From an uncultured Oscillospiraceae bacterium (GTDB lineage Bacteria > Bacillota > Clostridia > Oscillospirales > Acutalibacteraceae): a stretch of 64,000 nt of DNA. Where the stretch lies: assembly GCA_900542375.1 (NCBI GenBank), contig UQNI01000001.1:2821-66820 (forward strand). Reading direction: 5' to 3'. The position numbers were made by a program, and so were the translations under genes. The notes under the pieces were generated by a model that saw only the letters and a list, made by a program, of their open reading frames with translations, did no database searches and was not told the DNA's origin. Below, piece by piece: positions 1-64,000 of the stretch (position 1 is its first letter; each line of letters opens with the position of its first letter).

Positions 1-1
1 A

Positions 2-901
2 GGCAGTTTATTGGTTGGTAAAATTGCTGCATTTATGAATCAAGCATTAAAAGAAGAAAAAGTAATCAAAGATACCGTTGTTTCGGCAGCAAGTCCACAG
101 GGAGAACGTATCTTTACGGTTTATGCAACACCCATTCAAAACAATAAAGAATCGGCAGTGTTGGCGGTAATTGCAGATGTCACGCATATCAGCAAATTGG
201 AACAGCTGCGGAGTGAATTTGTTGCCAATGTAACGCATGAGCTGAAAACACCGCTTACAGCAATACGCGGCAGCATTGAATTGCTCAAAAGCGCTGACAG
301 AGATGAGGAAACCCGAAGATATTTTTATGATGTTTTGGATATTGAAGCGGAACGGCTGCATCATTTAATTGATGACATGTTGGTATTGTCCCAGATTGAA
401 AATGCAAAGCCCGACAGTACAGAACAGCGGTGTGATGTAGCTCAGGAAATCCGTGAAACAGTGGCAAGATTATATCCGATTGCCGAAAAGGAGAACATTT
501 CTCTAAAGGTAGAGTTAAAAGACGGTATTTGGGTTGCATGTTCCTCATCACGCTTGCAGCAAATGCTTGGTAATCTGATTGAAAATGCAATCAAATACAA
601 TAAACCAAACGGTTCTGTGAAAATTACTGCAGAGGAATCGCGACAAATGGCAGTGATTCGCATTCAAGATACAGGAATCGGAATTGAAGAAGAACACTTT
701 AACAGATTGTTTGAGCGTTTTTATCGTGTAGATACCAGTAGGTCAAGAGCAATTGGTGGTACGGGGCTTGGCTTGTCTATTGTAAAGCATTTGGCTGTAC
801 TATACGGTGGAGAAGTAAGTGTGGAAAGTACGCCCGGGGTAGGAACTACTTTTACTGTGCGTCTGCCGCTGTTATTGCCGGAAAAACTTAATATGTCATA
901 A
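2..901 (+). CDS. Sensor histidine kinase, 5' end cut by the window edge (PhoR-like, HisKA + HATPase_c)
   Basis: Frame is open to the window start. H-box FVANVTHELKTPLTAI, N-box NLIENAIKYN, G-boxes DTGIGI and GGTGLGLSIV. Confidence 0.88.
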   Translation, partial: GSLLVGKIAAFMNQALKEEKVIKDTVVSAASPQGERIFTVYATPIQNNKESAVLAVIADVTHISKLEQLRSEFVANVTHELKTPLTAIRGSIELLKSADRDEETRRYFYDVLDIEAERLHHLIDDMLVLSQIENAKPDSTEQRCDVAQEIRETVARLYPIAEKENISLKVELKDGIWVACSSSRLQQMLGNLIENAIKYNKPNGSVKITAEESRQMAVIRIQDTGIGIEEEHFNRLFERFYRVDTSRSRAIGGTGLGLSIVKHLAVLYGGEVSVESTPGVGTTFTVRLPLLLPEKLNMS

Positions 902-934
902 AAACAGCAGCGAAATTTTTGCTGCTGTTTTTAT
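901..934 (+). terminator. Rho-independent terminator
   Basis: aaaacagcagc-loop-gctgctgtttt hairpin directly after the stop codon. Confidence 0.7.
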
Positions 935-1098
935 ATGGAATTTATGGTATCAAAAACGCATACAAATGGAATATTCATTCTAATTTTTACTATTAGTATA
1001 ATTTTTCGTTGAAAAACCGGCTGCACTATGTTAAAATAATAGCGTTTTCATATTGTATTGGCATAGTTACATATGATTTGATTGAGAAGGAGTTTGAA

Positions 1099-2052
1099 AT
1101 GAGCGAAAAAGAACAATTGCCAAAGGCGTCCACCGAGCCAAAAGAGCCGACGGACCATCATAAAAAAAGAAAAATTGCTATTATCATTACAGTAATTGTA
1201 TGTATCCTCATTGTTTTAATTGTTACATTGTGTTCCATTTTTCTGGCAGGAGGGCAACCTGGAAAAGACCAACCAGCTTCAGGCGATGCCAGTGGAGTGA
1301 GCTCTGCGGAAGGTACTTCCTCAACAGAGAGTGAACTTGCAGAAGGCGGCGGCGTACAAAAACCGGTTTATATCGACCCGAATTATGATGGAGTGACAGG
1401 TGGAGCCGGTACACAAGGAAGCTTAGAGGGAGGAAACACCAACGGCGGTACAGGAAATGGCGAAAATGACACAAATAATGGTCAAAACAATACAACCACT
1501 GCTGTAGGCAAGGTATCCTTGGATGCTGTAGATAAAAAGTTGTTGGTAGGAAAAACAGTGACATTAACGGCTGAAGTGTATCCTAATCAGGCAACGGATA
1601 AAAAACTTACATGGAAAAGCAGTAATGAGTCTGTAGCAACCGTAGAAAGCGGCGTAGTAACAGGAAAATCTCCGGGCGTGGCAGTGATTACAGCGACTAC
1701 CTCCAATGGAAAATCTTCCGCTTGTGTTGTAACGGTACGTGCCAAAACCGCTTATGATGCACCTTATGACAAAGATGCTATTTACGCAGATATGGTATCC
1801 TACGGCATAGGAAAAGGATTTACGTTGGATACTGCGTTGTCGGCTGATTCTGCTGAATATTTTGAAGAATATACAGGAGACGGCTGGTATCAAGATGCCC
1901 CGGAATCACTTTGGAGCAAATGTGCTTGGATGATTGATAATGCGGCTCAGTCAGTAACAAGCAGTACCGGCAGTATGGATGGGCATCGCTTTAATATTCT
2001 GTTAAAAGCGGATAATAATGGAGAATATCATATTTATGTGCTCTATCAATAA
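1099..2052 (+). CDS. Membrane-anchored protein with a G/S/N-rich linker, a Big_2 (Ig-like) domain and an unknown C-terminal domain
   Basis: ATG at 1099 preceded by gagaaggag. TM helix IAIIITVIVCILIVLIVTLCSIF. Big_2-like segment VTLTAEVYPNQATDKKLTWKSSNESVATVESGVVTGKSPGVAVITATT. Confidence 0.75.
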   Translation: MSEKEQLPKASTEPKEPTDHHKKRKIAIIITVIVCILIVLIVTLCSIFLAGGQPGKDQPASGDASGVSSAEGTSSTESELAEGGGVQKPVYIDPNYDGVTGGAGTQGSLEGGNTNGGTGNGENDTNNGQNNTTTAVGKVSLDAVDKKLLVGKTVTLTAEVYPNQATDKKLTWKSSNESVATVESGVVTGKSPGVAVITATTSNGKSSACVVTVRAKTAYDAPYDKDAIYADMVSYGIGKGFTLDTALSADSAEYFEEYTGDGWYQDAPESLWSKCAWMIDNAAQSVTSSTGSMDGHRFNILLKADNNGEYHIYVLYQ

Positions 2053-2062
2053 GAGAGAACAG

Positions 2063-2090
2063 GAACTTTTCGTTTGAAAAGTTCTTTTTC
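2063..2090 (+). terminator. Rho-independent terminator
   Basis: GAACTTTTC-gttt-GAAAAGTTC followed by a T run. Confidence 0.7.
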
Positions 2091-2171
2091 TTTATCGTTT
2101 TCTGCTTGTGGACGATAAACCGCCCATGAAAAAAGGAAAAGATTCATGCTTTTCAGTCATGATGATTCTTT

Positions 2172-2795
2172 ATGGAACATATGATTTTATTATGGAAAGG
2201 TGTGGTTATTGTGTTGATATGTTCCATAAAACCGAAAATAAAATTAACGGTTATTGTTATTTTAGGAATCATTGCAGCTATCATTGTATCCGTGATTATT
2301 TATTTTAATTTTAAAGGAGAGACATGGGTTATGGTGGCAGGCGCACAATATTCGATACAAGCCGGGGAAAACGAACAAAGAATCGACTTTTTAAAACAAT
2401 TTGGATGGGAAGTAGAGCAGGAACCCGTATCTATTGAGGAAATTGTCATTCCTCAACAGTTCAATCAGGTGTACGAACGCTACAATGAATTACAAAAAAC
2501 ACAAGGAATGGACCTTACCAAATATGCAGGAAAAACAGTAAAAAAAGTGGTATATCAAATTACAAATTATCAGCGGCAGGATACCATTGTGCATGCAACA
2601 CTGCTAATTTATCATGATAAAGTCATAGGAGGTGATATCAGCTCTGCCGAGTTAGATGGGTTCATGTATGGTTTTATGGGAGAAGGCTCACAGGAGACCA
2701 ATCAATTATCCGGTTCTATGATAGCATCTGAGATTGAGGAGGCTTCGCAGCAATCCAAAGGAGAAATTCCTACCACAGCGTATCCAACAGACTGA
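2172..2795 (+). CDS. DUF4830-like membrane-anchored protein (start codon uncertain)
   Basis: N-terminal TM helix, then ENEQRIDFLKQFGWEVEQEPVSIEEIVIPQQF...YNELQKTQGMDLTKYAGK, which I recognise as the DUF4830 pattern common in Clostridia. Confidence 0.6.
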   Translation: MEHMILLWKGVVIVLICSIKPKIKLTVIVILGIIAAIIVSVIIYFNFKGETWVMVAGAQYSIQAGENEQRIDFLKQFGWEVEQEPVSIEEIVIPQQFNQVYERYNELQKTQGMDLTKYAGKTVKKVVYQITNYQRQDTIVHATLLIYHDKVIGGDISSAELDGFMYGFMGEGSQETNQLSGSMIASEIEEASQQSKGEIPTTAYPTD

Positions 2796-2861
2796 TAAGA
2801 CTTTCTCTTGCAGGAAAAGTATGATAAAATAAAGCGACTGATAACAGGAGCGGATGGAAAC

Positions 2862-3575
2862 ATGAAAGAACGTTTGGATAAAATTCTTGCATCTCAAAAT
2901 ATAGGAAGCAGAAAAGACGTAGGATTGCTGATACGTAAAGGGGCAATTACGGTAAATGGTCTTGTTGTGAAGAAATCTGATACGAAAGTGGATGGAGACC
3001 TTGACGAAATTTGTGTCAACGGTATTTCGCTGCAATTTAAACGCCATTTATATCTTATGATGAACAAACCCGCAGGGATACTAAGTGCAGCCAGGGACAG
3101 CCGTATGCAGACAGTACTGGACTTATTGCCTGAAGTATATCGCCGCCGTGGATTATTTCCTGCAGGAAGACTGGACCGTGATACGGAGGGGCTTTTAATT
3201 ATTACAGATGATGGAGATTTTGCGCATAAAATGTTGTCTCCCAAAAGCAACGTGTTTAAAGTGTATCATGCAAAATTGGATGCCCCTGTGACAGATGAAG
3301 ATATCACTGCATTTGAAACAGGAATTGTGATTGGTGACCTGCATTGTTTGCCGGCACATTTGGAACGTTTGGAAAAGGAAGGGGAACCATGGGCAAAGGT
3401 GACCATTTGTGAGGGGAAGTTTCACCAAGTAAAACGAATGTTTTTAGCGCGAGGCAAACAAGTTGTATATTTGGAAAGAATTCAAATAGGAAATCTACAG
3501 TTGGACACAGATTTACATAGAGGAGAAACACGGGAATTAACAGAACAAGAGAGAACTGCAATTTTTCATAAATAA
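2862..3575 (+). CDS. rsuA: RsuA-family rRNA pseudouridine synthase (S4 domain + PseudoU_synth_2)
   Basis: MKERLDKILA S4-type N-terminus. Catalytic motif PAGRLDRDTEGLLIITDDG. KFHQVKRMF motif. AGGAG lies upstream of the ATG at 2862. Confidence 0.85.
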   Translation: MKERLDKILASQNIGSRKDVGLLIRKGAITVNGLVVKKSDTKVDGDLDEICVNGISLQFKRHLYLMMNKPAGILSAARDSRMQTVLDLLPEVYRRRGLFPAGRLDRDTEGLLIITDDGDFAHKMLSPKSNVFKVYHAKLDAPVTDEDITAFETGIVIGDLHCLPAHLERLEKEGEPWAKVTICEGKFHQVKRMFLARGKQVVYLERIQIGNLQLDTDLHRGETRELTEQERTAIFHK

Positions 3576-3579
3576 TCGT

Positions 3580-3613
3580 AAAAAGAACTGTATATTGTGA
3601 CAGTTCTTTTTTT
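3580..3613 (+). terminator. Rho-independent terminator
   Basis: agaactg-loop-cagttct followed by tttttt. Confidence 0.7.
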
Positions 3614-3855
3614 ATATACAAAATACACAAAAGATTTTGGGAAAAGAATGGACAGACAGTTTTTGAAAAATAAACTTTTTTCAAAAAATCATATGATTTT
3701 ATGCTAAATAGGTTGAAAAAAACGTAATCTTTGTGTAAAATAAATAATACAATAAATATTTGTGGTGACAAACTTACCAAATGTTAAAAAAATTTTAAGG
3801 TATTCATGAACAAATTGCTTTACGCAATTCTTACAAAAAAGTGAGGGAAAATGAT

Positions 3856-4941
3856 ATGTCGAACAGATTATTCCAAGGTGTGATTCATCAAATGCGTGAC
3901 GCCATTGACAGAACAATTGGCGTTATGGACGAAACATCCGTTATAATTGCGTGCAGTGAACTTGGCAGAATTGGAGAAGTAAACGAAAGTGTAAATGCAG
4001 AGACAATGGCCTCTACCGATACTTTTGTTTTAAACGGTTATACTTATAAATCATTTGGCAGCCGTCCCAAACCGGAGTTTGCCGTATTTGTATCCGGTAC
4101 AGATAGTGAGGCTGTAAAGTACGCCAATTTATTGGCAATTTCTCTTGGAAGCATCAAACAATATTATGATGAAAAATATGATCGCAGCAATTTTATCAAA
4201 AATGTAATTTTAGATAACATTTTACCTGGTGATATTTATTTAAAGGCCAGAGAATTGCGCTTTAATACGGATGTAAGCCGTGTGTGCATGTTGATTAAAA
4301 TTACCAATAAATCTGATGTTTCCGCTTATGATGTCATTCAAAATTTATTCCCTGATAAAACAAAAGACTTTATCATCAATATTAATGAAACTGATATTGC
4401 CTTGGTCAAAGAAATACGCAGCGATATTGAAATGAAAGACTTGGATAAACTGGCAAGCTCTATTGTAGATACATTATCCAGCGAATATTATATCCATTGT
4501 ATGATTGGTATCGGTACCATTGTTGTGGGTATTAAAGATTTGGCACGCTCCTTTAAGGAAGCTCAGGTTGCAATGGAAGTAGGCAAAGTGTTTGATACGG
4601 AAAAAACCATTGTAAGCTATGATAATTTGGGCATTGCACGTTTGATTTATCAATTGCCTACCACCTTATGCGATATGTTCCTGAAAGAAGTATTCAAACG
4701 CGGCTCCATAGAATCTTTAGACCATGAAACATTGTTTACCATTCAACGTTTTTTTGAAAATAATTTAAACGTATCAGAAACTTCCCGTAAACTTTTTGTT
4801 CATAGAAATACCTTAGTTTATCGTTTGGAAAAAATTAAAAAAATTACAGGTTTAGACTTGCGTGAGTTTGAAGATGCGATTGTATTTAAAGTTGCTTTAA
4901 TGGTGAAAAAGTATCTTTCTTCCAATCCTGTAAAGTTTTAG
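3856..4941 (+). CDS. PucR/CdaR-family transcriptional regulator (diacid-recognition-like N-terminus, PucR C-terminal HTH)
   Basis: C-terminal HTH NVSETSRKLFVHRNTLVYRLEKIKKITGLDLREFEDA. N-terminus resembles the CdaR sugar-diacid recognition domain. Confidence 0.8.
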   Translation: MSNRLFQGVIHQMRDAIDRTIGVMDETSVIIACSELGRIGEVNESVNAETMASTDTFVLNGYTYKSFGSRPKPEFAVFVSGTDSEAVKYANLLAISLGSIKQYYDEKYDRSNFIKNVILDNILPGDIYLKARELRFNTDVSRVCMLIKITNKSDVSAYDVIQNLFPDKTKDFIININETDIALVKEIRSDIEMKDLDKLASSIVDTLSSEYYIHCMIGIGTIVVGIKDLARSFKEAQVAMEVGKVFDTEKTIVSYDNLGIARLIYQLPTTLCDMFLKEVFKRGSIESLDHETLFTIQRFFENNLNVSETSRKLFVHRNTLVYRLEKIKKITGLDLREFEDAIVFKVALMVKKYLSSNPVKF

Positions 4942-5128
4942 AATTATTTTTTCTTGATATTTCCAGTCGCTACAGAGTTAACAAAATAATTACAAAATAA
5001 TTACAGTTATTTTCATTAAAAGAATTATAAAAGAAAGACCCATTGGTATGATTGTAAATAATATCAGTGGGTTTTGACACTTTTTCAAAAACTTACTCGA
5101 ATTTTGTTACCAATGAGGAGAATTTGTT

Positions 5129-6202
5129 TTGATAGAGTTTAAGAATGTCTCCAAAGTATACCCCAATGGTGCGGTGGCTTTGAAGAATGTAAACATTAAC
5201 ATAGAAAAAGGCGAATTCGTTTTTATCGTAGGCTCCTCCGGTGCCGGTAAAAGTACTTTTTTGAAGTTAATTATGTGCGAAGAAAAACCGGAATCCGGCG
5301 ACATTATATTCAACGGGCGAAATTTGTCAAAAATACGTAAGAGAGAAATTCCGTATATCAGACGTAATATGGGAACCGTGTTCCAGGATTTCCGCCTGAT
5401 TGACCATATGACTGTTTATGATAATGTTGCATTTGCCATGCATGTTGTAGGGGCAAGTAACCGTGAGATTAAAAAACGTGTACCTTATATTTGCGGATTG
5501 GTTGGCCTTGAGAAAAAGATGAAGTGCAAACCTCATGAACTTTCCGGCGGCGAACAGCAGCGTGTTGGCTTGGCAAGAGCGCTTGTGAATAATCCCAAAA
5601 TTATCATTGCAGACGAACCTACAGGTAACGTTGACCCGGATTTATCCTTTGAAATTGTAGATTTGCTCAGCGAAATTAACCGCCGCGGTACCACTGTTCT
5701 TATGGTTACTCACGAACATGACTTGGTTCAACATTTCCATAAACGTGTCATTGAAATTCACGGTGGTGTTGTGGTTGCTGATACAAACGTGAAAAATCAG
5801 CCGCAGCCTTATGTAAGGGGAGCATCGGTACCAAATACGCCTGAACAAGAACAGGATACATTCCAAGATGATGATTTGCTTGATGATGATTATAGAGAAG
5901 ACGATGCAGGCGAACAAGTTACATATCCAGACTCTGATTATCAGGAAATGTTAAGACGTTACAGTGTTGCTTCAGAAGAGGAACTGGAAGAGCAAACGGA
6001 AGAAGTGAAAGAATATATTCCGGGACATGTAAAAGAACATATTGTAAATGTCGAGACAATTTCTCAACCGGAGGCTCAGTCGGAAGACGAAGATAATGAG
6101 GAAGAAATTGTTCATTATGAAGATGCATTGGAAGAGCTTGAAAATGTTTTAAAACATGAAACAGAAGAGGACGAGAAAGACAAGGAGGTGGCAAAGGGAT
6201 GA
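5129..6202 (+). CDS. ftsE: Cell-division ABC ATPase FtsE with a ~135-aa highly acidic C-terminal extension
   Basis: TTG start with AGGAG 7 nt upstream. Walker A GSSGAGKST, signature LSGGEQQRV, Walker B IIIADEPT. 4-nt overlap with ftsX. Confidence 0.9.
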   Translation: MIEFKNVSKVYPNGAVALKNVNINIEKGEFVFIVGSSGAGKSTFLKLIMCEEKPESGDIIFNGRNLSKIRKREIPYIRRNMGTVFQDFRLIDHMTVYDNVAFAMHVVGASNREIKKRVPYICGLVGLEKKMKCKPHELSGGEQQRVGLARALVNNPKIIIADEPTGNVDPDLSFEIVDLLSEINRRGTTVLMVTHEHDLVQHFHKRVIEIHGGVVVADTNVKNQPQPYVRGASVPNTPEQEQDTFQDDDLLDDDYREDDAGEQVTYPDSDYQEMLRRYSVASEEELEEQTEEVKEYIPGHVKEHIVNVETISQPEAQSEDEDNEEEIVHYEDALEELENVLKHETEEDEKDKEVAKG

Positions 6203-7104
6203 AATTAGGCTACCTGTTTAAAGAAGGCGTAAAAAATGCTTGGTCTAATCGTACTATGACAATTGCTTCCATAGCTGTTTTGGTTTCTTGTCTATTATTA
6301 ACCGGCTCTGCAGTTCTGTTTTCTATGAATCTTGCTAAGGCTATGGAGGTTTTCCAGGGAGGAAACTCCATTCAGGTATATCTGGATGATGGATTACCTA
6401 CTTTGGAATCTGTAAAAATAGGAGAAGCAATTAAATCGATTGATAATGTAGAGAATTGTGAGTTTGTTTCAAAAGATGAAGCGGTGCAGAGCTATATTGA
6501 CGCTTTGGGCGGTGATGGCGATATTCTGGCCGGATTAACGGGAGAAAATAATCCACTGCCGGATGCCTTTAGAATTTCATTAAAAGATTTATCCATTTAT
6601 GAAGAAACAGCACAGCAGATTTTAAGTATTGAGGGCGTACAAAAAATTAATGACTATTCCGAAGTTGCAAATAAATTAACAAGACTGGACACTATGGTGA
6701 AAATTGTTGCAATCAGTGTTGTAACTGTATTAGGTATCGTTTCACTGTTTATTATTGCGAATACCATTCGAGTCACTATGCACTCCAGAAGACTGGAAAT
6801 CAGTATTATGAAATCGGTTGGTGCTACAAACGGTTTTGTAAGGGTGCCATTTTTAGTGGAAGGTGCTTTAATCGGATGTATTTCCGGTTTGATTTCCAGT
6901 GGTTTGGTTGCATTGGCATACAATTATGTAATGAAGGTTATTTCCAGCCTGATGTCATCGTTTATACCATTGCCGTTATCAACAGTCATTCCATGGACTA
7001 TTTTAGCGTTTGTTGGGGCAGGTATTTTATTTGGACTTGTTGGCGGTCTAATCTCCATTGGAAAGTATTTGAATAAAGAAGGGAGTAAGGTAATTGCTTT
7101 GTAA
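6199..7104 (+). CDS. ftsX: Cell-division permease FtsX
   Basis: Typical N-terminus LKEGVKNAWSNRTMTIASI. Large extracellular loop followed by 3 C-terminal TM helices. ATGA overlap with ftsE. Confidence 0.9.
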   Translation: MKLGYLFKEGVKNAWSNRTMTIASIAVLVSCLLLTGSAVLFSMNLAKAMEVFQGGNSIQVYLDDGLPTLESVKIGEAIKSIDNVENCEFVSKDEAVQSYIDALGGDGDILAGLTGENNPLPDAFRISLKDLSIYEETAQQILSIEGVQKINDYSEVANKLTRLDTMVKIVAISVVTVLGIVSLFIIANTIRVTMHSRRLEISIMKSVGATNGFVRVPFLVEGALIGCISGLISSGLVALAYNYVMKVISSLMSSFIPLPLSTVIPWTILAFVGAGILFGLVGGLISIGKYLNKEGSKVIAL

Positions 7105-8440
7105 AACTTTGAGAAACAAAATTATTAAAATTGCATTGATTGCTACTATGGCTGTTTCTGTTACCGTAGCGCCAATCATGCATACATATTTCACTCCTAC
7201 CGTTTCCGCTGCATCTTCGTTGGATGAACTGCAGGAAAAACAAAGTGAAATTGAACAACAAAAAGAAGAAACCAACGCAAAGTTGGAAAGCTTGAAAGCT
7301 GACCAAACACAGCAGCAAGAGTACAAAAATACACTTGACCAACAATTGTATAATGTAAAACAAGAAAAATATGTGATTGAAGAGCGTATTAGTGTACTGG
7401 ATGCTCAAATTGTTGAAAAGCAAGCTGCAATTGAAGATAAACAAGCAGAAATTGACGCCAATTTTGAACAATTGGGTCAACGTCTAAATGCAATTTATCT
7501 TGCAGGTGAAACAACTACGCTAGAAATCTTACTTCATTCCAGCAATGCAACTGAGCTAATGGACAACATGGAGGTAGTGCAGAGCATTACAGAACATGAT
7601 AAAAAACTAATTGAAGAGTTACAAACAGCTATCAGTGAAATTAAAGATGAAAAAGCTGAGATTGAAGCCAACCGTGACGAAGTAGCCAGCGCTAAAGTGG
7701 AGCTTGACCAAAAGCAGGAAGAAATCAATGCACTTGTAGAAGAGAGCAATCGTGTATTGGAAGAGCTAAATGCGAATATTGCTCAAGAAAATGAGCATTT
7801 ACATGTTTTGGATGAACAAAGTGCCGAAGCGGCTGCAGCGGTTGATCAGTGGTTTGCGGATTATTATGCACAACAAGCACAACAAGCGCAGCAAAATCAA
7901 AACAATAATTCCGGCAGCTCTGGAAACTCAGGTGGTTCCGGCAATTCCGGCGGTTCTACCAACGGTGGCGGAAGTTCTTCCGGTGGGGGAAGTTCCAGTG
8001 GCGGTGGAGCCATTATTAACGGTGGTTTAAGTTCCACAGGTTGGATGTTCCCTGCGCCGGGTACATACGGATTGACTTCTGATTTTAGCGATGGCAGAAA
8101 TCACGGTGCTTGGGATATCGCTACTGGAGGATGTTACGGTAACCCAATAGTTGCAGCAAAATCAGGTACAGTTATGAATGCTATGCCTGATCCTTACGGA
8201 TATGGCACCTACGTAATGATTGATCATGGAAATGGCTATATTACTGTATACGGTCATATGAGCAGCAAAATTGCTACTCCGGGTCAATATGTTGAACAAG
8301 GACAAGTAATTGGTTATATTGGAAATACAGGTCAGTCCACAGGACCACACCTACACTTTGAGGTGCGCTACATGGGAGTAAAACAAGATCCTCTTAATTA
8401 CTATCCTGATATTTACGGCTCTTTAACTAAATATTTTTAG
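7094..8440 (+). CDS. Secreted coiled-coil M23 (LytM) peptidoglycan hydrolase, PcsB/EnvC-like partner of FtsEX
   Basis: Signal peptide, ~250 aa of coiled coil, a G/S-rich linker, then an M23 domain (HGAWDIA ... GNTGQSTGPHLHFEV). Overlaps the ftsX stop. Confidence 0.85.
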   Translation: MLCKTLRNKIIKIALIATMAVSVTVAPIMHTYFTPTVSAASSLDELQEKQSEIEQQKEETNAKLESLKADQTQQQEYKNTLDQQLYNVKQEKYVIEERISVLDAQIVEKQAAIEDKQAEIDANFEQLGQRLNAIYLAGETTTLEILLHSSNATELMDNMEVVQSITEHDKKLIEELQTAISEIKDEKAEIEANRDEVASAKVELDQKQEEINALVEESNRVLEELNANIAQENEHLHVLDEQSAEAAAAVDQWFADYYAQQAQQAQQNQNNNSGSSGNSGGSGNSGGSTNGGGSSSGGGSSSGGGAIINGGLSSTGWMFPAPGTYGLTSDFSDGRNHGAWDIATGGCYGNPIVAAKSGTVMNAMPDPYGYGTYVMIDHGNGYITVYGHMSSKIATPGQYVEQGQVIGYIGNTGQSTGPHLHFEVRYMGVKQDPLNYYPDIYGSLTKYF

Positions 8441-8592
8441 TGCTTAAAAACGATTCTGAAGGTAAATTCAGAATCGTTTTTGATTTGTAAAAGAAAATGA
8501 TTATCTTGAGTTCTTTACTGTATTGTCAATCTTTATTTTTTGTAATTATAAATTTATGGGGTAGGTATTTTGTTCTAAACTCCTAATTGTCA

Positions 8593-8621
8593 TTGACAGA
8601 TACAGGCACTTTTACTATAAT
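8593..8621 (+). promoter_or_regulatory. Sigma-A-type promoter for greA-lysS
   Basis: TTGACA-17 nt-TATAAT. Confidence 0.5.
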
Positions 8622-8711
8622 AGGACATAAGTATTAATCAATGCTTACAGCATTTTATTTATACAGCACACACCAATTTTATATCAATATCATAAAGGTG
8701 GTTATTCACAT

Positions 8712-9197
8712 ATGTCTAAACCAATTTTTTTGACAGAAGAGGGCCTTGCAGCGCTGGAGCAAGAACTGGAAGATTTAAAATCTGTCAAACGTAAAGAAAT
8801 TGCAGAGAAAATTAAAGTCGCACTGTCATTTGGTGACTTGTCTGAAAATAGTGAATATGATGAGGCGAAAAACGACCAAGCCATTGTAGAAGCACGTATT
8901 GCAGATATTGAGGTTATGCTGAAAAACGTGCAAGTCATTGATGAAAGTGAACTTGGCACAGAGAATATCCACATTGGTTCTAAAGTGGAAGTAAAAGTAA
9001 CTGCGGTGAAAAATGGAGAGTCCAGTATTAAAGAATACCGCATTGTAGGTTCTAACGAAGCAAACCCAAAAGCAGGAAGAATTTCTGATGAATCTTTGAT
9101 TGGAAAATCTTTATTGGGACATACTGTAGGAGATAAGGTGGAAGTGGAAGTACCTGCAGGTGTTATGCTTTATGAAGTGTTAAGTATTTCAAAGTAA
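8712..9197 (+). CDS. greA: Transcription elongation factor GreA
   Basis: LTEEGLAALEQELEDLK ... SENSEYDEAKNDQA ... ISDESLIGKSLLGH, full-length GreA pattern. Confidence 0.95.
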   Translation: MSKPIFLTEEGLAALEQELEDLKSVKRKEIAEKIKVALSFGDLSENSEYDEAKNDQAIVEARIADIEVMLKNVQVIDESELGTENIHIGSKVEVKVTAVKNGESSIKEYRIVGSNEANPKAGRISDESLIGKSLLGHTVGDKVEVEVPAGVMLYEVLSISK

Positions 9198-9272
9198 GAT
9201 TGTAGGGGGGCGGCGTGAGTTTTTCACCCTGCCCTTTTATTTTTAAGAAGTTTAAAGTAGGGAGAGTATAAC

Positions 9273-10781
9273 ATGAGCGAAAAGGAAAAAGAGGCTATTG
9301 TGGAAGAACAGCAGCAAGATATCAGTGAATTACTTCAAATTCGCCGTGATAAATTGGCTGCATTACAAGCAGAAGGGAACAATCCGTTTTTTGTAAATAC
9401 TTGCGATAAAGATATCAGTGCACAGGAAATTCATGACCGCTTTGAAGAGCTGGAAGGAAAAGATGTGTGCATTGCAGGCCGTATTATGAGCTGGCGTGAT
9501 ATGGGAAAAGCAAGTTTTATGGATATCCACGACCGTTCAGGACGAATGCAGGTATATTTGAAAATAGATGAAGTTGGAGAGGATGTGTACAAGGGCCTTT
9601 CTAATTGGGATTTAGGTGATATTGCAGAAGTAAAAGGATATGTATTCAGAACACGCCGCGGAGAAATTTCCGTACATGCAAAATCTATTCGTTTGCTTTC
9701 CAAATCTTTGCTTCCATTGCCTGAAAAGTTCCATGGACTTAAGGATACAGACTTAAGATACCGTCAACGCTATGTGGATTTGATTGTAAATCCGGAAGTA
9801 AAAGATACTTTTATCAAACGCAGTAAAATTATCAGCACTATGCGTTCTGTACTGGATAACTTAGGATTTATTGAGGTGGAAACTCCTATTTTAAACACCA
9901 TCGCGGGCGGTGCTGCTGCCAGACCTTTTATTACACATCACAATACATTAAATATGGATTTGTTTTTGCGTATTGCGCCTGAGCTGTATCTGAAACGTCT
10001 CATTGTAGGCGGTATGGAAAAGGTGTATGAAATTGGACGCCAATTCCGTAATGAAGGTATGTCTGTGAAACATAATCCTGAATTTACTACCATTGAACTG
10101 TATGAAGCGTATACAGATTACCATGGTATGATGGATATCACAGAGAATTTAATCAATGCTTGTGCACAAGCTGTTTGTGGAAGCGATATCATTACGTATC
10201 AAGGGGAAGAAGTCAATCTGCAAAAACCATTTCGTCGCTTGACCATGATAGAAGCTGTGAAAGAATATACAGGTGTGGATTTTGATGCATTCGTAGGCGA
10301 CAATGAAAAGGCCCATGCTGTGGCAAAAGAATTGAATCTGCCTGTTGAAAAGCATCATGTTTGGGGCGATATTTTAAATCTGGCATTTGAAGAAAAAGTA
10401 GAAGAAAAACTTCTGCAGCCAACCTTCATCTGTGATTATCCTGTTGAGGTTTCTCCACTGACAAAACGAAAAGCGGATAGACCCGAACTGGTAGAACGCT
10501 TTGAGTTGTTTATTACACGCCGCGAATTTGCAAATGCATATACAGAATTAAATGACCCAATAGACCAAAAAGAGCGTTTTGAATATCAAATGAAATTACG
10601 CGAACAAGGTGATGAAGAGGCCAACCAAATTGATGACGATTTCATTACAGCACTGGAATATGGTATGCCTCCTACCGGTGGTATGGGTATGGGAATTGAC
10701 CGTTTAGCAATGCTGTTGACAGATAGTGCATCCATTCGTGATGTATTGCTATTCCCCACAATGAAGCCTTTAAACAATTAA
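9273..10781 (+). CDS. lysS: Lysine--tRNA ligase (class II)
   Basis: OB-fold N-domain and class II motifs ([21 protein letters not shown]). Confidence 0.97.
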
Positions 10782-10903
10782 AAAGTACGCAAATCTATAT
10801 AGGCAATGAGTTTTTGAGAATTTAAAAAATTTTAGGCCGTATATCTTATTTCATTCGGTAGAAAGAAATAAGCCGATAGTTACAAATATATTATGAATAG
10901 ATA

Positions 10904-10935
10904 AAATGGGCAGTCGGATGACCGAACTGCCCATT
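10904..10935 (+). terminator. Strong hairpin, probable lysS terminator
   Basis: AAATGGGCAGTCGG-atga-CCGAACTGCCCATTT. Confidence 0.65.
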
Positions 10936-11169
10936 TGTATTATTGGTACGAAATAAGTCGACTTTTTACAGGCAGCTATATGAACGGGACAATTTATATA
11001 CAGCGTAGCTTCACCTTAAAAAAGCGGTAATGTAAGCCCTGAACATTTAAGAAATTCTGTGAAATGGCAGTGAGAGTAAAAAAGAGTGAAAGGCATTATT
11101 CCAATTAATCATTGTCTTTTCTTTGAGTTGTAAATACGCGACTCTTTGATGTTGTCACTTTGCTATTGG

Positions 11170-11198
11170 TTGACATTTATTTCTCAAATTGATATAAT
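11170..11198 (+). promoter_or_regulatory. Sigma-A-type promoter for the O-antigen-ligase-family gene
   Basis: TTGACA-17 nt-TATAAT, ~90 nt upstream of the ATG. Confidence 0.5.
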
Positions 11199-11290
11199 AT
11201 CTAAGCGTATTTTCATTATGTAATTTTGTCGTAAAATTTCTTTTACAAAGTAATTTTATGATTTTTATGAAAGGCAATGGGATATAAAAA

Positions 11291-12766
11291 ATGGAAACTT
11301 TATATAGAAAAACCGAAAAGCCTGTTTTAGTTTTAGAGTTAATTTTTAAGCTTTTATTTATTACTTATGGATTTTTGCAGGCAAGTTCTATCACATTCGG
11401 CAATAAAATTATTTCCGTTGTTCTTTGGCCGACCATAGCGCTTGGCGGCTTACTCATTCTTTACAGATTTTTATTCTTTAAAAAATATAAAGATTCGACC
11501 GGCATATATATTTTAATCTTTTTTGCGGTCAGTTATGCCATTTCATCAATTTTTATGAGGCAATACGGCGTATCTGAGAACTTTCGCTATCTTGTATTTC
11601 TGACTTTACAGTTCGGCATGCTTTATGCTTACAAAAATGGAGACTGTGTTGACAAGGTTAAAAAGCATTTTCAAATTTGCATGCAGTATGTTTGTTTGGT
11701 TACAGCGGTGTTGGCATTAACCAGTTTTGTATTGATGTTTTCGGGTTATAACAAAGCGTTTGTTTCGCTCGACAATCCAGAGGCTCCGCCTTATTACATA
11801 GGTTTTGCAAATGGACGTCTTTACGGAGCTTATTGGGATCCCAATATCGGTGCGTTAACAGCAGTTGTTGTTATCTTATTATCAGTATATTTCATCATTA
11901 AACATAAGCATTGGGTGCTGAAAACTTTGCATGCATTGAATTTGACACTTCAGGTGTGTTATGTGGCTTTTTCAGACTCCAGAACCGGCAGAGTAGCACT
12001 TTTGACATCAGTATTTTGTTTATCTGTTTTCTTATTGCTGAAAAAGGTAAACATAAAAAAGCTTGCGTTAAAAGTTGTGTGTATCATCGCGGCGTCGCTT
12101 GTCATTGCTGTTGCTGCTTATGAATTGCCTGCGGGAATTCAATCGGGTTACAATTTAACCGTGCAAAGTATGATGAAAGATGATGGTAATGTAGATTCCC
12201 CTGATAAGCCGAACTCACTGGTAATTGAGCGTGGCGGTGAACTTGAGACTGACCCGTCAAACAGACGTTTTGACATTTGGGAAAGCGCTGTCGACATATT
12301 CAAATCATCACCAATTTACGGCGCTTCTCGTGGAAACCTTTTGAAGTATGTAGAAGCTGAATTGCCGACATCTTACCTTATTACAAATGATTATATTCAT
12401 TTTTCAAGTATGCATAATGTGTTCTTTGAAATTTTAGCAAGCCAGGGTATTTTAGGTATTGTTCCATTTTTGGCATTTGCACTTTTAATCGTAATACATC
12501 TATTCAGAAACAGAAAATTATTATTTGAAAGTGAAGAATTCAGTGCATTTGCGGCTATTTTGGCATGTATGGTTGCTGTTTGCACAGCAAGCATGTTTAT
12601 CATTGAAATTGTATATGTCGTATCTCCGGCATCGTCGGTGTTCTGGATTGGTTTGGGTTACATGAACAAATTTATTTCAAGCAAAAATGGTGATGTGTCG
12701 TTCATAAAGAAATGGTTTCAAAAGAAAAAGTCTGAAATCAAAAAATCTGAAACCCAAAAGTCGTGA
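11291..12766 (+). CDS. O-antigen ligase / Wzy_C-family polytopic membrane protein
   Basis: About 10-12 TM helices, a large external loop, and the Wzy_C-type motif MHNVFFEILASQGILGIVPFLAF. Confidence 0.8.
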   Translation: METLYRKTEKPVLVLELIFKLLFITYGFLQASSITFGNKIISVVLWPTIALGGLLILYRFLFFKKYKDSTGIYILIFFAVSYAISSIFMRQYGVSENFRYLVFLTLQFGMLYAYKNGDCVDKVKKHFQICMQYVCLVTAVLALTSFVLMFSGYNKAFVSLDNPEAPPYYIGFANGRLYGAYWDPNIGALTAVVVILLSVYFIIKHKHWVLKTLHALNLTLQVCYVAFSDSRTGRVALLTSVFCLSVFLLLKKVNIKKLALKVVCIIAASLVIAVAAYELPAGIQSGYNLTVQSMMKDDGNVDSPDKPNSLVIERGGELETDPSNRRFDIWESAVDIFKSSPIYGASRGNLLKYVEAELPTSYLITNDYIHFSSMHNVFFEILASQGILGIVPFLAFALLIVIHLFRNRKLLFESEEFSAFAAILACMVAVCTASMFIIEIVYVVSPASSVFWIGLGYMNKFISSKNGDVSFIKKWFQKKKSEIKKSETQKS

Positions 12767-12918
12767 GCTTTTATGACATAGACATGATGGTGATTTTAGT
12801 TGCTATATGAATGGTTACAAACTACAACATTACGCTACCAAAATATGAAACCTGAATATTTCCGCAATAAAATCAAGAGACTAAATTTCATATAATTAAG
12901 AAAAGAGATGACACAATC

Positions 12919-14574
12919 ATGAGAAGTGATTTAATGAAAGGCGGTCCCAGCCGTGCACCTCAGCGTTCTTTATTGCGTGCATTGGGACTTTCGGACATGG
13001 AGTTGACACGTCCGTTTATTGGTGTGGTTTGTTCTAAGAGTGATTATATTCCGGGTCATAAACACTTGGGAGAAATCGCGGAAGCAGTAAAAGCAGGAAT
13101 TCGCAATGCAGGCGGAGTTCCGTTTGAATTTGAAACCATTGGTGTTTGCGATGGATTGGCAATGGGACATCAAGGTATGAAATATTCTCTATGCTCCCGT
13201 GAATTAATTGCGGACTCTATTGAAGTCATGCTGACAGCTCATCCTTTAGATGCGGTTGTGTTTATTCCAAACTGCGATAAAATTGTACCCGGCATGGTTA
13301 TGGCAGCGTGCCGTTTGAATTTACCAAGTATTTTTGTAAGTGGTGGACCAATGCTTCCGGGCAAACATAAAGATACTCGTTTCGGACTTTCTGAAATGTT
13401 TGAAGCAGTTGGCAGTTATGCGTCCGGAAAAATTGATTTGGACGAATTGACAGATATGGAAAAATCAGCTTGTCCAAGCTGCGGTTCTTGTTCCGGCATG
13501 TATACGGCAAATTCTATGAACTGTTTAACTGAAGCGATAGGATTGGCTTTACCCGGAAATGGCAGCATTCCTGCGGTCATGTCTGCCAGAACTGCACTTG
13601 CAAAGCAAGCAGGTGAACGCATTATGGAATTGCTGAAACAAAATCTTCGTCCAAAAGACATTCTAAATGAAAAAGCATTTGAAAATGCGTTAAGAAGCGA
13701 TATGGCTCTGGGTTGCTCCAGCAATACCGTTTTGCATTTGCTTGCCATTGCATATGAAGCAGGTGTGAATGTAACGATGGATTTGATTGATGAAATCAGC
13801 AAAACAACACCTCAGCTTTGCAAACTAAATCCTGCAAGCGAAGTGTTTATTACGGATTTAAATGAAGTGGGCGGTATTCAATCTGTACTGAAAGAACTTG
13901 CAAAAGCAGGATTGGTACATACGGATATTCCAACAGTCAGTGGTACGGTTGGTGAGAGAATGCAGAATTATCCTGCGGCTGATGGTGAGGTTATTCGTAC
14001 TATTGAAAATGCTTTCCGTAAAGATGGCGGTATTGCTATCTTGAAAGGCAATATTGCACCGGAAGGCGCAGTTGTAAAACAAGGTGCGGTTGCACCTGAA
14101 ATGATGGTTCACAGTGGTCCTGCACGTTGCTTTAACTGTGAAGAGGATGCCTCAGAAGCAATTCTTGGCGGTAAAATTAAAGCAGGTGATGTTGTAATTA
14201 TTCGTTATGAAGGACCAAAAGGCGGTCCTGGTATGCGTGAAATGTTACAGCCAACCGCGGCCATTACAGGTATGGGACTGGGTGCCAGCGTTGCACTGAT
14301 TACAGACGGACGTTTTTCGGGTGCTACCCGAGGCGCTTCTATCGGACACGTTTCTCCTGAAGCTGCAGCAGGCGGTGTAATTGCGTTGATTGAAGATGAC
14401 GACATCGTTGATATCAATATCACAGAACGTAAGCTGGATGTTCGTGTAAGTGAGCAAGAGCTTGCAGAAAGAAAGAAACGTTGGAAAGCTCCAGAAAAAG
14501 AACTGACAGGTTATATCAAACGCTATGCACAGCATGTAACCTCAGGTTCTCGCGGTGCTGTATTCGAAAAATAA
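12919..14574 (+). CDS. ilvD: Dihydroxy-acid dehydratase
   Basis: Full-length IlvD/Edd pattern ([22 protein letters not shown]). Confidence 0.97.
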
Positions 14575-14595
14575 AGACACGTATTATTTTGTCGG

Positions 14596-14628
14596 CACAG
14601 TACCCGTAAAACGGTACTGTGTTTTTTT
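14596..14628 (+). terminator. Rho-independent terminator after ilvD
   Basis: CACAGTACC-loop-GGTACTGTG followed by ttttttt. Confidence 0.75.
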
Positions 14629-14704
14629 GTGAAGTTGAAAAAAGATGAAAAAAACAGTATAATAGATAGAAATGATTATGAGTTTGAATGAGGGGGAAAT
14701 AGAA

Positions 14705-15967
14705 ATGGGCATGACCATGACACAAAAAATTCTTGCTGCACATGCCGGGTTGGACTCTGTAAAAGCAGGTCAATTAATTGAAGCCAACTTGGACATTGTA
14801 TTAGGCAATGATATTACAAGCCCAGTTGCAATCAATGAATTTGAAAAATGTGGTGCCAAAGGCGTATTTAATAAAGAAAGAATTGCGCTTGTAATGGACC
14901 ACTTTACACCAAATAAGGATATTAAGGCTGCAGAACAATGCCGTCAGGTAAGAAATTTTGCAGATAAATATGATATTAAGAATTATTTTGATGTAGGGCA
15001 AATGGGCATTGAGCATGCACTTCTCCCTGAGCAAGGGGTTGTAGGTCCGGGCGATGTTATTATTGGCGCGGATTCACACACTTGTACTTATGGCGCTTTA
15101 GGTGCATTTTCCACAGGTGTAGGTTCTACAGATATGGCTTGCGGTATGATAACAGGAAAAGCCTGGTTTAAGGTACCATCTGCAATTAAAGTAGAACTTG
15201 TAGGAAAACTTCAAAAATATGTAAGCGGTAAAGATGTTATTTTGCACTTGATTGGTAAAATTGGCGTAGATGGCGCTTTATACCGTTCTTTAGAGTTTAC
15301 AGGAGAAGGTGTTGCAAGTTTGTCCATGGACGACCGTCTTTGCATTGCAAATATGGCAATTGAAGCAGGCGCCAAAAATGGTATCTTCCCGGTAGATGAT
15401 GTGACACTGGAATATTGTAAAGACAGATGCCAGAGAGAGCCTAGAATTTTTCAGGCAGACGCGGATGCAGAGTACGATGAAACCATTGTAATTGACCTTT
15501 CTGCGTTGCGCCCTACAGTGGCATTTCCTCATTTACCTGAAAATACCAAGACCATTGACGAAATTGGCGAAAACGAAATTAAAATTGACCAAGTAGTAAT
15601 TGGTTCCTGCACCAATGGCAGAATTGAAGACTTGGAAGTGACCGCTGAGATTTTAAAAGGCAAAAAAGTTGCCAAACATGTAAGATGTATCATTATTCCG
15701 GGTACACAGTCCATTTATTTGGAGGCGATTCGCAGAGGTTGGGTAGAAATCTTCATCGAAGCAGGCGCAGTATTTTCTACACCAACATGCGGTCCTTGTC
15801 TGGGCGGACACATGGGCATTCTGGGCAAAGGCGAGCGTGCGGTTTCAACAACAAACCGTAACTTTGTGGGACGTATGGGCCACATCGATTCAGAAATTTA
15901 CTTGTCCAGTCCGGCAGTTGCTGCTGCAAGTGCATTGACCGGTTATATTACAGACCCAACCAAATAA
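14705..15967 (+). CDS. leuC: 3-isopropylmalate dehydratase large subunit (short aconitase-family type)
   Basis: ATG preceded by GAGGGGG. Aconitase motifs GADSHT, GSCTNGR, CGPCLG. Confidence 0.93.
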
Positions 15968-15983
15968 AAAGGAGGCTTTCCAT

Positions 15984-16466
15984 ATGAACGCACATGGTAT
16001 TGTACATAAGTATGGCGATAATGTTGATACAGACGTAATTATCCCTGCCCGTTATTTGAATACCGCTTCCCACAGTGAGCTGGCTGCTCATTGTATGGAA
16101 GATATTGATAAGGATTTTGTAAACAAAGTAAAACAAGGCGATATCATTGTTGCCAATAAAAACTTTGGCTGCGGTTCTTCTCGTGAACATGCTCCCATCG
16201 CGATTAAAGCAAGCGGCATTTCTTGTGTAATCGCAAGCACATTTGCACGTATCTTTTATCGCAATTCTATTAATATCGGCCTTGCAATTTTAGAATGTGA
16301 TGAGGCAGCAAAAGATATTAAAGACGGTGATGAAGTAAAAGTAGATTTTGATACAGGTGTAATCGAAAACGTTACTACGGGAAAAACATACCAGGCAGAA
16401 CCATTCCCGCCGTTTATTCAAAATATTATTTCCAAAGGCGGATTACTGAAAAGTATAGGAAAATAA
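15984..16466 (+). CDS. leuD: 3-isopropylmalate dehydratase small subunit
   Basis: [15 protein letters not shown] ... [10 protein letters not shown] swivel-domain pattern. Confidence 0.93.
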
Positions 16467-16622
16467 TGAGAAGGAGTATTTCTGAAATACATTAGTATTT
16501 TGGTTATACTCTTTTGTTGTTTTATAGACAGAAAAACGGAAAAGCTTTATAAAATATTCATAAATATCAAGCGATTTTCTATTATAATGAAGCTATCAAG
16601 ATACTAAAGAGAGGAATCGGTT

Positions 16623-17315
16623 ATGATGTCGGCAGGTAAAATATTAGTAGTGGATGACGACCAGAATATTTGCGAATTATTGCGTTTATATATTGAAAAA
16701 GAAGGCTTTGAAGTCCGTATTGCCAATGACGGTCGCAAAGCATTGGAGATTTTTGAAGAGCAGAATCCCGATTTGATTATGCTGGATATTATGTTGCCGG
16801 AATTGGACGGTTGGCAGGTGTGCAGAGAAATCAGAAAGAAATCTCAATGTCCTATCATTATGCTGACTGCGAAAGGTGAGGTATTTGATAAAGTACTTGG
16901 CCTTGAATTAGGTGCGGACGACTATGTGGTAAAACCGTTTGAAACCAAAGAAGTAGTTGCCCGCATTAAGGCTGTTTTACGCCGCTACGGAAGCAATGCT
17001 GAGGAGCAGGTAAAAGAAGTGCGTTACGATAAATTAAGCATCAACTTGACCAATTATGAGTTGAAGGTGGATGGTGTGGCAATTGATACACCTCCCAAGG
17101 AGATGGAATTGATTTACCATTTGGCCAGCAATCCCAACCGTGTATTTACTCGTGACCAGCTTTTGGATGAAGTATGGGGATTTGATTATTACGGAGATTC
17201 CCGTACCGTTGACGTGCACGTAAAACGTTTAAGAGAAAAGCTAGAGGGCGTTTCTGATAAATGGGCGCTGAAAACTGTTTGGGGTGTTGGTTACAAATTT
17301 GAGCTGAAAGAATAA
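16623..17315 (+). CDS. OmpR-family response regulator
   Basis: Receiver domain (VVDDD, MLDIMLP, TAK) plus a winged-helix trans_reg_C domain (VWGVGYKF). Confidence 0.92.
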   Translation: MMSAGKILVVDDDQNICELLRLYIEKEGFEVRIANDGRKALEIFEEQNPDLIMLDIMLPELDGWQVCREIRKKSQCPIIMLTAKGEVFDKVLGLELGADDYVVKPFETKEVVARIKAVLRRYGSNAEEQVKEVRYDKLSINLTNYELKVDGVAIDTPPKEMELIYHLASNPNRVFTRDQLLDEVWGFDYYGDSRTVDVHVKRLREKLEGVSDKWALKTVWGVGYKFELKE

Positions 17316-17332
17316 AGAGAGGGCTGTTTTGA

Positions 17333-19000
17333 TTGAAAAAGAGCTTGTTTAAGAAATACTTAAGTGTAACATCTATTATCATTGTGGTTAGCTTTTTATT
17401 CTTAGGCACCGTTATGATTGTATTTATTGCTCGCTACTTCCAGTCTGAAAAGCAGGCGCAGTTAACCCAGAATGCAAAAAGTATGGCAAGCATTGCAGGT
17501 CAAAGCGTTGTTATGATGCAAGATAATCAATACTTAATCGACGGTTCCAGAATGGCTTTATTTATTAAGGCTTTTTCGGAGAATGTGGATGCTGATTTTT
17601 TCTTGGTGGATCAGTCCGGTGCTGAAATGATTTCTACCTACAGCATTGAAGAAGATGAAAATCCCAGTGCAGATATCAAATCCAGGAAAAATATCAGTTC
17701 TGAAGCCATGCAGCAAGCATTATCCGGATATTTTTCCGCTACAGGTACTATGAATGGGTTGTATAGCAGTAATTACTATATTATTGGGGTACCGATTGTT
17801 ACCACCAATTCATCGGGTCAACAAGTGGCGATAGGAGCTGTATTTGCTGCATCTGACCTGAAGGTATTGGATGTATTCAGAGATGAAACCATTAAAATGT
17901 TTTTATTGGCGGCTGTTGCAGCATTTATGGTATCTTTTTGCATTGTTTGGACATTCTCGTACAAATTGGCAAAACCACTGCGAGAAATGGCAATTGCAAC
18001 CAAACACTTTGGAGAAGGAGATTTCTCGGTTCGTGTTCCTGTTGAAAGTCAGGATGAAATTGGAGAGCTGGCATCTGCATTTAACCAAATGGCGGAAACA
18101 TTGGCGGCAGGTGAAAGTATGAGGCGCAATTTTATTGCCAATACTTCTCATGAGCTGAAAACACCTATGACAACCATTGCAGGATTTGTGGATGGTATTC
18201 TGGATGGTACCATTCCCGAAGAAAAACGCAATCATTATTTGAAAATTGTTTCTCAGGAAGTAAAACGTTTGTCCCGTTTGGTAAAGACCATGTTGGATCT
18301 TTCTAAAATTGACAGCGGTGAAATGAAACTGCGCCTTACTCGCTTTGATTTAAGTAATACCGTATTTGTTACGTTGCTATCGTTTGAAAAAGCCATAGAA
18401 GACAAAAAAATAGAAATTCGTGGTTTGGAAACCGCCTCCAGTTTATTTGTAGACGGTGACCCTGATATGATACATCAGGTTTTATATAATTTATTGGAAA
18501 ATGCAGTAAAGTTTACGAATGTAGAAGGTTACATTGACATACGCTTAGCAGAAACCAATGACCGTGTAACAGTCACCATTAAGAACAGTGGTCCGGGTAT
18601 TCCTGCGGATGAAGTGGCTATGATATTTGACCGTTTTTATAAAACGGATAAATCTCGCAGTCAAGATAAAAACGGAATGGGCCTTGGGCTTTATATTGTT
18701 CGTACCATCATCCGTCTGCATGGCGGTGAAATTAGTGTTAGCAGTGTTGAGAATGAATTTTGCCAATTTGAATTTTGGCTGCCTAAGAAGATAAAAGATT
18801 TAAATTCAGATAAAGGAAAAGACAGTAAAGAACCAAAAGACAGCAAGTGGAATAATCCTCTAAAAAGTGATAGCAAGCAAGTAAAAACAGATAAGAAAGC
18901 GAAGAAAAAAGAAGAAGCAGATTCTGCGCCTGAGGTCATTGAAGTGACAGATGTAGAAATTGTAGAAAAACCAAAAGATGACGATGCTGCACTGCATTGA
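17333..19000 (+). CDS. Sensor histidine kinase (2 TM, extracytoplasmic loop, HAMP, HisKA, HATPase_c) with a 71-aa charged C-terminal tail
   Basis: H-box FIANTSHELKTPMTTI, N-box LLENAVKF, G-boxes NSGPGI and GMGLGLYIV. TTG start after GAGAGGG. Confidence 0.9.
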   Translation: MKKSLFKKYLSVTSIIIVVSFLFLGTVMIVFIARYFQSEKQAQLTQNAKSMASIAGQSVVMMQDNQYLIDGSRMALFIKAFSENVDADFFLVDQSGAEMISTYSIEEDENPSADIKSRKNISSEAMQQALSGYFSATGTMNGLYSSNYYIIGVPIVTTNSSGQQVAIGAVFAASDLKVLDVFRDETIKMFLLAAVAAFMVSFCIVWTFSYKLAKPLREMAIATKHFGEGDFSVRVPVESQDEIGELASAFNQMAETLAAGESMRRNFIANTSHELKTPMTTIAGFVDGILDGTIPEEKRNHYLKIVSQEVKRLSRLVKTMLDLSKIDSGEMKLRLTRFDLSNTVFVTLLSFEKAIEDKKIEIRGLETASSLFVDGDPDMIHQVLYNLLENAVKFTNVEGYIDIRLAETNDRVTVTIKNSGPGIPADEVAMIFDRFYKTDKSRSQDKNGMGLGLYIVRTIIRLHGGEISVSSVENEFCQFEFWLPKKIKDLNSDKGKDSKEPKDSKWNNPLKSDSKQVKTDKKAKKKEEADSAPEVIEVTDVEIVEKPKDDDAALH

Positions 19001-19076
19001 TGTGTAATGAACAGTAGGGTAAACATAGTTTTGCCCTACTGTTTGTCATCAGATACTATTGATAAGAGGTGTATAC

Positions 19077-20711
19077 ATGGACGAAAACCGCAATCCGTTT
19101 GATTCTACGCAGTCAAATTCCAATCCGTCTGAGCCACAGCAAACAGGTTCCCATACCACTCCGTCAACGGAATGGCCTCAACAGGGGGCTGCCGGCCAAT
19201 CGGAGAGTGTCTATTACCAATCAGGGCAAGAATATAGGAACACAGAACAGAATCAGCAAGAAAGAAGTTCTGATATCCCGCCGTACCAATGGAACTCTTC
19301 CTATCAGGGAGATTTTTCCGGGAATCGAGAACCGTCCGGGCAGCAAGCTCCACGTGATTCCTATGGGCAGCAATATCCTTACGGAACAGGACAGCCGAAT
19401 TCTTGGAACCAAAATGATAATGGCGGTTCATTTCCCAATTGGAACGGGCAGTATTGGCAAAATGGAGCAGGATTTCAGCCTTCTCCTTCCGGATGGCCTC
19501 CTCAGGAACCCAAACAGAAGATGAGCGTAGGTGTAAAGGTATTTATTGTGATATTGGCTGTTTTGGCAGTCAGCTTTATTGGAGGTTTTGCTGGATTTGG
19601 TATTTATGTGGTGGTTCAGCAGCAAGATGGCACATCATCTGAATCAAGCGATAATCACAGTTCTTCTCAATCTTCCAATGATACTATTGTGGATGAGGAC
19701 ACAGCTGCAAACATTCCTGATAAAACGGACCCGGATTTTCAGGGAATCACGCTTTCATCTGCTGACAGCGAAACACTTACTCCTGAACAAGTGTATGAAA
19801 AAGTATCGGTATCCATGGTCAGCGTTTTGGCGACTTCTATCGGCAATACAACAGAAAGTGGTTCTTCTGTCAGTCAGGGAAGCGGGGTCATTGCAACTTC
19901 CAATGGATATATCATTACAAATGCACATGTAATTAATTATTCCAAATCCGCACAAGTATCTGTTATTACGCATGACCAAAAGCAATATGATGGTATCGTA
20001 GTAGGTCTTGATAAGGATGCCGATTTGGCTGTGATTAAAATTGAAGCGGAAGGTTTAACTCCCGCTGAATTTGGAGATGACAGTAATTTATCTGTAGGAG
20101 AAACCGTGGTTGCGATTGGAAATCCGGGTGGTGTACGTTATTCCGGCTCTATGACCATGGGGGTTGTATCTGCAGTGAATCGCAGTGTAGCAAATTATAG
20201 CAGTACCGGCATTACGTATATACAAACAGATACAGCCATTAATCCGGGCAACTCAGGAGGCGGATTAATCAATATGCGTGGGCAGATTGTTGGAATTAAT
20301 ACCATAAAAGTAGTTTCTTCCGGTTATGAAGGTATGGGATTTTCTATTCCAATCAGTCAAGCAAAGTCTATATTGGACACATTAATCAGAGAAGGTGATA
20401 TACCATCTGTGGGCAGACTGGGTATTACAGGTTCCACTCAATATCTGCCGGTAGATGGTGAAAACTATTCTGTAGCAGGCGGCGTATTGATTGCATCTAT
20501 TGATAGCAGCAGCCCTTTAGCAGACAGCGACTTGGAACAGGGGGATTTGGTTGTAGCATTTAATGGTAATACCATTAAAACACTTGAGGATGTATATACG
20601 CAGTTAAAAGATTATCGTGTGGGGGAAGAAATTACCTTAACCATTCGCAGAATGAATGAAAATGAGGATTTCACATTTGACGTGCAAACTACGATTATGA
20701 ACCGAGATTAA
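19077..20711 (+). CDS. htrA: HtrA/DegP-family serine protease (trypsin domain + PDZ) with a ~150-aa Q/N/P/Y/W-rich N-terminal region before the TM anchor
   Basis: Catalytic motifs TNAHV, DLAVIKI, GNSGGGL. C-terminal PDZ. ATG preceded by AGAGGTG. Confidence 0.9.
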   Translation: MDENRNPFDSTQSNSNPSEPQQTGSHTTPSTEWPQQGAAGQSESVYYQSGQEYRNTEQNQQERSSDIPPYQWNSSYQGDFSGNREPSGQQAPRDSYGQQYPYGTGQPNSWNQNDNGGSFPNWNGQYWQNGAGFQPSPSGWPPQEPKQKMSVGVKVFIVILAVLAVSFIGGFAGFGIYVVVQQQDGTSSESSDNHSSSQSSNDTIVDEDTAANIPDKTDPDFQGITLSSADSETLTPEQVYEKVSVSMVSVLATSIGNTTESGSSVSQGSGVIATSNGYIITNAHVINYSKSAQVSVITHDQKQYDGIVVGLDKDADLAVIKIEAEGLTPAEFGDDSNLSVGETVVAIGNPGGVRYSGSMTMGVVSAVNRSVANYSSTGITYIQTDTAINPGNSGGGLINMRGQIVGINTIKVVSSGYEGMGFSIPISQAKSILDTLIREGDIPSVGRLGITGSTQYLPVDGENYSVAGGVLIASIDSSSPLADSDLEQGDLVVAFNGNTIKTLEDVYTQLKDYRVGEEITLTIRRMNENEDFTFDVQTTIMNRD

Positions 20712-20740
20712 AAACTTTAATATTGTTTAAGCATTTCATA

Positions 20741-20778
20741 AAAGCCGAACTTTCTCAATTGAAAGTTCGGCTTTTTTC
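20741..20778 (+). terminator. Rho-independent terminator after htrA
   Basis: aagccgaactttc-tcaatt-gaaagttcggctt followed by ttttt. Confidence 0.8.
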
Positions 20779-20907
20779 TTTTTTTCGTATTCTGACTCGT
20801 TTTTGAAAAATTTTTTCACATCATATTTCCCTATTTAGGCGAATTTTCCACTCTTTTTTACGGTATAGTGAGGGGGTTTATATAAATAAAAGCATTAGGA
20901 GGACTTT

Positions 20908-21222
20908 ATGGAACATACAGAACAGGAAAAACAGACAAAATTAGTGGAAGGTCTTGAGCGCTTAGCTTTTGGTAATGTAACAGATGCCATTAAACTTTTG
21001 TTTTGTGATGAGTTAAATACCCGCATACTGAATAAATTGGACTTATTCAATATTTCTGAAATTAAGCGACCAAAAGGCGGAGGAATTGAAATCAAATTTT
21101 ATGACCGTTTGAAGGCGCTGCAATGCTTGCAGGAATTATACAATGGTCAGTCAAGTGATACTTCCGGCTTTTACCGTGCTTTGGAGCAAGGTGTGAAAAC
21201 ATTTGAGGAGGATGAATCTTAA
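20908..21222 (+). CDS. Short (104 aa) terminase small-subunit-like protein that appears to lack the usual N-terminal HTH
   Basis: LERLAFGNVTDAIKLL ... ISEIKRPKGGGIEIKFYDRLKALQCLQEL resembles the C-terminal half of P27/Terminase_2 small terminases. Strong RBS AGGAGG 6 nt before the ATG. Sits immediately upstream of terL. Confidence 0.6.
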   Translation: MEHTEQEKQTKLVEGLERLAFGNVTDAIKLLFCDELNTRILNKLDLFNISEIKRPKGGGIEIKFYDRLKALQCLQELYNGQSSDTSGFYRALEQGVKTFEEDES

Positions 21223-22473
21223 TTGATATTTCAATCATTCTCAAAAAAACAGCTGCAGGCATTAAGCTGGTGGTATCGAGGCAGTCCGTATGCCTCTTAC
21301 ACAGCTGTTATTTGTGACGGTGCAGTCAGAAGCGGAAAAACCTTATGTATGAGTATTTCGTTTTTTCTCTGGGCTTTTTATCAATTTCAAAATCAATCGT
21401 TTGCCTTCTGCGGTAAAACCATACGCTCTTTAAGGCGGAATTTAATCACCCCTGTTTTACCGATTTTGAAGGAGTTGGGTTTTCAATGTCACATTCATTA
21501 TTCAGAAAATTGTTTGAGTGTAATCTTTCAAGGACGAAAAAATCGATTCTATTTGTTTGGCGGTAAAGATGAAGGTTCGGCAGCAATGATACAAGGTATT
21601 ACGTTAGCAGGTGTTATGTTTGATGAAGTTGCCTTGATGCCGCGCTCTTTTGTGGAGCAAGCTTTGGCAAGATGCTCTGTAGAAGAGGCAAAGTTTTGGT
21701 TCAACTGTAATCCGGAGCATCCTCAGCATTGGTTTTACCAAGAATGGATTTTAAAAACCAAACAAAAACAGGCGTTATATTTGCATTTTACAATGGAGGA
21801 TAATCCGTCGTTGTCCCCAAAGGTGCGTAAGCGCTATCATTCTTTGTATTCAGGTGCGTTTTATGAACGCTTTGTTTTGGGAAAATGGGTAGCGGTACAA
21901 GGTCTTATCTATCCTTTTATGACTCAAGATAGATTTTGCGATACACCGAAAGGAGCATTTGAGGAATATGTGGTATCCTGCGATTACGGCACCATTAATC
22001 CTTCCTCCTTTGGTTTGTGGGGAAAACAACAAGGGATTTGGTATCGTCTGGAGGAATATTACTATCATTCCCGTTTGACGGGGATGTCCCGCACGGATGA
22101 GGAACATTATGCAGGATTGGTAGCTTTAATCGCAGGTCGTCCGGTTGCCAAAATTGTGGTAGACCCATCTGCCGCCAGCTTTATTGCGGTTATTCAGCGT
22201 CATGGAGCGTATTTGGTTCTTCCTGCAAAGAATGACGTGGTAGATGGTATCCGTGCAGTGAGTGTTGCTTTAAAACAAGGGGATATCCGAATTTGCAATA
22301 CTTGTACGGATACGATTCGTGAATTTGGTTTATACCGCTGGAACGATTCCATGCACAAAGATATGCCGATTAAGGAAAATGACCACGCTATGGATGACAT
22401 TCGCTATTTTGTTTCTACCGTTTTATCAGAAAGAAGTGACGATTTTTTTGTTATGGCAACGCAGCGCTGTTGA
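21223..22473 (+). CDS. Phage terminase large subunit (PBSX XtmB-like)
   Basis: Walker A DGAVRSGKT, Walker B-like VMFDEV, C-terminal nuclease-like region with HAMDDIRY. TTG start directly after the terS stop. Confidence 0.85.
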   Translation: MIFQSFSKKQLQALSWWYRGSPYASYTAVICDGAVRSGKTLCMSISFFLWAFYQFQNQSFAFCGKTIRSLRRNLITPVLPILKELGFQCHIHYSENCLSVIFQGRKNRFYLFGGKDEGSAAMIQGITLAGVMFDEVALMPRSFVEQALARCSVEEAKFWFNCNPEHPQHWFYQEWILKTKQKQALYLHFTMEDNPSLSPKVRKRYHSLYSGAFYERFVLGKWVAVQGLIYPFMTQDRFCDTPKGAFEEYVVSCDYGTINPSSFGLWGKQQGIWYRLEEYYYHSRLTGMSRTDEEHYAGLVALIAGRPVAKIVVDPSAASFIAVIQRHGAYLVLPAKNDVVDGIRAVSVALKQGDIRICNTCTDTIREFGLYRWNDSMHKDMPIKENDHAMDDIRYFVSTVLSERSDDFFVMATQRC

Positions 22474-22518
22474 TTTATTTCAGTACGGCGCAGTCGACAT
22501 AGAAAATACCAACAACAG

Positions 22519-23748
22519 ATGATAGAGAAAAAAGAAGGGATTTTTTCATTGAATTTCATGAGAAAACAAGGACAAGAGGGGAAAAAGAAGAAAAAAGAAC
22601 AAGCTTTAGAAAGTAAGACAGTTGACGCTACCATGGCAGTCCAAACTGTTGGTAAACAAGATTATTTTGTTTGGCAATGTTGTGAGAATAACATTGCTGC
22701 GGAGCGGCAGCTTTATACTGCATTAAGAGGTGCAGTGCCGATTATTGATTCTGCCATTCATAAATTGCTTCGTATTATTGGAAATTTTACTGTGGAATGC
22801 GAGGATAAACAGGTGGAAAAAGAGCTGCATTCTTTTCTGGACCACGTAAAGGTGAATACGTATCAACAAGGTATTTACAGTTTTATCAGCTGCTATTTTG
22901 ACCAGTTGCTTACTTATGGTACAGCAGTTGCTGAGATAGTTCCTACCATAGGAGGCGATGATATTGGTGCATTGTATGTAGCTGATTTGGACAACATTGA
23001 TTTAATGCATAACGATAAAACGTTATCCGTGGATATTTATGTAAAAGATAACTTTGGGGAAAGAAAGCCGATTCCATATCCGGATTTGATTTTAATGACA
23101 GCACTCAATCCGCCTCACGGCAGTGCACATGGCGTTTCCATTTTAAGAGGGTTGCCGTTTGTCAGTGAAGTGCTTCTGAAAATTTATAAATCCATTGGTA
23201 TGAACTGGGACAGAGTTGGTAACGTCAGATTTGCAGTTACCTACAAACCGACCAGTGACCCCATGGACCGTGCGTATGCAAAAGAACGTGCACAGCAAAT
23301 TGCCACAGAGTGGAGCCGTGCTATGCGCAGCGGCGATATCAGTGATTTTGTGGCAGTGGGTGATGTAGGGATTAAAGTCATTGGCGCGGACAACCAGATT
23401 TTAGATAGTGAAGTACCTGTACGTCAGATGATGGAGCAGATTATTACAAGGCTTGGATTGCCCCCGTTTATTTTAGGATTGTCGTGGTCCTCGACCGAAA
23501 GAATGTCCAGCCAGCAGGCGGATGTTTTAACAAAAGAAATGGAAGCTTACCGTATGCTGCTGAACCCTTCTATTGAAAAAATATGTTCCCTTTGGCTTAC
23601 ACTGCATGGTTATGATACCTCTTTTGAAATTGTATGGGATACCATTACCATGCAGGACCGTGTAGAGGAAGCCGATGCCAGATTAAAACACGCACAAGCA
23701 GAGAAACTGGAATGGGAAACTGAAAAGGAAAAGGAGGGAAAACAGTGA
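22519..23748 (+). CDS. Phage portal protein
   Basis: Position after terL, ~400 aa in size, portal-like sequence. Exact start codon uncertain. Confidence 0.65.
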   Translation: MIEKKEGIFSLNFMRKQGQEGKKKKKEQALESKTVDATMAVQTVGKQDYFVWQCCENNIAAERQLYTALRGAVPIIDSAIHKLLRIIGNFTVECEDKQVEKELHSFLDHVKVNTYQQGIYSFISCYFDQLLTYGTAVAEIVPTIGGDDIGALYVADLDNIDLMHNDKTLSVDIYVKDNFGERKPIPYPDLILMTALNPPHGSAHGVSILRGLPFVSEVLLKIYKSIGMNWDRVGNVRFAVTYKPTSDPMDRAYAKERAQQIATEWSRAMRSGDISDFVAVGDVGIKVIGADNQILDSEVPVRQMMEQIITRLGLPPFILGLSWSSTERMSSQQADVLTKEMEAYRMLLNPSIEKICSLWLTLHGYDTSFEIVWDTITMQDRVEEADARLKHAQAEKLEWETEKEKEGKQ

Positions 23749-24734
23749 ACGGAGCCATTATCAAACATATGCAAACAGATATGACGCACGACTTGGAATG
23801 CATCAATCAATATACACGCAGGCCATTTACGGAACAGGAAGTATATACGTTTTCCGTGGTACTTTGTGACAACGAAATCGACCGTGATTTTGAACGGTTC
23901 AGTGTAGAAGCATTACATACGTTAAGTCAATTGTTTTTAGGAAAAACAGGCATTTTTGACCATAATATGAAAACAGGTAATCAAGCGGCGCGTATTTATG
24001 ATACAGCAATGGAAACTATGGAAGAAAAAATGACTTCTTATGGAGAACCGTATACTCGTTTGGTAGCAAAAGCATACTTGCCGCGATGTGAAAAAAACAC
24101 AGATTTGATTATGGAAATTGAAAGCGGTATGAAAAAAGAGGTAAGCGTAGGTTGTGCTGTTGCAGAGAGAATTTGTTCTGTTTGTGGTGCGAACCAAGTA
24201 TTCGCACCATGTAACCATAAACAGGGAAAGCGTTATGAAAAAAACGGAATAAAAGAAGTCTGCCACGTTGTTTTGAATCAGCCGACAGATGCATATGAAT
24301 GGTCTTTTGTGGCAGTACCTGCTCAGCGAGAGGCGGGGGTCATAAAGATGTTTGCAAAGACGAAAGGGGGAATGACGGTGGAACAAATCATTCAAAAAAT
24401 GAAAGAGACTCAAGAGGGGCTATTCCTTTCCGAAGAAGAAATCAGAAAAATGCTCAGACATCTGGAACAAATGGAAGAATATGCAGCGTGCGGAAAAGCA
24501 TACAGGGAAGAAGTAAGCCGCAATGTAGTCAAACTTTGCGGTTTGGCACAGCCTCAAATTTCTTCTGAGGTGATGAAGCGTGTGACAGAAGGTATGAGTT
24601 TAGATGATTTAAAAGTCTTTGAGAAGGCATTTCGCACAAAGGCGGAAGAAGTGATTCCACTTTCTCCGCAGTTGGCTGTGGCAAAAGAGAAAGAATACAA
24701 GAAAAACAGCCCAAATCAGGCATTTAAAATTTAA
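23745..24734 (+). CDS. Prohead protease / scaffold fusion (XkdF-like)
   Basis: GTGA overlap with the portal gene. N-terminal protease-like motifs (GIFDHNM, KKEVSVGC). The C-terminal half is helical and charged, like a scaffold. Confidence 0.55.
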   Translation: MNGAIIKHMQTDMTHDLECINQYTRRPFTEQEVYTFSVVLCDNEIDRDFERFSVEALHTLSQLFLGKTGIFDHNMKTGNQAARIYDTAMETMEEKMTSYGEPYTRLVAKAYLPRCEKNTDLIMEIESGMKKEVSVGCAVAERICSVCGANQVFAPCNHKQGKRYEKNGIKEVCHVVLNQPTDAYEWSFVAVPAQREAGVIKMFAKTKGGMTVEQIIQKMKETQEGLFLSEEEIRKMLRHLEQMEEYAACGKAYREEVSRNVVKLCGLAQPQISSEVMKRVTEGMSLDDLKVFEKAFRTKAEEVIPLSPQLAVAKEKEYKKNSPNQAFKI

Positions 24735-24746
24735 GGAGTTGAATAT

Positions 24747-25088
24747 ATGAAAGTGTCATTAAACGGTTACGGTGAAAGCGTAACTACATTTGAAGCAGAA
24801 GACAGTGTAAGAGCGGGTTATCCTGTTAAAATGACCGGTAACGGCAAAGTTGGTTTATGTACGGCCAAAGAAGCATTTTGTGGTATTGCACTCAATGTCA
24901 GAAATGGTTTTGCAGCAGTACAGCTGCAGGGTTACTATAGTGGGTTGCCATACACAGGTTCCGGTATGAAGGTTGGAATCTTAAAACTTGGCGCTACTTC
25001 TGATAAGGCGGAAGTATCTGAAACAGGTAAAGAGTGTCTGGTAGTAGATATAGACAGTGAATCTTCTACCTGCGGTATTATTCTTTAA
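24747..25088 (+). CDS. Small head-associated protein (DUF2190-like or decoration protein?)
   Basis: 113-aa ORF between the protease/scaffold and the major capsid gene. Function inferred from position only. Confidence 0.4.
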   Translation: MKVSLNGYGESVTTFEAEDSVRAGYPVKMTGNGKVGLCTAKEAFCGIALNVRNGFAAVQLQGYYSGLPYTGSGMKVGILKLGATSDKAEVSETGKECLVVDIDSESSTCGIIL

Positions 25089-25106
25089 TTGGAAAGGGAG
25101 AATCAA

Positions 25107-26117
25107 ATGGCTTTTTATGATAATTTAAAATTGGAAAAAGGAATGTACAATTCCGGTAATAAAAGTTTTACACAAGTATTGGAAGAACTGGACTGTTCCA
25201 AAAACTATGAAGGAACAGAGTTGGAAGGTTTGGATGCTTATCAGCGTCAATTAAAACGTTTTGACATTAAAGTAGGAGGCAGAAGCTCCGATGCGGTAGA
25301 AAAATTTTTCCAAACCAGTGACAGCGCTGCCTTGTTTCCCGAATATGTAACACGTGCAGTAAAGCAAGGTATGGAGTATGCGAATTTACTGCCTTCTATT
25401 GTGGCCACCACTACTACAATTCAGTCTATGGATTACAGAACCATTACAGCGTCTCCCAGTGAGGATGACAAAGAATTAAAGCCTGTGGTGGAAGGTGCCC
25501 AAATCCCTCAAACCGTAGTCAGAACACAAGATAATCTGGTAAAACTTCATAAAAGAGGCAGAATGCTGGTGTCCTCCTATGAGGCGTTGCGTTTCCAGAA
25601 ATTAGACTTATTTACGGTGACATTACGTCAAATTGGCGCGTATATCGCCAGAGCACAATTGAAAGACGCAGTAGATGTCTTGCTCAACGGTGACGGAAAC
25701 GACAATGCGCTAACACCTACCTCTTTATCTTCAAAACCTACTTATACGGATATTGTAAAACTCTGGGGTGAATTGGCTCCATATGAACTAAACACCATGT
25801 TAGCATCGACTGTAACCATGCAGGATTTATTAAATATTGACGAATTTAAAGATGCAACAGCAGGTTTGAATTTTCAAGGTACAGGCAAACTTGTCACACC
25901 TTTGGGAGCGAATTTGCTTCATGTTCCGTCTTTGAAAGACAAAACCATTATTGGTCTTGATAAAAATTGTGCATTGGAAATGGTACAAGCAGGTGATGTT
26001 ATCACAGATTATGATAAACTGATTGACCGTCAATTGGAACGTGCAACCATCAGTACCATTGCAGGCTTTGCAAAAATCTTTACAGGCGCTGCAAAAGCGG
26101 CTTCTTATACTGCTTAA
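25107..26117 (+). CDS. Major capsid protein (HK97-fold, XkdG-like)
   Basis: GGGAG RBS. ~336 aa. Position and sequence pattern typical of PBSX-like major capsid proteins. Confidence 0.7.
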   Translation: MAFYDNLKLEKGMYNSGNKSFTQVLEELDCSKNYEGTELEGLDAYQRQLKRFDIKVGGRSSDAVEKFFQTSDSAALFPEYVTRAVKQGMEYANLLPSIVATTTTIQSMDYRTITASPSEDDKELKPVVEGAQIPQTVVRTQDNLVKLHKRGRMLVSSYEALRFQKLDLFTVTLRQIGAYIARAQLKDAVDVLLNGDGNDNALTPTSLSSKPTYTDIVKLWGELAPYELNTMLASTVTMQDLLNIDEFKDATAGLNFQGTGKLVTPLGANLLHVPSLKDKTIIGLDKNCALEMVQAGDVITDYDKLIDRQLERATISTIAGFAKIFTGAAKAASYTA

Positions 26118-26129
26118 TTAGGTTTTATT

Positions 26130-26486
26130 ATGGAAGAAGTATTGAGAAGGTTTGCAAGACTTGCAGGACTGACAGTGGAGGAAGCGGAACAATGGCAGGA
26201 TCTTTGCGGTGACGCTTATGTTTTGCTGGAATCACAAAGAAAAAAACAGAAAGATGCTTCTTGTGTTGGAGATTTGGTTTGTGCTGCTGCCGCTGCGTTG
26301 GCATTTTACCAATATACATTACATCAAAATGCTGCAGGTCAAGCTGATTTTACCGTAGGAGATGTGCGCATTTCTCACAACAGCAAAAGTGTGGAGTGGG
26401 CAAAAGATTTTTGGCTTGAGGCGCGCAGTCATGCTGCTCCGTTATTGAAAGACCCGGATTTTGGTTTTTGGGAGATGAAAATATGA
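26130..26486 (+). CDS. Head-tail connector (gp6-like) protein
   Basis: 118 aa, immediately after the capsid gene. Helical N-terminus typical of head-tail connector / DNA-packaging proteins. Confidence 0.4.
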   Translation: MEEVLRRFARLAGLTVEEAEQWQDLCGDAYVLLESQRKKQKDASCVGDLVCAAAAALAFYQYTLHQNAAGQADFTVGDVRISHNSKSVEWAKDFWLEARSHAAPLLKDPDFGFWEMKI

Positions 26487-26824
26487 AAAAAAGTGCGTAT
26501 TTAAAAACTATGTTTCAAACATACGGAAATGAGATTACGGTGTACCCAAAATATAAAAAAGAATATCAAGTAAAAGGATTTATTCGCCCGTTGTCTTTTC
26601 AACATTTACCTTCTTCCAATGAGCTGGGCATTCCTTTTGACCATACGGATGACGGCGGTTACTTGTATCTTGGTCCGGCTGAATACCGCATTGACAGGGA
26701 ATTGGAGGAAACCAAACTGGAACAGGATGACGTCCTATATTGGGTTACAAAATCCAGGGCAGTCTATCTGCAAAATGAGCCAATCTATGTTTGTGCGATA
26801 CTGCAGAAAGTTGTAGCATCGTAG
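26483..26824 (+). CDS. Head closure / head-tail adaptor protein
   Basis: ATGA overlap with the preceding ORF. 113 aa. Phage_H_T_join-like pattern (ITVYP ... YRIDRE ... YWVTKS). Confidence 0.4.
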   Translation: MKKSAYLKTMFQTYGNEITVYPKYKKEYQVKGFIRPLSFQHLPSSNELGIPFDHTDDGGYLYLGPAEYRIDRELEETKLEQDDVLYWVTKSRAVYLQNEPIYVCAILQKVVAS

Positions 26825-26837
26825 AAGGAGAATCGTT

Positions 26838-26966
26838 ATGGAAGAATTATGGAATCAAACACCAAAAGATATTTTTGATACCAACACTGTCTCATCTGTT
26901 TCTGACCAATTGGAGCAAGATTATCGCAGATATGCACATAAGTTAGACGAAGAGGTGATTGGTTAG
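26838..26966 (+). CDS. 42-aa hypothetical protein (absent from the ORF track)
   Basis: My translation is MEELWNQTPKDIFDTNTVSSVSDQLEQDYRRYAHKLDEEVIG. RBS GAAGGAG upstream. Its stop overlaps the next start (TAGTG). Confidence 0.35.
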   Translation: MEELWNQTPKDIFDTNTVSSVSDQLEQDYRRYAHKLDEEVIG

Positions 26967-27496
26967 TGGTACCTCTTATGAAATTCAAAGATTTTATATG
27001 GAGTAAAAATCCCGAAACATTCAATATTTCTATTACAAGAGACATTAAGGAATTGTCGATTCCTTTTCATGGTTCCGTGATGCAGGATTACGGAGAACAG
27101 AAACGAATAATCAAAGGAGAAGGCGAGTTTTCGGGAAAACGATGTATGGAGACATATCAAAAGCTGGCAGCATTGTTTGAAAGCGGAGAAAGCGGCGTAT
27201 TATCATTGCCTAATTTTCCTGCTTTCATTGCAAAGCCTGTTTCTCTTTCTTATATGACTGTAACAAGACCGGATATTCTCCGTTATCAGTTTGTATTCTG
27301 GGAAGACAGCAAAAATTCTGTTTCAGTACCTGAAATCTCCCGGTTTCGTATGCATGTTACGGTGAAAGAAGACGGAGAAAATTTATGGACCATTGCACAA
27401 AAGGAACACACAACGGTAGAAGAACTGCTTCGGCTCAATCCCCACATTGTATGGCCCAGTTATTTAACAGAAGGTTTGCAGGTGACTTTGCCATGA
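26966..27496 (+). CDS. LysM-domain tail/baseplate protein (XkdP-like)
   Basis: C-terminal LysM HVTVKEDGENLWTIAQKEHTTVEELLRLNPHI...GLQVTLP. GTG start after GAGGTG. Confidence 0.65.
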   Translation: MVPLMKFKDFIWSKNPETFNISITRDIKELSIPFHGSVMQDYGEQKRIIKGEGEFSGKRCMETYQKLAALFESGESGVLSLPNFPAFIAKPVSLSYMTVTRPDILRYQFVFWEDSKNSVSVPEISRFRMHVTVKEDGENLWTIAQKEHTTVEELLRLNPHIVWPSYLTEGLQVTLP

Positions 27497-28416
27497 ACTA
27501 TTGCTGCTATACGGTAAGTGGTAAAAAAGTTGCATTATTGCCTCCTATTTCTGTTCAAATCAATGTGCATGAAGATGCTCCTGCCGATGATATGACGGTT
27601 ATATTCCCGCTTATAGAACAAGTGCCAAAGATAGCAACTATACGTGTTTGGAATGGTGAAAAACCAATATTTTCAGGAATCATAGATGAGCAAATCATGG
27701 GAGTGACAAAAAATGGAGCCATGTTAAAATTAATTGCTCGCAGCAGGGCAGCATTGCTTTTGGATAACGAAGCCATGCCACAGGAATATCACTATCCTTC
27801 CTTGACTCAACTGTATGAACGACACGTAGAACCGTATGGATTTTGTGGCTTTATCGGCAATGGGGGAACGTTTGATACAAAGATGACCATCACCAAAGGA
27901 ATGAGTGAATGGCAAGTCATTGAAGAGTTTTGTGTCAGATGCTTTGGAACGATTCCTTTTGTAACAGCTGACGATTATATTGATTGCAGCGGGGCAGTCC
28001 CAAACGAGCAGCTGGTATTTGATAACAGCGATGCGTCGTGTATCCCTTATTTGTCGATTCTTTATCGTGATAAATTTTATAAACGAGTCAGTGAATTGTA
28101 TATACAGCCAAAGCTGGGACAGGCATATACTTCTGTTGTGCATGATGACCAAGCACATAAATTAGGTGTACAGCGCAGACGATTTGTGGTCTCCAATAAT
28201 TATAGAGGAACACGCATGATTGACAGTGCAAAACGAAAGGCAGTAGAAGTAACGGTTGTATGTGCGGGAGGCATTTGTGGTTCTTTAAAAATGCCTGTTG
28301 TTATTTCCGATGCGATTTTGGGTACCATTGATAAATTGAGTATTGCAGGCTGGACCTATACGCTGAACAGTAATGGGGAACGCTGTGAATATTTGCTGAG
28401 AAAAGAAGATATTTAA
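27493..28416 (+). CDS. Baseplate hub protein (XkdQ / P2 gpD / Mu gp44-like)
   Basis: ATGA overlap with the LysM gene. ~307 aa. Position and size match XkdQ. Confidence 0.55.
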   Translation: MNYCCYTVSGKKVALLPPISVQINVHEDAPADDMTVIFPLIEQVPKIATIRVWNGEKPIFSGIIDEQIMGVTKNGAMLKLIARSRAALLLDNEAMPQEYHYPSLTQLYERHVEPYGFCGFIGNGGTFDTKMTITKGMSEWQVIEEFCVRCFGTIPFVTADDYIDCSGAVPNEQLVFDNSDASCIPYLSILYRDKFYKRVSELYIQPKLGQAYTSVVHDDQAHKLGVQRRRFVVSNNYRGTRMIDSAKRKAVEVTVVCAGGICGSLKMPVVISDAILGTIDKLSIAGWTYTLNSNGERCEYLLRKEDI

Positions 28417-28438
28417 TGATAAGAAATGAGTTGATACG

Positions 28439-28783
28439 ATGTGGATTTCACAAAAAGTAGGCGCTTTGGAACAACCGAGCGCCCAGATACAAGTAGGGGA
28501 AGTACTTAGTAATACAGGCAGTCTTTCCATACAGGCTGTGGGACAATACAGTGCAGTGCCCCTAGCGGCTCCGTTTGGAATTACTTATGTACCGCCCAAA
28601 GGAACAAAGGTAGTTTTGTTGGAAGAAGAGGATACGGTATTGTGTACGGGGGCAATTTCCGAGTCTATAAATTTATCTGAAGGGGAACTGATGCTGCGTT
28701 CTTCAGGCGGAGCATATATCTACTTGAAGAATAACGGAGATATTGTCATAAATGGACAAGTATTTCCTCTGCAATCAACTTGA
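28439..28783 (+). CDS. Baseplate spike/hub protein (XkdR / gpV / Mu gp45-like)
   Basis: 114 aa. GELMLRSSGGAYIYLKNNGDIVINGQ resembles gpV/gp45-type baseplate assembly proteins. Confidence 0.5.
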   Translation: MWISQKVGALEQPSAQIQVGEVLSNTGSLSIQAVGQYSAVPLAAPFGITYVPPKGTKVVLLEEEDTVLCTGAISESINLSEGELMLRSSGGAYIYLKNNGDIVINGQVFPLQST

Positions 28784-29120
28784 GGAGGGGATTTCCATAG
28801 ACAGTTTGATACAAAACGGGGATACGTCTGCCATTTTAGTCAGCGGCAGGCGGGAGTTATTGCAGCGAGTTTGGATACAGCTGACAGCGCATCGAGGGGA
28901 ATTTCCTTACTGCGGAACGCTGGGCAGCAGATTGTACCAAATTGCTGCAAGCGATTCCAAATGTGAACAGAAGGTATTGGAAGCAATAGAAGAAGCATTG
29001 GAGTTCATACCGCAGGTTAGGGTAAAAGATGTAGTCATTGCAGAGAAAACAATTACAGTTTATATAGAAACGGAATACGGAGACGACGCTTTACAGTTTT
29101 CACTGAAAGGAGGAGAGTAA
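28752..29120 (+). CDS. Baseplate wedge protein (XkdS / GPW-gp25-like); start uncertain
   Basis: About 120 aa, immediately upstream of the Baseplate_J gene. LLQRVWIQLTAHRGEFPYCGTLGSRL is gp25/W-like. Confidence 0.55.
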   Translation: MDKYFLCNQLEEGISIDSLIQNGDTSAILVSGRRELLQRVWIQLTAHRGEFPYCGTLGSRLYQIAASDSKCEQKVLEAIEEALEFIPQVRVKDVVIAEKTITVYIETEYGDDALQFSLKGGE

Positions 29121-30185
29121 ATGGAAACGTATGAGGAAATTTTAGAAAGAATGAAACAAACCTTTGCACAGCAAGCAGGTTATGAAGTAGAAAAAAACAG
29201 TGATTTGGAAATACGAATGCAAGTATTGGCAGGAGAACTTTACAGTTCATTTGCAAACATAGAATGGTTAAAGCGTCAGGTATTTCCTCAAACAGCTACG
29301 GGAGAATATTTGACGATGCACGGCACACAAAGAGGACTTGTGAGAAAGGAGTCTCAAGCGGCAGTAGGAAGTTTAACTTTTTCCAGAACCAGTGCGCTGA
29401 GTTATGATTTGCCCATTCCCGTTGGAACTGTTTGTGCTGTAGATAAAGAGGATACGGTACGATATATTACAACAGAAGAGGCAACCTTAAAGGCAAATGA
29501 ATTGAGCGTGACTGTAAAAGCAAAGGCGAAAGAAGGAGGCCGTAACGGTAACACGGCTGAAAATACCATTCAAATTATGATTACTCCTCCTTCCGGAATT
29601 AAGGCAGTGACAAATGCAGAACCATTTATTGGCGGCATGGATGCTGAAGATGACAATGCATTTCGTGCACGTTTATTAAAAAGTTACGCAAATATTTCCA
29701 ATGGAACCAATGCTGCATTTTACAGGGAATTGGCAATGAAACATCCGTCCGTTTATTCCGCAGGTGTAGTTGCAAAAGATGACGGAGTTGGAACGGTTTC
29801 CGTATATGTGGCTACCAGAGGCGGCGTGCCGTCTGATGAAGTCATAGAAGAATTACAAAACCAATTCGATGAAGCAAGGGAATTAAATGTAGCGGTAACC
29901 GTAAAACCGGCGGTTTTACAAAAGATACCGCTGCGGATTCAAATCAAGCCTGCAGAGCAGTATTCGTTTGAGCAGGCCAAAGAGATTTGTATGCAAGTCG
30001 TTGATGATTATTTTGCGCAGATGCATATTGGTGGTATTTTCCGTGTTGCTGAATTATGTAGGAACATGTTGGAATCGGGTGCGATTGTCAATCACTTTAC
30101 ACCTCCGGGAGAAGATTTTTCAACGCCGCAAAATAAATTGGTTGTGAAAGGCAATATTATCATTGAGGAAGGCGGCGTGATATAA
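29121..30185 (+). CDS. Baseplate J-like protein (XkdT / P2 gpJ / Mu gp47)
   Basis: 354 aa. N-terminus METYEEILERMK ... DLEIRMQVLAGELY and overall pattern typical of Baseplate_J. Confidence 0.8.
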   Translation: METYEEILERMKQTFAQQAGYEVEKNSDLEIRMQVLAGELYSSFANIEWLKRQVFPQTATGEYLTMHGTQRGLVRKESQAAVGSLTFSRTSALSYDLPIPVGTVCAVDKEDTVRYITTEEATLKANELSVTVKAKAKEGGRNGNTAENTIQIMITPPSGIKAVTNAEPFIGGMDAEDDNAFRARLLKSYANISNGTNAAFYRELAMKHPSVYSAGVVAKDDGVGTVSVYVATRGGVPSDEVIEELQNQFDEARELNVAVTVKPAVLQKIPLRIQIKPAEQYSFEQAKEICMQVVDDYFAQMHIGGIFRVAELCRNMLESGAIVNHFTPPGEDFSTPQNKLVVKGNIIIEEGGVI

Positions 30186-30186
30186 G

Positions 30187-30672
30187 TTGAGTATTTCATT
30201 TACAGCAATGCAAAATGCTTTGCTTGCAAACGGAATGTATGAAATCACAGAAGATACAAGACTATATGCAGAATTAAAAGCTTATGATGCCGGCTTTCAA
30301 ACGCTGCATGACCAACTGGATGAATTATTGCAGGAAGCATTGATTCCAACAGCGGTTTCTTATGGTTTAGAAGAAAAAGAATTGTTATTTGGTTTGCATC
30401 TCAGCTCCTGCACGGAAGAAGAAAGAAGAAAACTGTTATGCATGCGTGGTGCCGTTAATGTAAATTCCTTTAGCAAAGCGGACTTTTTGAACATATTACA
30501 ATCAGGAGGGATTGAGGCTGAAGTGACCGAATCTCCAAGCACACAGCATATAGGCGTACAGGTGTTGTCTGTAAAAGACGGCCAAACACAGCAAGATACG
30601 CAAAAAGCTGTTTCTGATTACATCCCTGCTCATGTGGAATGTACGGTTACATTTGCAAGTGAAGCAGAATGA
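30187..30672 (+). CDS. XkdU / P2 gpI-like baseplate protein (DUF2313-like)
   Basis: 161 aa directly after Baseplate_J. TTG start. Position and size match XkdU. Confidence 0.5.
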   Translation: MSISFTAMQNALLANGMYEITEDTRLYAELKAYDAGFQTLHDQLDELLQEALIPTAVSYGLEEKELLFGLHLSSCTEEERRKLLCMRGAVNVNSFSKADFLNILQSGGIEAEVTESPSTQHIGVQVLSVKDGQTQQDTQKAVSDYIPAHVECTVTFASEAE

Positions 30673-30731
30673 TTTGGATGTTTGAGTGTATAAGTATCAA
30701 AATTTTGGGTTAAATAAAATAGAGAAACAGG

Positions 30732-30760
30732 TTGGGGCAATGTTTGGCATTGCCCCAATT
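30732..30760 (+). terminator. Hairpin closing the phage-derived operon
   Basis: TTGGGGCAATG-loop-CATTGCCCCAA, with a weak T tract. Confidence 0.5.
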
Positions 30761-30906
30761 GTCGTAATAGAAGGAAATCACTTGTATTTTCTGCTTTATT
30801 ATACTATCATTAAGATAAACATTTTTTAAGAAAATACAGTGATTAAAAATATAATTTAACGTGTTGGTACAGAAACATTCAGGCAAAACAAAGGGGGAAC
30901 AAGTAA

Positions 30907-32166
30907 ATGGAACTGCATGAAAATACAGAGAAACAAGAGCGTGCTTTGTTGGTTGCGGTAGATACAGGAAGTTATGATGTAGAGGCTTCTTTGGCAGAGT
31001 TATATGAACTTACCAAAACTGCGGGCGCAGAGCCCTTTGGAGCCATGACACAAAAAAGACCGGCTTATGAAACTGCTACCTGTGTTGGTTCAGGTATGGT
31101 TCAGGAAATTGCAGATATTTGCCAAAAACAGGAGATTGATTTGTTGATTTTTGACTGCGAATTGTCTCCAACGCAAATACGGAATATAGAGGATATTACA
31201 AATGTCCGAGTGATAGACAGAACGATGCTGATTTTGGATATTTTTGCAGCACGTGCTGTTTCCAAAGAAGGTAAATTGCAAGTGGAATTGGCGCAGCTCA
31301 AATATATGCTGCCCCGTTTAACCGGAAAGGGTACCGCTCTTTCCCGTTTGGGCGGCGGTATTGGTACCAGAGGTCCCGGTGAAACCAAATTGGAAACGGA
31401 CAAGCGTCATATTCATCGAAGAATAGATGCTTTAAAAGAACAGTTGGAACAAGTAGAAAAACATAGAGAGCAAATCAATCGCAGAAGGAAAAAGGACGGT
31501 ACCGTTACAGTAGCGTTGGTGGGCTATACCAACGTTGGGAAAAGTACATTGATGAATTATTTAACGGATGCAGGCGTATTGGCAAAGGATATGCTGTTTG
31601 CAACGCTGGACCCAACTGCGAGAGCTTTGCGCTTGCCTTGCGGAAAAACCGTAATGCTCATAGATACGGTAGGGTTGGTCCGCAGACTTCCGCACCATTT
31701 GGTACAGGCATTTAAATCTACGTTGGAACAGGCAGCAACTGCGGATATTATTTTAAATATTTGTGATGCATCCAGCGTGGAATCACAAGTGCACTTAACT
31801 GTAACCAAAACACTATTGGAAGGGCTGGGCTGTAAAGACAGACCGATTATTCCTGTATTGAATAAATGCGATTTGGTTCCTGAGATTAATCATATGCCAA
31901 TGATTGGCGGTGCAGTGAGAATCAGTGCTGCGACGGGACAAGGTGTTGACCATTTACTGGAGGTCATTGAAGAAAATCTCCCTGTGAAAAATACCAAAGT
32001 AGAATTGTTATTGCCGTTTTCCAAAAGTGGCCTTGCAGCTGAAATTCGCAAAGATGGTACTGTACTGCAAGAAGAGTATGTTGAAGAAGGTCTGCATCTT
32101 GTTGCAATGGTTACTCCTGACTTATTGCAGCAGGTATTGCCTTATGCAATTTTGGGAGAAGAATAA
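30907..32166 (+). CDS. hflX: GTPase HflX
   Basis: HflX N-domain (LQVELAQLKYMLPRL, GGGIGTRGPGETKLE) and G domain (GYTNVGKST, DTVG, NKCD). Confidence 0.95.
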   Translation: MELHENTEKQERALLVAVDTGSYDVEASLAELYELTKTAGAEPFGAMTQKRPAYETATCVGSGMVQEIADICQKQEIDLLIFDCELSPTQIRNIEDITNVRVIDRTMLILDIFAARAVSKEGKLQVELAQLKYMLPRLTGKGTALSRLGGGIGTRGPGETKLETDKRHIHRRIDALKEQLEQVEKHREQINRRRKKDGTVTVALVGYTNVGKSTLMNYLTDAGVLAKDMLFATLDPTARALRLPCGKTVMLIDTVGLVRRLPHHLVQAFKSTLEQAATADIILNICDASSVESQVHLTVTKTLLEGLGCKDRPIIPVLNKCDLVPEINHMPMIGGAVRISAATGQGVDHLLEVIEENLPVKNTKVELLLPFSKSGLAAEIRKDGTVLQEEYVEEGLHLVAMVTPDLLQQVLPYAILGEE

Positions 32167-32180
32167 TTGGTGTTGATTTG

Positions 32181-32603
32181 ATGATACGAATATTAAAACC
32201 AAGCGATATTGATGCTGTAATGAATATTTGGTTGAGTTCCAATATACAAGCGCATTCTTTTATACCAAGGGAATATTGGATGAAATATTTTGGGCAAGTA
32301 AAAGAAATGTTGCCGGATGCTACCGTATATGTATATGAAGATAATGGTTCTGTACAGGGCTTTATAGGATTGACAAAGAATTATATTGAAGGAATTTTTG
32401 TAGAGGAATCTATGCGTGGTAAGGGGATAGGAACACAATTATTAAATCTTGCAAAACAACTTTGTTCTTCTCTTACGTTACAGGTGTATGAGAAAAATCA
32501 ATCCGCACTGCGGTTCTACTTCAAAGAGGGATTTCAAATCAAAAAGAAACAAATGGATTCTGAAACAGGTCAGATGGACTTTACTATGGAATGGAGTATG
32601 TAG
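32181..32603 (+). CDS. GNAT-family N-acetyltransferase
   Basis: Acetyl-CoA motif VEESMRGKGIGTQLL. Confidence 0.85.
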   Translation: MIRILKPSDIDAVMNIWLSSNIQAHSFIPREYWMKYFGQVKEMLPDATVYVYEDNGSVQGFIGLTKNYIEGIFVEESMRGKGIGTQLLNLAKQLCSSLTLQVYEKNQSALRFYFKEGFQIKKKQMDSETGQMDFTMEWSM

Positions 32604-32679
32604 TTTTTTCTCTTCACCAAATCGCAGCATTTCTATTTCATGAATGAAAAAAGAGTATGGGTGTAGTCCATACTCTTTT

Positions 32680-33276
32680 TTATAGATGATATTGTGTTTT
32701 TACCATTTCACGAATTTCTTCAAATGTTTTTATATTCTCAGGAGGTATCGTATGAGATTGGATATGCTTCTCCATCCAAACAATATCATACCAGCGGTGA
32801 AACTTATAGCCGCATTGCGCACATGTTCCTACTTGACGATAGCCAAGACGTTGATGGAATAACATACTGTCTTTTGTTAGATGAAGGTCTTCTTCAGTTG
32901 TGTCAGCAATACAAGCATACAAATTTGTGATGTTTTGAAGGCTTAAAATAGTTTCCAATGTTTGATACAATTTTTTTCCTATCCCCATTTTTTTCGCTGT
33001 TTTCTTTACATAAATGGAAACCTCAACTGCCCATTGATAAGCACAGCGTTCCCGAAAGAGGCTTGCATAAGTATAACCTACAATTTCATTGTCTATTTCA
33101 GCGACAAGATACGGATATGTTTGCAGCGTATTGGAGATACGTTGTTCAAATTCTTGTACAGAAGGCACGGTATATTCAAATGTAATTGCTGTATTTTCTA
33201 CATATGGTGCATAAATATCCAATAATGCAGCGGCATCCTGTATAGTTGCAATACGCAGCTTGACTTGTTTGTCCAT
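32680..33276 (-). CDS. GNAT-family N-acetyltransferase (phosphinothricin acetyltransferase-like)
   Basis: IRIATIQDAAALLDIYAPYVENTAITFE ... MGIGKKLY, a PAT/YwnH-like pattern. Confidence 0.85.
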   Translation of the reverse strand: MDKQVKLRIATIQDAAALLDIYAPYVENTAITFEYTVPSVQEFEQRISNTLQTYPYLVAEIDNEIVGYTYASLFRERCAYQWAVEVSIYVKKTAKKMGIGKKLYQTLETILSLQNITNLYACIADTTEEDLHLTKDSMLFHQRLGYRQVGTCAQCGYKFHRWYDIVWMEKHIQSHTIPPENIKTFEEIREMVKTQYHL

Positions 33277-33525
33277 GAGATAACTCCTCTGTTTTTATCA
33301 TTGTATTTATTATAATAGAAAGAAATTTACTGTGCAATTCTTATCATACCAATTTTCAAATACTCTCTTAACAGTTAAATATAGTTTTCTGTTAGGAGGT
33401 GGTGTCATATAATAGAAGGAATCACGTATTTGTCTGGCTGAAAACAAGTGATTTCTAAGAGTGTGATATGAAAAATGTACAAGCATATAGTATCTGAAAT
33501 AAGGTTAAAATAAAAATCAGTTACT

Positions 33526-33565
33526 AAAAAAGCCTTGCTTATTTTAAATAAGCAAGGCTTTTTTT
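33526..33565. terminator. Bidirectional-looking terminator hairpin
   Basis: aaaaaa-gccttgcttatt-ttaa-aataagcaaggc-ttttttt. Confidence 0.7.
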
Positions 33566-33605
33566 AATGAATACGATATTTAGATATTCTAATAAAAATG
33601 GTGAA

Positions 33606-34112
33606 TCAGTCTTGTTTTAGTATGGTTACAATATCACCAACAAACACTTCGTGATAATCTTTTTCTTTATAGAATGTTTCATCAATGGTGCTATCTATAA
33701 ATGAGCTGGGCTCCATTTTTTGTTTGGACATCTTTTTGCAGATGAAAACCAGTTTTGCTTCAGCGTAATAAGGCGCCTCTTGGTCAAACATGACGGTCAG
33801 ACCGGTTTCTTTATCTTTGTCTATATCTCTGCCGGATTTGGTACCGCATAGTTTTAATGCAGGCTTATAGGTTTCATCGAATACACATAATGAATAGTAC
33901 TCTTCACGGTCCATAAATTCCATAGTATAACGCTGTGGACGTACCAAAACGTAAGTGACATTTTTTCTCCACAGCACGCCCAATCCGCCCCAGCTGACGG
34001 TCATGGTGTTATGTTTATCTTCATTTCCGGCGGTTAATAACATCCATTCTGTTCCAATGGTTGTAAAAGGATTTAGTTCCAATGTTTTTGGATCAATTGG
34101 TTTTAAAGACAT
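33606..34112 (-). CDS. Flavin reductase-like domain protein
   Basis: ATG at 34112 preceded by GGAGGG. The NTMTVSWGGLG pattern is typical of the Flavin_Reduct family. Confidence 0.8.
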   Translation of the reverse strand: MSLKPIDPKTLELNPFTTIGTEWMLLTAGNEDKHNTMTVSWGGLGVLWRKNVTYVLVRPQRYTMEFMDREEYYSLCVFDETYKPALKLCGTKSGRDIDKDKETGLTVMFDQEAPYYAEAKLVFICKKMSKQKMEPSSFIDSTIDETFYKEKDYHEVFVGDIVTILKQD

Positions 34113-34303
34113 GTTTATACCCTCCATATCGTTGTTTATCAATTTTTATACAATCGTAACCTTATTTATTATATTACAGATTCTCAGTAAAGTTTGCAAC
34201 TGTTCGCTATGAATTCTCAGTTTCTTTTCAAATGTATTGCATTTTCTACAAGGAAACCGTAAAAATCATATGAATTTTGTCATGATGTGAAAATTTTATC
34301 AAA

Positions 34304-34321
34304 ACTGAATAATTATGCATT
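34304..34321 (+). promoter_or_regulatory. Candidate ARG box (ArgR/AhrC operator)
   Basis: ACTGAATAATTATGCATT against consensus TNTGAATWWWWATTCANW (mismatches at the first position and in the second half-site, ATGCA for ATTCA). Abuts the -35 of the arg promoter. Confidence 0.45.
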
Positions 34322-34327
34322 GTATGC

Positions 34328-34355
34328 TTGTAATATACAATCAGAAGCGTATAAT
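34328..34355 (+). promoter_or_regulatory. Sigma-A-type promoter of the arg operon
   Basis: TTGTAA-16 nt-TATAAT, ~40 nt upstream of the argG ATG. Confidence 0.45.
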
Positions 34356-34395
34356 AATACTTATATTTCAATAACGGATAAAAAGGAGCATAGAT

Positions 34396-35613
34396 ATGGC
34401 ACAACAAATTAAAAAAGTAGTACTTGCATATTCAGGAGGTTTGGATACCTCTATCATTATTCCATGGCTGAAAGAAAACTATGACAATTGCGAAGTAATC
34501 GCAGTTTCCGCTGACCTTGGTCAAGAAGATGAATTGGAAGGCCTAAACGAAAAAGCAATCAAAACAGGCGCTTCTAAATTGTACATTGAAGACATGAGAA
34601 AAGAATTGATTGAAGAATATATTTGGCCTACTTTAAAAGCAAACGCTGCTTATGAGGGCAGATATTTATTAGGTACTTCTTTTGCAAGACCTTTGATTGC
34701 AAAAAGACTGGTTGAAATTGCAAAAAAAGAAGGTGCAGACGCAATTTGCCACGGTTGCACAGGAAAAGGTAACGACCAAGTTCGTTTTGAGTTGTCCATT
34801 CGTGCATTTGACCCGGATATTAAAATCATTGCTCCTTGGAGAGAGTGGGATATCAAATCCAGAGAAGAAGAAATCGACTATGCAGAGGCTCACAATATTC
34901 CTTTGAAAATTACAAGGGAAACCAACTATTCCAAAGATAAAAACCTATGGCACTTATCTCATGAAGGATTGGATTTGGAAGACCCTGCAAACGAACCAAA
35001 ATATAATGAAATTTTAGAGTTAGGCGTTTCTCCGGAACAGGCTCCGGATGTAGCAACTTATGTAACCATTCACTTTGAAAAAGGAATTCCAACTGCAATT
35101 GACGGCGTTAACATGAATGCTCTTGAAGTTATGGCAAAATTAAATCAATTGGGCGGCGCAAACGGTATTGGTATTGCGGATATTTTAGAGAACAGATTGG
35201 TTGGCATGAAATCCCGCGGTGTTTATGAAACTCCCGGCGGTACTATTTTGTATCATGCACACAATAAATTGGAAGAAATGTGCTTGGATAAAGATACCTT
35301 CCATTATAAACAACAAGTTGCTATTACCTTCGGTGAATTGGTATACGACGGTAAATGGTATACTCCATTAAGAGAAGCTTTATCCGCATTTGTAGACAGC
35401 ACTCAGGAATATGTAACAGGCGATGTCAAACTGAAATTGTACAAAGGCAATATCATTGATGCAGGTATGACATCTCCATATTCTCTATATGATGAAGATA
35501 CCGCAACCTTTGATGAAGATGAAGTTTACAATCAAGCAGACGCTGCAGGTTTCATTAACTTGTTTGGTTTGTCTATGAAAATCCAGGCAAAAAAAGGACG
35601 TAAATTCAATTAA
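34396..35613 (+). CDS. argG: Argininosuccinate synthase
   Basis: [13 protein letters not shown]-terminus and full-length ArgG pattern. Confidence 0.97.
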
Positions 35614-35640
35614 GGATAATCCATAAGGAGGGCTCCCGGC

Positions 35641-37014
35641 ATGAAGCTATGGGCAGGACGTTTTTCAAAAGAGATTGATCAAAAAACAAATGACTTTAAC
35701 TCTTCCATAAAATTCGACAGCCGAATGATTGAGGAAGATATCAAGGGCAGCATTGCCCATGCAACCATGTTAGGTGCTTGCGGAATTATTGAGCAATCAG
35801 AAGCAGAACTAATTTGTAAAGAGCTGGAACAAATTTATAAAGATATTCAGAACGAAACATTACCTATTGACCCAAATGCGGAAGATGTACACACCTTTGT
35901 AGAAGGAGAGTTGACTCAGCGTATTGGTGTTTCCGGAAAACGTCTGCATACTGCACGCAGCCGTAACGACCAAGTGGCATTGGATGTACGTTTATACTTG
36001 AAAAAGGAATGTGATGCATTATATAGCCAAATTGAAGAATTGGTAACAGTGCTTTGTAAAAAGGCGATGACTCATAAAGGCGATGTTATGCCGGGATATA
36101 CCCACTTACAGCGTGCGCAGCCCATTACATTTGGTCATCACTTAATGGCTTATGCAGAGATGTTCCTGCGTGACCTTGGCCGTTTGAAAGATGCCAAAGC
36201 GCGTATGGACGAACTTCCGTTGGGAGCGGGTGCATTGGCAGGTACTACGTATCCGTTAAACCGAAGTATGACTGCTGAATTATTGGGCTTTTCCAGAGTC
36301 ACCAATAACAGTTTGGACAGTGTTGCAGACCGTGATTTCTGTGTAGAAATTGCTTCTGCCATTGCGTTGGCTATGGTGCACCTATCTCGTTTTTCAGAAG
36401 AAATTATTTTATGGTGTTCTTGGGAATTTAAATTTGTGGAGTTGGACGACGCCTTTTCTACAGGTTCCAGCATTATGCCGCAAAAGAAAAATCCAGATAT
36501 TGCTGAATTGGTACGCGGTAAATCCGGCCGAGTCATTGGTGATGTTGTTACATTATTAACCATGCTGAAGGGATTACCTTTGGCCTATAACAAGGACATG
36601 CAAGAAGACAAAGAGGCAATTTTTGACGCAGTAGATACCTTAAGAATGTGCCTCACTGCATTTATTCCTATGGTAGATACTATGAAAGTGTTGCCTGAAA
36701 ATATGCGCAATGCCGCAGCACGTGGATTTATTAATGCCACAGACTGTGCAGATTACTTGGTGAATAAAGGTTTAGCATTCCGCGATGCCTATAAAATAAC
36801 CGGCACTTTGGTTGCACAATGCATTGAGCGAAACTTAACATTGGAAACATTGCCATTGGAAGATTATAAAGCGGTATGTGATACCTTTGATGAAGGTATT
36901 TATGATGCAATCTCTTTGGAACGCTGTGTAAACGGACGCAATGTTTTGGGTGCTCCTGCTCCTGAAAATGTAGAGATGCAGGCAAAACGAGTATTGAACT
37001 TGCTGGGAAAATAA
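35641..37014 (+). CDS. argH: Argininosuccinate lyase
   Basis: MKLWAGRFSK N-terminus and fumarate-lyase signature GSSIMPQKKNPD. Confidence 0.97.
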   Translation: MKLWAGRFSKEIDQKTNDFNSSIKFDSRMIEEDIKGSIAHATMLGACGIIEQSEAELICKELEQIYKDIQNETLPIDPNAEDVHTFVEGELTQRIGVSGKRLHTARSRNDQVALDVRLYLKKECDALYSQIEELVTVLCKKAMTHKGDVMPGYTHLQRAQPITFGHHLMAYAEMFLRDLGRLKDAKARMDELPLGAGALAGTTYPLNRSMTAELLGFSRVTNNSLDSVADRDFCVEIASAIALAMVHLSRFSEEIILWCSWEFKFVELDDAFSTGSSIMPQKKNPDIAELVRGKSGRVIGDVVTLLTMLKGLPLAYNKDMQEDKEAIFDAVDTLRMCLTAFIPMVDTMKVLPENMRNAAARGFINATDCADYLVNKGLAFRDAYKITGTLVAQCIERNLTLETLPLEDYKAVCDTFDEGIYDAISLERCVNGRNVLGAPAPENVEMQAKRVLNLLGK

Positions 37015-37044
37015 CCGGCACAATGGTGAAAGGCAGGCAAATCA

Positions 37045-38082
37045 ATGGAAATTAAAGTTGGAGTTGTCGGCGCAACCGGATATGCAGGCGCCGAATTGGT
37101 AAGACTTTTATTAAACCACCCTTATGCAAAGCTGACTGCAATCAGTTCAGTTACCTTTGAAGGGCAAAAAATAAGTGAGGTATATCCTTCTTATCTTGGA
37201 TTATGCGATATGGTTTGCAAAACTCAGGAGGAAGTGGTGGAAAAATGCGACGTTGTATTTGCAGCATTGCCGCATGGATTATCTCAAGAATTGGCAGCAG
37301 CCTGTGCCAAACGTATGAAATTCTTTATTGATTTAGGCGCTGATTTCCGCTTGGAAGATGAAGAAACTTATAAAACTTGGTATGGCTGTGAATTTCTTGA
37401 TAAAGCGTTGCATGAGCAAGCTGTATATGGACTGCCGGAACTGTTCCGTCCATTTATCAGAGGAAAAAGCTTAATTGCAAATCCGGGTTGTTATGCAACA
37501 GCAGTTCCTTTGGCCATTGTGCCTGCCATGGAAGCGGGTTTGATTGAAACAGACCATATCATTGCGGACTGCAAATCCGGAACAACAGGCGCGGGCAGAA
37601 AACCTACCCAAACCACTCATTTTCCGGACTGTAATGAGAGCTTTACCGCATATAAGGTAGCTGCTCACCGTCATACGCCGGAGATAGAACAAACATTATC
37701 TTGTTATGCTCCAAATCCGGTAAAATTAACGTTTGTTCCGCACTTGCTTCCGGTTAGCCGTGGTATTCTGGCAACATGCTATGCTACACTAAGAGAGGGT
37801 GTAACAGAAGAGCAAGTTCGTTATGTGTATGGACGACGTTATCAACAGGAATACTTTGTACGTATGCTGCCAAAAGGCAGTGTAGCCAATATTAAACATG
37901 TGCAGTATACCAACTTCTGTGATATTTCCGTCCATGTAGATGAGCACGCAAACACTCTGGTTGCCATTTCTGCCATTGATAATATGGTGAAAGGCGCTGC
38001 CGGTCAGGCAATTCAAAACATGAATTTGGTATTGGGCTTGGAAGAAAAAACAGGTCTTACATTAATTCCACCGGCATTTTAA
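37045..38082 (+). CDS. argC: N-acetyl-gamma-glutamyl-phosphate reductase
   Basis: VGVVGATGYAGAEL, active-site region NPGCYAT. Confidence 0.96.
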   Translation: MEIKVGVVGATGYAGAELVRLLLNHPYAKLTAISSVTFEGQKISEVYPSYLGLCDMVCKTQEEVVEKCDVVFAALPHGLSQELAAACAKRMKFFIDLGADFRLEDEETYKTWYGCEFLDKALHEQAVYGLPELFRPFIRGKSLIANPGCYATAVPLAIVPAMEAGLIETDHIIADCKSGTTGAGRKPTQTTHFPDCNESFTAYKVAAHRHTPEIEQTLSCYAPNPVKLTFVPHLLPVSRGILATCYATLREGVTEEQVRYVYGRRYQQEYFVRMLPKGSVANIKHVQYTNFCDISVHVDEHANTLVAISAIDNMVKGAAGQAIQNMNLVLGLEEKTGLTLIPPAF

Positions 38083-38168
38083 TTGTAATTTATCATACAA
38101 GCATAACCCTGTTGCGATGCCGCAGCGGGGATTTATGTCCTATAAAGAATATATGATGGAGGCAGCAT

Positions 38169-39389
38169 ATGACATTTCATATCATAGAAGGCGGCGTTAC
38201 AGCAGCAAAAGGATTTCAGGCTTCGGGAATTCATTGTGGTATCCGCAAAAATCGCAGCAAAGCAGACCTTGCTTTGATTTACAGTGATGTGCCCTGTGCA
38301 GCGGCAGCTGTGTATACACAAAACTTAGTAAAAGGCGCTCCCATTGCGGTTACCAAACGCAACATTGCAGACGGTATGGCACGAGCTGTGATTTGTAACA
38401 GCGGCAATGCCAATACCTGCAATGCGGACGGAGAAGAAAAAGCACAGAAAATGTGTGATTTGATTGCAGCAGAACTGCATATTGATGCAAGCGACGTGAT
38501 TGTAGCATCGACAGGCGTGATTGGTCAGGTACTGCCCATTGAACCGATTGCAAATTCGGTAAAAACATTAGCAGAAGCGTTAAGTGCAACAGGTTCCAAT
38601 GATGCGGCAAAAGCAATTATGACGACAGATACGGTAGAAAAAGAATATGCACTTGAGGTGGAACTGGACGGTAAAACGGTAACCATAGGCGGCATTACAA
38701 AAGGTTCCGGTATGATTCACCCGAACATGGCAACCATGCTTGGTTTCTTATCGACAGATGCCTCTATTACGCCGGAACTGTTGAACGAGGCACTGCACAC
38801 AGCCATTGAGGATACTTTCAATATGGTAAGTGTGGACGGAGATACCTCTACCAATGATATGGTGTCCGTTATGGCGTCCGGTTTGGCAGAAAACCAAACC
38901 ATTACAGAAAAAAATCATGATTATGAATTGTTTACACAAGCATTGACAGAAGTTTGCGCAGTGTTGTCCCGTAAAATTGCAAAGGACGGTGAAGGTGCAA
39001 CCAGATTATTGGAATGCGCTGTCACAGGGGCAAAAACAAAAGAGGATGCAAGAACAGTTGCAAAATCCGTGATTTGTTCTAATTTGCTGAAATGCGCTAT
39101 TTTTGGCGCCGATGCAAACTGGGGAAGAGTGCTGTGCGCAATTGGTTATTCAGGTGCCAATATTAATATTAATGGTGTGGATGTTGCATTTGAATCCAAA
39201 CAAGGACGTATTGAAGTATGCAAAAACGGTGCAGGTTTGCCTTTTGATGAGGATATTGCCAAGAAAATTCTTTTAGAGGACGACATTATTGTAGCGGTAA
39301 CTTTGCATGAAGGTAGCGAATGCGCAACTGCATATGGTTGTGATTTGACTTATGATTATGTAAAAATTAACGGCGATTACAGAAGCTGA
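38169..39389 (+). CDS. argJ: Bifunctional ornithine acetyltransferase / N-acetylglutamate synthase
   Basis: ArgJ pattern including the autoprocessing site region ATMLGFLSTDA. Confidence 0.96.
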   Translation: MTFHIIEGGVTAAKGFQASGIHCGIRKNRSKADLALIYSDVPCAAAAVYTQNLVKGAPIAVTKRNIADGMARAVICNSGNANTCNADGEEKAQKMCDLIAAELHIDASDVIVASTGVIGQVLPIEPIANSVKTLAEALSATGSNDAAKAIMTTDTVEKEYALEVELDGKTVTIGGITKGSGMIHPNMATMLGFLSTDASITPELLNEALHTAIEDTFNMVSVDGDTSTNDMVSVMASGLAENQTITEKNHDYELFTQALTEVCAVLSRKIAKDGEGATRLLECAVTGAKTKEDARTVAKSVICSNLLKCAIFGADANWGRVLCAIGYSGANININGVDVAFESKQGRIEVCKNGAGLPFDEDIAKKILLEDDIIVAVTLHEGSECATAYGCDLTYDYVKINGDYRS

Positions 39390-39423
39390 TTTAGAATATT
39401 GTAAAATAGGAAAAGGATGTCAT

Positions 39424-40281
39424 ATGAATATTTCCAATAACGATAGAGCTCAAATTTTAGCTCAGGCTTTACCCTATATTCAAAAATATGCGGGAAAAAC
39501 CATTGTAGTAAAATATGGCGGCAACGCTATGATTAATGAGGAGATTAAATCTGCTGTTATGACTGATATTGTATTGATGCAGTCTGTTGGCATCAATGTC
39601 GTATTGGTACACGGCGGTGGTCCTGAAATTAATACCATGTTAAGCCGTGTGGGCAAAGAAAGCAAATTTATTGGCGGTTTGCGTTATACGGATGAAGAAA
39701 CCATGGAAATTGCACAAATGGTTTTGGCAGGAAAAGTAAATAAAGACTTGGTTCAGCATTTGGAAAATCACAGTGGTAAAGCCATCGGGCTTTGCGGTTT
39801 GGACGGCTCTATGATTCAGGCGCGTAAATTGGAAAGCGGCGCTGACCTTGGTTATGTAGGTGAAATTGTAAGGGTAAATACTAAAATTATCACAGACGCA
39901 ACCAACAATGGTTATGTGCCGATTATTGCTACCATTGCCGGTGGTGTGAACGGAGAAGTGTATAACATTAATGCAGACATCGCTGCCGCCCGCATTGCAG
40001 CCGAATTGGGAGCACGAAAGCTGATTCTCATGACAGATATTCGTGGATTATTAAAAGACAAAGATGACGAAAGTACACTGATTCCCGTTGTCAATGTCAG
40101 CGAAGTACCAAGATTACAACGCAGCGGTATTATCAGCGGCGGTATGATTCCTAAAATTGATTGCTGTGTGGAGGCAGTCCGCCGCGGTGTGCATCGTGCG
40201 CATATCTTGGATGGAAGAATTCCACACTCTATTTTAATCGAACTGTTTTCCGATGAAGGTATTGGAACCATGTTATATTAA
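39424..40281 (+). CDS. argB: Acetylglutamate kinase
   Basis: VVKYGGNAM, VLVHGGGP. Confidence 0.96.
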   Translation: MNISNNDRAQILAQALPYIQKYAGKTIVVKYGGNAMINEEIKSAVMTDIVLMQSVGINVVLVHGGGPEINTMLSRVGKESKFIGGLRYTDEETMEIAQMVLAGKVNKDLVQHLENHSGKAIGLCGLDGSMIQARKLESGADLGYVGEIVRVNTKIITDATNNGYVPIIATIAGGVNGEVYNINADIAAARIAAELGARKLILMTDIRGLLKDKDDESTLIPVVNVSEVPRLQRSGIISGGMIPKIDCCVEAVRRGVHRAHILDGRIPHSILIELFSDEGIGTMLY

Positions 40282-40332
40282 ATCCATTCTTTCAAAGCGG
40301 CATCTTTGGAAGAATGCAAAGGAGAGATTACC

Positions 40333-41511
40333 ATGCATTTTTTAGATATTAAAGAACAAGAAAAGAAGAATATGATGCCAACTTACGGCCGCTTTGAAGT
40401 TGCGATTGTGAAAGGAAAAGGCGTTGTTGCACAGGACAGCGAAGGAAAATCTTATATTGATTTTACAAGCGGTATTGGTGTCAATGCCCTTGGTTTTTGT
40501 GATGATCAATGGATTGCTGCTATTACAAAGCAGGCTTCCACATTACAGCATATTTCCAATTTGTATTACAATCCTGCGCAGACCAATTTGGCTCAAAAAC
40601 TTTGTGAATTATCCGGTTTCAGTAAAGTGTTTTTCAGCAATTCCGGTGCGGAAGCAAATGAATGCGCTATTAAATTAGCAAGAAAATACAGTACGGATAA
40701 ATACAATGAGAACAGAACTAAAATCATCACGTTGGTGAATTCTTTCCATGGAAGAACGGTTACAACTCTGGCGGCAACAGGTCAGGATACGTTCCATCAT
40801 TATTTTAATCCATTTACGGAGGGCTTTACATATGCGCAGGCAAACGATATCGAGAGTGTAAAATCGTTACTGGATGAAAATACCTGCGCTGTGTTTATAG
40901 AAATGATTCAAGGTGAAGGCGGTGTTATGCCTTTAGAACCTCATTTTGTAAAAGAACTGGAAAAGCTGTGCAAAAAGCATGACGTACTGCTTATGGTAGA
41001 CGAAGTACAAACCGGTATGGGAAGAACAGGTACTCTGTTTTGTTATGAACAATATGGCATTGAGCCAGATGTGATTACATCTTCAAAAGCGCTTGGCGGT
41101 GGATTGCCCATTGGTGCGTGTCTGTGTACCGAACGCTTGGGAGACGTACTGAACAGCGGTATGCATGGTTCTACCTTTGGTGGAAACCCTGTTGCATGTG
41201 CAGGCGCCTTAAGTGTGTTGGAACGTGTATCAGATGAGACATTTTTACAGGAAGTAAAAGCTAAGGGTGAATATATGCAGCAAAAGCTGTCCGAGATGGA
41301 AGGTGTTGCCGAAGTAAGAGGCATTGGCATGATGATTGGAATTGTGCTGGAAAAAGGAACAGCCAAAGATGTAGCAGCTGCATGTATTGAACATGGTCTG
41401 CTGGTGCTGACCGCAAAAACACTGGTACGTCTGTTGCCTCCGCTTACCATCACCTTTGAAGAAATTGATAAGGGCTTGGCAATATTGGAAAAAGTTATCA
41501 AACAGGCTTAA
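40333..41511 (+). CDS. argD: Acetylornithine aminotransferase
   Basis: ATG after AAAGGAGAG. Class III aminotransferase motifs (FFSNSGAEANE, DEVQTGMGRTG, SSKALGGG). Confidence 0.95.
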   Translation: MHFLDIKEQEKKNMMPTYGRFEVAIVKGKGVVAQDSEGKSYIDFTSGIGVNALGFCDDQWIAAITKQASTLQHISNLYYNPAQTNLAQKLCELSGFSKVFFSNSGAEANECAIKLARKYSTDKYNENRTKIITLVNSFHGRTVTTLAATGQDTFHHYFNPFTEGFTYAQANDIESVKSLLDENTCAVFIEMIQGEGGVMPLEPHFVKELEKLCKKHDVLLMVDEVQTGMGRTGTLFCYEQYGIEPDVITSSKALGGGLPIGACLCTERLGDVLNSGMHGSTFGGNPVACAGALSVLERVSDETFLQEVKAKGEYMQQKLSEMEGVAEVRGIGMMIGIVLEKGTAKDVAAACIEHGLLVLTAKTLVRLLPPLTITFEEIDKGLAILEKVIKQA

Positions 41512-41550
41512 AATGATGATAAAACAGAACAGATTGAAGGGAGACTGGAT

Positions 41551-42453
41551 ATGAAACACTTGTTAAAATTGTTGGATTTAACAACAGAAGAGATTGAAGA
41601 AATCCTGAATTTGGCTGACCAATTAAAATATGAATTAAAACACGGAATTGAGCATCACCATTTGAAAGGCAAAACCTTAGGTATGATTTTTGCCAAAGCA
41701 TCTACCAGAACCCGTGTTTCTTTTGAAACAGGTATGTATCAATTGGGTGGATATCCTATGTACTTATCTGCAAATGATATGCAAATTGGACGTGGAGAAC
41801 CAATTGAAGATACCGCAAGAGTGTTATCCCGCTATTTGGACGGAATTATGATTCGTACTTTTGAACAAAAGCAAGTAGAAGATTTGGCAAAATACGGCTC
41901 TATTCCGATTATCAATGCTTTGACAGATTTTGCTCATCCATGTCAAGTGCTGGCTGACCTGATGACTATTCGCGAAAGAAAAGGTGCTTTGGAAGGTCTG
42001 AAAGCATGTTATATTGGAGACGGCAACAATATGATGCATTCTATTATTGTAGGATGTTTGAAGATGGGTATGTCTATCAGTGTAGCATGTCCGGAAGGTT
42101 ACCGTCCCGATAAAGAAGTGTTGGAGTTTGCTTCTCAATATGAGGGCTTCGAGATGACGGATTCTCCTGCAACTGCCGCAAAAGATGCAGACGTGTTGTT
42201 TACAGATGTATGGGCCTCCATGGGTCAGGAAGGTGAGGCTGCCGAAAGAAGAAAAGCATTTGAAGGTTACCAAATCAATGCAGAGTTGATGAAATTAGCA
42301 AAACCTGATGCTATGGTACAGCATTGTTTACCTGCACACAGAGGAGAAGAAATAACAGCGGATGTATTTGAGTCTCACGCAGACGAGATTTTCGATGAAG
42401 CCGAAAATCGTTTGCATGCACAAAAAGCAGTATTGGTTACTTTAATGAAATAA
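41551..42453 (+). CDS. argF: Ornithine carbamoyltransferase
   Basis: STRTR, HPCQ, HCLP motifs. Confidence 0.96.
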   Translation: MKHLLKLLDLTTEEIEEILNLADQLKYELKHGIEHHHLKGKTLGMIFAKASTRTRVSFETGMYQLGGYPMYLSANDMQIGRGEPIEDTARVLSRYLDGIMIRTFEQKQVEDLAKYGSIPIINALTDFAHPCQVLADLMTIRERKGALEGLKACYIGDGNNMMHSIIVGCLKMGMSISVACPEGYRPDKEVLEFASQYEGFEMTDSPATAAKDADVLFTDVWASMGQEGEAAERRKAFEGYQINAELMKLAKPDAMVQHCLPAHRGEEITADVFESHADEIFDEAENRLHAQKAVLVTLMK

Positions 42454-42456
42454 TCG

Positions 42457-42492
42457 AAAAGAGATACAGCAATCAGCTGTATCTCTTTTTTT
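42457..42492 (+). terminator. Rho-independent terminator after argF (copy 1 of a duplicated terminator)
   Basis: aaaaGAGATACAGC-aatca-GCTGTATCTC followed by ttttttt. Confidence 0.85.
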
Positions 42493-42661
42493 ATTCCGTT
42501 GCAATCAACAGTTGTAAAGAAAATATTTCAGTTTTATATCTGATATATTATTTGTTGGAAATAATCATTAATTGCTATATTTTAATATATAATTTTATAA
42601 GAGATGTCAATTGATATAAAAGTAAATAGTTAAAATGTAAAAATATTTTTCATGTAATCTA

Positions 42662-42710
42662 TTGACAATTTATAAAAATTGCCATATGCTTTAAGTTAGC
42701 GTATGCTAAC
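42662..42710 (+). promoter_or_regulatory. Promoter (TTGACA-17-TATGCT) followed by the 16-bp palindromic operator GTTAGCGTATGCTAAC (42695-42710)
   Basis: Read directly from the sequence. The same 16-mer, as its reverse complement, sits in the equivalent position of the zupT promoter. Confidence 0.6.
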
Positions 42711-42776
42711 CTATTGGAAGATGATAAATCGTGAACAATTCCATTAAAAATTAAAATGGAATTAGGGAGGAAGAAC

Positions 42777-45317
42777 ATGAAAAAGAATTTAAAAATGATA
42801 TTGGGGAGTGTATTAATATCGTCGTTGATGCTTACTCCTCTAGCCACAGCATCTGCTGCAACCAGTATGAATCACCCTGCAGAAATAGATGCTATGAGCA
42901 GTGCTACGACCGTACAGCCTGAAGATATCATAACAGATGGTGTGACGAAACGAGAGATTACATTAAATACTGGTATCGCAATTTATAAGGTTGACGTATA
43001 TGTATCAAGCTATGGTGCTATGATAGAAAACATAGTAGATAAAACAACAGATGCACCGGGTTGGACAGCAAATGTATGGGAAGTATTTAAAGAAGAGGGC
43101 GGGCTGACCAAGTATGTTGGGAAAACATACGCAGAAATTAAAAATATGCCGCTGCCAAGTGAAATGCCTGTTATGGGTGGTACTGACTCGACACCGCCGG
43201 ATTTTCACAATAAGATATTAGAGTTAATTACGGAATTAGAACAGGAGCCAAATGCGGGAGAAAAGACAGCGAAAACCGAGTTAGCAAAAGCTGTGTACGA
43301 AGCAAGGAGTCTTTATGAACAGAAAGACGGAGATGAATATGAGTCTTCTTCTATGGCAAAGTTGGTAGAAAAATATGAGAAGGCCATGTCTGTTCTGAAG
43401 GATAACAGAGCAGATCAAACTACAATTTATAATGCAGTGTCAGAACTGAGAGAGGCTTTGGAGTCTTTAGCTTATGCACCCGCTGACTGGACTCGATACA
43501 AACATTTGATGGAACAAGCAGAAACAATCATTGCGAATGAACAGGAGTATACACGAACCAGTATTGCCCAGTTACGACAGGTTCTGTCTGATGTCAAACA
43601 AGAGGCAGAGCGGGGCGGAAATACCAAAAGTAAAGTAAAGACTTTGGAGTCTAAACTGGAAAATGCCTTAAATGCAGTGGTAAAACAGAGTCAGGCGGGG
43701 AACAGATTCACAATAAATGCCAAAATAGGACAGGCGGGGGATAGTGAGACTCCATCTATGGCCAATGCATTTATGAATCCTCATGTTCTTCTAATAGAAA
43801 ACGAGGGTGAAAGTGTATACCAGATATCCTTTAAAAAAGACAAATTTCAAGGAATAACAGCCAATATTTTAACAGTAAAGCATATAGAGAATGGCAAAGA
43901 AGTTTTGGCAGAGGAAAGTACCGGCATAGGCGAGTATGATAAGGTATTTACCATTAAAAGACAGAAATCCGGAGAAAAAACGATAGATGTTCTGCTTGGG
44001 GCAAAAATGGCCGGACCCGATGTCAGTGAAATGCCCGCTGTGTTAGTGTTGGATACTACATCAAAGAGGGCTGAAGGAGAAAGTTTAAAACAGGCCGATA
44101 AAGCAGAATTAAAAAAAGTAATTGATGAAAATAAGACAACTTATGATGAGGTTTTGGCAGGAGAATATAAAGAAGAAGGCTCTAGAAGTTTTCTGAATCT
44201 TTATAATAAGGCTCTGATGGCACTTGAAGATGTAACCGCAACTGAAGAGACAGTTGACAGTGCAGCAAAATATTTAAAATCTGCAAAAGAGATTTATCTT
44301 GTGCCTAAAAAAGTGGATGATTTTACACGTGTACTTGTAGCAGCAGAGGAGAAAAAGGCAGAAGATTATACAGAAAAAAGCTATGCAGTATTAAAAACTG
44401 CTATAGACGAAGGAAAGGCAAATTGGAGTAAAAGGAGCACTTTAACAAATGCTCAGCTTCAGCAATTAATTGATAAATTGGAAGAGGGCATGCAAGGGTT
44501 AAAACCAGCTGGAACTCCGGAAGAACCGTCAACCGACATACCCCCAATGGAACAGCCGGGTACGGACATTCCAAAAAATGAAATCAACTTGCAAAATGGT
44601 GAATATACATTGAAGGGGGCTCTATATAACTTTAATAGCCCAGATAAACTATCTATGGCAAATCAAGGACTGGAACAACCTTTGTCTGTGATTGCAAAGG
44701 ATGGAACATACAGATTAAGAATGAATATGAATACGATAAAACTCGGAACTTCAGAAGGAGCACTCAGCAAAGTGTCATACTTTGAAGGAAACTTAAAAAA
44801 TGATTCGGATATTATAGCATGGGGTACAACATCAGACGGCACAAAATATCCTAAGACTGTAGAATTCCCTGTAGCATATAAAGCTGATTCCGTAACATTA
44901 GAAGTGTTTGTGCCAATCATGGAAAAAATTGCACCGGGACATGGAACACAAAAAGTTTTATTAAAATTAGATTGGTCCTCTTTACAGACGTCTAAGTTAG
45001 ATGAAACCGTAATTCATAAGGAGAATGGTGGAGAGAATACAGGTCACACAGATAAAAATGGGGCTAGACAAACCAAAGAGATTCATCAAAATCAATCTGT
45101 ACCACAAACGAATATAAATTCAGAAACGTCTGAAATAAAAAAATCAGAGGAAAAAGTAATATCAGCAACTAATGTTCAAAAGGAGAGTGGAACAACAGAT
45201 ATCAATTCTCCAAAAACAGAGGACTGCAGTAATTTAATAGGCTACTTATGTTTATTTGGTTTTATTATTTCAGGAGGATTGATTGCGATATGTAAAAAAC
45301 AGAAAACAAATGATTAA
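42777..45317 (+). CDS. Large secreted surface protein: signal peptide, helical FIVAR-like repeats alternating with two NEAT-like beta domains, C-terminal SPKTE + hydrophobic + KKQK anchor
   Basis: ATG after AGGGAGG. Signal peptide MKKNLKMILGSVLISSLMLTPLATASA. NEAT-like segments around SMANAFMNPHVLLIENEGESVYQISF and SMANQGLEQPLSVIAKDGTYRLRMNM. C-terminal SPKTEDCSNLIGYLCLFGFIISGGLIAICKKQK. Confidence 0.8.
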   Translation: MKKNLKMILGSVLISSLMLTPLATASAATSMNHPAEIDAMSSATTVQPEDIITDGVTKREITLNTGIAIYKVDVYVSSYGAMIENIVDKTTDAPGWTANVWEVFKEEGGLTKYVGKTYAEIKNMPLPSEMPVMGGTDSTPPDFHNKILELITELEQEPNAGEKTAKTELAKAVYEARSLYEQKDGDEYESSSMAKLVEKYEKAMSVLKDNRADQTTIYNAVSELREALESLAYAPADWTRYKHLMEQAETIIANEQEYTRTSIAQLRQVLSDVKQEAERGGNTKSKVKTLESKLENALNAVVKQSQAGNRFTINAKIGQAGDSETPSMANAFMNPHVLLIENEGESVYQISFKKDKFQGITANILTVKHIENGKEVLAEESTGIGEYDKVFTIKRQKSGEKTIDVLLGAKMAGPDVSEMPAVLVLDTTSKRAEGESLKQADKAELKKVIDENKTTYDEVLAGEYKEEGSRSFLNLYNKALMALEDVTATEETVDSAAKYLKSAKEIYLVPKKVDDFTRVLVAAEEKKAEDYTEKSYAVLKTAIDEGKANWSKRSTLTNAQLQQLIDKLEEGMQGLKPAGTPEEPSTDIPPMEQPGTDIPKNEINLQNGEYTLKGALYNFNSPDKLSMANQGLEQPLSVIAKDGTYRLRMNMNTIKLGTSEGALSKVSYFEGNLKNDSDIIAWGTTSDGTKYPKTVEFPVAYKADSVTLEVFVPIMEKIAPGHGTQKVLLKLDWSSLQTSKLDETVIHKENGGENTGHTDKNGARQTKEIHQNQSVPQTNINSETSEIKKSEEKVISATNVQKESGTTDINSPKTEDCSNLIGYLCLFGFIISGGLIAICKKQKTND

Positions 45318-45538
45318 AGAATAGGGAATTTGGTACATTTTATGTTCATTCAGATAATTAATATTGATGTGTCGTCATGACAGAGTTTTCTTCCTTTCAT
45401 ATGTCATAATATCACTGTCAAATGTCATTAAATAGTACATAAAAATTGAATTCATTTTTATCAGATGATATGTCATATGAGGTATCGTATCAAATGGGAA
45501 CTCAATATAATTCAAGTGAAATGGGATATCGCATGAAT

Positions 45539-45576
45539 GAAAAGAGATACAGTGGTAAACTGTATCTCTTTTTTTG
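45539..45576 (+). terminator. Rho-independent terminator (copy 2 of the duplicated terminator)
   Basis: aaaaGAGATACAG-tggtaaa-CTGTATCTC followed by ttttttt. Arms and T tract are identical to 42457-42492. Confidence 0.85.
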
Positions 45577-45749
45577 AAGTTTAAGTAAAAAATGAATGGA
45601 ATCAAACATTAAATATCAATTTCAGTTATGATAAAATAAAAATACAGTTTATATGTATATGCTGCCTTAACCGTATCAATAAAATGTTGAAAATTTGTTT
45701 TCTCTCTCTATGTTGTCTCATCAATTGGTTCGTGAGACTGGCATTTTTC

Positions 45750-45804
45750 TTGACAAAAAGGAATAGGACTGCTATTCTATACATATGAGTTAGCATACGC
45801 TAAC
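45750..45804 (+). promoter_or_regulatory. Promoter (TTGACA-17-TATTCT) followed by the operator GTTAGCATACGCTAAC (45789-45804)
   Basis: Read directly from the sequence. Same architecture as 42662-42710. Confidence 0.6.
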
Positions 45805-45824
45805 TCTATAGAAAGGAAAACGAT

Positions 45825-46625
45825 ATGAACAATGTTTTTCTCGCATTTGCTCTTACGTTAATTGCAGGATTAAGTACCGGAATCGGCAGCTGTATCGCAT
45901 TTTTTGCAAAACATACCAACAGAAAATTTTTATCCATCAGTCTTGGTTTTTCTGCAGGTGTTATGATATATGTTTCGATGATAGAAATATTTGTAAAAGC
46001 ACAAGATTCCCTAGTATCTGAACTTGGAAAAATAGCAGGTAACTGGGTTACAGTAGGTTCTTTTTTTGGAGGTATGCTGGTCATTGCAATCATTGATAAA
46101 TTAATCCCTTCAGAAGAAAATCCTCATGAGCTAAAATCGGTGGAAGATGAAAATAAAAAACCTCCAAAACATTCCAAACTGATGCGCATGGGCGTTTTTA
46201 CAGCACTTGCAATCGCCATTCATAACTTTCCGGAAGGATTGGCTACATTTGTTTCTGCTATGCAGGAACCCAGTGTTGCAATTCCCATTGTAGTTGCCAT
46301 TGCAATTCACAATATACCGGAAGGAATTGCTGTTTCTGTTCCCATTTATCAGGCAACGGGCTCTAAGATGAAAGCCTTTTTATATTCTTTTTTATCAGGT
46401 TTGGCGGAACCTGTAGGTGCGTTAATCGGTTGGCTAATTTTAATGCCGATTATGAATAATGTTGTATTTGGTGTTATTTTTGCAGGAGTCGCAGGTATTA
46501 TGGTATTTATTTCATTTGATGAACTTCTTCCTGCTGCCAGAGAATATGGAGAACATCATTTGTCCATTTATGGTTTAATTTCCGGAATGGTAGTTATGGC
46601 AATTAGTTTGCTGCTGTTCTTATAA
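45825..46625 (+). CDS. zupT: ZIP-family zinc transporter ZupT
   Basis: About 8 TM helices. Conserved AIAIHNFPEGLA and AIAIHNIPEGIAV motifs. Confidence 0.92.
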   Translation: MNNVFLAFALTLIAGLSTGIGSCIAFFAKHTNRKFLSISLGFSAGVMIYVSMIEIFVKAQDSLVSELGKIAGNWVTVGSFFGGMLVIAIIDKLIPSEENPHELKSVEDENKKPPKHSKLMRMGVFTALAIAIHNFPEGLATFVSAMQEPSVAIPIVVAIAIHNIPEGIAVSVPIYQATGSKMKAFLYSFLSGLAEPVGALIGWLILMPIMNNVVFGVIFAGVAGIMVFISFDELLPAAREYGEHHLSIYGLISGMVVMAISLLLFL

Positions 46626-46663
46626 TGTATGGACTTTTTATTGAAATATAAAAACAAACAAAG

Positions 46664-46701
46664 AAAAACCTCCATTGGATATTTATCCAATGGAGGTTTT
46701 T
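46664..46701. terminator. Bidirectional terminator between the convergent zupT and rubrerythrin genes
   Basis: aaaacctccattggata-ttt-tatccaatggaggtttt. Confidence 0.8.
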
Positions 46702-46741
46702 GCAAAAGTCTACCTTTTATATGTAAATACAGAAAATAGGC

Positions 46742-47287
46742 TTAATAATTCTCAGCTAAAATTTGGAAGAAGGATTGAGGATGTGCACATACAGGACAAA
46801 CCTCAGGTGCTTTTTTACCAATTACAATATGACCGCAGTTTGCGCATTGCCAAATGGTATCCCCGTCTCTTGAGAATACAATGCCTTCTTCAATGTTAGA
46901 TAATAGCTTGCGATATCTTTCTTCATGGTGTTTTTCAATTTCACCAACTTTTTCAAATAAGAATGCAATATGGTCAAAGCCTTCTTCTCTTGCTTCGACA
47001 GCCATTTTTGCATACATATCTGTCCATTCATAGTTTTCTCCGTCCGCAGCGTCTTTTAGGTTTGCCATAGTATCAGGCATTTCTCCGCCATGAAGCAGTT
47101 TAAACCAAATTTTTGCGTGTTCTTTTTCATTATTTGCTGTTTCTAAGAACAGTGCTGCAATTTGTTCATAGCCTTCTTTTTTTGCTTTGCTTGCATAGTA
47201 TGTATATTTGTTTCTTGCTTGGCTTTCTCCGGCAAATGCTGCCATTAGGTTAGCTTCTGTTTTGGTTCCTTTTAAATCTTTCATCAT
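46742..47287 (-). CDS. rbr: Rubrerythrin (ferritin-like di-iron domain + C-terminal rubredoxin CxxC...CxxC)
   Basis: [24 protein letters not shown] ... WQCANCGH ... CPVCAHP. Confidence 0.95.
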
Positions 47288-47320
47288 TCATTTCTCTCTT
47301 TCTATAAAATTTAATAGTAA

Positions 47321-47380
47321 AATAAGAATAATTACTATTATTGTTATTTTAATCATACTACATACTATGAATTTTGTCAA
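47321..47380 (-). promoter_or_regulatory. Rubrerythrin promoter (TTGACA-17-TATGAT on the minus strand) with a downstream AT-rich imperfect palindrome (47321-47339), a candidate PerR/Fur-family box
   Basis: tgtcaa at 47375-47380 and atcata at 47352-47357 on the plus strand. AATAAGAATAATTACTATT matches its own reverse complement at 14 of 19 positions. Confidence 0.35.
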
Positions 47381-47619
47381 ATCTTTTTTTTATTATCTTT
47401 TCACTGAGGGATATCTTCATTATAACACTATTTTTTGGTAATTTATAGAGATTGAAAATGGAAGCAACATCTTTGTATTACTGCACAAATATAGGAAAAC
47501 AAAATCGTGTATTTCCCTCTTGAATCATTTACATTCGTTGTTCTTATACATATTTAACTTTCTATTTTTTAAGATTAGACAATAAAAGAAAAGAATCTGC
47601 CTTGGCAGATTCTTTTCTT

Positions 47620-48951
47620 TTATTGGGTTAGTGTACCGTTGTCGGTCTCAATTAAAATTAGAATTTGTTCTTCCATGCCGGTCTCACTGTTGATATACAC
47701 CAATACTTGTTCATCATTTTGACCGCGGCATAGAAATTCATAACACAAAGGCTCTTCCTCTCTTGTAGTTGGAATCACTGCCATTCGTGATGATTCAATG
47801 GTCAAATGATCGCTGACTTGCTGTCTTGCAGATAATTCACCGATAACAGGTGTTTGCGTTTGTCTTTCTTTATGATTCATAAGAAAATTATCGGCATTAT
47901 ACTCTACAATTTCTCCCGTATCCATTGCTACAGATACTTTAATCAAATCAGAGTAATACACAACATTATCTTTACTGTAAGCATATTGAATGGTACACAT
48001 GTTATTATAAATTACATAGTACGTTTCAACAAACTCTTCTTGATAAATACTGCTTAAATATTGTTTGGCATACTGTTTGGCTTCTTCTAATTGCAAAGTA
48101 ATGGTATCAATTGGTCTTGCATTCATAAAGGAGGACAAATATCCGCCTTGTTTTGTAACAGAAATGTGTGTAGTGTCCGTATTAAAATTGTATACAGGTA
48201 GGTTGCCTTCCGTATCGTTGGTATGAGTTAATGTGTTAGGGTCTGCATATAAATATTGAGCAGCCATTTGTTTTGCTTCATCAACAGAAACGGTTTGTGC
48301 ATTGGCAGTCATTTCAGCTGTTTTCTGTGTCATATGGTCTGAAAAGGGGCCATCGTAAATTAAAGTAGGATAGTTTGCGAATTCTTCAGCGGTAGAAAGA
48401 AAATAATCCTCAAAAGGAGGTTGCTTGCTTTCTAAGTTTCGGAGCATTTCTTCCGATTGCCCAATGACTACTTCTTGTTCGGCAATATTCTCTTGAATTT
48501 CATTTAAATTGCCGGCAAGAATATTACAATATTGAGAAAATTGTTGAAGAATATTTTTATCTTCATCACTTAACGATTCTCCTACAGATAGTTTTGAAGA
48601 GATAGAGGAGGCAAAATCACCCACCTGTGAAATGAACTTATTTACGTTATTTAAGGAATCATTTCCAATAGGAAGAACAGCGAGCGCTGCTTTGGCTCCG
48701 CTGGTATTTTTCATTAATCTGCCTGCCATACCATTTTGCTGTGAAGATGTATTTGCATAATTTGCTTTTGTCAATGTTACATTCATATCGTTTACATGGG
48801 TGTTTAAATCATTCAGCGCCCTGCGATATGTGTATTCCAAATCTGTTCGATAGGAAGCGGCTTGTGCATATCCTATCCAAGTAAATGCGCTCAATATAAA
48901 AATAATTGTAATGATTATACTTGAAATTTGTATTATTCTTTTGGTGGACAT
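47620..48951 (-). CDS. ypeB: Spore germination protein YpeB (N-terminal anchor, YpeB domain, C-terminal PepSY repeats)
   Basis: N-terminal TM helix, YRTDLEYTYRRALNDLNTHVNDMNVTL, C-terminal PepSY-like repeats. Confidence 0.85.
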   Translation of the reverse strand: MSTKRIIQISSIIITIIFILSAFTWIGYAQAASYRTDLEYTYRRALNDLNTHVNDMNVTLTKANYANTSSQQNGMAGRLMKNTSGAKAALAVLPIGNDSLNNVNKFISQVGDFASSISSKLSVGESLSDEDKNILQQFSQYCNILAGNLNEIQENIAEQEVVIGQSEEMLRNLESKQPPFEDYFLSTAEEFANYPTLIYDGPFSDHMTQKTAEMTANAQTVSVDEAKQMAAQYLYADPNTLTHTNDTEGNLPVYNFNTDTTHISVTKQGGYLSSFMNARPIDTITLQLEEAKQYAKQYLSSIYQEEFVETYYVIYNNMCTIQYAYSKDNVVYYSDLIKVSVAMDTGEIVEYNADNFLMNHKERQTQTPVIGELSARQQVSDHLTIESSRMAVIPTTREEEPLCYEFLCRGQNDEQVLVYINSETGMEEQILILIETDNGTLTQ

Positions 48952-49157
48952 TGCAAATTCCGCCTTTCTAAATCACCAAATATTTACGTTATTTTTTGCG
49001 AAAAAAACATAATTATGCAAATGAAGCAGAATTTAATAAATATTCATGTTTTTGCGCTGTATTTGTGGTAATGTTAAAATAATAGAACTATCCATTTTCT
49101 TGTCTGCTTATAGTAAAGGGCGAAAGGTGAATGCAGTATTCGGCAGATAGACGTTTT

Positions 49158-49286
49158 TATGCTGTAACAACCTAGCAACAGCAACAAAACTAACATTGAA
49201 AGGAACATCTTTCAATATTCAAAATTTTGACTGTTGTCTAGAACGTTTTAACATTTATTTGTTAGAAATTGCAAAGCAATTTCTCA
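49158..49286 (+). repeat. Tandem unit A (129 bp = the 100-bp unit with a 29-bp net insertion in the hairpin loop)
   Basis: Aligns with unit C apart from a few substitutions and the extra aacattgaaaggaacatctttcaatattcaaaa, which forms its own hairpin. Confidence 0.85.
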
Positions 49287-49386
49287 TATGTTATAACAAC
49301 CTTGTAACAGCAGTAAAACTAAAGTTTTGGCTGTTAGCAAGAACGTTTTAGCGTTTTATAGTTAAAAATTGCAACGTAATTTTTTT
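49287..49386 (+). repeat. Tandem unit B (100 bp, the more diverged copy)
   Basis: Begins just downstream of promoter TTGCAA(49269)-17-TATAAC(49292). Contains the TAACAGC...GCTGTTA hairpin, AGAACGTTTTA, and an AT-rich hairpin with a T run. Confidence 0.85.
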
Positions 49387-49486
49387 TATGCTATAACAAC
49401 CTAGCAACAGCGGCAAAACTAAAGTTTTGACTGTTGTCTAGAACGTTTTAACATTTATCTGTTAGAAATTGCAAAGCAATTTCTCA
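49387..49486 (+). repeat. Tandem unit C (100 bp)
   Basis: Begins just downstream of promoter TTGCAA(49369)-17-TATAAC(49392). Contains the CAACAGC...CTGTTG hairpin, AGAACGTTTTA, and the AGAAATTGC-aaa-GCAATTTCT hairpin. Confidence 0.85.
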
Positions 49487-49497
49487 TATGTTATAAT
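49469..49497 (+). promoter_or_regulatory. Proximal ruvC promoter, with its -35 embedded in a 21-bp palindrome
   Basis: TTGCAA-17 nt-TATAAT with an extended -10 TGt. The palindrome AGAAATTGCAAAGCAATTTCT covers the -35. Confidence 0.6.
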
Positions 49498-49546
49498 AAA
49501 TTGATTATAGATATTTTGAAAGATGAGACGAAATAGGAGCTTGTTC

Positions 49547-50053
49547 ATGGTTATTTTAGGAATTGATCCCGGTTATGCAATTGTCGGTTACGGTGTGATA
49601 GAGGCAAAAAACAGCCGTTATCGTCCATTGGAGCATGGTGCGGTCACCACAAAATCAACACAAGATTTTAACGGGCGCCTGGAAGTCATCTACAATTCTA
49701 TGGAGGCTATTTTACAAAAATGGAAGCCTGATGCGGTTGCAATTGAAAAGTTATTTTTTAACAGTAACCAAAAAACGGCTATCCAAGTGGCGGAAGCAAG
49801 AGGTGTTATTTTGCTTGCGGCACAAAAAGCAGGCGTTTCGATTTCAGAATATACGCCTTTGCAAGTAAAGCAAGCTGTAACCGGTTATGGACAGGCACAA
49901 AAACCGCAAGTGATGGAAATGACAAAACGGTTGCTTTGTTTAAACCAAATGCCAAAGCTGGACGATACTTGTGATGCATTGGCAATGGCGATTTGTCATG
50001 GGCAGGCAGCTGGTTCTATGCTGCGTCGTACCATGTTGTCAGGGAGGATGTAA
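49547..50053 (+). CDS. ruvC: Holliday junction resolvase RuvC
   Basis: MVILGIDPGYAIVGYGV N-terminus. AGGAG lies 6 nt upstream. Confidence 0.93.
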   Translation: MVILGIDPGYAIVGYGVIEAKNSRYRPLEHGAVTTKSTQDFNGRLEVIYNSMEAILQKWKPDAVAIEKLFFNSNQKTAIQVAEARGVILLAAQKAGVSISEYTPLQVKQAVTGYGQAQKPQVMEMTKRLLCLNQMPKLDDTCDALAMAICHGQAAGSMLRRTMLSGRM

Positions 50054-50056
50054 TTC

Positions 50057-50659
50057 TTGTTTTATAGTTTAAAAGGAATATTAACCCATGTAGAGCCAAG
50101 CTTTTTCGTGGTGGAGTGCGGCGGTGTAGGTTACAAATGTTATACTACGCTGACCACACAGCGCAGTTTGCCGAAAATGGGTCAGGAAATAAAAGTATAT
50201 ACCTACGTACATGTTCGGGAAGATGCAATGGACATTTATGGGTTTGCAACTGTAATGGAATTAAACTGTTATAAAATGTTAACCGGCGTGAGCGGAGTAG
50301 GCCCAAAGGTGGGGCTGGCAATTTTATCAGAATTAACACCGGAACAAGTTGCAACTTCGATTGCCACAAACGACAGCAAAGCGTTAACCAGGGCAGCAGG
50401 GGTAGGTCCGAAATTGGCGCAGCGTATTGTGCTGGAATTAACGGATAAAGTAAGGAAAATGGATATAGATGATAGTGTGGTCATTCCAAAACAAGGGGTG
50501 GTATCTGCTTCTTCCAATGCAGGGGAGGCTGTGAATGCACTGACCGTTTTGGGATATTCTCCAACAGATGCAGCCGCAGTGGTGGCAAAATTCGACAGTG
50601 CTTTGCCTGTAGAGGAGTTAATCCGCTTGTCATTAAAAGCAATGGCAGGAAAGATGTAA
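50057..50659 (+). CDS. ruvA: Holliday junction branch-migration protein RuvA
   Basis: MFYSLKGIL ... HhH motifs GVSGVGPKVGLAILS and AAGVGPKLAQRIVLEL. Confidence 0.95.
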   Translation: MFYSLKGILTHVEPSFFVVECGGVGYKCYTTLTTQRSLPKMGQEIKVYTYVHVREDAMDIYGFATVMELNCYKMLTGVSGVGPKVGLAILSELTPEQVATSIATNDSKALTRAAGVGPKLAQRIVLELTDKVRKMDIDDSVVIPKQGVVSASSNAGEAVNALTVLGYSPTDAAAVVAKFDSALPVEELIRLSLKAMAGKM

Positions 50660-50682
50660 TGCCTGAATAGGGAGATGAGAAT

Positions 50683-51759
50683 TTGAATTACGATTTTACG
50701 GAAAACAGCGAGTACGATTTTGAAAATCGTATGGTTGCGCCGGAATATACGCCGGAAGATGCGGAAGTGGAAAATCCTCTGCGTCCCAAACGTTTAACTG
50801 AATATATCGGCCAAGAGAAAGTAAAAGAAAATCTCTCTGTTTTTATTGAGGCGGCGCGTCTTAGAAAGGAATCTCTTGACCACGTATTGCTTTACGGACC
50901 GCCGGGTTTGGGTAAAACTACACTTGCAGGCGTCATTGCAAATGAAATGAATGTCAATGTCCGCATTACTTCAGGCCCTGCCATTGAAAAACCCGGGGAT
51001 TTAGCGGCATTGCTTACCAATTTAAATGAGGGCGATGTATTGTTTATCGACGAAATTCATCGCCTTTCCCGCAGCGTAGAAGAAATTTTGTATCCTGCAA
51101 TGGAAGACTTTGCACTGGATATTATTACAGGAAAAGGTCAAATGGCAGCTTCTTATCATTTGCCTCTGCCTAAGTTTACGCTTGTCGGTGCAACCACTCG
51201 AGCAGGACAGTTAAGTGCCCCGTTAAGAGACCGCTTCGGTGTTGTGCTTCGTTTGGAGATGTATACACCGCAGCAGCTTGCGGAAATTGTTACCCGCAGC
51301 GCACAGATTTTAGGAATCCCCATTGAGGCAGACGGAGCATTGGAGATTGCTTCCCGTTCCAGAGGAACGCCGCGTATTGCAAACCGCATGTTAAAGCGTG
51401 TGCGGGACTTTGCGCAGATTATCAGTGACGGCGTCATTACATATCAGTCCGCTAAAATTGGTTTGGACCGTCTGGAAGTAGATGAAATCGGTTTGGATGC
51501 CAATGACAGAAGAATGCTGAAAACATTGATACAGTTTTATAACGGCGGTCCTGTGGGAATTGAAACATTGGCGGCTGCCATCGGCGAAGAGGCTGTCACA
51601 CTGGAAGACGTATATGAGCCGTATTTGATGCAAATTGGATTTTTGAGCAGAACCCCAAGAGGAAGATGCGCAACCCATGCCGCATATTTGCATTTGGGAT
51701 TGAAGCCTCCCGCACAAGCGGAAAAGGAAACCATGCAGCAAAAAATAGACGGAATCTAA
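50683..51759 (+). CDS. ruvB: Holliday junction DNA helicase RuvB
   Basis: [18 protein letters not shown], Walker [16 protein letters not shown]. Confidence 0.97.
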
Positions 51760-51827
51760 CATAAACACAATGTATTTTCATAGATATAGTAATCCATAGA
51801 AAAATGGAGTTATAGGAGAGATCTTAT

Positions 51828-53177
51828 ATGGGTAGATTATTTGGAACCGATGGCGCCAGAGGTGTGGCCAATGCGGAATTGACTTGTGAAATGGCTATGA
51901 ATATTGGCCGTGCCGCAGCAATGGTTTTAACAAACGATAGCAGAATGAGACCGAAAATTTTAATAGGCAAAGATACCAGAATTTCTTCTGATATGCTGGA
52001 GAACGCACTGGCAGCAGGTTTATGCTCTGTTGGTGCGGATGTTGTAACACTTGGTGTGGTTCCTACACCGGCTGTTGCCTTTTTAATTGGAAAGTTAAAA
52101 GCAGATGCGGGCATTATGATTTCTGCATCTCATAATCCATGCGAGTTTAACGGCATTAAAATTTTCAGCGGGGACGGCTTTAAACTGCCCGATGCGCTGG
52201 AGGAACAAATTGAAGCCATCGTGTTGGATCATATTGATACGTATGATTGTCCCACAGGCGGCGGAGTTGGCAGCATTACCCGTGAAGAGGATGCGGTAGA
52301 CCTTTATATTCAACATATCAAAAGTACGGTTCCGTATGCGTTGGACGGAATGAAAATTGCTTTGGACTGTGCCAACGGTTCTGCTTCCAGAACGGCAGAA
52401 CGTCTTTATACAGAATTGGGTGCCGAATGTTATATGCTTCATGATAAGCCAAACGGAACCAATATCAATGACAAATGCGGGTCTACTCATATGGAGAGCT
52501 TAAAGCAATTTGTATTGGATAACGGACTGGACGCAGGCATTGCATTTGACGGCGACGCCGACCGCTGTTTGGCTGTAGATGAAAAAGGTCAATTGGTTGA
52601 TGGAGATTTCGTCATGGCAATTTGTGCGGCAGATTTAAAATCCCGAGGAAAATTGGCTCATAATGCCGTTGTGGGAACGGTCATGAGTAATATGGGATTT
52701 ATCCGTTTTTGTGAAGAAAACGGTATGCGTTTTGAAGCAGCCAAAGTTGGAGACCGTTATGTGTTGGAAACCATGCGCCAGAACGATTATAATTTTGGCG
52801 GAGAGCAAAGCGGCCATGTCATCTTCTTAGATTTTGGCACCACCGGCGACGGACAGCTGACAGGCGCACATCTGCTTAGTTTGGTGCATCGCAGAGAAGC
52901 GAAATTGTCCAGCCTTGCTACTTTGATGACACGTTTCCCGCAGGTTCTTGTAAATGTGGAAGTATCCAATGAAGGAAAACTCCGTTTTTATACAGACAGA
53001 AAAATCAAAGAGGCTACACAAAGAGTACAAAATCAATTGGGAAGAAAAGGACGTATTTTGGTGCGTCCAAGTGGAACCGAGCCATTGCTTCGCGTCATGG
53101 TAGAAGGTGAAAGTGAGGCAGAAATTCAGGAATTGGCAAATTATGTTGCTGATGTCATTCGTGAGCAATTGGTATAA
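51828..53177 (+). CDS. glmM: Phosphoglucosamine mutase
   Basis: LFGTDGARG, active-site ISASHNP, GEQSGH. Confidence 0.97.
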   Translation: MGRLFGTDGARGVANAELTCEMAMNIGRAAAMVLTNDSRMRPKILIGKDTRISSDMLENALAAGLCSVGADVVTLGVVPTPAVAFLIGKLKADAGIMISASHNPCEFNGIKIFSGDGFKLPDALEEQIEAIVLDHIDTYDCPTGGGVGSITREEDAVDLYIQHIKSTVPYALDGMKIALDCANGSASRTAERLYTELGAECYMLHDKPNGTNINDKCGSTHMESLKQFVLDNGLDAGIAFDGDADRCLAVDEKGQLVDGDFVMAICAADLKSRGKLAHNAVVGTVMSNMGFIRFCEENGMRFEAAKVGDRYVLETMRQNDYNFGGEQSGHVIFLDFGTTGDGQLTGAHLLSLVHRREAKLSSLATLMTRFPQVLVNVEVSNEGKLRFYTDRKIKEATQRVQNQLGRKGRILVRPSGTEPLLRVMVEGESEAEIQELANYVADVIREQLV

Positions 53178-53197
53178 ACAGAAAGGACGTTACACAC

Positions 53198-54061
53198 TTG
53201 AGAATTGCAGATTGGAACGATTATGAATTAATAGATACCTCCGCAGGAGAGCGTCTGGAGCGTTGGGGCGATGTTATTTTAATTCGTCCCGACCCTCAGA
53301 TTATTTGGAATACTCCAAAAACAAATCCGTTGTGGAGAAAAGCGCATGCAAGGTATCACCGTTCCAATACCGGCGGCGGTCATTGGCAGGAACATCAAAA
53401 AATGCCTGCTGTGTGGAGTATCCGTTATAAAGATATGACGTTTAACCTAAAACCAATGGGGTTTAAGCATACGGGTATCTTCCCGGAACAGGCCGTAAAC
53501 TGGGATTTTGCCATGAATAAAATCAAAGAGGCCAAACGTCCTGTAAAAGTGCTGAATTTGTTCGGTTATACAGGAGCTGCTTCTTTGGCATGTGCCGGTG
53601 CAGGTGCAGAGGTTTGTCATGTGGACGCTTCTAAGGGTATGGTTGCTTGGGCAAAAGAAAATGCCGTCTCAAGCGGACTTGCAGACAAACCGATTCGCTG
53701 GCTGGTAGATGACTGTGTGAAGTTTGTACAAAGGGAACAGCGCCGCGGCAATACGTACGACGGTATTATTATGGACCCGCCGTCTTACGGAAGAGGACCG
53801 GGAGGCGAAGTGTGGAAACTGGAAGAACAGCTTTACCATTTGGTGGAGTTATGTCTGCCGATTTTATCCAAACAACCTTTATTTTTTATATTAAATTCTT
53901 ATACAACAGGGCTATCCCCTGCTGTGATGGAATATCTTCTTGGAGTTATGTTAAAGAAACCGTTTGGCGGTACCGTATCGTCAAGCGAAATCGGATTGCC
54001 CGTAACCTCCTCAGGTTTTGTACTTCCCTGCGGTTCTACCGCAATTTGGCAATCCAAATAA
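53198..54061 (+). CDS. Class I SAM-dependent methyltransferase (RlmI/RlmK catalytic-domain-like)
   Basis: VLNLFGYTGAASLACAGAGAEVCHVDAS and IIMDPPSYG motifs. Confidence 0.8.
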   Translation: MRIADWNDYELIDTSAGERLERWGDVILIRPDPQIIWNTPKTNPLWRKAHARYHRSNTGGGHWQEHQKMPAVWSIRYKDMTFNLKPMGFKHTGIFPEQAVNWDFAMNKIKEAKRPVKVLNLFGYTGAASLACAGAGAEVCHVDASKGMVAWAKENAVSSGLADKPIRWLVDDCVKFVQREQRRGNTYDGIIMDPPSYGRGPGGEVWKLEEQLYHLVELCLPILSKQPLFFILNSYTTGLSPAVMEYLLGVMLKKPFGGTVSSSEIGLPVTSSGFVLPCGSTAIWQSK

Positions 54062-54086
54062 CCATTGCATATAGAAAGGAAACCAT

Positions 54087-54938
54087 ATGGACTATTTACA
54101 AACACAGGACGTTAGATTCTCTTATGATGAAGATGAAAGCGGAATCGTGGAAGTCTTAAAAGGCGTTACTTTAGGTATCCAAAAGGGTGACTTTGTTTCA
54201 TTGTTGGGCCATAATGGTTCCGGTAAATCGACCCTTGCAAAACATTTTAACGCAATTTTACTGCCAAGCGGCGGCAAAGTATATGTGGATACCATGGATA
54301 CCACAGATGACAGTCTCAAATTTGAAATCAGAAAACGTGTCGGTTTGATTCTGCAAAATCCCGATAATCAATTGGTTGCCAGTATTGTAGAAGAAGACAT
54401 TGCCTTTGGACCTGAAAATTTGGGAGTTCCTCCTGCGGAAATTCGTCAAAGAGTAGACGATGCGCTAAAAGCGGTAGACATGTATGAGTATCGTGAACAT
54501 GCGCCGCACAAATTATCAGGCGGACAAAAACAAAGGGTTGCCATTGCAGGTATCATTGCAATGGAACCTTCCACCATTGTTTTGGACGAGCCTACTGCTA
54601 TGCTTGACCCGAGAGGTCGCCAAGAAGTTATGGATACCATAACAAAGCTGAACAGGGAAAAAGGCATCACGATTGTGTTGATTACCCACTATATGGACGA
54701 GGCAATTGCTGCGAACCGTGTAGTGGTTATGGATAAAGGCAATATTTTAATGGACGGCACACCGAAGGAAATTTTTTCTCAGGTAGATTTATTAAAGGAA
54801 CATCACTTGGATGTACCCCAATCTACAGAACTGATTCATCGTTTGAAAGAGGCAGGCTGTATGAGACTGCCAAACGGTGTATTAACGGAAGATGAGTGTG
54901 TTGCCGCGTTGGAATTACTGTTAAAGGAGAAAGCGTAA
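54087..54938 (+). CDS. ecfA1: ECF transporter ATPase EcfA1
   Basis: Walker [23 protein letters not shown]. Followed by ecfA2 and ecfT. Confidence 0.93.
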
Positions 54939-54942
54939 GCCG

Positions 54943-55809
54943 ATGAATGTAATAGAAACAAAAAATCTTACGTATACTTACGGCGCCGGAACGCCATTTA
55001 GTAAAACGGCAATCGAAGATGTAAACATCGCAATTAAAAAAGGCGAATTCATTGGCTTAATCGGTCATACAGGTTCCGGTAAATCCACACTGATACAGCA
55101 GCTGAACGGATTGCTCAGACCAACGTCAGGCACTGTGTTGTTAAACGGAAAAGATATTTGGGAAAAAAAGAAAGAAATTCGCAAAGTACGCTTTCAGGTT
55201 GGCATGGTATTTCAATATCCGGAATATCAGTTGTTTGAAGATACTGTAATCAAAGATATTGGATTTGGTCCCAGAAATATGGGACTTTCACAGGATGAAG
55301 TCAATCAGCGTGTGATGCAGGCTGTGGATTTCGTGGGTTTGGACCACGCGTTGCTGGAAAAATCTCCGTTTGATTTGTCCGGCGGTGAAAAACGCCGTGC
55401 GGCCATTGCAGGCGTGATAGCCATGGATCCCGATGTTTTGGTTCTGGACGAGCCTACGGCAGGACTGGACCCACAAGGCAGAGACCATTTGCTCAGTCAA
55501 ATAAAAGCGTATCATAAACAACGGCAAAATACGGTCATTCTGGTATCTCACAGTATGGAAGATATTGCGCGGGTAGCCGACCGTGTTTTGGTAATGAATG
55601 AAAGCAAAGTCTTTTTGTTTGACGAAACCGCAAAGGTATTTTCTCACGCGAAAGAGCTGGAGCAAATCGGTTTGCGTGTGCCGCAGGTTACAAAAATCAT
55701 GATGAAACTGCATGAAAACGGGTACCCTGTGGACCCTGCTGTGTTTACACTGGAGCAGGCAGTAAAAGAAATTTTGCCACTTGTGCAGAGAGGAGCCGCC
55801 AATGATTAA
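54943..55809 (+). CDS. ecfA2: ECF transporter ATPase EcfA2
   Basis: Walker A GHTGSGKST, LSGGEKRRAAIAG. Confidence 0.93.
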   Translation: MNVIETKNLTYTYGAGTPFSKTAIEDVNIAIKKGEFIGLIGHTGSGKSTLIQQLNGLLRPTSGTVLLNGKDIWEKKKEIRKVRFQVGMVFQYPEYQLFEDTVIKDIGFGPRNMGLSQDEVNQRVMQAVDFVGLDHALLEKSPFDLSGGEKRRAAIAGVIAMDPDVLVLDEPTAGLDPQGRDHLLSQIKAYHKQRQNTVILVSHSMEDIARVADRVLVMNESKVFLFDETAKVFSHAKELEQIGLRVPQVTKIMMKLHENGYPVDPAVFTLEQAVKEILPLVQRGAAND

Positions 55810-56620
55810 GGACGTTACATTAGGCCAGTATTTTCCGGGTAAGTCTATTATCCATAAACTGGACCCAAGAGTAAAAGTTCTATTAACATTAGTTAATATT
55901 GTTTTTATATTTATAGCAGGCAATTTTTCAAGTTTAGGATTGATGACGGTATTTACATTGGTGGCAATGCTGCTGTCAGGCGTACCGTTTACCAGATATA
56001 TACGAAGTATCCGCGGTGTATTGTTCATTGTACTGTTTACCTCTATATTGAACTTGTTTTACGGCGGAGGAACCGTACTGGTACAATGGGGCTTTATACA
56101 AATTACAACGGGCGGTATCCGCAATGCTATCTTTATTGCAGTTCGTATTGTGGTGCTCATTCTGATGAGTTCTATTTTAACGTATACCACATCTCCGACT
56201 CAGTTGACCGACGCGCTGGAACGACTGATGAAGCCGCTGAAGATTTTCCGCATCAAAGTACATGAAATCGCCATGATGATGACCATTGCATTACGGTTTG
56301 TCCCTACTTTGCTGGAGGAAACCGATAAAATTATGAGCGCGCAAAAGGCAAGAGGAGCCGATTTGGAAAGCGGAGGTATTATCTCTCGTGTTAAGGCTTT
56401 GATTCCTGTGTTGATACCGTTGTTTGTATCTTCTTTCCGCCGTGCGTATGATTTGGCAATGGCTATGGAATGCAGATGCTATAATGGTGGTAAGGGCAGA
56501 ACGAAGATGAAAATTTTGCATATCACCGCAAAAGATGTTGTAACTTCTTTGATTACGGTAGCAGTTTGTGCAGGCGTTGTACTGCTCAATTTATTTGTAG
56601 TAGAAAACTTTTTGATATAA
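55802..56620 (+). CDS. ecfT: ECF transporter transmembrane component EcfT
   Basis: LGQYFPGKSIIHKLDPRVK N-terminus and conserved ARGAD motif. Overlaps the ecfA2 stop. Confidence 0.92.
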   Translation: MIKDVTLGQYFPGKSIIHKLDPRVKVLLTLVNIVFIFIAGNFSSLGLMTVFTLVAMLLSGVPFTRYIRSIRGVLFIVLFTSILNLFYGGGTVLVQWGFIQITTGGIRNAIFIAVRIVVLILMSSILTYTTSPTQLTDALERLMKPLKIFRIKVHEIAMMMTIALRFVPTLLEETDKIMSAQKARGADLESGGIISRVKALIPVLIPLFVSSFRRAYDLAMAMECRCYNGGKGRTKMKILHITAKDVVTSLITVAVCAGVVLLNLFVVENFLI

Positions 56621-56635
56621 AGGATATATCCATAT

Positions 56636-57373
56636 ATGAGGAATTTGCTTTTGAAAATTTCATATGACGGCAAATATTATCACGGTTGGCAGATACAACA
56701 AAATGCTGTTACGGTACAGGAGGTATTTCAGGATGCCTTAAAAAATATTCTGGGTATACAACCGGATTTGAAAGGCTGCAGCAGAACAGATTCGGGTGTA
56801 CATGCATATGAGTATTGTATCAGTATGAAACTGGAGCACAGTATTCCGGAACAAAGGCTGGTAGCAGCGCTGAATCACTTTCTGCCGCCCAACATTGCAG
56901 TACATAGCTGTGAGCAAGTAGATGATAATTTTCACGCAAGATACTCCTGCAAAGGAAAAGAATATGTTTATAAGATGTGGAATCATCCCATCAGAGACCC
57001 TTTTTTGGATGGCTATGCCCATCATTATTGGTATGCTCTGGATGAAAAACAGCTGAATGAAGCTGCAAAACATTATATTGGTTCCCATGATTTTACGTCT
57101 TTTTGTACGTTAGACCAACGCAAAATGGGCGATATGGTACGAACCGTAACAGAGGCAAAGGTAGAAAGAGCAGGTGATATGGTACTGTTTACCGTATCTG
57201 CGGATGGATTCCTTTATAATATGGTACGTATTATGGTTGGAACTTTGCTCAGAGTAGCGCAAGGAAAATTTCAGCCGGAAGATATTCCTCATATTTTGGA
57301 AGCAAAAAACAGAAAAATGGCGGGACCGACAGCACCCCCATGCGGATTGTATTTAAACCGTGTGTTTTATTAA
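56636..57373 (+). CDS. truA: tRNA pseudouridine(38-40) synthase TruA
   Basis: ISYDGKYYHGWQIQ, catalytic SRTDSGVHA. Confidence 0.95.
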   Translation: MRNLLLKISYDGKYYHGWQIQQNAVTVQEVFQDALKNILGIQPDLKGCSRTDSGVHAYEYCISMKLEHSIPEQRLVAALNHFLPPNIAVHSCEQVDDNFHARYSCKGKEYVYKMWNHPIRDPFLDGYAHHYWYALDEKQLNEAAKHYIGSHDFTSFCTLDQRKMGDMVRTVTEAKVERAGDMVLFTVSADGFLYNMVRIMVGTLLRVAQGKFQPEDIPHILEAKNRKMAGPTAPPCGLYLNRVFY

Positions 57374-57424
57374 CAGACAGAGTGGGACAGCAAGAAAACT
57401 TTGAGATTTTAAGAAAGGTGTTAT

Positions 57425-58723
57425 ATGGCAATGGATGAAAATAAAAAAAATAACAAAGGTCAATTTTTAGATAATTTTGCCGGAAAAACGAATTTGCCCA
57501 GTGCAGACCAAGTCGAAAAATCTCAAGAAGAACCGGTAATTTCTCCTGACCGCAAAAAAAATGCACCAAAACGTATGAAGAAAAAAACACCGCTTTCCAA
57601 GTTACCAAAGTGGGTTTATGCTATCATAGCAGTATTGCTTGCTGTGGTTTTGGGTCTGTTTATCTGGTTCAGTGTAGACAGTTCTTCCGGAATTGGTCAA
57701 TGGTTTCGGAGCATTACCGTAGGAAGCGGACAAGGGGACGGATATCCAACATCTATTGTAGGAAGTTCTGTCAATCGCGGTAATTTCATGACGTTGGATA
57801 AAAATGTGGTTACTGTAAGTGACACTGCCTTAACGGTTATGAACAGCAGTGCCAATCAATCTATCAACCGTCAGCATAGTTTTAACAGCCCTGTTTTGCA
57901 GGCGACAAGCGGAAAATATCTCATTTATAATTTGGGAGGAAACGGATTTAAAATAGAAGGCAGCTCGGATACGATATATTCCGGCAATACCAGTAATAAT
58001 ATTATAGCAGGCGATATCGCAGGAAGCGGACGATATGCGTTGGTGACCGAAACACAAGGATACCCGTCTTCCTTATCCGTATACTTAACCGATAATACTG
58101 TGCAGTATAAATATGATTTTTCTGAATATTATGTAACGGATATTTCGTTGAACAGCGACGGTACCAGAGCAGCGGTTTCCGGTATCACAGCAAAAGACGG
58201 CGGTATTGTTTCCGCAGTTTATATCTTTGACTTTTCCAATCCTGAACCGATATCCATATTAACATATAATGAAGTGTTAATGGAAAAAGTAGAGTATATG
58301 GATAACGGTACGGTTGCTGCAATTGGAGACACCACTACCAGTATGATTAACGGTACTACAGGTGAAAAGGTAGATTACAACTATCAGTCCCGCCAAATGA
58401 CAGATTATGCAATTGATAAAAATAGGGTGGCATTGGCACTGACTCCTTATGATAACCAATCTGCAAGCAAATTGGTTATTTTAGACAGCAGCGCTTCGGA
58501 AAAGTGTGTCATAGAAAGTCAAGATAAAATTGATGCGGTTTCCTTGTATGGAGATACAGCTGCAATTTTGACCGACAGTACCATAACAGGTTACTCAGCC
58601 AGCAGCGGTAATTCCTTCAGCACAGCAGAGGCCGGCTCAGATGCAAGAGGCATTGCTTTGGCGGATGAAGCTACCGTTTATGTTCTGGGTGTCAGCCAAA
58701 TCCGTCAGGCAAGATTTTCATAG
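57425..58723 (+). CDS. Membrane-anchored hypothetical protein with a repeat-rich extracytoplasmic domain (DUF5711-like)
   Basis: Charged N-terminus, single TM helix (WVYAIIAVLLAVVLGLFIWF), then a ~330-aa beta-rich domain. The family name comes from memory only. Confidence 0.6.
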   Translation: MAMDENKKNNKGQFLDNFAGKTNLPSADQVEKSQEEPVISPDRKKNAPKRMKKKTPLSKLPKWVYAIIAVLLAVVLGLFIWFSVDSSSGIGQWFRSITVGSGQGDGYPTSIVGSSVNRGNFMTLDKNVVTVSDTALTVMNSSANQSINRQHSFNSPVLQATSGKYLIYNLGGNGFKIEGSSDTIYSGNTSNNIIAGDIAGSGRYALVTETQGYPSSLSVYLTDNTVQYKYDFSEYYVTDISLNSDGTRAAVSGITAKDGGIVSAVYIFDFSNPEPISILTYNEVLMEKVEYMDNGTVAAIGDTTTSMINGTTGEKVDYNYQSRQMTDYAIDKNRVALALTPYDNQSASKLVILDSSASEKCVIESQDKIDAVSLYGDTAAILTDSTITGYSASSGNSFSTAEAGSDARGIALADEATVYVLGVSQIRQARFS

Positions 58724-58789
58724 GCGCAACCCTTGTGAAGTAATGCAAATTGTGTTATATTAACAGGGTAACAAACCAGGAGGTTATAC

Positions 58790-59485
58790 ATGGGTATCCT
58801 ATTGGATATTGGCTTTGTCATTATCATCTTACTTTGTGTCGTTTTCGGCTATAAGAAAGGATTTTTTAAAAGCATTGCCGGTTTTATCGGTGCAGTCATT
58901 GCCATGTTTTTGGCTTGGGTGTTGGCAGGTTTAATTGCAAATGCCCTGTACCAAGGTGTTTTTAGAGAAAAACTGATTGATAATATTTCATCAGTCCTTT
59001 CGAATGATGCGTTGGCATCTTTCCCGGAGAAGGCTGCACAGGTGGTAGCAAATTTACCGGGTTTTTTAAGTAATACACTGAACAATCAGGGAATTACTTC
59101 GTCACAAATTGAACAAAGTTTACAGGCAGCAGGAAGCAATGCGGCGCCTGCAACAGCAGATTTGATTTCTCCTGCTGTTATATGGCTGCTGCAATTGTTG
59201 CTAACTGTCATTTTATTCTTTATTTTGGTGATATTGGTACGCTTAGTAATAAAATTAATCGGCAATGTATTTCGTTTGCCGATTTTGCGTCAGGTAGACG
59301 GTATACTGGGCGGTTTATTTGGTATATTTAAAGGTGTTGTTTATATCTTCTTGGCATGTATTTTGTTACAACTGTTGATGCCTGTGATAGGCAACAGTTC
59401 AGAACCCATGAAACAAGTATTGGATAACTCCTTTATTTATCAATTTATTTTTTATAATAATCCTATTACTTCGTGGTTTATATAA
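58790..59485 (+). CDS. cvpA: CvpA-family membrane protein
   Basis: DIGFVIIILLCVVFGYKKGFFKSI N-terminus and 4 TM helices. Confidence 0.8.
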   Translation: MGILLDIGFVIIILLCVVFGYKKGFFKSIAGFIGAVIAMFLAWVLAGLIANALYQGVFREKLIDNISSVLSNDALASFPEKAAQVVANLPGFLSNTLNNQGITSSQIEQSLQAAGSNAAPATADLISPAVIWLLQLLLTVILFFILVILVRLVIKLIGNVFRLPILRQVDGILGGLFGIFKGVVYIFLACILLQLLMPVIGNSSEPMKQVLDNSFIYQFIFYNNPITSWFI

Positions 59486-59577
59486 TTGCGAACTTACCGA
59501 TTGGTTAGAACTGTCCTAATTTAACCGCAGGGCAGGGTGAAAAATCCGTTGCGGTAGCGGAGAAGAGAAAAATTTCT

Positions 59578-61884
59578 ATGATGATGTGTACACGTTGCAA
59601 AAAAAGACCTGCTGTTGTATTTGTCTCAGGTTCGACAGATGCGCAGCAAAGTCAAGGTTATTGCCTTGTTTGCGCAAAAGAGTTGGGTATTAAACCGGTA
59701 AATGATTTAATGGAAAAAATGGGTATTACGGAAGAGATGATGGAATCCATGGAATCTGAATTAAGCGGTTTGATGTCTATGGATGGCGCTATGATGCCAA
59801 CTGATGATGACGATGATGAGAATGGGGATGAAAACGGCTTCACACAAGGCGGTGCAGCTACTTTCCCATTCCTGAAAAATATATTCCAAGGTCCTAATGG
59901 AGAGGAAGCAACAAAAGAGCAGGAAGAAACAGATACTTCCTCCAGAAAAACAGACGATAAGAAAAAGAAAAAACGGAAATATTTGAACATGTATTGCACC
60001 AACTTAACAGGAAAAGCAAAAAATGGAGAGTTGGATGCCATTATTGGACGTGACAATGAAATTGCGCGCGTGATTCAAATTCTAAGCAGAAGAACAAAAA
60101 ACAATCCTTGTCTAATCGGTGAGCCCGGCGTTGGTAAAACTGCCATTGCGGAGGGACTTTCCATTCGTATTGCACAGGGAAATGTTCCTGCACGCCTGAA
60201 AAAGAAAGAAATTCATTTATTAGACTTAACTGCTTTGGTAGCAGGAACTCAATTTAGGGGTCAATTTGAAAGTCGTATCAAAGGTTTGGTAGATGAAGTC
60301 AAAGCAGACGGAAATATTATTCTGTTTATCGACGAAGTGCATAATCTGGTAGGAACAGGTGATGCGGAAGGCTCCATGAATGCGGCCAATATTTTAAAAC
60401 CTGCTCTCTCTCGCGGAGAAATTCAGGTTATTGGCGCTACCACATTTACAGAGTATCGAAAATATATTGAAAAAGATACTGCTTTGGAAAGACGTTTTCA
60501 GCCTGTAACGGTAGTGGAACCTTCCGTAGACGATACGATTGGTGTGCTTTTGGGTATTAAGTCCTATTATGAAAACTATCATAGAGTGCAGCTTTCAGAT
60601 GATATTATCAAACGTGCGGTTGTATTGTCAGAACGCTATATTACAGACCGTTTCTTGCCTGACAAAGCAATTGACTTAATGGATGAATCTTGTGCCTGCG
60701 CAGCTTTGCGCAATGCCTCTATGGCGGAATATGATACAGCAAAATTTGAGCTGGAAAAATTAAAAGAACAGGAAGAACAAATGACAGCAGACGGTGCTGA
60801 GCCGGATTATGAAAAACTGGCGGAAACACGCTGTGAAATTGCCCGTTTGGAAGAAAAGACAAAGTCTTTGGAACAAGATGCGTTGCATTCTTCCGTAACA
60901 GAAGAAGACCTGGCTCATGTGATTGAATTATGGACCGGTATTCCTGCAAGCCGTATTCAGGAAAGTGAACTGAAAAAACTTGCAGATTTAGAGAATAAAC
61001 TAAACTCTAAAGTAATTGGTCAAACAGAGGCGGTAGAAGCTGTCGCAGCTGCAATTAGAAGGAGTAAGGTACAAATCAGTCCAAGACGCAGACCGGCTTC
61101 CTTTATCTTTGTAGGGCCTACAGGCGTGGGAAAAACCGAATTGGTAAAAGTGTTGTCTCACGAGTTGTTCGACACTCCTGACGCGCTCATTCGCTTGGAT
61201 ATGTCCGAATTTATGGAGAAACACTCTGTTTCCCGTATCATCGGTTCACCGCCGGGTTATGTTGGTTATGATGAAGCAGGTCAAATGACAGAAAAAGTAA
61301 GAAGAAAACCTTACTCTGTGATTTTATTTGATGAAATTGAAAAAGCACATCCGGATGTTATGAATATTTTGCTTCAAATTTTAGACGAAGGCAAAATTAC
61401 AGACGCCCATGGACGTGTGGTTAATTTTGAAAATACCATTATTGTTATGACTTCCAATGCAGGAAGTGAAAGAAAAGAATCTGCACTAGGTTTTGCAAAA
61501 AATGCTGCAGACGTGACTCGCGATAAGACGATGAAGGCGTTGTCAGAATTTTTACGTCCTGAGTTTTTAAGCCGTGTGGATGAAATTATCATCTTCCACG
61601 AATTAACGGGAACCGATTTTCAAGCAATTGCACGCCTCATGATTGATGAATATGTGGATTCTTTAAAAGAACGCAATATTACATTAAAATATGATAATAC
61701 TGTGCTTAGCTGGCTGGCTGACCATGCCATTGGCGGCAAGAGCGGTGCACGTGATTTGAGAAATCTGATTCGCAAGAAGATAGAGGACCAAATTGCAGCG
61801 TTGCTTGTAACACATTACGACCAGCAGGTTACAGGAATTGCAATTACAGTTGAGAATGATGAAATAAAATTGAATTCTATTTAA
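59578..61884 (+). CDS. ClpE-like AAA+ Clp ATPase (N-terminal CxxC-X20-CxxC zinc ribbon, two AAA modules, LGF ClpP loop)
   Basis: [29 protein letters not shown]. Walker [10 protein letters not shown] and [16 protein letters not shown] loop. No Clp_N repeats. Confidence 0.88.
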
Positions 61885-61957
61885 GGTGAATAAAATATCC
61901 ACCATATGGTAATAATAGCTTTTAGAAAAAAAGTAACCAATATATTGAAAAAAGCTA

Positions 61958-61987
61958 TTGACAGACGACAATGTTATATGCTATAAT
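61958..61987 (+). promoter_or_regulatory. Sigma-A-type promoter of the tRNA operon
   Basis: TTGACA-18 nt-TATAAT. Confidence 0.55.
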
Positions 61988-62006
61988 TCATAACGTTGTC
62001 GAAAGT

Positions 62007-62080
62007 GCGGGTGTAGTTCAATGGTAGAACTCCAGCCTTCCAAGCTGGTCGCGTGGGTTCGATTCCCATCACCCGCTCCA
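62007..62080 (+). tRNA. tRNA-Gly (anticodon TCC), CCA encoded
   Basis: Manual cloverleaf: acceptor GCGGGTG/CACCCGC, anticodon loop CTTCCAA, T-arm GGGTTCGATTCCC. Confidence 0.9.
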
Positions 62081-62090
62081 CATTACAAAT

Positions 62091-62167
62091 GCGCTGATAG
62101 CTCAGCTGGATAGAGCAACTGCCTTCTAAGCAGTAGGCCAGGGGTTCGAATCCCTTTCAGCGCGCCA
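62091..62167 (+). tRNA. tRNA-Arg (anticodon TCT), CCA encoded
   Basis: Acceptor GCGCTGA/TCAGCGC, anticodon loop CTTCTAA, T-arm GGGGTTCGAATCCC. Confidence 0.9.
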
Positions 62168-62170
62168 TAT

Positions 62171-62248
62171 GGTGGGTATAGCTTAGTTGGTTAAAGCGCC
62201 AGTTTGTGGCACTGGAGACCGTCGGTTCGAATCCGACTATCCACCCCA
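62171..62248 (+). tRNA. tRNA-His (anticodon GTG) with G-1, CCA encoded
   Basis: Extra 5' G, anticodon stem CCAGT/ACTGG, loop TTGTGGC, T-arm GTCGGTTCGAATCCGAC. Confidence 0.88.
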
Positions 62249-62292
62249 TTTGTACATAACACAGAATATACTATTACATTCTGTGTCTATAT

Positions 62293-62367
62293 TGGGCTGT
62301 CGCCAAGCGGTAAGGCAACGGACTTTGACTCCGTCATTCGTAGGTTCGAATCCTGCCAGCCCAGCCA
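62293..62367 (+). tRNA. tRNA-Gln (anticodon TTG), CCA encoded
   Basis: Acceptor TGGGCTG/CAGCCCA, anticodon loop CTTTGAC, T-arm GTAGGTTCGAATCCTGC. Confidence 0.9.
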
Positions 62368-62450
62368 AATATTCTGCCAAAAAAGGCAGAAAATTTTGTT
62401 GACAAGAGCAGAAAAATCTGCTATTATATATAAGTTGTCATTTTTATGAC

Positions 62451-62526
62451 GATCCATTAGCTCAGCTGGCAGAGCACCTGACTTTTAATCAGGGTGTCCG
62501 GAGTTCGAATCTCCGATGGATCACCA
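62451..62526 (+). tRNA. tRNA-Lys (anticodon TTT), CCA encoded
   Basis: Acceptor GATCCAT/ATGGATC, anticodon loop CTTTTAA, T-arm CGGAGTTCGAATCTCCG. Preceded by its own TTGACA-17-TATTAT promoter at 62398. Confidence 0.9.
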
Positions 62527-62529
62527 AAC

Positions 62530-62578
62530 AATAGGCTCGAATTTCTATTATTGGAAGTTCGGGCCTATTGTATTTTTA
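62530..62578 (+). terminator. Rho-independent terminator after tRNA-Lys
   Basis: AATAGGCTCGAA-loop-TTCGGGCCTATT followed by gtattttt. Confidence 0.75.
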
Positions 62579-62735
62579 TAGCGGTTATAAAATAATTGTT
62601 CTTTTTATTGGAAATGAGAATACAATTCCCTTAACGTTGACAATATAATATCAGTAAGATATAATAAAATAATGTAAAAAATAGGATTTTTATAAATAAA
62701 TTCTGCAAAAAGTACGGAAAAAGAGGAAATATACC

Positions 62736-63677
62736 ATGAAAAAAATATCAGTTATAGTTCCATGTTACAATGAGCAAGAAGCAATTCCTTTCTTTTATGA
62801 TGAAATAGTAAAAATTTCTAAAATCATGGAAAATGATGCTGAATTTGAATATTTGTTTATTAATGACGGCTCAAAAGATAAAACAATAAATGTTTTGAGA
62901 GAATTGGCAAAGAGAGACGAACGCGTAAAGTATGTTTCTTTTTCAAAAAATTTTGGTAAAGAAGCTGCTATGTATGCAGGATTAGAAAAGTCTTCAGGAG
63001 ATTATATTGCAGTTATGGATGTGGATTTACAGGATCCTCCGGAGCTGTTAGTGCAAATGTTTCAGGATTTAGAAAGCGGTGAATATGACTGCGTTGCTAC
63101 GCGTCGAGTATCTCGAAAAGGGGAACCTCCTATCCGTTCACTTTTTGCTAAATTATTTTATTCTATGATAAATAAAATATCAAAGACAGAAATTGTAGAT
63201 GGCGCACGTGATTACAGATTAATGACACGCCAAATGGTAGACGCAATTCTTGAAGTAAAAGAGTATAATCGCTTTTCTAAAGGTATTTTTAGCTGGGTAG
63301 GCTTTAACACAAAATGGTTAGAGTATGAAAATGTAGAGAGAAGAGCAGGCGAAACCAAATGGTCTTTTTGGAAGCTTTTAAAATATTCTCTTGATGGTAT
63401 TGTTGCGTTTTCAACCGTGCCGCTTTCCATTGCTTCTATTTTAGGGTTGTTGTTATGCTTTATAGCATTTGTATTAATTATTGTAATCGTAGTGAAGACA
63501 TTGGCATTTGGTGATCCTGTTGCAGGTTACCCTTCATTGATGTGCGTAATTCTGTTTGTAGGCGGTGTTCAGCTGTTTTGTATGGGAATATTGGGCAAAT
63601 ATCTATCTAAGACGTATTTGGAAACAAAGAAAAGACCAATTTATCTGGTAAAGGAAGAAAATATAGATGAAAAATAA
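62736..63677 (+). CDS. GT2-family polyprenyl-phosphate glycosyltransferase (GtrB/CsbB-like)
   Basis: ISVIVPCYNEQEAI, DGSKD, DVDLQDPP, and two C-terminal TM helices. Confidence 0.9.
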   Translation: MKKISVIVPCYNEQEAIPFFYDEIVKISKIMENDAEFEYLFINDGSKDKTINVLRELAKRDERVKYVSFSKNFGKEAAMYAGLEKSSGDYIAVMDVDLQDPPELLVQMFQDLESGEYDCVATRRVSRKGEPPIRSLFAKLFYSMINKISKTEIVDGARDYRLMTRQMVDAILEVKEYNRFSKGIFSWVGFNTKWLEYENVERRAGETKWSFWKLLKYSLDGIVAFSTVPLSIASILGLLLCFIAFVLIIVIVVKTLAFGDPVAGYPSLMCVILFVGGVQLFCMGILGKYLSKTYLETKKRPIYLVKEENIDEK

Positions 63678-63724
63678 AATAGGCGCTCATCTATTTTCTC
63701 AAGAGGAAAGTAAAATGAATATGT

Positions 63725-64000
63725 CGAAGAATAAAACCTTAAACAACAATCATTATAAGGAAAAAATGTGTAAATGTATCCCATTTCTACTTTCCTTTAT
63801 AATACCTGCATGTATATTAATGCTTATTTTGGCTGTATTACATGTCTTTCCGGGCTTAGAAAAAACAGTTTTAACAAATGATTTGGCGGCTCAATATACT
63901 GATTTTTTCTCTTACTTTAAAAGCTTTTTTACAGGAGAAAATAATCTTTTATATTGTCTTAGCCAAACTTTAGGCAATAATATGTGGGGACTTTTGCCTT
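63725..64000 (+). CDS. YfhO-family membrane glycosyltransferase, 3' end cut by the window edge
   Basis: My translation MNMSKNKTL...IPFLLSFIIPACILMLILAVLHVFPGLEKTVLTNDLAAQYTDFFSYFKSFF matches the YfhO N-terminus. Frame is open to the window end. Confidence 0.7.

Follow-up and report, generated by a model that had tools for sequence, protein, structure and literature searches.

A phage-derived head-and-baseplate operon between htrA and hflX, a strong candidate for a gene-transfer-agent-like system of gut Clostridia

The window (the whole 64-kb stretch of DNA that was analysed) contains an operon of ~9.8 kb between htrA and hflX, made up of 15 tightly coupled ORFs on the + strand at positions 20908-30672 (Table 1). 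These limits and the co-directional arrangement had been proposed in a first-pass annotation and were confirmed, and the overlapping junctions that it had listed (GTGA at 23745, ATGA at 26483 and 27493, TAGTG at 26964) are real. The genes run in the order small terminase (TerS), PBSX-family large terminase (TerL), portal, scaffold-like protein, small virion protein, major capsid protein (MCP), two neck proteins, a 42-aa ORF and homologues of Mu gp43-gp48 in XkdP-XkdU order. This agrees with the PBSX/Mu-type layout suggested earlier, with matches for the LysM, hub, Baseplate_J and gp48-like proteins and weaker ones for g12 and g13. The flanks consist of host genes: a response regulator (RR), a histidine kinase (HK) and HtrA before the operon, and HflX, GNATs and arg genes after it.

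Table 1. Features of the operon and its boundaries, in window coordinates.
Feature	Coordinates	Strand	Basis or remark
Intrinsic terminator at the end of htrA, marking the element's upstream boundary	20740..20775	+	15-bp stem then T-run; strong
Conserved upstream motif TTTCCCTATTTAGGCGAA ... ACGGTATAGTGAGGGG	20826..20876	+	candidate promoter/regulator site of the operon
g01, small terminase without N-terminal DNA-binding part, 104 aa	20908..21222	+	Terminase_2, C-terminal part only
g02, large terminase, PBSX family, ATPase and nuclease	21223..22473	+	TIGR01547; Terminase_6N
g03, portal protein	22519..23748	+	phrog_30703 E 2e-129; Phage_portal
g04, scaffold-like head protein	23745..24734	+	phrog_16951 E 6e-94; role suggested by position
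g05, small virion structural protein	24747..25088	+	phrog_4588 E 3e-17
g06, major capsid protein	25089..26117	+	Phage_capsid_4 (PF25209) E 7e-18; phrog_3922 E 8e-97
g07, neck/head-completion protein 1	26130..26486	+	conserved family here in 39 loci; role suggested by position
g08, neck/head-completion protein 2	26483..26824	+	conserved family
g09, 42-aa predicted vestigial tape-measure C-terminus, motif LEQDYRRY	26838..26966	+	own Shine-Dalgarno sequence; hhalign
g10, tail-tube initiator, C-terminal LysM (position of Mu gp43/XkdP)	26966..27496	+	LysM; weak DNA_circ_N match
g11, baseplate hub, Mu gp44/XkdQ type	27493..28416	+	PDB profile matches; phrog_177 (baseplate hub)
g12, central spike candidate (Mu gp45/XkdR position)	28439..28783	+	position; phrog_25991
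g13, putative gp25-like sheath-initiator/wedge protein	28752..29120	+	weak PDB matches 9euf_L, 8v3w_L
g14, Baseplate_J wedge protein (Mu gp47/XkdT)	29121..30185	+	PF04865 E 4e-49; phrog_6
g15, Mu gp48-like distal wedge protein	30187..30672	+	Phage_Mu_Gp48 E 1e-7, below gathering score
Hairpin 3' of the last gene, weak terminator before hflX	30732..30758	+	11-bp stem; poor T-run on + strand

TerS matches the Terminase_2 model over positions 58-129 of 141 only. The TerS of each hflX-linked form tested (window, L028 and L170) keeps only about positions 54-127, and full-length TerS (positions 1-127) occurs in sheath-bearing, head-only and virome relatives. A TerS without the N-terminal DNA-binding part is a hallmark of gene transfer agents (GTAs), and we infer that DNA-binding specificity has been lost here. 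TerL scores 170.9 bits against TIGR01547 (cutoff 105), and 20 relatives show no change in its Walker A, Walker B or nuclease acidic residues. Values of dN/dS are 0.04-0.05 for g01, 0.05-0.06 for both g02 and g05, and 0.02-0.03 for g06. Homologues of the portal protein fill >7850 clusters; its true start probably lies ~10 codons downstream of the listed one, and gene callers give the sister-species orthologue 399 aa. The MCP probably starts at ATG 25107, giving 336 aa, the length called in L002 and L171. The earlier label of g04, protease/scaffold, drew no support from Pfam or NCBIfam, where g04 has no match, or from phrog_16951, whose function is unknown; a scaffold-like role is suggested by position. 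The gene is nevertheless conserved in 79 loci. No database annotation was found for g07. In Caproiciproducens-type relatives g08 is fused in frame to a tail-tube domain, which implies that g08 lies physically next to the tube position.

For the baseplate genes, a profile search of the PDB with g11 matched 3d37 (E 1.6e-7), 1wru, which is Mu gp44 (E 7.6e-4), and 3cdd (E 1.2e-3). In Foldseek, an AF2 model of g10, of modest confidence (mean pLDDT 64), matched LysM tube-initiator chains from the baseplates of phiCD508 and eCIS (E 1e-5 to 1e-4). By position g12 is a candidate for the central spike, and its profile match to the Mu gp45 puncturing device is weak (9ki1_V, E 0.037). The assignment of g13 as a gp25-like sheath initiator is also weak; its orthologues carry PF10934 Sheath_initiator, and its start is uncertain, with that of relatives ~14 codons later. 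The fastest-evolving gene is g15 (dN 0.075-0.093, the operon maximum), which is a candidate for the protein that contacts a receptor.

Terminators had been thought to bound the cluster. This holds for the strong upstream one and is doubtful for the downstream hairpin with its poor T-run. The upstream motif, a candidate promoter or regulator site, occurs once in the window; it is kept in the window, L010, L025, L011 and L012, and partly in L028. The operon contains no sheath, tube, fibre, lysis, integrase or regulator genes, and the element encodes no fibre, receptor-binding protein or wall-degrading enzyme. The sheath/tube block had been noted as absent between the head-completion and LysM genes; no homologue of the relatives' sheath, tube or neck protein X was found within the 64-kb window. 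No Xre/Xpf-type regulator or lysis cassette lies in or adjoins the operon, no att-like repeats surround it and no tRNA is adjacent to it. Replication, integration, lysogeny and lysis genes were absent from the 10 kb flanking the operon on each side, both in the window and in the relatives inspected; the flanks hold host genes only, and the earlier statement that no integrase, repressor or replication gene lies on either side was correct. Codon usage, judged by eye to be close to that of the host, is host-like by RSCU (r 0.957 for element against host and 0.956 between two halves of the host genes). IMG/VR marks the region as viral (L090-L092).

The 42-aa ORF g09 is a real, conserved gene, with dN/dS of 0.04-0.15. 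In hhalign it aligned with the C-terminal end of the proteins that sheath-bearing relatives have at the tape-measure position (probability 87%, E 4e-6), and the proteins at this position in every tail class keep a C-terminal ERDxRRY motif. By this motif, g09 is best read as a vestigial tape-measure C-terminus. The length of the tape-measure-position protein co-varies with the presence of sheath and tube over ~90 loci: sheath-bearing loci have 96-298 aa, those with just a tube 25-78 aa and those lacking both 25-58 aa. L021-type relatives carry both a sheath (Phage_sheath_1) and a tube, and some others have just a tube or an hc2-tube fusion; the relatives' tube profile matches PDB 8q01_A (E 9e-6). 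Relatives that have sheath and tube carry both genes at the usual site within the operon. The form with no tube at all is found again in L011, L012, L013, L028 and L170, with portal identity of 54-76%. The lack of a shaft here is the last step of a graded reduction and not a recent deletion. A tape-measure-position gene reduced to a 42-aa stub would specify essentially zero tube length, and for this reason the earlier suggestion that the tail genes lie elsewhere in the genome, of which 64 kb was searched, is disfavoured.

Of the 80 best GTDB loci, 20 have the baseplate module immediately upstream of hflX. These 20 loci, which share the shaft-less architecture, come from species-level genomes of Acutalibacteraceae and Oscillospiraceae, and many of them also have RR-HK-HtrA upstream. 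The exact portal protein was found in 40 collection blocks and the g10 protein of a sister species in 840, with the same gene context on every longer contig inspected. Through speciation the element has kept its place between hflX and the walRK-like htrA cluster. Identity of the portal, hub, Baseplate_J protein, MCP and TerL follows that of HflX (Spearman rho 0.62-0.89), and this correlation, the hflX synteny and the host-like codon usage together point to vertical inheritance. Purifying selection maintains all 15 genes: dN/dS is 0.02-0.34 (dS 0.04-0.47), like that of the flanking core genes. ORFs are intact across genera, with apparent stops in tblastn matches only at match ends, and the head and baseplate genes remain translationally coupled in a single operon across genera. 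There are disrupted copies: terL carries Walker-A and frameshift indels in a same-species assembly (L002), and the hub gene is split in a sister-species contig (L172). These reflect either loss in some strains or assembly error. In a related clade (L033, L035 and L038), terS and terL are absent at the locus, so DNA packaging is not universally tied to the module.

The first-pass annotation had offered two readings, a prophage remnant caught after two clean deletions and a domesticated element. The former is refuted by the shaft-less layout next to hflX in 20 species-level genomes, the purifying selection and the graded reduction series, and the latter is supported. A complete prophage at this locus in close relatives together with neutral evolution, the pattern that had been set against the proposal, was looked for and is not what we found.

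We consider it reasonably probable that the operon is a domesticated, vertically inherited, phage-derived viriform of the GTA kind in the Acutalibacteraceae/Oscillospiraceae lineage, with its baseplate docked on the head. We found no description of this element in the literature, and its genes make it a strong candidate for an undescribed GTA-like system common to many gut Clostridia. Portal-bearing HK97-type capsids would be filled by the TerS that lacks a DNA-binding domain and by the PBSX-family TerL with its intact catalytic residues, and the packaged DNA would probably be host DNA chosen without sequence specificity. The two neck proteins, g07 and g08, would close the portal. A Mu-type baseplate, with g10 as LysM tube-initiator ring, g11 as hub, g12 as spike and g13-g15 as wedge, would then dock directly on the neck, because only the 42-aa g09 is left of the ruler of tube length and neither sheath nor tube genes remain. 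Such a particle, of myovirus ancestry, would be short and podovirus-like, with lysis/release, regulators and any fibres encoded by the host elsewhere.

Several observations count against this GTA-like reading. To our knowledge, a contractile-type baseplate docked directly on a head occurs in no phage or GTA. DNA would have to cross the Gram-positive wall without a tube, an encoded fibre or a wall-degrading enzyme. The modest g10 model, the weak g12 and g13 assignments, the clade without terminase genes and the disrupted L002 and L172 copies also weigh on this side.

Other explanations were considered. The operon could instead yield a host-beneficial particle without gene transfer, such as a capsid loaded with DNA for eDNA release or storage, a killing or adhesion particle like PBSX, or a baseplate working apart from the head. 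PBSX packages DNA yet serves as a bacteriocin, as discussed in PMC12946183. In the element here no fibre or injection apparatus can be recognised, LysM suggests peptidoglycan binding, and a sister clade has head and baseplate genes without adjacent terminase genes. We nonetheless regard this as unlikely. R-type killing requires sheath contraction and the sheath is absent, the head and baseplate genes are coupled in one operon across genera, and the constraint on TerL and TerS ranks with the strongest in the operon, an argument for a central role of DNA packaging in this lineage. A multi-locus GTA with a normal tail, its sheath, tube, tape measure, fibres and lysis genes being at other chromosomal loci, would explain why a gp25-like 'sheath initiator' (g13) is kept though the sheath gene is absent, and the search for shaft genes covered 64 kb of the genome. 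RcGTA has accessory loci, and known GTAs are multi-locus. The second locus of FpGTA is 125 kb away from the first (PMC12946183). By contrast, relatives with sheath and tube have them inside the operon, homologues of sheath, tube and X are absent from the window, and the ruler was kept but cut in step with the loss of sheath and tube. If a full-length ruler were encoded at another site, g09 would be superfluous, but purifying selection acts on g09. This arrangement seems quite unlikely.

A capsid-forming PICI-like phage satellite, which would make its own capsids and baseplate and borrow tail shaft or fibres from a helper prophage, fits the capsid and packaging genes without a complete tail and the viral flag in IMG/VR. 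It is hard to reconcile with 10-kb flanks that carry no integrase, excisionase, replication or regulatory module in any relative inspected, the fixed chromosomal position and co-divergence with hflX, the absence of att repeats and the host-like codon usage. We know of no satellite that supplies a baseplate but not a tube, and we think this origin very improbable. Neutral decay of a prophage remnant after deletions could draw on the phage ancestry, the many missing phage modules and the sporadic disruptions of terL and the hub gene, but is scarcely tenable with the low dN/dS of every gene, intact ORFs across genera, conserved hflX synteny and invariant TerL catalytic residues. Two further classes were rejected. 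An integrated (possibly defective) prophage does not suit an element without integrase, att sites, repressor or replication genes, with host-like composition and a distribution that is not patchy, and a tailocin or extracellular contractile injection system does not suit a complete head module without sheath and tube.

GTA-like packaging of 4-10 kb host DNA fragments has been described in several Ruminococcaceae, Oscillospiraceae and related gut taxa, from loci left unidentified (PMC12946183). Tentatively, the GTA-like reading may extend to an order-wide family of inherited viriforms in gut Oscillospirales whose contractile ancestor had a short tail that shrank step by step (tape-measure gene from 298 to 25 aa), with the window holding the end state. 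If this is true, a Mu-type baseplate on a DNA-filled head would be a morphotype new for phages and GTAs, and the elements would be the missing loci behind this 'orphan' packaging in human gut viromes.

As a comparison, PBSX of Bacillus subtilis is a chromosomal Firmicute element that contracts and kills and has capsids too small for a full phage genome. The element described here is likewise chromosomal and in a Firmicute, its TerL belongs to the PBSX family (TIGR01547, above cutoff), and the two share the baseplate order of LysM protein, hub, spike, gp25-like, Baseplate_J and gpI-like proteins (XkdP-XkdU). By contrast, PBSX has a sheath (XkdK), tube (XkdM), chaperone and long tape measure (XkdO), whereas only the 42-aa tape-measure remnant is present here, and its fibres, holin/lysin, Xre repressor and Xpf sigma factor have no counterpart. 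PBSX is also confined to a few Bacillus species and the element here is syntenic across two families. The baseplate core of Mu is matched by g10-g15 in gp43-gp48 order, and the g10 model superposes on LysM tube-initiator chains such as gp61 of phiCD508. However, Mu and phiCD508 baseplates nucleate a long tube and sheath, the genes for which are absent here, and their tape-measure proteins have hundreds of residues against 42. The cf-PICIs resemble the element in having their own capsid, portal, terminase and head-completion proteins and no full tail; they differ in being mobile and helper-dependent, with integrase, regulators (alpA/stl-like) and replication genes, and in having no baseplate.

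RcGTA-type elements of Alphaproteobacteria are likewise structural-only head-to-tail clusters that are vertically inherited under purifying selection and have no replication or integration genes; their regulation and lysis are host-encoded elsewhere, as they would be here. The RcGTA TerS has no DNA-binding domain according to Sherlock et al. (2019), as cited in PMC12946183, a feature shared with TerS here. RcGTA is of an unrelated lineage with a siphovirus-type tail and tape measure, as opposed to a Mu-type contractile baseplate without a shaft, and random DNA packaging and transfer have been demonstrated for it and are predicted for the element here. FpGTA of Faecalibacterium prausnitzii, whose host is in the same bacterial order, has a ~10-kb head operon and a TerS without a DNA-binding domain, as does the element here (Borodovich et al., Nat Commun 2026, PMC12946183). 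Its capsids show no visible tail and hold ~8.5 kb of random host DNA; it has an N4-gp56-family MCP, Prp-like protease and podovirus tail nozzle (Supplementary Data 2), and baseplate, fibre and lysis genes at the second locus (PMC12946183). Here the MCP is of the Phage_capsid_4 type with no NCBIfam N4-gp56 match, TerL is of the PBSX family and a Mu-type baseplate lies in the same operon. When the MCP of a MAG contig labelled Faecalibacterium (L061) was used as query, no Faecalibacterium-named protein stood among the 120 matches listed, which were mostly nameless. Judged by FpGTA's published annotations, the two differ in MCP, TerL and baseplate; the element here is an independent domestication, of another family. 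In terms of the GTA/viriform definition, it has phage-like genes for structure and packaging but no replication, integration or lysogeny modules, is under purifying selection with apparent vertical inheritance, and encodes a TerS predicted to be without a sequence-specific DNA-binding domain.

All 15 co-directional ORFs that the first-pass annotation had placed between htrA and hflX are present in the window. Judging by its genes, this element is of the gene transfer agent (GTA) or viriform kind, with an unusual shaft-less architecture. The GC content of the operon is 0.39–0.43, and both GC content and skew are the same as in the flanks. The baseplate genes follow the Mu gp43–gp48 order, which is also the PBSX XkdP–XkdU order. 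The overlapping gene junctions named by the first-pass annotation are real.

Features of the phage-derived operon and its surroundings, with positions in the window and the matches behind each assignment
Feature	Position	Assignment	Evidence or remark
Terminator	20740-20775	Closes htrA	Strong
Upstream motif	20826-20876	5' of terS	TTTCCCTATTTAGGCGAA, then TATAGT 21 nt downstream
Operon g01-g15	20908-30672 (+)	Phage-derived operon	
g01		Small terminase (TerS)	C-terminal part of Terminase_2 only
g02		Large terminase (TerL)	Terminase_6N; phrog_2; PBSX-family equivalog TIGR01547 above cutoff
g03		Portal	phrog_30703, E 2e-129
g04		Scaffold-like, label from position	phrog_16951, function unknown
g05		Small virion protein	phrog_4588
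g06		Major capsid protein (MCP)	Phage_capsid_4; phrog_3922
g07, g08		Putative neck role, by position	Two ~115-aa proteins without annotation
g09		42-aa ORF 5' of the LysM gene	
g10		LysM protein	Weak match to DNA_circ_N (Mu gp43 N-terminus)
g11		Baseplate hub, Mu gp44 type	31-orthologue profile vs PDB: 3d37 E 1.6e-7, 1wru E 7.6e-4
g12		Spike, tentative	Weak match to Mu gp45 spike
g13		gp25-like sheath initiator, tentative	Weak matches; orthologues carry PF10934 Sheath_initiator
g14		Baseplate_J	E 4e-49
g15		Phage_Mu_Gp48	
Overlapping junctions	23745; 26483; 26964; 27493	GTGA; ATGA; TAGTG; ATGA	
g12/g13 overlap	28752-28800	32 nt	Longest ORF of g13
Spacer 3' of g15	30673-30906	235 bp	Hairpin only
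tRNA cluster	62007-62526	Gly, Arg, His, Gln, Lys	Unrelated to the element

The roles given for g04, g07, g08, g12 and g13 are putative, being positional or drawn from weak matches. The 'protease/scaffold' label of the first-pass annotation for g04 stands by position only. Profile searches of g07 and g08 against the PDB returned nothing significant, and g04, g05, g07, g08 and g11–g13 had no match in NCBIfam. Where g13 truly starts is uncertain because its orthologues and the gene callers begin later than the longest ORF, by about 14 codons in relatives and, in the sister species, with a gene call of 79 aa.

Of the terminators said to bound the operon, the one closing htrA is strong and the hairpin 3' of g15 is weak. 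The operon does lack sheath, tube, fibre, holin, endolysin, integrase and repressor genes, and no homologue of the sheath, tube or neck protein X of relatives was found anywhere in the 64-kb window. The operon is not flanked by direct repeats, nor does a tRNA gene lie next to it. An Rfam scan of the operon region gave nothing above threshold and a sigma-70 promoter scan gave no enrichment over shuffles. The motif upstream of terS is conserved, being common to species as distant as 73–76% portal identity and does not match canonical sigma-70 spacing.

Relatives of the element form a series of decreasing tail content. The fullest forms encode the neck proteins hc1 and hc2 (g07 and g08 in the window), X, a sheath (349 aa, Phage_sheath_1), tube, chaperones and a protein of ~100–300 aa at the tape-measure position, followed by the LysM gene. 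The tube profile of relatives matched the tail tube 8q01_A (E 9e-6) and XkdM-related chains in the PDB. Other forms go from hc1, hc2 and X to the LysM gene through a tube gene and a small ORF only, and hflX-linked Caproiciproducens elements have hc1 and an in-frame hc2-tube fusion before it. In the window, hc1, hc2 and a small ORF precede the LysM gene. The fusion ORFs of these Caproiciproducens-type elements are 224–292 aa (L022:13771-14445, L039:13859-14533 and L078:13756-14439, and also in L015, L016, L026 and L045) and represent an unusual joining of neck and tube.

The ORF just 5' of the LysM gene carries the C-terminal motif S..ERDxRRY family-wide. It is 96–298 aa in the 19 loci with a sheath, 25–78 aa where only a tube was detected (one ORF-extension artefact excepted) and 25–58 aa where neither was detected (artefacts excepted). 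Alignment of the g09 family with the tape-measure-position proteins of sheath-bearing forms by hhalign gave a probability of 87% (E 4e-6). A phmmer search of g09 against 1.84 billion representatives returned close relatives only and a spurious plant repeat protein, so the link to tape measures comes from hhalign and from the family-wide motif and length survey. Because of the shared motif, the hhalign match and a length that varies with tail content, g09 is best read as what remains of a tape measure that has lost its ruler part and kept the end that anchors it to the hub. Tape-measure proteins extend ~1.5 Å per helical residue, and the 42 aa of g09 would reach across about one ring of the tube.

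An AF2 model of g10, built from a shallow alignment (mean pLDDT 64, with the N-terminal 45 residues unreliable), matched LysM tube-initiator chains of phiCD508 (9g8s_S, E 1e-5) and of three eCIS baseplates. In the particle that we infer, the neck (g07/g08) would dock straight onto the g10 initiator ring and the g11 hub, and the stub, g09, would lie within. If particles are confirmed, this would be a new architecture in which a contractile-type baseplate is mounted directly on the head. The shrinking of the tape measure from ~300 to ~25 aa alongside loss of the sheath and then of the tube offers a natural experiment in how tail length is set.

The first-pass annotation had offered two explanations for the missing tail genes, a prophage remnant left by two clean deletions and decaying neutrally, or a domesticated element. 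Several observations bear on this. Five other loci (L011, L012, L013, L028 and L170) have the strictly shaft-less layout seen in the window, at portal identities down to 54%. Identity to the window tracks HflX identity (Spearman rho 0.62–0.89) for the portal, hub, Baseplate_J, MCP and TerL. In comparisons with the two closest species (Nei-Gojobori, dS 0.04–0.47), dN/dS was 0.02–0.34 in all 15 genes and 0.04–0.15 in g09; flanking core genes gave 0.01–0.13. Codon usage, judged host-like by eye in the first-pass annotation, is indeed so; RSCU values of the operon correlate with those of host genes at 0.957, as closely as one half of the host gene set does with the other. Apparent pseudogenes of the portal, MCP, hub and g13 in several loci would favour decay, but their in-frame tblastn stops all lie at match ends. 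A portal dN/dS of 0.72 against L011 was disregarded because it reflects this same artefact. Because of the conserved synteny, the co-divergence with HflX, the low dN/dS, the host-like codons and the end-of-match position of the stops, we reject a neutrally decaying remnant. These data, including the intact ORFs, support the idea of a domesticated element.

Copies that look disrupted do occur, and these represent loss in some strains or assembly errors. In L002 (GCA_047031555.1), which is from the same species and 99.9% identical over 21 kb, five of seven indels are within terL (L002:8790-9800, or window ~21300-22260). A net 3-nt deletion turns Walker A GKT into GKP, indels further along put terL out of frame, and the gene was not called; this is either a 'cheater' strain with a dead terL or an assembly error. 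In one metagenome contig of a sister species (L172:10528-11450) the hub g11 is split into 130 and 171 aa, and it is intact at 307 aa in L171 and L173. In the Clostridium sp. CAG:1013/Candidatus Acutalibacter stercoravium clade (L033, 4703-10000; L035; L038) the hflX-linked element has neither terS nor terL 5' of the portal, and the portal is abutted by host MatE, EamA, glucosamine-6-P isomerase and ECF transporter/sugar genes. The terminase in this clade was lost or moved elsewhere.

An alignment of 20 TerL orthologues had a mean column identity of 75%, with Walker A (DGAVRSGKT), Walker B (DE) and the nuclease acidic residues invariant. In the hflX-linked shaft-less forms tested (window, L028 and L170), TerS matches Terminase_2 positions ~54–127 only. 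Positions 1–127 were matched in sheath-bearing L021, in head-only L042, L062 and L047, and in the virome phage L001. A TerS without the DNA-binding domain has been described for both RcGTA and FpGTA (PMC12946183). From these sequences we infer that packaging would be headful and without sequence specificity.

The family is widespread. Portal homologues form more than 7850 clusters at 90% identity, a portal relative is encoded in at least 509 of 600 candidate stretches from GTDB species representatives, and every named match among those listed belongs to the Clostridia, within the Acutalibacteraceae/Oscillospiraceae group. At the portal, the window species is 99% identical to two MAGs of uncultured Ruminococcaceae, UMGS1071 and UMGS404. 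Six portal homologues (P0032, P0033, P0045, P0068, P0073 and P0074) are publicly named 'serine/threonine protein phosphatase', a clear misannotation, owing to which the element goes unnoticed in genome records. When all window proteins were compared by tblastn with the best 80 GTDB loci, the baseplate module was found in 46, with hflX directly downstream in 20, many of which also have RR-HK-HtrA upstream. The hflX-linked carriers include Faecalispora sporosphaeroides, Caproiciproducens galactitolivorans, Caproiciproducens faecalis, Scatolibacter rhodanostii, Candidatus Acutalibacter stercoravium and Clostridium sp. CAG:1013, and several carriers are cultivable. Sheath-bearing L174 and tube-only L175 are structural-only clusters of ~11–13 kb among host genes, without integrase or repressor. 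The tube-bearing cluster at L175:8236-19835 sits between degV and rimP-nusA; therefore, members of the family are found at more than one site among core genes.

Relatives are present in 389 IMG/VR contigs. The best 80 of these are mostly 4–13 kb and include the window's own element as predicted viral regions (L090–L092). The whole element had no megablast match among INPHARED phages. With the portal, tblastn against INPHARED gave no more than six records, none reaching 60% identity; one is Microcystis phage MACPNOA1 (27%) and the other five are human-faecal virome contigs that carry no annotation. On gene content, the family in general resembles a GTA with a short tail, and reduction is greatest in the hflX-linked lineage.

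No receptor-binding or wall-degrading component is recognisable in the element. Most relatives have an ORF of ~155–180 aa between the gp48-like gene and hflX. It is missing from the window clade, where the spacer takes its place, and from L028, L040, L059 and L026. Three 'head-only' relatives end in a protein whose N-terminal half is that of neck protein X (L061:10957-11874, L042:14074-14889 and L062:10478-10924). The C-terminal ~120 aa of this protein in L061 and L042 are homologous to the ~155–180-aa ORF of baseplate-bearing elements, and the 148-aa protein of L062 has the X part only. The C-terminal domain that L061 and L042 have in common with that ORF may be the receptor-binding part. In the window, g15 is the fastest-evolving gene (dN 0.075–0.093) and might contact the receptor.

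Full-text literature searches found no description of this element. PBSX has the terminase family and baseplate order in common with it but differs in that its contractile tail is complete and it carries regulators and lysis genes. RcGTA has lifestyle features in common and is of an unrelated lineage. Among published systems, FpGTA of Faecalibacterium comes closest; it has an N4-gp56 MCP, Prp, tail nozzle and separate baseplate/lysis locus (PMC12946183). By these published annotations, key parts of FpGTA are non-homologous to the element. A Faecalibacterium-labelled MAG contig (L061) was considered as FpGTA I and rejected because of the MCP type, nozzle and Prp of FpGTA and because no F. prausnitzii name was among the 120 matches listed for the L061 MCP, most of which are nameless. 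Gut Oscillospirales release much capsid-packaged host DNA in a GTA-like manner; the causative locus was identified for Faecalibacterium only, and F. prausnitzii alone had a strong candidate operon among the MAGs examined (PMC12946183). GTA-like packaging was also seen in CAG-115, Onthomonas, UBA11524, UMGS856, Ruminococcus_C callidus and others (PMC12946183). The present family is an obvious candidate for the locus behind packaging in these other taxa, and the element and its relatives supply concrete candidates for such loci in further gut taxa that are abundant and for the most part uncultured.
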